A DNA stretch of 36,803 bases, taken from the NCBI GenBank assembly GCA_038243585.1, contig JBBSQY010000034.1:1-36803 (forward strand), read 5' to 3'. Origin of the DNA: Candidatus Sumerlaeales bacterium (GTDB lineage Bacteria > Sumerlaeota > Sumerlaeia > Sumerlaeales > Sumerlaeaceae). The translations under genes and the position numbers were made by a program. The stretch's first letter is position 1. Each line of letters starts with the position of its first letter. The notes under the pieces were generated by a model. The model saw nothing but the letters and a program-made list of their open reading frames with translations, did not search any database and had not been told where the DNA came from. Positions 1 to 36,803 of the stretch are shown here, in pieces.

Positions 1-239
1 AGGCGGCGTCCGGTGCGGCCGGGCAGGGGCTGCTCGTGCTGGCGCTGGTATTGCGCGAAGCTGAACTGGTGCATGACGTTGAAGTCGCTGCGGCAGTGGT
101 GGGGCAGGTTTGCGCGAAAGAACTTCTCGGGGTCTGCGGTGTGGCGGAGGAGGTCGGCGGCAGGGAGCACAGGCTCGGCCGGCGGTGGTGGCGGGGGTGT
201 GGTGGTTCGGGTGGTTTTGGTGGTTTTATTAGTCATCAT
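1..239 (-). CDS. 5' part of a gene running off the window; possible phage large terminase N-terminus
   Basis: Not in the ORF track because it has no stop in the window. ATG at 239 (alternative 236) opens MMTNKTTKTTRTTTPPPPPPAEPVLPAADLLRHTADPEKFFRANLPHHCRSDFNVMHQFSFAQYQRQHEQPLPGRTGRR(L). FF..LPHH...MH...GRRL resembles the segment before the APRGxAKST Walker A of Mu gp28-like large terminases. The Walker A itself lies outside the window. Confidence 0.45.
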   Translation of the reverse strand, partial: MMTNKTTKTTRTTTPPPPPPAEPVLPAADLLRHTADPEKFFRANLPHHCRSDFNVMHQFSFAQYQRQHEQPLPGRTGRR

Positions 240-434
240 ACCGGCTGGTTTAGCGCGGCGATTTTGGCCTAGGTATTCCCGCACGGGCACTTAAGGGGGA
301 AAAGAGATAATTACGAATGGAGGGGTCGCTGCGCGACGAGGATATGGGAAAGGAAAATGCTAAACGCAAAGATGCGTGAGGGGCTTAAGGGGCGTAAGGG
401 GAGAAGAAAGAAAAGCTTTTTGTGCTGAGGCGCA

Positions 435-497
435 GAGACGGGAGACGGAAGACGGGAGACGGAAGACGGGAGACGGAAGACGGGAGACGGGAGACGG
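435..497 (+). repeat. Tandem heptamer (RAGACGG)x9
   Basis: Nine consecutive GAGACGG/AAGACGG units read directly from the sequence. Confidence 0.95.
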
Positions 498-522
498 GCT
501 GGTACTTTAGGGGGAAAAAGAT

Positions 523-550
523 AATTACGAATTACAAATTACTAATTACG
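523..550 (+). repeat. Tandem heptamer (AATTACN)x4
   Basis: AATTACG AATTACA AATTACT AATTACG. The first direct-repeat copy has only one such unit (309-315). Confidence 0.9.
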
Positions 551-1135
551 AATGGAGGGGTCGCTGCGCGACGAGGATACGGGTAAATGAAAATGCTAAA
601 GAAAATCTTGCTGCTTCGCAGTAACGCGGAGACGGGGAGGGCGCTTGTCCGATATTTTAATCTCACTAATTTTAAGGATTAGCTACTGGCTACATCGATT
701 TTCTAAATGTCAGTGAAAATGAGGATCCAAACACTTCAGGCCGGTCAGTTGCGATGAACGATTATGATCATGAGTTTAAATACATAATACATTAATTAAT
801 TAACAAGGATGAATAATGCTGTGCCGAGAGTGGCACAGGTCGCTGGTATGGCTCCTGCGTCGAAGAGTGCTTATAGACTTTTAATTCTTAGAATGTAAGC
901 GCCTGCTTGTGCCGGTTCCTACAAAGGCTTCAGGTTTTTTTCCAAAAGCATTTTGTCTAGATTGGCGCCTTTGTATCCAAGGTGTCTTAATTGGGCGACT
1001 ACCTTTTCGGCTTCGTCGAGCTTATCAAGCCTATGCTTCCACGTATAGTAAGGGCTTCATTAAGTGCGTTCATTGACTCGGGAAATTTGTCCGTGGATTA
1101 TGTTCTCAGTAAAAGCGGCGGAGCGTTTCAGAAGC

Positions 1136-2911
1136 TTAGTAGAGTTCCCAGCTCCCTACGGAGGCGGGGAGGGCTTCGTGTTTAAAGTTTTCTATGTAAA
1201 ATCCTTTGGCAAGAGCCGGATCGGTGAAATTGCTGGATACGGCTATGCCGGCGCGTCCGGATGGGCGGCTGCTATCGGTGGCGGTGGCGGCTAGCTCGCC
1301 GTCGAGGTAGTAGCGGATTTCGTCGCCTTCACACTCAATACGGAAATTGTGCCACCCATCTTCTGTGATCGTTTGGGTGGCGAAGGTCTGGATGTTGCCG
1401 GATACGATCTTACCCATAGAGAGTCGGCCGAGATCTGTGGCATAAGCCATGGCGTAGCAGTGGCCGCCGTCGTAGCTTTTAAAATCCCACATGCCTGAGC
1501 CGTTATCCCGGGCAAAGATGCCTCCAGTTTCATCGCCCGGGAATTCTCCGGGAAGATGGTCCAGGTAGATGTCGGCTTCGACTGCGTAGTTGGTGTCGCT
1601 AACATTGCCTACACTGGCAGTTTCATAGCCCGTCGTTTCGTTGGATTCCAAATGCATGACGTAGCCATCGCCGCCGGCGGGCTGTGGGGCAAAGGGGACC
1701 ACGGGATTGTATTTATACATTTCGTCCCAAAGTAGCTGACGACCGGAGACGGGGAAGGAATCGCTGGCAGGAACAAATGAGCTTAGTTTTTTGACGATCA
1801 TGAGGCTGTTGGTAACAGCGCGTTGGACTCCGCCGCTGGGTGTGTTTCGCAGGATACCGTCGGCGATCATTGTTGTGGATCCGCCTCCGTCGAGGTTTAG
1901 GGCGTCAGTGGCTCCGACGGTGTCCTTGAGAAATTCGGCCATCTCCTGGAAGTTCATGCCTACGGATACGCCGGCCTGTCGTCCGTCGATGGCGACGAGG
2001 AAGATATGGGTGGCGTTCCATGCGACGGCGGTCCGGGGCTCGCGCACAGTGCTTGTGCTATGGTTGACCCAGTTAGCGTTATTGATGTCGCCTTTGTCTA
2101 ACAGCCAGCCGCGGCCGGTTATCATGAGGGCGGAGTTGCTGCCGTTGCTGTGATTAATATCCATGCGAACCTCGAGGCGGTCGCCTATGGATACCTTGTT
2201 CAGAAGTTGGGTGGCTTTGGCGTCACGGGCAGAAAGAACAATTTGATCGGCAGCGATGGGGTTGTTTTTGGAGGCCTCGCCGGTGTGTATGGCGGTGACG
2301 ACGCCGGAAACCCATTTGTCTGCCCGGGCGGGGTGATTAACGCCGCTGAGAACGATTTCCACACCAGAGAATGATGTGCGTGTGCCTGATCCCCAATGGG
2401 GCGTGTACATGGCCAGGGTGTCGGCGTTGCGGGTGTCGTTCCAATGATCGATGGGCATGGTGGTTCCGTCGGGAAAGCGTAGTTCCTGTGAAACGGTGCG
2501 GAGGCTGCGGATGATGCGCGGAACGCGGGCATCGGTGAGGAAGAATGTTTCGCGGCTGCCGCCGGGGCCCTGGATGACTTCGTTTTCGCTGCCGACGGCG
2601 TCGTAGATCTGGATGCCGGTGTAATCGAAGAAGCTGCCGTTGACCGCGCCGATAACGTCGAAATCTGGTGGTAAATCGTAGGTGGCTGCAATGGTTTGAA
2701 CGTTCTGACGGGATGTGAAATTACGGGTCTTCTGGGGGAACCCCATGTGTATCATAAGGTCGGGGTTGGAGCGATCCATCTTTAGCACATGAACCTGATT
2801 TGGGTGAACGGTGGTGTAGTTTAAAAACTCTACTCCGTTGGTTAAGGCTTCGGCGTGTAGTAGCCCGCAGTTGGCGATCATAAGAAGCGACATCAGTCGA
2901 AAAAGTTTCAA
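1136..2911 (-). CDS. Secreted phosphodiester glycosidase (NAGPA/DUF2233 family) with C-terminal beta-sandwich domain and VxxWxxY tail
   Basis: Signal peptide (..LLHA-EA). Motifs AVNGSFF, PRTAV, IDGRQ, ALNLDGGGSTTM and RAVTNSL are typical of the NAGPA family. WHNFRIECEGDEIRYYLDG suggests a LamG/DUF1080-like domain. Ends ASVGSWELY. TTG start. Confidence 0.85.
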   Translation of the reverse strand: MKLFRLMSLLMIANCGLLHAEALTNGVEFLNYTTVHPNQVHVLKMDRSNPDLMIHMGFPQKTRNFTSRQNVQTIAATYDLPPDFDVIGAVNGSFFDYTGIQIYDAVGSENEVIQGPGGSRETFFLTDARVPRIIRSLRTVSQELRFPDGTTMPIDHWNDTRNADTLAMYTPHWGSGTRTSFSGVEIVLSGVNHPARADKWVSGVVTAIHTGEASKNNPIAADQIVLSARDAKATQLLNKVSIGDRLEVRMDINHSNGSNSALMITGRGWLLDKGDINNANWVNHSTSTVREPRTAVAWNATHIFLVAIDGRQAGVSVGMNFQEMAEFLKDTVGATDALNLDGGGSTTMIADGILRNTPSGGVQRAVTNSLMIVKKLSSFVPASDSFPVSGRQLLWDEMYKYNPVVPFAPQPAGGDGYVMHLESNETTGYETASVGNVSDTNYAVEADIYLDHLPGEFPGDETGGIFARDNGSGMWDFKSYDGGHCYAMAYATDLGRLSMGKIVSGNIQTFATQTITEDGWHNFRIECEGDEIRYYLDGELAATATDSSRPSGRAGIAVSSNFTDPALAKGFYIENFKHEALPASVGSWELY

Positions 2912-3038
2912 AGCGATACCACCCAGGCTTAGTTGAACTAATTTCCCCCACAGAATGGGAATGCTTGATCTAGGCCCGACGGCGGAAACTATTTCTTAAT
3001 CACTTTAAGAGGGAAGGTTACCGAGTGATTCCAGTATT

Positions 3039-3075
3039 AAAAAAACCGTGGGCCGCACGATGTGCGACCCACGGT
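3039..3075 (-). terminator. Intrinsic terminator downstream of 3132..4886
   Basis: On the minus strand, stem ACCGTGGGTCGCAC-ATC-GTGCGGCCCACGGT followed by T7. Confidence 0.85.
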
Positions 3076-3131
3076 GACTGTCTTTTAGACTTAACGCTTT
3101 GGGCGACTGCCCGGACGTTTGGACGGCTGGG

Positions 3132-4886
3132 TTACTTGAGTTTCAGCACGCCGCGACCTACGGCCGCGCCATTTTCTACCCGGCTAATGGATCCGCCGGC
3201 TTCGATGACTTCCAGCTCTTTAATGTATTTGCTGAGAGACTGTGCCACTGGAATGGCAGCCGTGACTTGCTTCGCTACGTCCCAGATGCGGGACATGTTT
3301 GCGAACTGAACCACGTTTGCGTTGGCGCTGACGTCATGGCCAAGGCCTTTTAGTACGGCGCTGGTCGCAAGGTTTTTGTTGCTGGATTTGGACTGGAGCG
3401 CGTTTTTGATGGAGTCCTTTGAGCTGCCGATGATGAAGTACTCATCCGTGAGCACAAAGGCCGGGGTCAGGCCCGCCATGCTTGGCATTTCCATGAATTT
3501 GATCGTGTGACCATCTACCTTTTCTTCTGAAAAGCCTGTTGCGCTGGTATCGCTGTCGTCTGACTTGGCGGCAATTGCATTGGTGGCCAGGCGCTCAACG
3601 CCACCGACAACCTTCTGCATTTTGGCTTTGTCTTTGACGCCAAGGATGATGGTGGCATCAACGTTGGGGATCAGGGTTTCAAACTTTACGTCGTTCAGAG
3701 CAAAGCCGACCTCGTTTCCGAGAGCGGGAACCAGATCATTTTTAACGGAGAAGCCCATGCCCAGCTCTGCGCCTTTCAGCTTCTCGTCCATGTCAGAACC
3801 GGCCTGTTTGGCGGCGCCGGTGGCCAGCTTGAAAATCGAAGGAGCATCGAAGAGGCTGGTGCCCATGGCTAGCATGGTGTTCTCTGGAACGTAGTTTAAT
3901 ACGCCCAATGGCTTATCGCCGGGGTTCTTAAGCAGAAGGGTTTCGCTGCTGCCCTCTTTAAGGATTCCATAGCTGTAGGAGGAGACTTCTTTCGGAGCAA
4001 ACCGGACGCTTGCACCATAATAGGTGAGGGGGGCGATGTCGTCCATCATGGCTTTGATAGGACCGGTCAGGCTGGCCGGGAGGCTATCAGTACCCTGCAT
4101 GGAGCTGGCCAGAGCCTGGTTGCCATACAGATATAGCTCGCCCTTTTCGGAGGCCAGAGCCGCGTCAATCTTCTTATACTCTTCGGACTGAGCGACGGTT
4201 CCTGCAGCGGGAGAAGTTGCCTTGATCCGATCGATGGCCTGGCGGATGCCGGCATCTTCATTGCCTACTACAAAAAACTCGCCGGCGTTGGCATACACGA
4301 GGTTCGCACCGTCGTCACCCATTTTAAAGCTTTTAATTTTTACGCCCTGGTAATCCGCTTCTACGACGGGTGAAGTATCTGCGTCATCCGCGCCTGTGGT
4401 ACCGGTGGTGTCATCGTCGGACGCAGCAGACTGGGCGGCGGCTTTTTCGCCGAGATCAAGCAGCTTGTTAAGTTTGTCCTGATCAGCAACTTTTAAAACT
4501 CCAACGACGTTGGACTCGGCGCCGTCCTTTGCCGGTTTCATGTAGACGTTAACGGTTGAAAAAATCTTACTGAGGGTCGGTCCGTCGAGCTTAAAGCCCA
4601 GGCTGGTCTCAACGATGGACAGTTCTTTGCGAAAGTTGGCTACTTTGGATTCCACATCCGGCAGCGCCATTATGTTTTTATAAGCGCCATACAAACCATT
4701 GGATTCCCAGGCGGCCCAGAAGGCCGGGGCGTCGGGTACGCTTACGATATAAGCGCTGTCCGTCGGAACCAGATTAGGGTTTGCGACCTCCGCGGATGCC
4801 TGATAAGTGCCAAGCAGTGCGAAGGCGGCGACCGCCGCGCAGGTCGCGCTCGTGCGCCGTGTGCGCCGCAAGTCTACCATTGTCAT
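3132..4886 (-). CDS. Exported protein, DUF3352-like
   Basis: 584-aa ORF with signal peptide (..QASA-E). Two similar halves (LVPTDS../YVPENT.., YQGVKI../VDGHTI.., FFVVGN../YFIIGSS..) as seen in DUF3352 proteins. Confidence 0.6.
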   Translation of the reverse strand: MTMVDLRRTRRTSATCAAVAAFALLGTYQASAEVANPNLVPTDSAYIVSVPDAPAFWAAWESNGLYGAYKNIMALPDVESKVANFRKELSIVETSLGFKLDGPTLSKIFSTVNVYMKPAKDGAESNVVGVLKVADQDKLNKLLDLGEKAAAQSAASDDDTTGTTGADDADTSPVVEADYQGVKIKSFKMGDDGANLVYANAGEFFVVGNEDAGIRQAIDRIKATSPAAGTVAQSEEYKKIDAALASEKGELYLYGNQALASSMQGTDSLPASLTGPIKAMMDDIAPLTYYGASVRFAPKEVSSYSYGILKEGSSETLLLKNPGDKPLGVLNYVPENTMLAMGTSLFDAPSIFKLATGAAKQAGSDMDEKLKGAELGMGFSVKNDLVPALGNEVGFALNDVKFETLIPNVDATIILGVKDKAKMQKVVGGVERLATNAIAAKSDDSDTSATGFSEEKVDGHTIKFMEMPSMAGLTPAFVLTDEYFIIGSSKDSIKNALQSKSSNKNLATSAVLKGLGHDVSANANVVQFANMSRIWDVAKQVTAAIPVAQSLSKYIKELEVIEAGGSISRVENGAAVGRGVLKLK

Positions 4887-5064
4887 TGATGTTTCTCCTG
4901 ATCTGTATTTTTAAGACTCAATGCTTCGTAAGACACGTCCCACGGTTTCCAGTTCCCTGTGCAAGCTCAAAATCCGGAAGTTGTAAAAGTCAGCGGTGCG
5001 GGTTTCCGGCGCGAAACCCCGCCGGCTGAACACACCGTGGGCAACGATGGTAACTATTGGCACC

Positions 5065-6237
5065 ATGAATCATCACAATCTTCTTTCGCCGCGGCGCAAA
5101 TGCCGCGAGGTTAAAGTCGGCCCTTTTGTTATCGGGGGCGACAACCCCATTCGCGTTCAAACCATGACGGCGACTGACACCGCCGACATTGAAACGACGG
5201 TGGCGCAGATTAACGCCCTGGCCGCGGCGGGGTGCGAAATTATGCGTCTGACTGTCGATACTATTAAGGCAGCGGTGGCGCTGCCGGAAATCCGCAGGCG
5301 GGTGAACATTCCCCTGGTGGCGGATATCCATTATAATCACAAACTGGCGCTGGAGGCAGCCCCGTATGTGGATAAAATTCGTATAAATCCCGGCAATATC
5401 GGGAGCGAAGAAAACGTACGGGCGGTTCTGGATCGGGCTAACGAGTTTAACCTGCCTATCCGGGTGGGCGTCAATAATGGTTCACTGGAAAAAGATATTG
5501 CTGTGAGGTACGGAGCCCATATCAGTGAGGGAATCCTTATGCCGCCGGAGGGCGGGTATCCGCCGGAGGCTCTGGTGGACAGCGCACTTCGTAACATTGA
5601 AATCCTGGAAAGCTACGGCTTCACCCGCACGATTATCAGTGTGAAGAGTAGCAACGTGCCGCTAATGGTCAGGGCTTACCGGCTGCTGGCGGAGAAGTGT
5701 GACTATCCGCTGCACCTGGGGGTGACGGAGGCTGGAACGAAGGATAACTCCAACATAAAATCGTCTATAGGGATTGGCAGCCTGTTGCTGGACGGGATCG
5801 GCGATACGCTTCGGGTTTCTATCGCCGCCCGCGCCACTGAGGAAAAAAAGGACGAGGTACGGACTGGGTTTAAGATTCTCCAGGCTCTCGGGCTGCGGCG
5901 GTATGGGGTAGAAGTTGTCGCCTGTCCGACATGCGGGCGCGAGGACGCCGGTTTTGACACAACGAAGATCGCGCTCAAAATTGAAGAGATCAACCAGCTG
6001 CGGACGATGCCTATTAAGATCAGCGTTATGGGATGTTATGTCAACGGTCCGGGTGAAGCTGCGGAGGCGGACATTGGCGTAGTTGCCAGCGGGAAGGCTG
6101 CCAAGATTTTTGTTCGCGGCAAGCTGCTGGATACCCTGGTACCATTTGATCAGGTCATCCCCCGGATTACTGATTTAATAGCGACGTTTGATGCCGAGAA
6201 GGCAAGAGAGGCCGCGGCAGAGACAGCCTCGCTGTAG
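5065..6237 (+). CDS. ispG: (E)-4-hydroxy-3-methylbut-2-enyl-diphosphate synthase
   Basis: PIRVQTMT, PLVADIHY, RINPGNIG, RVGVNNGSL, YPLHLGVTEAG, GIGDTLRVS, CPTCGR and MGCYVNGPGEA. Start placed at ATG 5065 rather than GTG 4996. Confidence 0.97.
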   Translation: MNHHNLLSPRRKCREVKVGPFVIGGDNPIRVQTMTATDTADIETTVAQINALAAAGCEIMRLTVDTIKAAVALPEIRRRVNIPLVADIHYNHKLALEAAPYVDKIRINPGNIGSEENVRAVLDRANEFNLPIRVGVNNGSLEKDIAVRYGAHISEGILMPPEGGYPPEALVDSALRNIEILESYGFTRTIISVKSSNVPLMVRAYRLLAEKCDYPLHLGVTEAGTKDNSNIKSSIGIGSLLLDGIGDTLRVSIAARATEEKKDEVRTGFKILQALGLRRYGVEVVACPTCGREDAGFDTTKIALKIEEINQLRTMPIKISVMGCYVNGPGEAAEADIGVVASGKAAKIFVRGKLLDTLVPFDQVIPRITDLIATFDAEKAREAAAETASL

Positions 6238-6270
6238 CAAGGCACTGACCGCGCGCCCCCCCGCAGGCCG

Positions 6271-8934
6271 TTATGGCAGATAACCACCATCGTCTATCGT
6301 TGGAATTTCCCCTAATAACAACGCCTGGAGACGCACGCGGGCACGGTTTGGGGGAGCCCAAGGAATTACCAGGGTCGGCGATAACCGAAGCGATGCCGGT
6401 TGAGAGATGGCATTGACTCCGAAGGTTATATCGCGATAGGACTGGAGGTCGACGCCTGGGCCCGGTTCATCGAAGAATGGCCCGGTATCTCCTGGCGTAT
6501 CGCGGCGAATGTCTGGGTCCAGCGGGCTTGGCAGCATCATGACATAAGCTCCGCCGTTTTCACCGGGCGGAAAAGGGTAATCAACCAGAAACAGATTTTT
6601 GGAATCTTTTCCCGGCAGAGCTTCTTCCAGAATTCGCCGAGCCGCCGACCCTTCGGCCGCCGCCAGGTTTGCAGGTCCGGCGAGTTCCAGTCGGCTGGTT
6701 ATTACGCCGCCACCGGTTTGCATCTGAAAGCTCATTCCGCCCTGGACGGGCTGTCCGGGCGTTGACGCCACTGCCGGCATATCCGAAGATGCTATAAATA
6801 TAGCGAGATATGACTTGCCTGGTTCAACACGAGGCGCGCTGGTGAAGCTGTCGGCGCCAAAGGAAAACAGTCCGACTCCGGCCTTGTCCGCCGGGGTATT
6901 TAAGGTATCAAGTATGGTCCCATTGTCGTCCATAGTTTCAAATACCTGTGGCAGAAGCGATGCGGAGACTTCTCCTCCAAGGTCTAGGGCCTGTCGGCGC
7001 CCTGCCTGAAAATCGGCCTCTATGTTGAAAGCACCAGGGACCGCCAAGGTATCTATAGTCAGACCATGATTGCTTGTGTAGGTGAAAAAGTCGGCGTCAC
7101 TCGCGTAAGCATATGGATTGGTGGCTGATACTGAGACTTGCGTATATGTAGCAAGCTGGACTTCCGTGAGTGCGAGAGTTCCGTTTGCGGGATCCTCCGT
7201 TGAAAATGCCTCAAAAGACGCGCCTATGCGTGATCCGAAGGCCGCATCCACAATCACCGGACAAAGATCAATCCGATAAAGAGAAGGTAGCGCTGCGTTT
7301 GAGCTGGGGCGCATGGAAGGTCCGACGCGAGCTTCCAAAGATGCATTGTTGGTGGTTCCATAGTATTGCTCATGAGGAACCCCGGTACGTCCGGTGGTTG
7401 CAAACTGGTAGGCTGTAGACGAGATCACGGATCCTTCATTATCTAGACGCAGGCGAAAGTTTGGAACAGTATTAAGCGGCGCGGAAGCAAGATTAGAGGT
7501 ATGGATGTAGAACTTGCCCCGGACAAATAATATATTATCGACGATGGAGGGAAGAGTCATCAGGTTTGAATTGCTCCATCCTGCGATGCGATTGCGCCCG
7601 GGGCTCGGACGCACTGTTACCCGCAACTCATTTGGAACCGCTTCTATATCAATATCATCCGGGGATGAAGGATCAATCCCATACTCAGGACCGCTGTCTA
7701 CGCCCGACGGCACCCAGGCTGGATTCGAGCCAAGGTCTGACTCCTGGTAGGTATCCGCCAACACTGGAAGAGATCCCATGGAAAAAGAAGACGTTCCGTA
7801 GGATTGATCAAGCTTTGTGGCCGAGGCAGAAAAATACATTTCATATTGGTCTGGCAAAGTGTCTGGAAAAGATTTGTCGATAGACGCGGCGCTGAAATTG
7901 TTTGTGGTGACAGTGAGCAGCCCTACAAGGTATTGCGCGTGGCCAGAGCCAGTTGGTGACTTTTTCGGTCCGGCGACAACTTCTATCAGGAACTCTGTCA
8001 GAGGGTCTCCGTAGCTGTTAAGTTCGCCTGTAATATGTATAGAACCGTTGGTACGGGTGACCGTAATCTGTTCTGGCGCTCTCTGTCCGGATTCGAAATA
8101 ATTGGTGCTGTTGTCCATTCCATGATCAATGGCCAACTCGCCTATATTAAAGATTCGGTTGTTTATGATTACAGTATCTTCAGACTCCAGCAGAGCTACG
8201 CCGTCGTCTCCGCAGTTGGCGATAACATTTCCAGTGCCTCCTAAACCAGGTCCTATATAAGTTCTCGTAGTACCGTAGAGTTCAATACCTGATCCCACGC
8301 AAGGCAGGACTCTAACCCCGGAGAAGCCTGTCCCAATTGCGCAATCCTCTATTTTGGTGTTTATGGAATCAATTACTAAAATGCCGGTTTTCTGGTAGCC
8401 GATCAGACACTTTTTAATAAGATTTCCTGTTTTAGGGCCGCCCGGATATCCGATAAAGATGCCCGTTGCCCCGGAAGTAGGCGTGAAGGTTGAGTTTACG
8501 CCAATCCAACAATTTTCGACGACGCAATTGCTGCCCCATATCTTTACATGAACGTCGGTAATATTTTCCGTCAGTGCAAGGCTGCGTAGCTGGATGTTGT
8601 CTCCACTTAAGACAAACGTACCCGATTTATCGATGCCCGCAAGCTTAATAGATATTAGCGGGGTTCCGGAAAAACCGGGCTGGCTTGAACCATCGATAAT
8701 AATGGGTTGGCCGAGAAATGTCCGGCCGGGCAGATAAACATCTACCGGCCCGCTTCCTATAGAGAACCTTATGGTATCGAGGCCCGGATTAATACTAGCC
8801 TGTTGGGTAGCCCAGTACAGGGTGCCGGTTGAGCTAGTGGCGGCGGGGCTTGTTACCGTATAAATGGCCGCCGAAACGGATGCCGGCAGGCAAATCGCTA
8901 AAAGTCCGGCGAACAAGATCGAGCTGTTTCTCAT
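6271..8934 (-). CDS. Large secreted protein: N-terminal right-handed parallel beta-helix region plus unassigned C-terminal domains
   Basis: GGGAG RBS before ATG 8934 (MRNSSILF..VSA-A). GTLYWA..DTIRFSI..IIDGSSQPG..IG..GNVIAN..GV..N.I..LAID pattern typical of surface beta-helix proteins. Confidence 0.7.
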   Translation of the reverse strand: MRNSSILFAGLLAICLPASVSAAIYTVTSPAATSSTGTLYWATQQASINPGLDTIRFSIGSGPVDVYLPGRTFLGQPIIIDGSSQPGFSGTPLISIKLAGIDKSGTFVLSGDNIQLRSLALTENITDVHVKIWGSNCVVENCWIGVNSTFTPTSGATGIFIGYPGGPKTGNLIKKCLIGYQKTGILVIDSINTKIEDCAIGTGFSGVRVLPCVGSGIELYGTTRTYIGPGLGGTGNVIANCGDDGVALLESEDTVIINNRIFNIGELAIDHGMDNSTNYFESGQRAPEQITVTRTNGSIHITGELNSYGDPLTEFLIEVVAGPKKSPTGSGHAQYLVGLLTVTTNNFSAASIDKSFPDTLPDQYEMYFSASATKLDQSYGTSSFSMGSLPVLADTYQESDLGSNPAWVPSGVDSGPEYGIDPSSPDDIDIEAVPNELRVTVRPSPGRNRIAGWSNSNLMTLPSIVDNILFVRGKFYIHTSNLASAPLNTVPNFRLRLDNEGSVISSTAYQFATTGRTGVPHEQYYGTTNNASLEARVGPSMRPSSNAALPSLYRIDLCPVIVDAAFGSRIGASFEAFSTEDPANGTLALTEVQLATYTQVSVSATNPYAYASDADFFTYTSNHGLTIDTLAVPGAFNIEADFQAGRRQALDLGGEVSASLLPQVFETMDDNGTILDTLNTPADKAGVGLFSFGADSFTSAPRVEPGKSYLAIFIASSDMPAVASTPGQPVQGGMSFQMQTGGGVITSRLELAGPANLAAAEGSAARRILEEALPGKDSKNLFLVDYPFPPGENGGAYVMMLPSPLDPDIRRDTPGDTGPFFDEPGPGVDLQSYRDITFGVNAISQPASLRLSPTLVIPWAPPNRARVRLQALLLGEIPTIDDGGYLP

Positions 8935-9380
8935 GGTATATCTCCCAGGCAAGCAATGATTTCGTGTTGATTGTCCCGGACGCAAAGCGAGGGGGGCGTG
9001 ACGCTATAAAGGCCATTGGGTTTTTGGCAGGCGGATTTGGGTGTTAGGCCGACCAGATTGCCTATTTGATATCAGTTCAATGGACTAATATAAATGCCCG
9101 CCTGAGGCGCGGATGGAAGTCAAACAAAAAAAACAGCCGTTTGATTTTTAGTGGAAAGTTACGCAATGCAACAGAAAAAAACAACTAATCGAATGTGAAT
9201 GATTAATGGTGTAAGATTCTGCTTTTTACTGGGTCTGTTGTTGGATAATGTCTCGTGTATCATACGGTGGACGTGCATGTTGTACGGGCGCGGGTTGGGC
9301 CCTGGTCCCTGGATTTGGGACTCTTGGCATCGGATGGCTAAGGATTGTTTTCGTATCGCCATCGTGGATTTGGACCACAC

Positions 9381-9415
9381 GGTAGAGACGAATCGACGAG
9401 CTGTCCCTACCTGGA
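9381..9415. repeat. Degenerate copy of REP-like family B
   Basis: 9387-9415 GACGAATCGACGAGCTGTCCCTACCTGGA matches 29481-29509 at 25/29 positions. The preceding GGTAGAGAC can pair with GTCCCTACC. Confidence 0.7.
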
Positions 9416-9482
9416 ACGTCAGTTGGCGATTGGAAGAAGTGCTATTTGTTCGCTGACATCGTCGGCAAACTTGCGATTTGAC

Positions 9483-9947
9483 TTACTGGCTTTTTTCCAA
9501 TTTTAAAGCTATAGAGTTCATGCAGTATCTTTTTCCGGTCGGCTTCGGGCCATCGTTGAAGACGTGTCCCAGATGTCCACCGCAGTCAGCGCAGACTACT
9601 TCAGTTCTGCTCATGCCGTGGGCGCTGTCGGTCTTGGTTTTTACTCCATCCGCGATGGGCTGGTAAAAGCTTGGCCATCCGGTGCCGGAGTCAAATTTTG
9701 TTTCGGAAGTAAACAGCTGATTTCCACATCCCGCGCACTGGTAAGTGCCTTTAGCTTTTTCCTTGTCGTACTTCCCAGAGAATGCGGGTTCTGTTCCTTT
9801 TTCGCGCAAAATGTTGTACTGGTCTGCAGTAAGTTTGCTTTTCCAGTCTACCTCGCCCGGTTTTAACACAGGCTCTGCTGTCGCCACCGTCATCATGCAT
9901 ACGCCGGTGATTACTGCAATTACCAGCATATTGATATATTTTGTCAT
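9483..9947 (-). CDS. msrB: Peptide-methionine (R)-S-oxide reductase with N-terminal signal peptide
   Basis: [44 protein letters not shown] and RYCMNS. Hydrophobic N-terminus ending ATA-E. Confidence 0.97.
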
Positions 9948-10089
9948 TGAGGGCTCTCCACTATTTAAGCTTTTCCAGTGTTGTCGAGGTTGCTATTATA
10001 TGACAGTTTGGCCGGAATAAATGCTTAAATTGCGTTCGCTTTGTCCTTAATGAGTTTGTTCGGCAGGCGCGCCCATGGAAAACCGTCTT

Positions 10090-11034
10090 TTAAGCGACTA
10101 CGACTCCGTTTTTCATCAGGTCCAAAGCGAGGATAACCGCACCTTCCACGGGTTCGCCGCGGGGGCGGGTCACGTTGACTGCGGGCAGGAGCTCAGCCAC
10201 GGCCTGTTTAAACATCTGGAAGAACGGGTCTGCTTTGCGCAGGTTTCCGCCGGCTACGATAACTTCGTAATCGGTCTGGTCCGTCGGAAATAATCGGCGC
10301 GATACAGCTTCGGCTATTTCCGCCAGTTCTCTCGCCTCGGATTTTAAGATCTGAGTTGCCGTTTCATCGCCATCGGCCGCGGCCTGATGCACCAGCCGGC
10401 TTAGGGCAGCGATCTTGGCCTTATCAGCCTGGATGTCCCTGATCCAGCCAAGCAACTGGTCCGGGCGCTCGAGTTCAAGTTGCCCGAGCATCAATTCCTG
10501 AAGGCGATCACATTTCAATCTGCCATCGTGGGCCTTCATAATTGCTCGAAGGCCGCGCAGGGCAAGCGTGTAGCCGCTGCCCTCGTCGCCTAGAATATGG
10601 CCCCATCCGCCGGCGCGCACCCGTTCTCCTTTTTCGTTAATGCCAAAGGCGATGCTGCCGGTACCGCTGATTACGATAATTCCGAAGGGCTTTAGCGCCC
10701 CGCCGGTCAAAGCGATTACACCATCGTTAACAGGCAACACATCTGCGGCAGGCAAAAACGCGTTTACCATGTCTCGCACCATGGGTTTGTCTTCCGGGCG
10801 ATCAACCCCTGCCATGCCAAGACAGATGGCCTTTACGTCGGTCGCAACAGCGCCAGCCGCCGCCAAAAGGGTTTCGGTTAGAACTTTCAGGTTTGCACTG
10901 ACGACGTCCATGGAATTGCTGTGAGGATTGGTGCTGCCGACTTCTTGCTGCGCGATAATTTTTCCATCTTCACCGGCTATCGCGCCCAACGTTTTCGTGC
11001 CGCCGCCATCTACGCCAATTACATAATTCGCCAT
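10090..11034 (-). CDS. BadF/BadG/BcrA/BcrD-family ATPase, likely GlcNAc/MurNAc-type sugar kinase
   Basis: GVDGGGTKT, GMAGVD, ND, ISGTGS and RAGGWGHILGDEGSG motifs. Confidence 0.85.
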   Translation of the reverse strand: MANYVIGVDGGGTKTLGAIAGEDGKIIAQQEVGSTNPHSNSMDVVSANLKVLTETLLAAAGAVATDVKAICLGMAGVDRPEDKPMVRDMVNAFLPAADVLPVNDGVIALTGGALKPFGIIVISGTGSIAFGINEKGERVRAGGWGHILGDEGSGYTLALRGLRAIMKAHDGRLKCDRLQELMLGQLELERPDQLLGWIRDIQADKAKIAALSRLVHQAAADGDETATQILKSEARELAEIAEAVSRRLFPTDQTDYEVIVAGGNLRKADPFFQMFKQAVAELLPAVNVTRPRGEPVEGAVILALDLMKNGVVVA

Positions 11035-11214
11035 GCCGAAAAATCCTTTAAAGCCTTGTTTTAGGAGTACTGTGAAATCTCATACCATAAAAGCCCAGAA
11101 AAAATAATTTAGGGTCTGCTTTTCTTTTTTTTGCTTTGTATTCTGTTGGCCTGACTCCGCTGTGTATGTAAGGTTTCGTGGTTTTACGATGCGCCAATTA
11201 AGTGAACGTCAATT

Positions 11215-12654
11215 ATGATGAAATATCACATTGCCCTGACAGCCGCCGCCGTCATAGGCGCCCTGATTATGCTGGTTGGGTTTATCGATTATAACGGCTT
11301 CTGGATCGATGAGCTGTATACGCTTCACTCGATTCGCCTGGGGTGGCGCGAGATGGTCCTGGAGCGTCTGCACCGAGGCCACTTTCCCGCATATTTTGCC
11401 GTAGCGCGCCTTTGGCTGGCACCTTGGCCCGAAAGGTTATTTGAGACGGGGCTGCGGTGTCTGAGTGTGATGTTTTATCTCCTGGCGCTGGTGTCGTTCT
11501 GGCCTCTGGCCAGAAGGGTTTTATCTGCGCCGGCGTCGCTGGTGGCTGTTTCGCTGTTTGCCTGCAACCAGATCGCGCTACGCCAGGGGGTGGAAGCCCG
11601 AATGTATACGATGATGCTGCTGGTCGCGGTCTGGATTATCCGCTCCTGGTATGAATTGCAACAGCCGGGGGCGTCGAGCCGATGGAGAGTGGCTATGCCG
11701 CTGCTTTCGGTGGTCGGATTCATGATCTCAGGCACGACAGGCATTCTTTTAGGGTCGCTGCTAATTGTAGGATTTTTCTGCAGAAATGAGTGTCGCCAGG
11801 CTTTTCGCGCTACGGTTATTTCACTGATCCTTGGGTTGCTTTTCTTTGTTCCCGGCGCAGTGTTTCATGGAGAAACGGGACAGCGGCTGGGGATTTCATC
11901 CAGCAAGCCAACGGTGTTTCTCACGCACTTAACGGCTCTTATGCCGGGGGTGCAAATTTGGGATGACTATTACGAAACTGATTTTCGGTTGATTGGTTTG
12001 CTGTGCATCGGATGTGCAGTTACCTTGATGGCCGGGTTTGTACTTTGGAAGAACCGGAGCGAGCTGCCGTCGTCAATCAAGCGGATGGCCGCCGCTGCCG
12101 TGCTGCCTTTGGGGCTTATTACACTGGCTTACCCGCTGGTTGAGTTGTTCAGCCTTAGCATCATGGGACCACCACGATATTTTCTTAATCTGATGCCTAT
12201 GGCGGCACTGGTGGGAGCATGGACCCTTATGCAGTTTTCCCGCCGGCTTCTTGTTCATGGGGCACTAACCGTTTTCCTCCTGTTTAGCGCCTGGACAATT
12301 CTTACGGTGAACTCGGAACAGTTTCGGAAACAGGTGACGGTTTACCTGGGACCCCGTTATCATCCGGGGGATGGAATTGTGGTTACGCCGCATGAGATCG
12401 CGGATGGCGTGGAACTGTATCTTCCGGGGACAACAGTTGACCAGGCGGTGAGCCGATGGATCATGGACCGTGAGGAGCTTCGGGCGAGGCTGGAGCCGCT
12501 AAGCAATAGGGCTGTCGTCTGGCTGATCTGGTACCGGGGAAACGATTCTCCGCTTCTGGAGGTGGCCGAGGAAATGTGGGGCCAGCCGGAAAGCAACCGC
12601 CCGGCCAAGCCGCACGGCAAGCTGCGCATATATAAGTTTAATCCGATGGATTGA
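11215..12654 (+). CDS. GT-C fold membrane glycosyltransferase (PMT_2/GT39-GT83-like)
   Basis: FWIDELYT after TM1, HFPAYF, EARMY and PRY motifs. Many TM segments and a C-terminal extracytoplasmic domain. Confidence 0.8.
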   Translation: MMKYHIALTAAAVIGALIMLVGFIDYNGFWIDELYTLHSIRLGWREMVLERLHRGHFPAYFAVARLWLAPWPERLFETGLRCLSVMFYLLALVSFWPLARRVLSAPASLVAVSLFACNQIALRQGVEARMYTMMLLVAVWIIRSWYELQQPGASSRWRVAMPLLSVVGFMISGTTGILLGSLLIVGFFCRNECRQAFRATVISLILGLLFFVPGAVFHGETGQRLGISSSKPTVFLTHLTALMPGVQIWDDYYETDFRLIGLLCIGCAVTLMAGFVLWKNRSELPSSIKRMAAAAVLPLGLITLAYPLVELFSLSIMGPPRYFLNLMPMAALVGAWTLMQFSRRLLVHGALTVFLLFSAWTILTVNSEQFRKQVTVYLGPRYHPGDGIVVTPHEIADGVELYLPGTTVDQAVSRWIMDREELRARLEPLSNRAVVWLIWYRGNDSPLLEVAEEMWGQPESNRPAKPHGKLRIYKFNPMD

Positions 12655-12691
12655 CCTTAAATGGGCCGCACGATGCTGAAATTTTTTCTAA

Positions 12692-13573
12692 CTAGCCCAG
12701 CGCCCAGTTGCCTCGATCGTCTCGTATAATCTTTGATGGCGGGGTAAACGGATCATGACCAAAGGCCAAATGCCATCCGCGCCCTTCCAACTCTTCCAGA
12801 TAAACACGTTTCTCTTCGAGGCTGGCCAGGGGGTGATTGTCAAAGGCGGGCACATAGTGGGGGCGCAGATGAGCTGCTGTCGGGAACAGGTCCACGCTGT
12901 AGAGGAGGCCGTCATCTCCATCATGGACAAGCACCATTTGCATTCCACTGGTGTGGCCATGGACCACGCGCAGGTCAATCCCGGGGGCCGGGGAGTAATC
13001 GACCTCGATCTCCCGCATCAGTCCGGCATCCCTGACAGCTTCCCAGTTTTGCGGATCATAGCTGGTTTTGTCTTTGTCTGACGGGTTGTTTGCCCACCCA
13101 AGCTGACTGGCCTGAACGAGATGTTTTGCCTTTGGGAAAACCGGGCGCAGAATCCCGTCAGGGCCAACTTCCGTTGCTCCACCGGCGTGATCGAAATGCA
13201 AGTGGGTAAAGACGAAATGTGTAACATCTTCCGGAGAGACTCCCCGGGCCGCAAGGGCGCGGGGCAAGACGCGGTCTGGCTGATCCACGGCAAATATCTG
13301 TCGCTGTTTCTCGCTCAGCTTATCCCCAGGACCGGCATCGGCGACCAGGGTGATTCCGTTTCCGCGCACCAAAAGCGCGTAGGCGGTCAGTTGAATACGG
13401 TTTAAATCGTCGCAGTGGGGATAGCTTTTCTCCCAAAGCATCTTGGGAATAATTCCGAAGCCGGCTCCCCCATCCAATCGGAATTTGCAAAGCGGGATTA
13501 GCTCGACGGTGTACGGGCCAATTTTCCGCTGGGCCGCCGGGTTGAAAACGAGAGGGTCGGAATTGATGATCAT
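12692..13573 (-). CDS. MBL-fold metallo-hydrolase (YtnP-like)
   Basis: FRLDGGAGFGIIPK, THLHFDHAGG, GHTSG and FGHDP motifs. Confidence 0.9.
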   Translation of the reverse strand: MIINSDPLVFNPAAQRKIGPYTVELIPLCKFRLDGGAGFGIIPKMLWEKSYPHCDDLNRIQLTAYALLVRGNGITLVADAGPGDKLSEKQRQIFAVDQPDRVLPRALAARGVSPEDVTHFVFTHLHFDHAGGATEVGPDGILRPVFPKAKHLVQASQLGWANNPSDKDKTSYDPQNWEAVRDAGLMREIEVDYSPAPGIDLRVVHGHTSGMQMVLVHDGDDGLLYSVDLFPTAAHLRPHYVPAFDNHPLASLEEKRVYLEELEGRGWHLAFGHDPFTPPSKIIRDDRGNWALG

Positions 13574-13747
13574 AAATGTCCTAATGCGATGGGTTGACGG
13601 GTATTCTAATTTAAGAAAGGTTCTGACGGTTAACAGTAAAGCGGTGTTCGGTGCACGTTAAGTTAAAAAGCTATGCGTTTTTCTATGGACTTTGCCGCAA
13701 CGCCAATCAAACGTGCCAACAGCTTTTTTACCTGGAGCAGTAACTCT

Positions 13748-14626
13748 ATGAAATGTCACAGATGCGGTTTGCCTGTTGAGCCCGGTGACCGTCAGTGTAG
13801 CGTTTGTGGTGAAATTTTAACCTCGAACCGCGAGGGATCCACGGCTTTCAGTTCTTCAAGTATTGCGAGTGGGGAGCAATCTCATCCGGGTGAGAACGTC
13901 CGCTCAATGCGCATGACGATTACCCCTGCGATGCAGAAGTTTGGGGTTATCTGGATGGTTGCGTGCGCCGTGTTTGCGCTGGGTTGCATATTGCTGGCTT
14001 TTGCAGAGTTTTCTACTGAGGCCATGTGGGCGGCATTTATTTCTGCGGCACTGGTGTCCGTCCCCATTCTCTTTGTCGTCCTTGGCCGGACGGTGGAGGT
14101 GGCTTATTATTTTCGTAAAGAGCTGACGGTGTTCGTGGGTATTGGCGGCGCAGTATTATGTTTTTACCTGCTCGCCCGGGCCATTCAGAAATCTAATGTC
14201 CGGGTGGAGACGGCGGGCATGCAGGAAATGGTTACGAATGAAAATTTCACCAAGACGCTGATTACGGCTATCATTTGCATAACCATCATTGGGGCCTTGC
14301 TGCCCATTGGGAAGATGATATTGAAGGGCGCGGCGATGAACATTGGTGCCGGACGCTACAAGACGGATTCCAGTCAACAGCAGCACATTCGGGCTTCGGA
14401 AAATATTAATACGCTGGAACTGCGGAAGTTGGAACTGACTCATGAAATTGAAATCAGAAAGCTGGAACTGGAAAAGGAACGGATCCGTATTGAAGCGGAA
14501 AGATATACCCTGCTGGCTGACAATCGGGATAAGCTTTTGACGGACGATCGCACTTCCAAAACCCCTGATCCCGCTGCCGGAATTCCGCCGCCTCCGCCAC
14601 CTCCCCCACCACCGGCGGCCAGCTGA
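13748..14626 (+). CDS. Zinc-ribbon membrane protein with coiled-coil and poly-Pro tail
   Basis: ATG 13748 with upstream GGAG gives MKCHRCG...CSVCG. About 4 TM segments, a charged coiled-coil region and a terminal P10. Confidence 0.7.
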   Translation: MKCHRCGLPVEPGDRQCSVCGEILTSNREGSTAFSSSSIASGEQSHPGENVRSMRMTITPAMQKFGVIWMVACAVFALGCILLAFAEFSTEAMWAAFISAALVSVPILFVVLGRTVEVAYYFRKELTVFVGIGGAVLCFYLLARAIQKSNVRVETAGMQEMVTNENFTKTLITAIICITIIGALLPIGKMILKGAAMNIGAGRYKTDSSQQQHIRASENINTLELRKLELTHEIEIRKLELEKERIRIEAERYTLLADNRDKLLTDDRTSKTPDPAAGIPPPPPPPPPPAAS

Positions 14627-14660
14627 CTCGTGATATTATTAATCCATTTTTGCCCTTCCC

Positions 14661-15554
14661 ATGTCTAGCCCACACGACTCTCTGAACGAGGAGCTGGCCA
14701 GCGCGTGTGTGGTTCTCGGATTGCCTCCCCCGTTTGGCGCTGACGAAGCCAAATCCAGATACCGGGAGCTTGCGAAGCTATATCATCCGGATGTGGGTGT
14801 TTTAAAAAACGGGCCTCGGTTTGCGGATATATCCCGCGCTTATGACCTGATAGAAAAGAACTTTGAGCGACTGGCAGCGGTCAAGCTCAGCGTATGGATG
14901 GGTGCCGACGCCAGCCATTCAAGAATTGAGGATCTGCTGCGCCAGCTCCATGATGCACGTACCAAATCCGTAAAATCTGAAGCGCGAGCACAGCAGGAGG
15001 CTGAAAAAGCCAATGCCGCGCAACAGAGTTACCTGCTGTCTCACAAGAGCTCGGGCAAGGTCATTATTGGGACGACATTGATCTGCCTAGCCGCCTTGGC
15101 CCTGGGGTTTCTGGCAGGCATGGTGTGGTCTTACACGCCTCCAATAATTCCGCTGAAACCGGGGCAAGTATTTGTGGTTGCTGGCGAGCTGAGTACTACT
15201 TCTACGCAACAGTCTCTTGCGTTGCCCTACGACAGATATCCAGTTAATGTAACTTGGAATGGACCTGTCACATATCGGCTTGAGTATGAGAGCGGCCAGG
15301 TGACCCTGGATGATGGCGTGGCTACTTTAGAGTCGACGCCGACGGTAGTGCTGGAGAGCCTGCCAGCACTGCAGATTGCGCTCGTTCCATCGACTGCGCC
15401 TGTGGTCACGCCGGTGCCATCGCCGACTCCTGTAGTGGCTGCGCCGATACCTGCACTGACGCCAACGCCGGTGCCAACCGCGACTCCATCGCCATTGCCT
15501 GCTACACCATCTGTGTCTACCACATCATCTTTAACACAGCCCCCCGCCCCTTGA
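14661..15554 (+). CDS. Membrane-anchored J-domain protein with Pro/Thr-rich tail
   Basis: VLGL..AKSRYRELAKLYHPDV..FADISRAY (HPD motif), then coiled coil, one TM segment and TPVPSPTP repeats. Confidence 0.85.
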   Translation: MSSPHDSLNEELASACVVLGLPPPFGADEAKSRYRELAKLYHPDVGVLKNGPRFADISRAYDLIEKNFERLAAVKLSVWMGADASHSRIEDLLRQLHDARTKSVKSEARAQQEAEKANAAQQSYLLSHKSSGKVIIGTTLICLAALALGFLAGMVWSYTPPIIPLKPGQVFVVAGELSTTSTQQSLALPYDRYPVNVTWNGPVTYRLEYESGQVTLDDGVATLESTPTVVLESLPALQIALVPSTAPVVTPVPSPTPVVAAPIPALTPTPVPTATPSPLPATPSVSTTSSLTQPPAP

Positions 15555-15591
15555 AAGCACTTTAGTCAATATTTCAAGGCGCAGCTCACTG

Positions 15592-15651
15592 ACACAGGCG
15601 GGACGCCTATGCTACTTCTACTGCATACCAGCGGGGCGGCTGTGCTACTTC
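15592..15651. repeat. REP-like family A, one full and one degenerate tandem copy, between convergent genes
   Basis: ACACAGGCGGGACGCCTATGCTACTTCT (15592-15619) is identical to 29404-29431. Degenerate copy CAGCGGGGCGGCTGTGCTACTTC at 15629-15651. The reverse complement reads GTAG followed by a palindrome. Confidence 0.9.
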
Positions 15652-15669
15652 GGGTGCGGATTTACTATT

Positions 15670-17124
15670 CTATAGGCCTAGTTGTTCCCACATTTCATCT
15701 ACGCGAGTTTTTACTTCGTCGGACATGGTGATTATCTCTGGCCATTCGCGTTCGAATCCTTCGGATTTCCATTTGGTGGTGGCGTCTATGCCGAGTTTGC
15801 CGCCGTAACGCCATATCTGGCTTGAGTGGTCAAGGTCGTCTACGGGGCCTTTTACCAATTCCAGGTCGCGGGCGTAGTCTACGCTGCCGAGGGCGCGCCA
15901 GGCTAGTTCGCGGTAATCGCGTATGTCTACGTCGTGGTCCACTACCAGAATCATCTTGGTGAACATCGCCTGGCCGAGGCCCCAGATACCGTGCATCACC
16001 TTTCGGGCGTGGCCCGGGAAGCCCTTCCGGATCGAGAGGATCATCAGGTTGTGAAACACCCCCTCTGCGGGCATGTGCATATCTACCACCTCTGGAAACT
16101 GACGCTTCATGATGGGCGTGAAGAGGGCCTCGATAGCCTCGCCCATGTAGGCATCTTCCATGGGCGGTCTGCCGACGATGGTGTGGATATAGACGGGGTC
16201 GCGGCGGTGGGACATGGCCGTGAGGTGAAATACGGGATACTGATCGGCCAGGGAATAATAGCCGGTATGATCGCCGAATGGTCCCTCGAGGCGCAGTTCC
16301 GACGGGTCGACGTAGCCCTCCAGCACGATTTCCGCTTCTGCCGGAACCATCAGATCGTTAGTGCGGCACTTGACCATTTTTACGGCTTCGCCGCGTATCA
16401 TTCCGGCGAAAAGCATCTCGAAAACGTCTGGCGGCAGGGGGCAGGCCGCTGTGAAAATCTCGACTGGGCCGCCGCCCATGGCGATGGAAACTGGCAGCAT
16501 CTCGCCGCGCTCGGCCATCTGGCGCAGGTGCTCTGCACCGCCTTTGTGGAGGTGCCAGTGCATGCCGCAGGTTTTGCTGTCGTAAACCTGTAAACGATAC
16601 ATCCCACAATTGCTCGCCTTTGTGCGGGGGTCGCGACTGAACACCATGGGCATGGTGATGAAGCGTCCGCCATCGTCGGGCCAGCATTGACAGACGGGCA
16701 TCATGTCGAAGGATGGATCATCGACGATAACTTCCATGCAGGGGGCCTGGCGTTGAGGGGTCTCCACAGGAAAGATTTCATTGAGCTGTTTAAGCTTCGG
16801 CAACATCTTGAGCTTGTCCATGAAGCCGAGGGAGCCCTTGGGTTCGAGCATGGCCAGGAAGTTCTCTGTTGCGTCGCTGATCTTGTCCTGGCCGCACACC
16901 ATCTGCATCCGTCGCCGGCTGCCGAAGGTGTTGATCAGAAGGGGCATGCCGTTGCCGCCTTTCAAATTCGTAAACAACAGGGCGGGGCCGCCGCCGGGGG
17001 ATTTCATGACGCGGTCGGCGATCTCTGTCACTTCCAGTATGGGATCAACGGGATGATCAATACGTCGCAGTTCTCCGGCGGTTTCCAGCGCGCGGATGAA
17101 CTCTCTGAGGTTTGCAAAGCTCAA
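15670..17124 (-). CDS. ubiD: UbiD-family decarboxylase (menaquinone-biosynthesis decarboxylase-like)
   Basis: LREFIRALE, GPALLF, NCGMYRLQ, EGPFGDHTGYY, GRPPMED and GKLGIDAT. TTG start. Confidence 0.9.
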   Translation of the reverse strand: MSFANLREFIRALETAGELRRIDHPVDPILEVTEIADRVMKSPGGGPALLFTNLKGGNGMPLLINTFGSRRRMQMVCGQDKISDATENFLAMLEPKGSLGFMDKLKMLPKLKQLNEIFPVETPQRQAPCMEVIVDDPSFDMMPVCQCWPDDGGRFITMPMVFSRDPRTKASNCGMYRLQVYDSKTCGMHWHLHKGGAEHLRQMAERGEMLPVSIAMGGGPVEIFTAACPLPPDVFEMLFAGMIRGEAVKMVKCRTNDLMVPAEAEIVLEGYVDPSELRLEGPFGDHTGYYSLADQYPVFHLTAMSHRRDPVYIHTIVGRPPMEDAYMGEAIEALFTPIMKRQFPEVVDMHMPAEGVFHNLMILSIRKGFPGHARKVMHGIWGLGQAMFTKMILVVDHDVDIRDYRELAWRALGSVDYARDLELVKGPVDDLDHSSQIWRYGGKLGIDATTKWKSEGFEREWPEIITMSDEVKTRVDEMWEQLGL

Positions 17125-17319
17125 TAGCGTAACCTTTTATAGAAGTATTAGCGCGGGCCAACGGGTGTGTTCACGCAAATCCAAAGCCGATTAACGTTTG
17201 GCGCGCGCGGCCTGACCACATGTTTCCTTTCAAGTTAACGTTGACGTTATCAGTTCTGTCGGGCAGTCGTTGTTTTAGTAGTTAGATTTTGGCGATTCCC
17301 ATCGAGTCTCCAGCCAGGA

Positions 17320-18426
17320 ATGTCGCCCATGTTGATTCTTCGCAGTTTGGTTTGTGCGCTTTTCGCCGCCCTCGGAATTAGCGGTTTTGCAGCCGACATT
17401 ATCGTCGAATCCCGCGCTGAGGGCAAAAACTACAGCGGGTATAGTGAACCGGTTGGCTCGTGGCTTGATAGTAATGATCCCCCTGCAACTGCGAAGAGCA
17501 GCGCCGACGGGCTGACCCCGCAGGGGCAGGTCGGTTCGAGAAAGACAAGCACATCTGCCGAGTTGACCAGTGCCGCCACTGGCGTTTTAAGTTCGGCCCG
17601 GTTTACTCCCGATATTGCAACGGGTGGTGATTATCACGTTTATATCACTTTCCCCCGGGCGGGAAATGCCGCATCGCTTACTGTTGCGGTGAAGCACGCG
17701 GAGGGTGAGGAGAAAAAAACCATTAACCAGGACGGATGGGGAGCCATCGATACGGCTAATGGGAACAAGTGGATAAAAATTGGAGAATTCCCATTTGTCC
17801 CGGGGAAGACGCAGTATGCCGAATTGCAGGTAACAAAGGAAACTACCGTTCCGGACAAGCGCAACCCTGCCCAGGCGTTTGCGGACGCAGTTCGGTTTAC
17901 GACGGAACCGCTGCCTGAAACGGCTCCGGCGACTCCTGTAGTGGCCGCAAAACCTGCTGTGGCTGGTGCCACGCCCATAGCCACTGCCATTGGCGGGGCC
18001 AGCAATGCACCGGATGCCGTCTCGGCATTCACCCCACCCGCTGTCAAACAACCAGCTGCTGTGGCCGCGTCGGCTCCGCCTAGTAATGCACCGTTGCAAT
18101 GGGCGACGGATCTGGCGGCGGGACGGGACACTGCCGGTAAAGCGGGGAAGAAGGTGTTCGTTTTCTTTTTCTCGCCGAAGAGCATCCGGAGCGCCGACTA
18201 TGAAAAGCAGGTTTTAAACGATCCCGCTGTTAAGGGCGTTATTGTAGCGGGCTTTGTTCCGGTAAAAATTAATATGGATATGGAAATAGAGCTGGCGGGT
18301 CAGCTCCAGGTGTTTCGTGCGGGAAGCATTAGCGTGTATGACGCGGCGACGGGTAATGGCCTGGATCGCATCGGCGACGCGCCGGGCGTGGACGAACTGG
18401 TGAAGCGGCTGGAAGCGGTGAGGTAG
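17320..18426 (+). CDS. Secreted protein: beta-sandwich (golvesin/CBM-like) domain, Pro/Ala linker, thioredoxin-fold domain without CxxC
   Basis: Signal peptide (..SGFA-A). ARFTPDIATGGDYHVYITF..INQ..WIKIGEF..ADAVRF in the first domain. WATDLAAG..AGKKVFVFFFSPKSIRS..FVPVKIN in the last. Confidence 0.7.
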   Translation: MSPMLILRSLVCALFAALGISGFAADIIVESRAEGKNYSGYSEPVGSWLDSNDPPATAKSSADGLTPQGQVGSRKTSTSAELTSAATGVLSSARFTPDIATGGDYHVYITFPRAGNAASLTVAVKHAEGEEKKTINQDGWGAIDTANGNKWIKIGEFPFVPGKTQYAELQVTKETTVPDKRNPAQAFADAVRFTTEPLPETAPATPVVAAKPAVAGATPIATAIGGASNAPDAVSAFTPPAVKQPAAVAASAPPSNAPLQWATDLAAGRDTAGKAGKKVFVFFFSPKSIRSADYEKQVLNDPAVKGVIVAGFVPVKINMDMEIELAGQLQVFRAGSISVYDAATGNGLDRIGDAPGVDELVKRLEAVR

Positions 18427-18456
18427 CAGAGGCGTCCCTAATTACGTTTTAAAGCG

Positions 18457-18483
18457 CGGACGGCTCGGCGAGCCCTCCCTACC
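18457..18483. repeat. REP-like family B between convergent genes
   Basis: CGGACGGCTCGGCGAGCCCTCCCTACC, 26/27 identical to 29479-29505. Confidence 0.9.
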
Positions 18484-18514
18484 CTAAAACAGATAAACAG
18501 GTGCGACGCCTATT

Positions 18515-20314
18515 CTATCCGTCTACTTTGAGCACGGCCATGAAGGCTTCCTGGGGGATCTCCACGCGGCCTACTTGCTTCATGCGCTTTTTGCCCTCTT
18601 TTTGCTTCTCGAGGAGTTTGCGTTTCCGGCTGATGTCGCCGCCGTAGCATTTGGCTGTTACGTTTTTGCGGAGAGCTTTTACGGTTTCGCGGGCGATGAT
18701 CTTGCCGCCCAGGGCTGCCTGAATGGCGACGTCATACTGCTGACGGGGTACCAGTTCTTTCAGTTTATCCACGAGGAGACGACCGCGATATTCTGACTGC
18801 TCCCGGTGTACAATGACGCTCAGAGCGTCCACCGGTTCGGTGTTAATGAGAATGTCCATCTTGACGATGTTAGACTGGCGGTAATCGCAAATTTCGTAAT
18901 CGAACGACGCGTAACCCTGGGATATGCTTTTCAGCTTGTCGTAAAAATCCAGGATGACTTCGCCCAGGGGCAGCTCGTATTCCAGCATCACGCGCTTATC
19001 GCCGATATATTCCATGCGCTTCTGGATACCGCGTTTGTTTTGGCAAAGGGTAATGACGCCACCGATGTACGTCGGGGGAACAATAACGCGGGCATTGATG
19101 AATGGCTCTTCAATTAGTTCGATAGACCCCGGATCAGGCAGCTTGCTGGGGTTGTCGATCAGCAGTTCTTCACCTTTGCGAGTGTGGACTTTGTACACCA
19201 CGCTGGGGGCGGTCGTCAGCAGGTCAATATTGTATTCGCGCTCGAGGCGCTCCTGGATGATTTCCATGTGGAGCAGGCCGAGGAATCCGCAGCGAAATCC
19301 GAAGCCCAGGGCGACGGAGTTTTCTGTTTCGGAAAAGAAGGCGGAATCGTTCAGCTTAAGCTTTTCGATGGCGTCCTTGAGGTCGTCATAGTCGTCTGCG
19401 TCGATGGGGTAGAGGCCCGCAAATACCACGGGTTTAATTTCTTTAAATCCGGGCAGCGGCTGTTCGGTTGGCTTGCGCGCCTGGGTGATGGTGTCGCCCA
19501 CGCGGATGGAGTGGATGTTCTTTACCCCTGCAAGGATGTATCCAACTTCGCCTGTGGCCAATTCCGTGGTGATGTTGACGGAGGGGTTGAAAAAGCCGAC
19601 TTCGTCGCACTCGTAGTCGTCGCCGGTTGACATGAAGCGAATCTTGTCGCCCTTGCGAAGGGAGCCGTCCACCACCCGGGCATACACAAGCACGCCGCGG
19701 AATGGATCAAATTTAGAATCATGGATGAGGGCGCGGAGCGGCCCATCTTTTTCGCCCCGGGGCGGCGGCACCTTTTTGACTATTGCTTCGAGGATTTCTT
19801 TAATGCCGATTCCCTGTTTGGCGCTCGCGAGGATTGCTTCGCTGGCGTCCAGTCCGATAATCTGCTCGATCTGATCTTTGGCATCGTCGGGATCGGCGCC
19901 GGGTAAATCAATTTTGTTAATTACGGGAATGATTTCCAGATCGTTCGCAAGGGCCAGGTAAACATTAGCCAGGGTCTGAGCTTCTACCCCCTGGGCCGCG
20001 TCAACGACCAGCAGCGCACCCTCGCAGGCGGCCAGTGACCGGCTGACTTCGTAGGTAAAATCCACGTGACCGGGGGTATCAATCAGGTTGAGCTGATACT
20101 CCAGCCCATCGTCGGCGACATAACGCAGGCGCACGGCCTGGGCCTTGATGGTGATGCCGCGCTCGCGTTCGATGTCCATGGAATCGAGCATCTGGCTGAC
20201 CTGCTTGCGCTGGGCAACGGCCTGGGTAAATTCAATAAGGCGATCCGCCAAGGTACTTTTACCGTGGTCGATATGCGCGATAATGCTGAAGTTTCGGATG
20301 CGGGACTGGTCCAT
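18515..20314 (-). CDS. lepA: Translation elongation factor 4
   Basis: [48 protein letters not shown] and [25 protein letters not shown]. Confidence 0.99.
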
Positions 20315-20455
20315 AATCGCCGCTAACTACGGGAGCCGGGGCCTAAACATTCGCCGCGGGATGATGTGGATGCGGGCTACTGCGGCCGCAGGCACAGCAA
20401 GATTACCCACCGCGTTCTTGACAATGGCGGCGCGTAGGTTACTAATCCAACAATT

Positions 20456-20929
20456 GTGAGCGCACTTTCCCATAGCGCCGGCCGTTTAGTTGCGTTGATG
20501 GCTGGCGGTGTATTAGTCATATCCTGTGCCGGACCGGTGGATAATCGGGATGGCGGATCGGACGGGTCGTTGCCGTCATCGAAGGCATTTGAAGCAGTCG
20601 CGCGCACGTTCGCCGGTGACTCCGTAACGGATAAATCTGCGGAGGCGGGATCACTATCCGCTTCCATTACGGATGTTGTCGAAGGCGGCGTTTCCGGGGA
20701 ATGGGGGGTGTCTGTGGATTTTCCGGCGGGCTGTGGGTGCGGCTGTATCATTGACGTGATTAACTTGAGGTCGGGCGACCTGCTGGCGCGAGACAGCGTT
20801 AGTGGCGCAGAGGGTGAGGCTTACTCTCACATGGTTCGGTTCCGGCATAAGGGAAGAGGAAAAGATCTGCGCGTGCGGGTGTTGGAGTCTTGTTCCGGAA
20901 GCGTCCTGGCAGAAGTGGCGCACCGGTAA
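20456..20929 (+). CDS. Hypothetical lipoprotein
   Basis: Hydrophobic N-terminus ending VIS-C (lipobox-like), followed by a Ser/Gly-rich linker. Fills the gap between lepA and the next gene. Start uncertain. Confidence 0.5.
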   Translation: MSALSHSAGRLVALMAGGVLVISCAGPVDNRDGGSDGSLPSSKAFEAVARTFAGDSVTDKSAEAGSLSASITDVVEGGVSGEWGVSVDFPAGCGCGCIIDVINLRSGDLLARDSVSGAEGEAYSHMVRFRHKGRGKDLRVRVLESCSGSVLAEVAHR

Positions 20930-20932
20930 GAC

Positions 20933-22795
20933 TTACGGTTGCTCTGGGGTCTGCTGTTGCTTTCGGATAATATCGTATACGCGTTCCGGCACCGGCTGTC
21001 GCGGAAATTGTTTTTTAAAAATGGCTTCTGAGCGGGCGGCTATGGCGTCGGCCTGCTCGTTGTTTCGGACCCATACATGATTCGCCTCATAGGGCCATTG
21101 GCGGGGCAGCGCCTCCGGCGGAACATAATAGTAAACCATGCGCCACTCGGTGGAGGCGATCAGGGCCTGGTGCAGACTCGGCCTGTCTACCGGACGGAAA
21201 ACCATAAAGTTGACATTGTTTCGGTCCAGAATCTCTCGCCAGCCTTCCTGCACTATTTTGCCGCTAATGCGGTCGCCTTTCATTGCCGCATAGAAAACCG
21301 TTAACTCTTTGCGGATGAATTGGCTCCCGAAGAGGTCGAACCGGTTGTCGGTGAACAGCTTGTGATGCTCAGGGCTAAGGCGCCATATGGCGTAGCCGCA
21401 GTAATTGGAATCGCTGAACATATGATCGGGCAGGTCGGCGGCGATGATGTAATCCATCAGGGGAGCGGGATAGTCTGAAAGATTATCGCTTTTGCCCTGG
21501 ATCATGTCAATATTGCGTTCAAAAAACGTGTCGTTTTCATCTACGGTAAAATTGAACCATCCCACCAGGGCAGTCAGCAACAACAGGAAGAGCGCAGGCT
21601 GAATGACGCGCCGACGGGGAGACCAGGTCTCCAACTGCGCCATGATTAAACTTGCGGCGGGCCCGGCGGCGGCGATGGCAAACAGGGGCAGAAGTCGCCA
21701 GTGCATGACGGCCTGATATGTAAAAAAGGCGAGCAGGAGATAGTCTGCCGCGTAAGGCAGTCGAAAACGGTTGCGCAGAAAAAGGACAAAGATTAACGCG
21801 AGGGCGACCCAGAAAGTCCAGAAGCCGGGGGGGCTGGCTACGATGTTGTCGATCAACCACCAGGGGCGTGTGGCGTCAAGCAAGGCGAATGGACCGGGCG
21901 TGGGCTTCATTTCAGAAATAATCTGCTGAAGCAGCGGATCAGCGGTGAAGTTTCTGCCCAGAAAAAAAAGGTGATACCCGGAGGGCTGGGCCATTGCGGC
22001 AATTATCAGCGCGACGGTGAGACCACACAAAAAGAGGAATGGACGATTGACGATGTCGCGCCATGTGGTTTTTTCTCCCGCCCATCGGTCATGCCACCAC
22101 GTGCGTGTGTTTTCCAGAAATTCTCCTGCGGCGAAGGCGCCCACGGCAACAAACGACAGGAGCACCATGCCGTGGAGATTTGCCCATAGAACGGTAAGTG
22201 GAACCAAAAGCCACAGCGTTCGGGACTGGATACGTTTGCGTTTCCAGGCATAAAGCATCAGTAAAAACAGGGCGAACAACAGGTAGGAGAAAATGGGTGG
22301 TCTTGGGTGGATGGTTCGGCGGGAAATATCTGCGGCTACGAGTGCAATAACGCAGGCGACACTTCCAAGGCGCGAACCGAGGCGCTGTCCGGCGAGCATC
22401 GCCACCAGATAAAATGCCGCCACAACCACCAGCGCCTTGAACAGAATCAACCCGAGGAGGCCGTCTGCTCCTGCAATCTCGCCCAGACGGAAAGCACCGT
22501 AGAAGCCCAGCTGACTCAGCCACTCATGGTTGTGCCAGCGCATGGCTTCGCCGGTGTAAGTAAAGATGTCGTTTGTGGGCAGGCCGCCGTGTTGCCATAT
22601 CCACTGGCCGGTTTTGAGATGCCACCATTCATCCTGGCTGCCGCGCAGAGGCACAAAGGCCAGCCCAAAAACCCCTAGAATTAAGAGCAGGCGAGCGATG
22701 AGCAGGAACAGAAATGATGTGCCGGTTTCCGGCGCTGGTTGATTTTGCCGATGAAGTTCCATTTTCAAATCTCGTTGGTGCGCATTGTATTCCAT
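20933..22795 (-). CDS. Multi-pass membrane protein, probable GT-C superfamily (DxWWHL type)
   Basis: DEWWHLKTGQWI..PTNDIFTYT..WHNHEWLSQ, RPPIFS, LWANLHG and FTDNRFDLFG. About 10 or more TM segments. Confidence 0.7.
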   Translation of the reverse strand: MEYNAHQRDLKMELHRQNQPAPETGTSFLFLLIARLLLILGVFGLAFVPLRGSQDEWWHLKTGQWIWQHGGLPTNDIFTYTGEAMRWHNHEWLSQLGFYGAFRLGEIAGADGLLGLILFKALVVVAAFYLVAMLAGQRLGSRLGSVACVIALVAADISRRTIHPRPPIFSYLLFALFLLMLYAWKRKRIQSRTLWLLVPLTVLWANLHGMVLLSFVAVGAFAAGEFLENTRTWWHDRWAGEKTTWRDIVNRPFLFLCGLTVALIIAAMAQPSGYHLFFLGRNFTADPLLQQIISEMKPTPGPFALLDATRPWWLIDNIVASPPGFWTFWVALALIFVLFLRNRFRLPYAADYLLLAFFTYQAVMHWRLLPLFAIAAAGPAASLIMAQLETWSPRRRVIQPALFLLLLTALVGWFNFTVDENDTFFERNIDMIQGKSDNLSDYPAPLMDYIIAADLPDHMFSDSNYCGYAIWRLSPEHHKLFTDNRFDLFGSQFIRKELTVFYAAMKGDRISGKIVQEGWREILDRNNVNFMVFRPVDRPSLHQALIASTEWRMVYYYVPPEALPRQWPYEANHVWVRNNEQADAIAARSEAIFKKQFPRQPVPERVYDIIRKQQQTPEQP

Positions 22796-23039
22796 GGTTT
22801 ATTAAAAACGCCAACCGTTCACAGGCTGGCATTAACCGCATAAGTTTGGATTTTTTTGCGCAACTGAAAAAGGTTATATTGGCTGGCCGGGGCTTGGTGT
22901 GCTGTTTGACGTCGTATTAGTAATTATATGTAACGCGTTTGCACAGTGCGGCATCAGGCGGTCCATCCAACCGCAGAGCTTATCTTGTGGACCAGGCTCT
23001 AATATAGCTGCGTGATTTGCTTTGTCCGCTTAGGATTGA

Positions 23040-23063
23040 GCGGGCGAGACGCCCGCGCTCCCA
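23040..23063. repeat. REP-like palindrome (single copy in window)
   Basis: GCGGGCG-AGA-CGCCCGC-GCTCCCA hairpin in an intergenic region. Same architecture as family A. Confidence 0.5.
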
Positions 23064-23150
23064 GGAAAGATGCGCCGTCGGATGGTGCCTCTAATGGAAT
23101 GCAATTTTGCTTCCTGCCTTCGAGCCAGGTTTGATGGTTTTCGGACGGGG

Positions 23151-24506
23151 CTACCCTTTTGACGACCCCATAGTTATTCCCGCTATGAAATGTTTCTGCA
23201 TGAACATATAAACGACCAGGATGGGCAATACGGCCATGGCTGAGCCTGCCATTTGCAGACCGTAATCCACTGTCCCGTGCATATCTTCCATTGTCGCAAT
23301 GCCCAGTTGAACCGTTTTCATGCTGTCTTTATTAGTGAGCACCAAGGGGTAAAGATATGTGTTCCATTGGAAAATAAATCGGAACACCGCCAGCGCCGCC
23401 AGCACGGGCCGCGCCGCCGGCAGGGCGACTTTCCAATAAACTTGAAATTCTCCTGCGCCGTCCACCCGGGCAGCTTGAAGCATATCGTCGGGTATGGTTT
23501 CCATGTACTGTCGAACCAGAAAAATGCCGAACGCGCTTACGACTCCGGGGATAATCAGAGCCAGGTAAGTGTTGTACAATCCGAGCTTCGCAAACAGAAA
23601 AAATGTCGGCACCAGCGTAACTGGATACGGGATCATCAGCGTTGCTATAAGTACGGCAAAAAGAGTGCGTTTGAATGGAAACTGAAACTTTGCAAACGCG
23701 AATGCTGCCAGACTGTCCAGAAACAGGCCCAGGGCAACCGTGATAATTGCGACAAACATGCTGTTAAAATACCAACGCGGATATCCGGATTTCAACCAGT
23801 CGATCCACTTGCCGGACTTCAGCACTTCCCACTCTAACAAGCGCTGATAATTATTGAGCAGGCGACTTCCGACGTCTGCCCAGGTGCGGGTTCGCACATG
23901 ACCTTCCACAGGCATCCAAGTCTGCTGGGCCGCCGGCAAAAAGACGAGCACACTTCCCCCCCGCGCCAGTGCCCCGGTGGTGTCAAACGCTTCGAGAAGC
24001 AGGATGATCTTGCCGGGACGCTCCGGACTTCGTTCTATGGAAAGCAGACGCGATGACGCTGTGCCGTTGGGCAATCGTCCGCTTTGCTTCCACGGCGTAA
24101 ACGGCTGTTGACCGGTGGACAACACCGGCACGCCGGTCATATTGCCCGCCGTAATGGCTTTTTCCGCGGGCACCACTACGTTAATCCATGCCGTGCGACC
24201 AGTGCGAAAGCCTTCCAGTTCGTCTGGAAGAAACCGTCCGTTTCCTACCTCTGCCGGCCCTTTTAGGGATATCAGCAGCATGTAGATGAACGGGATAATT
24301 ACCACGGCGGCGGCAACGGATAAAATGCCGAGGAAAAGCAGCGTTTGACCCAGCGAAAGACCATGCAATCTCTTCGCATGATAATCGGCAAGCTGCTCTT
24401 CTGTCAGCGTGGCGTCGGGTCGCCGTCTGCCGGACGACTCCTCGGCGGAACCTCTGCCGGGTAGCCAGGGCGGCTGTCCCTTTGGTATGAGCGGATTTGG
24501 ACTCAC
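23151..24506 (-). CDS. Carbohydrate ABC transporter permease (MalG-like) with large extracytoplasmic insertion
   Basis: PFIYMLLISLK, YFNSMFVA, AAFAFAKFQF, EAA loop (LQAARVDGA), FQWNTYLYPL and QKHFIAG. Confidence 0.9.
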   Translation of the reverse strand: MSPNPLIPKGQPPWLPGRGSAEESSGRRRPDATLTEEQLADYHAKRLHGLSLGQTLLFLGILSVAAAVVIIPFIYMLLISLKGPAEVGNGRFLPDELEGFRTGRTAWINVVVPAEKAITAGNMTGVPVLSTGQQPFTPWKQSGRLPNGTASSRLLSIERSPERPGKIILLLEAFDTTGALARGGSVLVFLPAAQQTWMPVEGHVRTRTWADVGSRLLNNYQRLLEWEVLKSGKWIDWLKSGYPRWYFNSMFVAIITVALGLFLDSLAAFAFAKFQFPFKRTLFAVLIATLMIPYPVTLVPTFFLFAKLGLYNTYLALIIPGVVSAFGIFLVRQYMETIPDDMLQAARVDGAGEFQVYWKVALPAARPVLAALAVFRFIFQWNTYLYPLVLTNKDSMKTVQLGIATMEDMHGTVDYGLQMAGSAMAVLPILVVYMFMQKHFIAGITMGSSKG

Positions 24507-24557
24507 TAAATTAAGTTATCATTTCCCTGAACGCCTTGAACCGCGAAACATCGCGAG

Positions 24558-24857
24558 TCATTTTACTGGCGACGGAACGGCTTTCACGGTTGAGGTGATC
24601 TTATCGTCGGGGCTCTTCATGAGAGCGAGATATTTTTCCGGATTTTGCGAAAAGCGCTTTTTGCACTTAGTGCAGCACACGTAGACACGCTGTCCCTTGT
24701 AATCTACATACAAGTCGGGATCAACTTTTTCTTTTGTCATTACAGGGCATGTGGTATTGGCGTCATCGGGCAAAGCCGCCGCCGAAGCAGCGCCGCCCGC
24801 GAGTAACACGATAACCAATAACGCCCCAGCCGCGGCACTCTTTATCGGAGCTGTCAT
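24558..24857 (-). CDS. Secreted YHS-domain protein
   Basis: Signal peptide, then NTTCPVM..VDYKGQRVYVCCTKCKKRFSQNPEKYL. Confidence 0.85.
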   Translation of the reverse strand: MTAPIKSAAAGALLVIVLLAGGAASAAALPDDANTTCPVMTKEKVDPDLYVDYKGQRVYVCCTKCKKRFSQNPEKYLALMKSPDDKITSTVKAVPSPVK

Positions 24858-25069
24858 AGAATTGCCTTATCCAAAAATGTAATGCGTAAAAGGCCGGACA
24901 TCACGTACGGTAACAGATCAAGTTCCACTCCTCGACAATCGAATGATCAAGAGAAGTTTAGTCAATGCTGTGGACGGATCTGCATGTGGTGAAATGGATC
25001 GAAACGCGGCATTTCAGAATGCACGGAAATGGGGTTGCCTGGACTTTGGGCACCTTTCCAAGCGTCTCG

Positions 25070-25264
25070 CTATTTCGCCTCGATTTCCACGAACACGGTA
25101 TTAAAAGACGCTTCGCCAATACGCTCGGAATAGATGCGGGTCACCTCTGCGGACATTAGCTTTCCGTGAACGCTTTGTGCTTTGTTGACCATGGCCTGAG
25201 TGATAGCATCTTCAAATGCATCTTGAAGGTTAAGGCCCATAGCTTTTCCTATAAACTTTGGCAT
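25070..25264 (-). CDS. Small protein, possibly dodecin-like fold
   Basis: Strong AGGGAG RBS, 64 aa. Beta-alpha-beta-beta pattern (FIGKA..LQDAFEDAITQA..EVTRI..VFVEI). Confidence 0.6.
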   Translation of the reverse strand: MPKFIGKAMGLNLQDAFEDAITQAMVNKAQSVHGKLMSAEVTRIYSERIGEASFNTVFVEIEAK

Positions 25265-25392
25265 TGGCGACTACTCCCTTATTCCTATTCGCTGGTATTG
25301 CCATAGTTATAAAGCGTATCGCGTGCCGACCAATTAAGGGAAACGCCACGCGGTGTAAGAATATCCGCTAAGTAACACGGCACTGGTTTAGC

Positions 25393-26007
25393 ATGACTGA
25401 TAAGCCATGGACCAGACTATTCGTGGTACGCCACGGAGAAACAAAGTGGAACTTCGAGGGGCGGTGGCAGGGTTGGCTGGATAGTCCATTAACGGAGAAG
25501 GGCCGCGAGCAGGCGGCCCGGGCGGGGGAGACCCTGAAGGATTGCGGCGCTACGGCAATCTGGACTTCGGACGCCGGTCGTGCCCGGGAGACTGCGGAGA
25601 TTATCGGCCGCGCGCTAAACCTCAGGCCGGAAGCTGATGCGGGGCCGCGCGAGCGCTTTTATGGTAAGTACGAAGGAATGACATCGTCGGAAATTGATGA
25701 GAAATTTCCGGATACACGATACGAGGCCGGACGAGATTTACGTGATACGTGGCGCCCCGTGGGAGGCGAAACGCTTGTGGAGGTGTCTGCTCGAGTCCTG
25801 ACTTTTATCCGTCAGATGACAGAGAAATATCCAGGAGAGACCATCGTCCTGGTGACTCACTCGGGCGTGTTGCGGGTGCTGGACGCGCTTTCCAGCAGGC
25901 AATCTCTGGAACAGATATGGGAACAGGCTCCGGCAAACTGCGCAATTTTCGAACTAGATGCCAATGCCGACGGCGACTTAAAAGTGGTACGACATTTTAG
26001 TACTTAA
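25393..26007 (+). CDS. Histidine phosphatase family protein (PGM/GpmB-like)
   Basis: VRHGETKWN, DSPLTEKGREQA, SDAGRARETA, GGET and VTHSG. Confidence 0.92.
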   Translation: MTDKPWTRLFVVRHGETKWNFEGRWQGWLDSPLTEKGREQAARAGETLKDCGATAIWTSDAGRARETAEIIGRALNLRPEADAGPRERFYGKYEGMTSSEIDEKFPDTRYEAGRDLRDTWRPVGGETLVEVSARVLTFIRQMTEKYPGETIVLVTHSGVLRVLDALSSRQSLEQIWEQAPANCAIFELDANADGDLKVVRHFST

Positions 26008-26783
26008 TGCTTTTTAACTTTTTCCACTTCGTCGACATCATCTGCAGGATCGCCGGCGGATTGCCATACCGTGCTGATCCCCGTAGCTGGCGTGGGATTT
26101 TCACTTCGGCGTCCCATGGGGCCGCGATGGGGCTGAAGCTGCCAGTTTGCAGAGGATTCATCCGGGATGATTACAATATGGCGTTCGGCCCCTTCACCCC
26201 GACTGAGAGTATGAATTCCGCGGGTTTCTTTTAATACATTGTGAACGATTTTCCGCTCAAATGCCGTCATTATTTCCAGCGGGACCTCTACGCTGTCGCG
26301 CACAGCGCGCTTTACGCCGCGCCTGGCAGCTGATTCAAGGCGCACGAGCCGCTTTTCCATGTAGTCTTCGCAGTCTACATAGATAGGTAACAGCTCGCGT
26401 CCACCGTGGACAACCATGCGGTTTACCAGGATCTGCAATGCCTCAAGGTTCTGGCCGTTTTTTCCGATGACAAGGGAATCGTCATCCCCGGCGTGGATGT
26501 TCAGCACCACACCGCCGCGGCGTCTCAAAACTGCAATGCTGCACTTCACGTTCATCAATTCCAGGATCCGGTTCAGGTGTTCACGAGCGCTGGCCAGCAG
26601 CATATCTTCATTAACCACCAGCCGCACCGTTACCCCAGGCAGGGGTTCGGCACCAGGCAGGCAGTCCTCGTGGGCAGCAGAGAGGACCTGCGTCTCAATG
26701 GCCGCGCTGGGAACTCCCAGCTGGCGGAATCCCTCTTCGTACGCTTCTTCAACTGTATCGGCGGAAATATCTATAGAAATCAT
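26004..26783 (-). CDS. jag: RNA-binding protein Jag/EloR (KhpB)
   Basis: Jag_N (ADTVEEA), KH (VIGKNGQNLEALQ) and R3H (ERKIVH..SRGEGAERH). Directly downstream of yidC. Start placed at ATG 26783 to avoid overlap with yidC. Confidence 0.9.
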   Translation of the reverse strand: MISIDISADTVEEAYEEGFRQLGVPSAAIETQVLSAAHEDCLPGAEPLPGVTVRLVVNEDMLLASAREHLNRILELMNVKCSIAVLRRRGGVVLNIHAGDDDSLVIGKNGQNLEALQILVNRMVVHGGRELLPIYVDCEDYMEKRLVRLESAARRGVKRAVRDSVEVPLEIMTAFERKIVHNVLKETRGIHTLSRGEGAERHIVIIPDESSANWQLQPHRGPMGRRSENPTPATGISTVWQSAGDPADDVDEVEKVKKH

Positions 26784-26838
26784 TCTGTCAATACTTGTCC
26801 GCAGGTTGTCGGGCAAGGCAACGCAAAAGTGATCGTTG

Positions 26839-28905
26839 TCAGCGTTTCTTACGCGGGTTGCCGGCCGCTGGTTTTTTTGTCTCCTGCTCACGCCTTTCCA
26901 TCTCCGTCCGTGCTTCGTTGGCCTTTTCCATAAGTTTAGCCATTATGCCATTGGGATTGCCTGGCTTTTTTGGCTTGCGCGGCGGCGGGCCGGCCTTCAG
27001 GTGCTTCTCTTCTTCTATATCGAGGATGCGGTTAGTGATCAGCGACTGACCGATCTGCCACACGTTGCTGGCCATCCAGTATAGCATGAGTCCCGCAGGG
27101 AAATGATACATCGTGACCATTACCATCAGAGGCACAAGGTAGATCATCATCTTCTGCATCTGGATCTGGTTAGGGTCGGTGATGTTTTTGATGGCGCGCG
27201 ACATGGATATCTTGGATGAGACCATCTGCGTAAATGCCACAAGGATCGGCAGAATGTTGAAGTAGCTGCCGATAAGGGGAATGTGGCCGCCCAGATAGGC
27301 GAGGTGGTCGGCCTGGCTCAGATCCTTAATCCAAAGGAAATGGGCGCCCTGCAGATCAATGGTGTCGTTGGTTATGCGGTACAACGCAATAAATACTGGC
27401 ATCTGGGGCAGAATAGGGATACAACTGCGCATGGCTCCGAGGGGATTAATGCCGTGTTCCTGGTATACTTTCCAGGTCTGACGCTGCTTTTCCTGAGGTT
27501 CGTCTTTATACTTCTCGTTGATGGCGTCAATGTGGGGTTTTACCCGTTTCATTTCCGCGGAAGATTTCGCCTGTATCTTGATGGAGCGATGAACCAGCGG
27601 AAAGACCAGGAGCTTTACGATAACCGTGAGCAACATGATCGCGATGCCATAGTTGCTGATGATAACGCGGTGAATCCAGTTTAGCAGGTCTGTCATACCG
27701 AGGTATAGGGCGCGCATCCACCACCACGACTCGCTATACATGAGGGTCTGCAGGTCATGGCCGTATTGCTTCAGGATGCTGTGTTTTTTTGGTCCCACAT
27801 AAACGCCGAAGTCGAACGTGCGGCTGGAGTTGGGCGCGAGTTCAAAACGCTGAGTGGAGAGCTCCATTACCAGAGGCGGGTTATAATTCTCGAGTTCGTT
27901 CTGCCGCTTAACGGTCGTGGCCATTTCGGGATTGACCTTGTAGCTTTTCGGCACGAGGGTTCTGAAGAAATATTGCTGATGACGGGAAGCGTCATCCGGC
28001 TGTTGCGGCACAAGCAGGGCTGCGAAAAATTTGGATTCGACACCGGCCCACTGGAGCGGCCCCTGCATCTCCAACGGCTCATCGTCGGCGCTCGGGCGAA
28101 AAACGTGAACCTCTTCCATATCCCGGGCGACAGCTGCGTCGTAGGCTTTAGGGCTGGAGTCAGAATCGTCTGGAGCCCTGGCGACCAGGCCTGGGCCCCA
28201 ACGGACGGTAAGCCCGCGGTTAAATTCGTCCAGAACTGGAACGGTGCTGGCGTTATCATTGTAAACGGTAACGCGCAAATTGCCGTAGAAATCAGACGAC
28301 GGCATCTCGAGGGATTTTTCGATGCGCAATCCCCGTATAGGCGGAGACTTTAGCCGTACACTGGGCTGACCTTCCACATTGATGTTTTCGCTTGTCCAGG
28401 TTACATGATTGAAGTCTTCGTAGCTTTGGATACCTTGCTCTTTAAGGTAAACCTCCAGCGGCCAGTTCTGGTGGGGCGCATGTTCCTGGATGAGACCGGG
28501 AATTCGGCGGACCAGTTCAACGCCGGTGGTGTTTTCCTCACGATTAAAAGATTGGCTACCGGTATCGAGCAGACGCCAGCTGTTGATGACGCCGCCGATT
28601 TTGTCGATGTTAATATCGTATTTGTCAGTGCGAAGGTTCGCGATTTCGCCAGGGTGGTTATGAACCGTCACAGAGGAATTGGCGTCAACGGTGCGTAGAG
28701 CAGCAGTTGTCTCAAAATCAGACGCAGCGGTGCCCGCTACGAGGGTACCGGTCGTCTGCCCTACCCTTTCTGCCGCCAGACGAGCCTGCTCGTCCTTGCC
28801 TGGATTCGTGTACCACATATACCCGACAATCAGCAGGTAAGAGATAAGAAAAAATTGCATCCACTTGGGTTTGCCTGTCGTCGAGGCTTGAGGGTTGTTA
28901 CTCAT
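26839..28905 (-). CDS. yidC: Membrane protein insertase YidC
   Basis: N-terminal TM, large periplasmic domain, YVGPK, NYGIAIMLLTVIVK, GINPL..PILPQMPVF, FLWIKDLS and PAGLMLYW. Confidence 0.97.
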   Translation of the reverse strand: MSNNPQASTTGKPKWMQFFLISYLLIVGYMWYTNPGKDEQARLAAERVGQTTGTLVAGTAASDFETTAALRTVDANSSVTVHNHPGEIANLRTDKYDINIDKIGGVINSWRLLDTGSQSFNREENTTGVELVRRIPGLIQEHAPHQNWPLEVYLKEQGIQSYEDFNHVTWTSENINVEGQPSVRLKSPPIRGLRIEKSLEMPSSDFYGNLRVTVYNDNASTVPVLDEFNRGLTVRWGPGLVARAPDDSDSSPKAYDAAVARDMEEVHVFRPSADDEPLEMQGPLQWAGVESKFFAALLVPQQPDDASRHQQYFFRTLVPKSYKVNPEMATTVKRQNELENYNPPLVMELSTQRFELAPNSSRTFDFGVYVGPKKHSILKQYGHDLQTLMYSESWWWMRALYLGMTDLLNWIHRVIISNYGIAIMLLTVIVKLLVFPLVHRSIKIQAKSSAEMKRVKPHIDAINEKYKDEPQEKQRQTWKVYQEHGINPLGAMRSCIPILPQMPVFIALYRITNDTIDLQGAHFLWIKDLSQADHLAYLGGHIPLIGSYFNILPILVAFTQMVSSKISMSRAIKNITDPNQIQMQKMMIYLVPLMVMVTMYHFPAGLMLYWMASNVWQIGQSLITNRILDIEEEKHLKAGPPPRKPKKPGNPNGIMAKLMEKANEARTEMERREQETKKPAAGNPRKKR

Positions 28906-29031
28906 CGGGTCGTTGGGTTTTCACACGTTCACGGTTATTTGGGCGGGCGGAAAAAGCCGCGGAGCTGTCCCGCCAAACCCGAAGAGGCATAGTCTCTCGG
29001 GGAATGGTACATTCACTAAATCAAGCCGGAA

Positions 29032-29280
29032 TCAGTCTGGGTCAACAGGATCGTAGCCACCGCGTGTGAACGGGTTGCATCGCAGAAGTCGCCATACAAT
29101 CATTCCCAAAGCGATGGGCAGGGCACGCTTTCGCAGGGCATCGACGGCATATCGGCTGCACGATGGGTAATAACGGCAGGCGGGCGGGAAAAGCGGAGCG
29201 ATCAGGAGTTGGTAAACCCGGATCAGACCGATAAAGAACCGATTAAAGAGGCCGTTGGGGCGAACGAGAGGCATGGCCAT
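29032..29280 (-). CDS. yidD: Membrane protein insertion efficiency factor
   Basis: [34 protein letters not shown]. Upstream of yidC. Confidence 0.95.
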
Positions 29281-29431
29281 GAAGTAGCACAGGGGTCTCG
29301 CCTGTGTTCATAAAAATTGCAAGAGTTAATCATTTGAGTGACGCGTTGAAGCGCCAGTTGGGACGCTATTCGGGAATGCGCCAGGATGGGGATAAGGCAA
29401 TTTACACAGGCGGGACGCCTATGCTACTTCT
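29281..29431. repeat. Inverted pair of family A REP-like units (REPIN-like)
   Basis: GAAGTAGCACAGGGGTCTCGCCTGTG (29281-29306) matches the reverse complement of 29405-29430 at 23/26 positions. Confidence 0.85.
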
Positions 29432-29478
29432 TTTTCGGCGCGCTGATGACGCGAGGGCAGCTTTAACGCACGGCGGTT

Positions 29479-29505
29479 CGGACGGCTCGGCGAGCCGTCC
29501 CTACC
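29479..29505. repeat. REP-like family B
   Basis: Perfect hairpin GGACGGCTC-GGC-GAGCCGTCC followed by CTACC (GGTAG on the minus strand). Confidence 0.9.
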
Positions 29506-29649
29506 TGGAGCGATTGCTGCTTTCGTTTTTTTTACGATAATGCTTTTGACACGCGCGTAATAAAATCGATAACCCTGCGAAGTTAATGCGTTTTATGACC
29601 GCGCCTGCCGTTTTTGTCAGTGCGGCATAATTTAAGTGGAGTTCACAAA

Positions 29650-29850
29650 ATGGCAACTCAGGCAAGCCGTGGAACCAGGGTATTCTGGTATTTACTGTTC
29701 CTTTTAGTAGTGTTTATCAGTGTCTGCTGGCCGTTGTTTAATCGCATTGAGCCGCGGCTAATGGGTGTTCCGTTTTTTTATTGGTTCCAGACTCTGTTGG
29801 TGGTGGTAAGTGCCGCAGTCACCGCGTTGGCCTATCGCGCCAAGGTATAA
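29650..29850 (+). CDS. DUF3311-family small membrane protein (symporter partner)
   Basis: GGAG RBS. WPLFNRIEPRLMGVPFFYWFQ motif, two TM segments, upstream of an SSS gene. Confidence 0.88.
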   Translation: MATQASRGTRVFWYLLFLLVVFISVCWPLFNRIEPRLMGVPFFYWFQTLLVVVSAAVTALAYRAKV

Positions 29851-29949
29851 TGCCACTTTCGCGTTCCATATGTCATTCGACGTTCGCGACGTGATTCGCT
29901 TTAGCATTACGTTAAACTTAACCTTTTAGACAACCAAGGAATTACAACA

Positions 29950-31461
29950 ATGGATTCAGTAGCAATCTGGGTATTCGCGGGACTGTTCGCGCTGGTAACG
30001 GTATTAGGATTTGTGGCGTCTCGCTGGCGGGCGGCTGATCTTAACCACCTTGATGAATGGGGACTGGGCGGGAGACGCTTCGGCACGATGGTGACCTGGT
30101 TTCTGCTGGGCGGCGATTTGTATACGGCTTATACCTTTATCGCTGTGCCAGCGCTTGTCTTCGGCAAGGGCGCCCTTGGCTTCTTTGTGATACCCTATGC
30201 GCTGATGATCTTTCCGTTTATCTATATCGTCTTTCCCAGGTTCTGGGCTGTCTCCCGGAAACACGGTTTTGTGACGGCGTCTGACTTTGTTCGAGCCCGC
30301 TATGACAGCCCGACCCTGGCGTTGATCATCGCTCTGACTGGCATTTTGGCCATAATGCCTTATATCGCGCTCCAGCTGGTGGGAATGGAAGTCGTTATCG
30401 GTGCGCTGGGCTTTCACGGTCATATCCCGATCATCGTCGCTTTTGCAATTTTGGCCGCCTACACCTACACCAGCGGTTTGCGCGCGCCCGCCCTTATCGC
30501 TATCGTAAAAGACCTGCTAATCTATATTGTCGTGATCGCGGCAGTGATTATTATTCCGGCCAAGCTGGGCGGCTATGGAAAAATAGTGGCTGCGGTGCCA
30601 CCGGAGAAACTGCTGCTGCAACCCGGACAAGGATTTATGTATGTTACGCTGGCGATCGGCTCTGCCGTGGCGCTGTTCCTTTACCCACACTCTGTCACCG
30701 GGCTTCTCAGCGCTAAAAGCGTAAAGGTGATCAAACGAAATATGGCGATGCTGCCGGCTTATACCATTGCACTGGCGCTGGTGGCTGCGCTGGGTTATAT
30801 GGCGCTCGCGTCCAACGTGGCTGATAATCCCGCCTATGCCGAAGGCTTCGAACGGTATGGTCCCAATTATGCCGTGCCGGCGCTTTTCCTCCACTGGTTT
30901 CCGTCATGGTTTGCCGGTGTCGGGTTTGCCGCTATAGCCATCGGTGCATTGGTGCCTGCCGCCATCATGTCCATCGCTGCCGCCAATCTCTACACGCGAA
31001 ATATCCACAAAGAGTATATCCGCCCCAATTGCTCTCCTAAAGACGAGGCTGATGTGGCCAAGCTGTCATCTCTGCTGGTTAAATTTGGTGCGTTGATTTT
31101 CATCATCGCCTTGCCGCAACAGTATGCCATCCAATTGCAGCTTCTTGGCGGCATCTGGATCATCCAGACATTGCCAGCGGTGTTGATTGGTTTGTATACC
31201 CGCCGCCTGCATTCCAACGCCCTCATTATCGGCTGGGCTGTCGGAATGACCAGCGGCACATGGATGGCCGCGAGCCAGGGTTTCAGCAGCAATTTTCCGC
31301 TTCCGATAGGCGGTGGATCAACCCTGACGGGCTACGCCGCTATATACGCGCTGATCCTGAACCTGGGAACAACTCTTCTACTATCGAAAATTGCAACGGC
31401 CATGGGACGAGATAAAGGGAATGACCTGACAAAGGAAGAGGATTACGCGGTTCTTGAGTAG
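29950..31461 (+). CDS. mctP: Sodium:solute symporter, MctP-like monocarboxylate permease
   Basis: HLDEWGLGGRRFG..WFLLGGDLYTAYTFIAVP, MPYIALQLVG, YTSGLRAPA, LFLYPH and QLLGGIWI. AAGGA RBS. Confidence 0.88.
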   Translation: MDSVAIWVFAGLFALVTVLGFVASRWRAADLNHLDEWGLGGRRFGTMVTWFLLGGDLYTAYTFIAVPALVFGKGALGFFVIPYALMIFPFIYIVFPRFWAVSRKHGFVTASDFVRARYDSPTLALIIALTGILAIMPYIALQLVGMEVVIGALGFHGHIPIIVAFAILAAYTYTSGLRAPALIAIVKDLLIYIVVIAAVIIIPAKLGGYGKIVAAVPPEKLLLQPGQGFMYVTLAIGSAVALFLYPHSVTGLLSAKSVKVIKRNMAMLPAYTIALALVAALGYMALASNVADNPAYAEGFERYGPNYAVPALFLHWFPSWFAGVGFAAIAIGALVPAAIMSIAAANLYTRNIHKEYIRPNCSPKDEADVAKLSSLLVKFGALIFIIALPQQYAIQLQLLGGIWIIQTLPAVLIGLYTRRLHSNALIIGWAVGMTSGTWMAASQGFSSNFPLPIGGGSTLTGYAAIYALILNLGTTLLLSKIATAMGRDKGNDLTKEEDYAVLE

Positions 31462-31482
31462 CTGGCGGGCTCCGAGCGCAGG

Positions 31483-32259
31483 CTAATAGAGAGTCCAGTT
31501 CGCTACGCTCGACATCGTTTCGTACTCGATGGCAAGTTGTGGCCTGAGGCCGCTTACGCTGCTGTCGGCCTCGCTGGAATAGTAGCGTTTCGCGGTTTGG
31601 GTTGCCGACTCATTTCCCAGCAGCGCCCATCCGTGATTGGTAGCCGGGTTATCCACAAAGGCTTGTATGTCGTTGATCAGCCCGACTCCTGAAAACCGCA
31701 CGAAAGTTCCCGCCTCGCCCGCGATCGCAGCGGCGGAAATGCCCGGCGCGAATTCGCCCCCCGGCGCGTTCCAGACCACCGCGCTGTAGCTTTCGTGGGA
31801 CCACGTTGAATCTCCGGTTTGCGCGGGTGCGCCCTGGCCGACGGTTTGTGAATCAACCAGCGGGTTGGATCCTTCGTTCCATGCTCGCGTCGCGCGGTGA
31901 AGATTGTTCAAGGTGTTTCCAGAGTTGTCAAATTCCAGATAGATTTGAAGCGTTACGCTGGTTATCGTTGCGTTTGACGGAACCACGTTTTGCAGATCGA
32001 ATTTTAAAAGAGAACGCCGCGCCGCATTGAACCTGGTTTTTCCGGCAAACAGATATGGAAAACCACCTGCGGAGTTTGCGGTATAGTCTTGGAAAAGCGT
32101 GGTGTCTTCCGTGCCGGAATACCCATTCAGGCCCTGCCTTAACACCACAGCTGTTTCGGCAGAGACCTGTGATTCCACTGCCCAGGAACCCGCAAACACC
32201 AACACCGCAGCGACCCAGCGGTAATGCGGAATCTTTCTCAAAGGATACCGACTGTTCAC
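31483..32259 (-). CDS. Secreted DNRLRE-domain protein with VxxWxxY tail
   Basis: Signal peptide (..QVSA-E). DTTL..RSLLKFDL..ITSVTL..WNEG..TW..NHGW..SSE..RPQLAIEY, then TMSSVANWTLY. GTG start overlaps the upstream TGA. Confidence 0.85.
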   Translation of the reverse strand: MNSRYPLRKIPHYRWVAAVLVFAGSWAVESQVSAETAVVLRQGLNGYSGTEDTTLFQDYTANSAGGFPYLFAGKTRFNAARRSLLKFDLQNVVPSNATITSVTLQIYLEFDNSGNTLNNLHRATRAWNEGSNPLVDSQTVGQGAPAQTGDSTWSHESYSAVVWNAPGGEFAPGISAAAIAGEAGTFVRFSGVGLINDIQAFVDNPATNHGWALLGNESATQTAKRYYSSEADSSVSGLRPQLAIEYETMSSVANWTLY

Positions 32260-33596
32260 CCGTATTGATTCCAGCCCTTTACGGCGGAGCTTCCCTTTAT
32301 AAATTGCAGGTCGCCCATTTGCGGTGCGATAATGCTGTCATAGGTCGGCTGGCCGAACACCGGCGCAGCCGAACCACCAAACCAGTTTTCAATGATGGCG
32401 CCGTATACGGATCGGAAGTCCAGCGAATGCCGCAGGTTGCCTTTGATAGGATTTGCAAGGTTTGGCTGTCCGCCAAACACGCCGCCATTGACGCCGCCGC
32501 CAAATGCAAACATGACGTTAGCCGCGCCGTGGTCCGTGCCGGAGCTTCCATTTTCGGCAATGCGCCGGCCGAACTCGGAAAATGTCAGGATCAAGACGCG
32601 ATCCAGATTGCCCGACGCCTGCATCTCGAAAAGAAACGAATCCACATTACGACTCAAATTGCCCAGCAGCTTCTGATGATCACCGGTCGCTGTGACGTCC
32701 ATGCCAGCCCCGACCTGGTTGGCGTGGGTATCGTATCCGCCCTGACTCACATAAAAAATTCGGGTGTTGAAACCCTTACGGATAATTTTGGATGCGAGCT
32801 TTAACCCGTTGCCCAGACTATCTGTGGTGTATCCGTTGGGCGCCGGGCTTTCCATCGCCTGGGCCAGGGCGATATCAGCTGATGACGCTTCCACGGTGTT
32901 TACGCTCCGCTGGAGAAAATCGATATCTGAATCCAGTGTAGGCAGGTTGTTCATCGTGTGAATCGCTGCGAGGCGATGGGTTTTATCCGCGCTGGCTTTC
33001 AGTGCATATTTTGTGGCGTCCGCAATGGCGGGGGGCACATAGTTTTGTGAGCCTGAGAGCATGTCGGGCACGGTGCTGGTACCGGTGGCCGCCATGAAAA
33101 GTGCTTCGCCATCTCCCTGCCCTGCACAGCTGTTGTCGTAAAAGCGCGAAACCCATCCCTGCGGCGGAATGGGTTGCCCCGGCACTGCGCCGGTCTCCCA
33201 GTAGTCTGTGGAGGTGAAGTGGGAGAAATCCGGGTTCACATAGCCAACGCTCTGCAAGATGGACACTTTGCCCTGCTGGTACCAATCGGCAATCTCGGCC
33301 ATTTTGGGATGAAGCCCATTAAGCCCGTCCAAGTTGATTTCCTGCCCCTGAGGAATGCGAATTGTTGGCCGGGTGAGGGCGTCGTAATAGATGGGGTCAG
33401 ATCGGGGAATCACCGTGTTCAGGCCGTCGTTACCGCCGGACTGTTGCAGGATAACCAGGATGCGGCCATTAGTCAGGCAGTTTAGAGGCAATGCGCGAGC
33501 TGCCCGCATCACCCATTTGGGGGTGGTGGCTTCCAGGGTAAAGTAGGCCAGACCGGATAAGCCGACCTTGAGAAACTGGCGTCTGTTCATGCTCAT
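32256..33596 (-). CDS. DUF1501-family protein with Tat signal and VxxWxxY(G) tail
   Basis: MNRRQFLK, GGNDGLNTVIP, SHF, GGYDTHANQ, SEFGRR..EN..GTDHG and DFRSVY. Ends GSSAVKGWNQYG. Confidence 0.92.
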   Translation of the reverse strand: MSMNRRQFLKVGLSGLAYFTLEATTPKWVMRAARALPLNCLTNGRILVILQQSGGNDGLNTVIPRSDPIYYDALTRPTIRIPQGQEINLDGLNGLHPKMAEIADWYQQGKVSILQSVGYVNPDFSHFTSTDYWETGAVPGQPIPPQGWVSRFYDNSCAGQGDGEALFMAATGTSTVPDMLSGSQNYVPPAIADATKYALKASADKTHRLAAIHTMNNLPTLDSDIDFLQRSVNTVEASSADIALAQAMESPAPNGYTTDSLGNGLKLASKIIRKGFNTRIFYVSQGGYDTHANQVGAGMDVTATGDHQKLLGNLSRNVDSFLFEMQASGNLDRVLILTFSEFGRRIAENGSSGTDHGAANVMFAFGGGVNGGVFGGQPNLANPIKGNLRHSLDFRSVYGAIIENWFGGSAAPVFGQPTYDSIIAPQMGDLQFIKGSSAVKGWNQYG

Positions 33597-35170
33597 TTTA
33601 GCTGATACCTCGGCATGGTCATGGTTAGATGAAGGGCGGCGCGCACTTTGCGGCGAAAGATGGAAAAGGTTGTGGTGGACGTACCCTTGATGTTGCTGAA
33701 CAACTGCGTAAACACATCAGTTTCTTCCGCAGTCGGGGTGTCTAGAAGTAGACGAGATGTAAAGTATTGTATAATTCCCGCGTTGTCGTCAATGTTCGCG
33801 ATCATGCCGCTGTTAAGAAGGCCGTCAATTTTGGCATCGGACAGGATGGATGTGCTGCTGATGCGATCTGCATAATTAAATCGCGCGATAAGACTGCTGG
33901 AGTTTACCCAGCTTCTCCCGTGGTGCCAGCCTTCCACGGTCGGCGGCTCAAACAGGCGCATGCCCATCTCGCGAAGGTTATAGGCCGCTATCGCCGAGTA
34001 TCTCGGCTCATCCAGTTCCAGGTTTCTGAGAGCTGAAACCAGATAGTCTGCAGGGTGTTTATAAACTTTATACCGATTTGCCTGGTCGTAGAAGAATTGG
34101 CTCTTAAGCAACTTTCGCAACGCTTCTCGCACATTGTAAGTATAGCCGCCGCCGGCAGTGTTTGTGGAAAAGAACGCCGCAAGCTCGACAACTGCCGCGT
34201 GATCGATTTTGATAGATTCGTTAACGAACCAGTTTATAAATTTCCAGGACATGTAAAGGGCTGTGGCCGGATAAACGCTGTGGGCAGGGGAAATGGCGCT
34301 ATGAGAGACGCGCTCAAGTATTAGATCGATGACCTTTTCCGTGTCTTCGCCGTAAAGTCCAACGTTAAAGGTAACAGTGAAGAGCGTCTTCGGATCTCTG
34401 TCGTGCTGATTTGTATCATAGAAATAATCGTAGGGCCAGTTTAGCTGGCAGGTATTTCTGATGGTTTCACCGGTGAAAGCCCTGGCTGCGTTGCGGACAT
34501 CTTCTTCGCTGTAATTGCCCACGCCCATGGAAAACAGTTCCATGATTTCCCGGCCGTAATTCTCCTGCGGCTTCCCTTTTTTGTTCAGGCGATTATCCAG
34601 ATAGATGAGCATGCAGGGGTCGCGGGTGATTTTTATCAGGAGTTCTCGAAAGCTTCCATGACCGTGTTGCAGAAACAGGTTCTGCTGATCGCGAAAGAGT
34701 CGCGCGATGACCTTGCGTTCTCCGTATGCATCGGGCGGTAGTCCACTTGCGCCCATGTTACAGGCTTGACCGGAGGTGGTGCCGTCGTTTCCGTCATTAA
34801 TGGAGTTTGTTACGTTGGATTGAATCTTGCCGTATTCGCTCACGAAATGGTCGTGGAGAAACAACGCAAACTGCTGCTGCATCGGCTGGGTGCTATGAAC
34901 CATCCGGTACAGCCAACAGCCTTCCAATTCATTGGCATTCATCGGGGATTTTATTTTGTCGTTGTCAGCGTTTGCAGGCAAATCCACGATTGAATCATCG
35001 AGGGGCTGATCCACGGGCAGGTAATTAACAATGGAATCAACCGCACCTGACATCCCTGAAACGACAAGAGACGCCAACTTGTCAGGAGTCGCGCCAAACG
35101 TGGTTCTGCGCGAAAGATGAGCCGCCTCAGACAAGGTCCAAATGCCGGCATACGGGTCGAGCAAAGCCAT
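33593..35170 (-). CDS. DUF1800-family protein
   Basis: AAHLSRRTTFG, LFLHDHF, MLIYLDN, ENYGREIMELFSMG, YSEEDV..AARAFTG and PPTVEGW. Start placed at ATG 35170. ATGA overlap with the DUF1501 gene. Confidence 0.92.
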   Translation of the reverse strand: MALLDPYAGIWTLSEAAHLSRRTTFGATPDKLASLVVSGMSGAVDSIVNYLPVDQPLDDSIVDLPANADNDKIKSPMNANELEGCWLYRMVHSTQPMQQQFALFLHDHFVSEYGKIQSNVTNSINDGNDGTTSGQACNMGASGLPPDAYGERKVIARLFRDQQNLFLQHGHGSFRELLIKITRDPCMLIYLDNRLNKKGKPQENYGREIMELFSMGVGNYSEEDVRNAARAFTGETIRNTCQLNWPYDYFYDTNQHDRDPKTLFTVTFNVGLYGEDTEKVIDLILERVSHSAISPAHSVYPATALYMSWKFINWFVNESIKIDHAAVVELAAFFSTNTAGGGYTYNVREALRKLLKSQFFYDQANRYKVYKHPADYLVSALRNLELDEPRYSAIAAYNLREMGMRLFEPPTVEGWHHGRSWVNSSSLIARFNYADRISSTSILSDAKIDGLLNSGMIANIDDNAGIIQYFTSRLLLDTPTAEETDVFTQLFSNIKGTSTTTFSIFRRKVRAALHLTMTMPRYQLK

Positions 35171-35345
35171 TGTTCCAACGCCTTCACATAAGTAATACGG
35201 GCCAGGCTCGACAAATAAAAAGATCGCGCAGCCGATTATGCAAGTATGTAACAATCGGAATTGGATGAGTCAACGATTAAAGCCTGTTACAGGGCACCCA
35301 GTGGAAATTACGAATTAGCGGCAAAGGGACAAGCTGTAGAACTCT

Positions 35346-36722
35346 TTACCCGCCCTGGGTGTTTTCTGACTTATGATTCGCCTTGGCGACAGACTTGTGT
35401 TTGGCTTTTCTCACATTGTCGCGATCATTGTCGGAATCTACGCTCACGCTGGCAACTTTTGGATGTTCTTTAGATTTGGAATGTGCTGTAACTTTTCCTT
35501 TTCCGTTCACAGAAATGGAAATCGCCTTCCCGCTTCCTCCGCGCATGACAACCTTGGTCTTACCACCAGCACTTTTGGATTCGCCAACATCACTGATTTC
35601 TACCTTTGAGCGGGAAACCTTGTTGTCGTCGGATTTCTTATCGTCCGATTTTACCTTATTGGTGCTTTCAGCGATTTCAGACTTAGAGGCCTTATCAGAA
35701 GTGTTTCCAGAATCATTGTCAGATTTCTCTGAACTTTTCTTTTCTGCAGGGACCTGCACAGAAGCCACTTCTACAGCCGATGGTGTAGAATCCATGGCAC
35801 TCACTACTATCCGTGGCGATTCGCGATCTGGAACACCCCGATCTTTATCTCTAACCAGCACAACAGGGGCTGCAGGATCTGACTCATAGGCATCAAAATG
35901 ACGAGGGAGAAAATCATAACGCAGCCACGCCAGGTAAGCGCAGGCCACCTCAATGTTTTTCTCAGGCTCGAACACCCCGCCAGAGTATTCCCATTCCAGG
36001 TCATACTTTTCTTTGATGTCTTTCCATACAACAGGCATTACCTGCATTAATCCGCGCGCGCCGGCCGGTGAAACTGTCTCATTGTTAAAGGAAGATTCGG
36101 TTTTCATTATGGCACGGATCATCTGAGGATCCAGGCCATACTTTTTGGCTGACGCTTCAATATGTTCGTCGTACTCAGTTTCTTTAACTTCCTCGTAATA
36201 CTTCATAACTCGTGGCACATAGTTGCGTGTCTCTTGATAAGGAACATTCCCTTCATACTTAAGACAGGCGTAAGGGCCGGCGTTGAATGACTGAAGCCAC
36301 AGGCGAATCTCTTCGTGCGTCATGGGTTTTGGCGTAAAAGCAGGGACGGCTGTCGCACCTGCTATTGCAAGGGCAGGTGTTGCTGAAGCAGGATCTGCTG
36401 ATTTTGGGTTCATGTGGCCAGCAACTTTAACAGTCATCCGCCACGCATCTTTAGTTAAATGCTGAATCTTTTGCGCCGACTTTACCGCGTCACCTACAAT
36501 TTCCGGATCTGCTTCCACCTTGAAAAGACGGCTGAAATCCCAGCTACCTGTAAGATGCGGTGGCGCAGTTTGGGAGGCGTGGCTATCCAGCGTTTCGTTT
36601 TTTTCGGGCTGAGGTGTAACTTCGGCTGCAGCTTTCCCTTTTGGAGGCATCATAAAGGCCAGGGCCATGTTGATACCAACGCTTGCTTTGCTTTTTCGTA
36701 ACATTTTAGTTAGTCGAGACAT
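35346..36722 (-). CDS. Lytic transglycosylase (SLT domain) with permuted motif order and Lys/Ser-rich low-complexity tail
   Basis: AIMKTESSFN, SPAGARGLMQVMP and NIEVACAYL. FNAGP and PYQETRNYV occur N-terminal to these. Confidence 0.88.
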   Translation of the reverse strand: MSRLTKMLRKSKASVGINMALAFMMPPKGKAAAEVTPQPEKNETLDSHASQTAPPHLTGSWDFSRLFKVEADPEIVGDAVKSAQKIQHLTKDAWRMTVKVAGHMNPKSADPASATPALAIAGATAVPAFTPKPMTHEEIRLWLQSFNAGPYACLKYEGNVPYQETRNYVPRVMKYYEEVKETEYDEHIEASAKKYGLDPQMIRAIMKTESSFNNETVSPAGARGLMQVMPVVWKDIKEKYDLEWEYSGGVFEPEKNIEVACAYLAWLRYDFLPRHFDAYESDPAAPVVLVRDKDRGVPDRESPRIVVSAMDSTPSAVEVASVQVPAEKKSSEKSDNDSGNTSDKASKSEIAESTNKVKSDDKKSDDNKVSRSKVEISDVGESKSAGGKTKVVMRGGSGKAISISVNGKGKVTAHSKSKEHPKVASVSVDSDNDRDNVRKAKHKSVAKANHKSENTQGG

Positions 36723-36803
36723 AGGCAATCAGTAAGCAGTTTCGGGGCCTGCTCGTACCCACCAACAGATTTGTATTCCTGAAATCAGACAACAGATACA
36801 TTG

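What the first reader, a model, noticed from the sequence alone, without database searches (positions are those of the whole stretch)
31483..32291. Shared C-terminal tail [SA][SA]VxxWxxY on three unrelated exported proteins: candidate undescribed protein-sorting signal
Seen in sequence: the NAGPA-family protein ends ASVGSWELY* (1136-1165), the DNRLRE protein ends SSVANWTLY* (31483-31512) and the DUF1501 protein ends SSAVKGWNQYG* (32256-32291). V, W and Y have identical spacing after small residues. The three proteins share no domain, one lies 30 kb from the others, and all have N-terminal export signals (two Sec, one Tat). None of the cytoplasmic or polytopic membrane proteins in the window ends this way. 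Established knowledge: DNRLRE domains normally end at RPxLxxxY and DUF1501 proteins near a final L-x-F-(I/L), so the tail is an add-on. Portable C-terminal tags on unrelated secreted proteins mark sorting systems such as LPXTG, PEP-CTERM, GlyGly-CTERM and the T9SS CTD. This one is only about 9 aa, with no TM helix or basic cluster, so it fits none of them. Inference: a lineage-specific signal for outer-membrane export or surface/S-layer attachment. I recall similar tails in Ca. Sumerlaeota (BRC1) proteins but cannot verify this or whether it has been published. No obvious cognate processing enzyme is in this window.
Basis: partly seen in the sequence, partly recalled or inferred. Interest (0 to 1): 0.9.

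Follow-up and report, generated by a model that had tools for sequence, protein, structure and literature searches.

The report
Nine-residue tryptophan tail on exported proteins
About 3% of this uncultured bacterium's proteins, nearly all exported enzymes and binding proteins of unrelated kinds, end in the same nine-residue peptide, which looks like an undescribed address label, most likely read by the cell's pilus-type secretion machinery.

Summary
Confirmed, and larger than reported. The three tails belong to a tag, [STA]-x-[VAI]-x-[DNGE]-W-x-[LIV]-[YF]-x(0-1)-stop. It ends 75 of 2575 ORFs here and 0 of 3289 shadow ORFs. 61 of 72 tagged proteins pass a crude export-signal test. It occurs across the phylum (Sumerlaeota by relatives' labels) and in 35 of 35 genomes of a second phylum.

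In 120 DUF1501 orthologs the same slot holds this tag (46), a dockerin (33), membrane or Cys tails (6), or nothing or other endings (35), so it is a swappable module. No Pfam, NCBIfam or literature match was found.

Best guess (0.55): type IV filament (T2SS/pilus) machinery. An expanded GspG-like pilin family, found only in the two tag phyla among genomes tested, is the one standout gene neighbour and forms conserved pilin–cargo pairs. The tag matches PilC/PilY1 docking tails in size, position and W…+3 spacing. Against this: most K-type pilins carry their own strand, and tag and pilin counts barely correlate. Rivals are a dockerin-like anchor and PorU-like C25 enzymes.

This scan already reported the tag on other pieces of this genome.

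The parts
1136..1165 (-). Tag copy 1, ASVGSWELY* (PSSM 21.5)
1136..2911 (-). Tagged cargo: 591-aa NAGPA phosphodiester glycosidase plus ConA-like domain, Sec-type signal peptide by heuristic
31483..31512 (-). Tag copy 2, SSVANWTLY* (PSSM 26.2), following the end of the DNRLRE domain
31483..32259 (-). Tagged cargo: 258-aa DNRLRE/CBM96-like protein, Sec-type signal peptide by heuristic
32256..32291 (-). Tag copy 3, SSAVKGWNQYG* (PSSM 19.1); this slot holds a dockerin, TM tail, Cys tail or nothing in orthologs
32256..33596 (-). Tagged cargo: 446-aa DUF1501 protein with twin-arginine signal
33593..35254 (-). DUF1800 gene heading the DUF1800-DUF1501-DNRLRE run (4-nt overlaps); untagged, context only

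Best explanation
The tail is a portable, uncleaved or late-cleaved docking peptide. Proteins first cross the inner membrane by Sec or Tat and fold in the periplasm. The free tail (shown outside the fold in one model) is then bound by a pilin-type or secretin subunit of a type IV filament machine (T2SS or type IV pilus), most simply as a buried beta-strand like the PilC/PilY1 tail. The cargo is pushed through a secretin and released or displayed. SHOWN: the tag, its restriction to exported soluble proteins, its exchange with other sorting modules, its two-phylum range, the T4F machines, and the pilin-cargo gene pairs. INFERRED: export across the outer membrane, direct binding, strand geometry and which subunit reads it. 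My split of the 0.55: YDPTNGT pilins 0.25, I/J/K tip complex 0.15, TPR-secretin or another T2SS part 0.15. That it is a sorting or docking tag of some kind: about 0.93.
For: (1) Cargo class: 61 of 72 tagged proteins have an export signal and no later TM, versus 630 of 2167 untagged (p 8e-22, crude heuristic). 1 of 72 has a lipobox. Both Sec and Tat cargo occur, as expected for folded-protein export. (2) Machinery: G000 has three secretins (GspD-like, PilQ-like, a 1692-aa TPR-secretin), a full Gsp cluster, PilM-Q, several pilus ATPases and five K-type pilins. (3) Neighbours: 10 of 80 tagged genes touch a pilin-like gene versus 59 of 2455 others (p 4e-5). Outside G000, 9 of 42 do. This GspG-like Y-x-x-[TS]-N-G family is the largest neighbour cluster, 25 of 388, next 8. 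(4) Pairs: homologs of one tagged cargo were found in 15 other genomes, and in 12 the adjacent pilin's best G000 match is the same cognate paralog. (5) Range: the pilin motif has 16-115 copies in 14 of 14 genomes from the two tag phyla and 0-1 in 16 of 16 others. (6) Precedent: PilC/PilY1 dock by their last ~10 residues (PMC13533445, parts 1-3 of 8 read), with a conserved Trp and a hydrophobic residue at +3 (PMC13711793, passages). TcpF uses a disordered terminal peptide bound by a minor pilin (PMC10120004, abstract and opening). (7) Pilin terminal strands have the tag's register: Sumerlaeota K-types ending RWNSY*, YWHEY*, VLQWIE*; E. coli EtpG DDIGNWTL; Sumerlaeota GspG DD[IVL]x[NS][WFY] in most of 30.
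Against: No binding was shown. Most tagged genes (70 of 80) have no adjacent pilin. Tag and pilin counts correlate weakly across 75 related genomes (Spearman 0.25; one genome has 97 pilin hits and 4 tag hits). The phylum-level co-occurrence rests on two probably related lineages, and no Hydrogenedentota outgroup was tested. The four large K-type pilins of G000 appear, by eye, to carry their own terminal strand, so no empty PilC-type site is evident. Only 3 of 17 minimal K pilins lack it, and that operon was found in 19 of 75 genomes and not in two single-contig tagged genomes. The modelled YDPTNGT pilin ends in its own strand, with no obvious gap. The resemblance of short W-containing strands was judged by eye and in two different registers, so it is weak evidence. 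PMC13533445 states that T2SS payloads do not need strand addition on PilK.
Confidence: 0.55

Rival explanations
1. The tail is a non-covalent surface anchor, a minimal stand-in for a dockerin. Proteins leave by some other signal, and the tag then clips onto a scaffold, S-layer or outer-membrane receptor. The pilin adjacency reflects shared function (uptake or sensing modules), not reading.
For: In DUF1501 orthologs the tag's slot holds a dockerin-like domain in 33 of 120. G000 has no dockerin-like repeat by regex, while family-f2 genomes show both kinds of ending. The cargo are typical surface enzymes and binders.
Against: No scaffold family appeared among 388 neighbours. It does not explain the likeness to pilin terminal strands. 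No receptor search by structure was possible.
Confidence: 0.17
2. The tail is the recognition and cleavage site of a PorU-like C25 transpeptidase that cuts near the small residue at W-5 and links the cargo to a surface glycan or lipid. This would be T9SS-style anchoring without a T9SS, possibly after T2SS export.
For: C25 peptidases occur in 10 of 10 genomes tested from both phyla and 0 of 14 control genomes. The three in G000 keep His and Cys motifs, have signal peptides and score 160-185 bits on the PorU model. Position W-5 is S/T/A/N in 75 of 75. The S-S-V-x-D half resembles the start of T9SS CTDs (recalled, not tested).
Against: The C25 scores are far below the PorU cut-off of 420. No SprA was found in 5 genomes, though the control was also silent. 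The C25 genes are not next to tagged genes and are not among recurrent neighbours. The abstract of PMC4804311 says PorU cuts in a sequence-independent manner (search listing). C25s were not tested in tag-less related phyla.
Confidence: 0.15
3. The tail binds a periplasmic chaperone, protease or retention factor (a PDZ- or TPR-type reader) and controls folding, turnover or periplasmic placement rather than export.
For: It is short, unstructured in the model, aromatic and at the very end. TPR proteins exist in the envelope, including the secretin.
Against: The distance to the carboxyl end varies: 46 end at Y/F, 29 at +1, 1 at +2 and two at +4/+5. That fits carboxylate-reading domains poorly. The slot is exchangeable with surface-sorting modules.
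Confidence: 0.08
4. The tail has no common function. It is a remnant spread by gene shuffling, or part of each protein's fold.
For: There is no experimental evidence of function. 35 of 120 DUF1501 orthologs were classed as none/other.
Against: W is invariant while DNA and flanking residues vary. The tag ends dozens of unrelated folds in two phyla. It has lineage-wide variants (x-R-[RDNH]-W-x-L-Y-[RE] in families f4, f7, f8). It is kept in 12 of 12 closest matches of one cargo, the query included. It lies outside the fold.
Confidence: 0.03

Closest known systems
PilC/PilY1 (and MshQ) C-terminal beta-strand that completes PilK/PilX in type IV pilus tip complexes (PMC13533445; PMC13711793)
   Same: About 10 residues at the extreme C-terminus of a Sec-exported protein; conserved Trp with a hydrophobic residue at +3; no TM segment; host has type IV filament machines.
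   Different: Known cases are one or two dedicated adhesins with a beta-propeller per cell. Here about 77 unrelated proteins carry it, no PilY1 domain was found (control silent), the consensus differs (V-x-D-W-x-L-Y versus W-R-E-hydrophobic), and most K pilins have their own strand.
TcpF/CofJ export signal of type IVb pili (PMC10120004)
   Same: A short, disordered, portable terminal peptide with a key aromatic residue, read by a pilin to export a periplasmic protein.
   Different: N-terminal, one cargo per system, read by TcpB/CofB and cleaved off. Here it is C-terminal, on dozens of cargoes, and the pilins are GspG-like.
Tripartite C-terminal sorting signals: LPXTG, PEP-CTERM, GlyGly-CTERM, MYXO-CTERM (10.1101/2023.06.07.544157)
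   Same: At the C-terminus, many copies per genome, on unrelated exported proteins. It occupies the same slot as TM-plus-basic and Cys tails in DUF1501 orthologs. Some of these systems need a T2SS.
   Different: No transmembrane helix, no basic cluster, and no sorting enzyme linked.
T9SS C-terminal domain with PorU sortase
   Same: C-terminal export tag on Sec cargo of similar kinds; PorU-like C25 peptidases are present.
   Different: Nine residues instead of a folded domain of about 70-80 (size recalled); no SprA found; C25s score below the PorU cut-off.
Dockerin type I (PF00404) as a C-terminal module
   Same: Replaces the tag on orthologous DUF1501 proteins, including Hydrogenedentes-labelled ones.
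   Different: A 60-70 residue Ca-binding repeat domain with no sequence likeness to the tag.
NCBIfam YLP-box models NF050076 (sort_motif_YLP) and NF053834 (ultrashort_CTERM)
   Same: Very short putative sorting motifs.
   Different: They do not hit the tags: 0 and 1 matches in G000, the one match in a 25-aa frame.

Membership tests
PilC/PilY1 tip-licensing strand | About 10 residues at the extreme C-terminus with conserved Trp and hydrophobic +3 | tested here: met
   W in 75 of 75, Y/F at +3 in 75 of 75, 0-2 residues after; feature as in PMC13711793
PilC/PilY1 tip-licensing strand | Carried by a PilC/PilY1 beta-propeller adhesin | tested here: not met
   Cargo are unrelated folds; PF05567 found in 0 of 5 genomes, control silent
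PilC/PilY1 tip-licensing strand | A PilK/PilX partner lacking its own last strand | tested here: inconclusive
   G000's five K-types appear by eye to have one; 3 of 17 minimal K pilins in relatives stop one strand short
PilC/PilY1 tip-licensing strand | Binds by beta-strand addition and is needed for filament assembly | not testable with these tools
   Needs experiment; no K-type or I/J/K co-fold was run
TcpF/CofJ T4bP export signal | N-terminal position, read by a TcpB/CofB-type minor pilin | tested here: not met
   The tag is C-terminal; the associated pilins are GspG-like
TcpF/CofJ T4bP export signal | Disordered, portable peptide outside the cargo fold | tested here: met
   No secondary structure after residue 265, last block pLDDT 56 in one model; swappable in orthologs
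Tripartite CTERM signals | Signature motif plus TM helix plus basic cluster | tested here: not met
   No TM or basic cluster in the tag; 1 of 76 tagged proteins has any later TM
Tripartite CTERM signals | C-terminal, multicopy, on unrelated exported proteins | tested here: met
T9SS CTD | Folded CTD domain and SprA translocon | tested here: not met
   No CTD model hit; TIGR04189 in 0 of 5 genomes, control silent, so the absence is soft
T9SS CTD | PorU sortase | tested here: inconclusive
   Three C25s at 160-185 bits versus cut-off 420
BAM beta-signal | Last strand of a beta-barrel ending on an aromatic residue | tested here: not met
   Annotated cargo are soluble domains; 30 of 76 have residues after the aromatic
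YLP-box / ultrashort_CTERM | Match to NF050076 or NF053834 | tested here: not met
Any sorting signal | Needed and sufficient for localisation in vivo; cleaved or not | not testable with these tools
   Needs proteomics or reporter fusions

The most novel reading that the evidence does not exclude
Two uncultured phyla have turned the tip-licensing strand of type IV filaments into a general linear secretion tag. Any of about 75 folded periplasmic proteins supplies the strand and thereby triggers, or boards, its own pseudopilus. Dozens of GspG-like pilin paralogs act as cargo-matched subunits.
Probability: 0.3. Interest if true: 0.92.

Novelty: new variant of a known kind. Interest (0 to 1): 0.78.

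Why it matters
How type II secretion systems pick folded substrates is described as not well defined (PMC10120004, opening text). A nine-residue linear tag on dozens of unrelated cargoes, in cells with T2SS and pilus machines, would make that question testable by single mutations and peptide binding, and could be a compact engineering tag. Whatever reads it, the motif marks the likely surface and secreted proteome of two poorly known phyla (110 GTDB genomes searched) and deserves its own HMM. The DUF1501 series also points to dockerin, TM and Cys tails as its functional equivalents in neighbouring lineages.

Tried and rejected
(1) Co-fold of a cognate pilin (alignment A3) with its tagged cargo (A4): score 0.00 twice, no verdict. 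It says nothing for or against binding.
(2) Within-phylum profiling: families f2-f8 looked tag-negative with the first pattern but carry a variant. No tag-less family exists for profiling.
(3) The dedicated ATPase/GspF/I/J/minimal-K/pilin operon as universal reader: found in 19 of 75 genomes with a two-sequence query, and not in single-contig G066 or G069.
(4) 'Canonical GspG lacks its terminal Trp, leaving a pocket for the tag': 12 of 30 keep W, and 12 more have F or Y there. Rejected.
(5) A pilin that seemed to end in the tag in G091 was my misreading of coordinates. Rejected.
(6) YLP-box models do not match.
(7) The window's 904-aa protein ending IDDGGYLP is not a second tag; it shares a whole domain with one paralog.
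(8) The ESM Atlas on the tail gave only sub-0.9 hits to unnamed short proteins. No 16S rRNA was found in G000. Foldseek of the pilin model gave no hit at E<0.001; the weak ones were pilins and GspG.
(9) Literature: searches listed no description of this tag. Term look-ups in PMC8092238, PMC10866078 and PMC9324843 found 0 occurrences of 'C-terminal' in each. Their supplements were not opened, and subscription journals are not covered.

Full report
OBSERVATION. The three tails are in the sequence at the stated places, on a NAGPA-family protein, a DNRLRE protein and a Tat-type DUF1501 protein. I laid the genome (G000, 3.43 Mb, 99 contigs, 89.7% complete) and called ORFs mechanically. A looser fixed regex, [VIL]xxWxx[YF]x{0,2}$, ends 61 of 2575 against about 0.5 expected per offset and 2 of 3289 shadows. 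A PSSM trained on these tails scores 14 or more in 75 ORFs, with a clear gap below; 80 reach 6. It scores 8 or more in no shadow ORF and 12 or more at 2 of 940,311 internal positions. Two more copies have 4-5 extra residues. The consensus is [STA]-[ASDG]-[VAI]-x-[DGNE]-W-x-[LIV]-[YF]; 46 end at the aromatic, 29 one residue later and 1 two later.

WHAT CARRIES IT. A crude signal-peptide or Tat test with no later TM helix is passed by 61 of 72 complete tagged proteins and 630 of 2167 untagged ones (p 8e-22). By eye, 7 of the 11 misses also look like signal peptides and 4 look truncated or mis-started. None of 121 Walker-A proteins is tagged and 1 of 72 has a lipobox. Thirteen further tagged proteins scanned against Pfam include LTD, metalloprotease, amidase, FAD-oxidoreductase, BNR, FG-GAP, nuclease and ConA-like domains; four had no hit. 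No Pfam or NCBIfam model covered the tail, and the two YLP-box models do not hit it. In an AlphaFold model of one cargo the fold ends at residue 265 and the tail is unstructured (last block pLDDT 56).

RANGE. A DNA pattern for [VA]x[DE]WxL[YF]-stop matched 65 of 75 genomes of the phylum, strongly in some families and at background in f2-f8 (the stop term also admits TGG, and the reversed control gave 0-3). Those families carry a variant, roughly [AV]-R-[RDNH]-W-x-L-Y-[RE] (control 0-4). Summed over both patterns, 70 of 75 have 4 or more hits, median 13; the lowest of these are near control level. In 39 of the 80 the match ends a long frame: 19 are labelled Sumerlaeota or BRC1, 18 'bacterium' and 2 'Omnitrophota'. 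In the other 41, named unrelated taxa, it ends frames of 54 residues or less. Most unlabelled genomes belong to a second phylum of 35 genomes, all 35 with a match and 28 with 10 or more, control 0-3. It is probably Hinthialibacterota (OLB16), which PMC9324843 says was formerly filed under Omnitrophota (passages); that name is my inference. Further phyla are not excluded.

IT IS A SWAPPABLE MODULE. Among the 120 best matches to the window's DUF1501 protein (the query included), the core is followed by the W-tail in 46, a dockerin-like domain in 33, a TM-plus-basic tail in 3, a Gly/Cys tail in 3, and nothing or other endings in 35 (regex classes, a few borderline). Where labels exist, W-tails are Sumerlaeota or 'bacterium', dockerin and TM tails Hydrogenedentes, and tail-less ones mostly Planctomycetota. 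In a midpoint-rooted FastTree tree of 115 of the 120 cores, tail-less clades nest among W-tailed ones and some keep half a tag; I did not test direction. This is the best evidence that the tail does the job of a sorting or anchoring module.

G000 has three secretins, a Gsp cluster, PilM-Q, several pilus ATPases, five K-type pilins and about 28 GspG-like pilins ending Y-D-P-T-N-G-T. It has three PorU-like C25 peptidases below cut-off. No SprA or PilY1 was found, with silent controls. Earlier scan notes pointed me to pilin adjacency and I tested it. 10 of 80 tagged genes touch a pilin-like gene, versus 59 of 2455 other genes and 18 of 726 export-like genes (p 4e-5 and 2e-4). Outside G000 it is 9 of 42, though only 2 of 17 in the G091 subset. 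The family is the largest neighbour cluster, 25 of 388. One cargo family occurs in 16 of 75 genomes; in 12 of the 15 besides G000 the adjacent pilin is closest to the same G000 paralog, across five families. The pilin motif has 16-115 copies in 14 genomes of the two tag phyla and 0-1 in 16 others. Against a simple one-to-one link, 70 of 80 tagged genes have no pilin neighbour, and counts correlate weakly (rho 0.25, related genomes).

MECHANISM. PilC/PilY1 adhesins dock on pilus tips by their last ~10 residues, which complete the PilK sheet, while T2SS GspK supplies that strand itself (PMC13533445, parts 1-3 of 8 read). The strand has a conserved Trp and a hydrophobic residue three further on (PMC13711793, passages). 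TcpF is exported by a disordered terminal peptide bound by a minor pilin (PMC10120004, abstract and opening). The tag has the same size, place and W/+3 spacing. Read as a strand, it would have hydrophobic residues on both faces (inference). Sumerlaeota K pilins end in like strands, two of them in W-x-x-Y-stop, and GspG ends share the [IV]-x-[ND]-W register. These likenesses were judged by eye. G000's K pilins seem to have their own strand; only 3 of 17 minimal K pilins in relatives lack it, and their operon was found in 19 of 75 genomes. I put type IV filament reading at 0.55, a dockerin-like anchor at 0.17, C25 processing at 0.15, a periplasmic factor at 0.08 and no function at 0.03. The first three are not fully exclusive.

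NOVELTY. It fails the defining tests of tripartite CTERM signals, the T9SS CTD, the BAM signal, the TcpF signal and the YLP-box. It works most like the PilC tail or the TcpF signal without being a member of either. Searches listed no description. Three papers on these phyla have no occurrence of 'C-terminal' in their main text (term look-ups only, supplements not opened). The scan had reported the same tag from other pieces of this genome; those notes are not independent evidence. Not seen in the short excerpts shown to me, and added here: the module-swap series, the conserved pilin-cargo pairs, the outgroup profile and the tip-strand hypothesis.

VERDICT. A real, apparently uncatalogued C-terminal tag on exported proteins of two phyla; a new variant of a known kind; reader unproven. 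Interest 0.78.

Noticed in passing
L170:9054-14132 (G000:C32:28553-33631, minus): 1692-aa secretin with TPR repeats. Its middle region has homologs in 5 of 5 genomes from both tag phyla. A candidate peptide reader; range outside these phyla not tested.
   Followed up: partly
G000:C45:4030-10425 (partly L169): Compact type IV filament operon: ATPase, two GspF, I, J, a K pilin of about 130 aa and a YDPTNGT pilin. Similar operons in G036 (followed by a gene with a variant tail) and G076; 3 of 17 K pilins stop one strand short.
   Followed up: partly
genome-wide, e.g. L159:1326-1928: Expanded GspG-like pilin family ending Y-D-P-T-N-G-T-x-S-x-G-D: 5-97 motif copies in 75 of 75 phylum genomes, up to 115 in the second phylum. 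A finding in its own right.
   Followed up: partly
P0197, P0199, P0200, P0204, P0205, P0238: Tail-less DUF1501 clade (support 1.0; includes planctomycete-labelled members) whose members partly end in a half tag such as ASVKG*. It nests among W-tailed sequences in a midpoint-rooted tree. Direction of transfer not tested.
   Followed up: partly
P0240, P0242, P0249; P0216, P0221, P0245, P0246: DUF1501 orthologs ending in Gly-rich linkers plus GC-x(1-3)*, or in a short TM plus basic tail. Six of the seven were scanned and had no NCBIfam hit; possibly further uncatalogued sorting signals.
   Followed up: no
L024, L030, L039, L040 (family f2 genomes): Exported proteins ending in dockerin-like repeats, and one ending IPVELSAFSAD*, in genomes that also carry the W-tail.
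   Followed up: no
L173, L174, L175: Three PorU-like C25 peptidases with signal peptides in a genome where no SprA was found.
   Followed up: partly
window 6271-8985 (minus): Untagged 904-aa beta-helix protein whose C-terminal 470 residues are shared with G000:C15:13843-15879; both end in IDDGGY-x-x.
   Followed up: partly
G000:C12:56015-57676, C12:57824-59389, C20:45434-49330, C84:5578-5967, C32:11205-14921, C15:20097-23324: Weak tag variants (EWMLMQ*, AWPWYY*, AWPWYN*, and F in place of W) on otherwise typical cargo.
   Followed up: no
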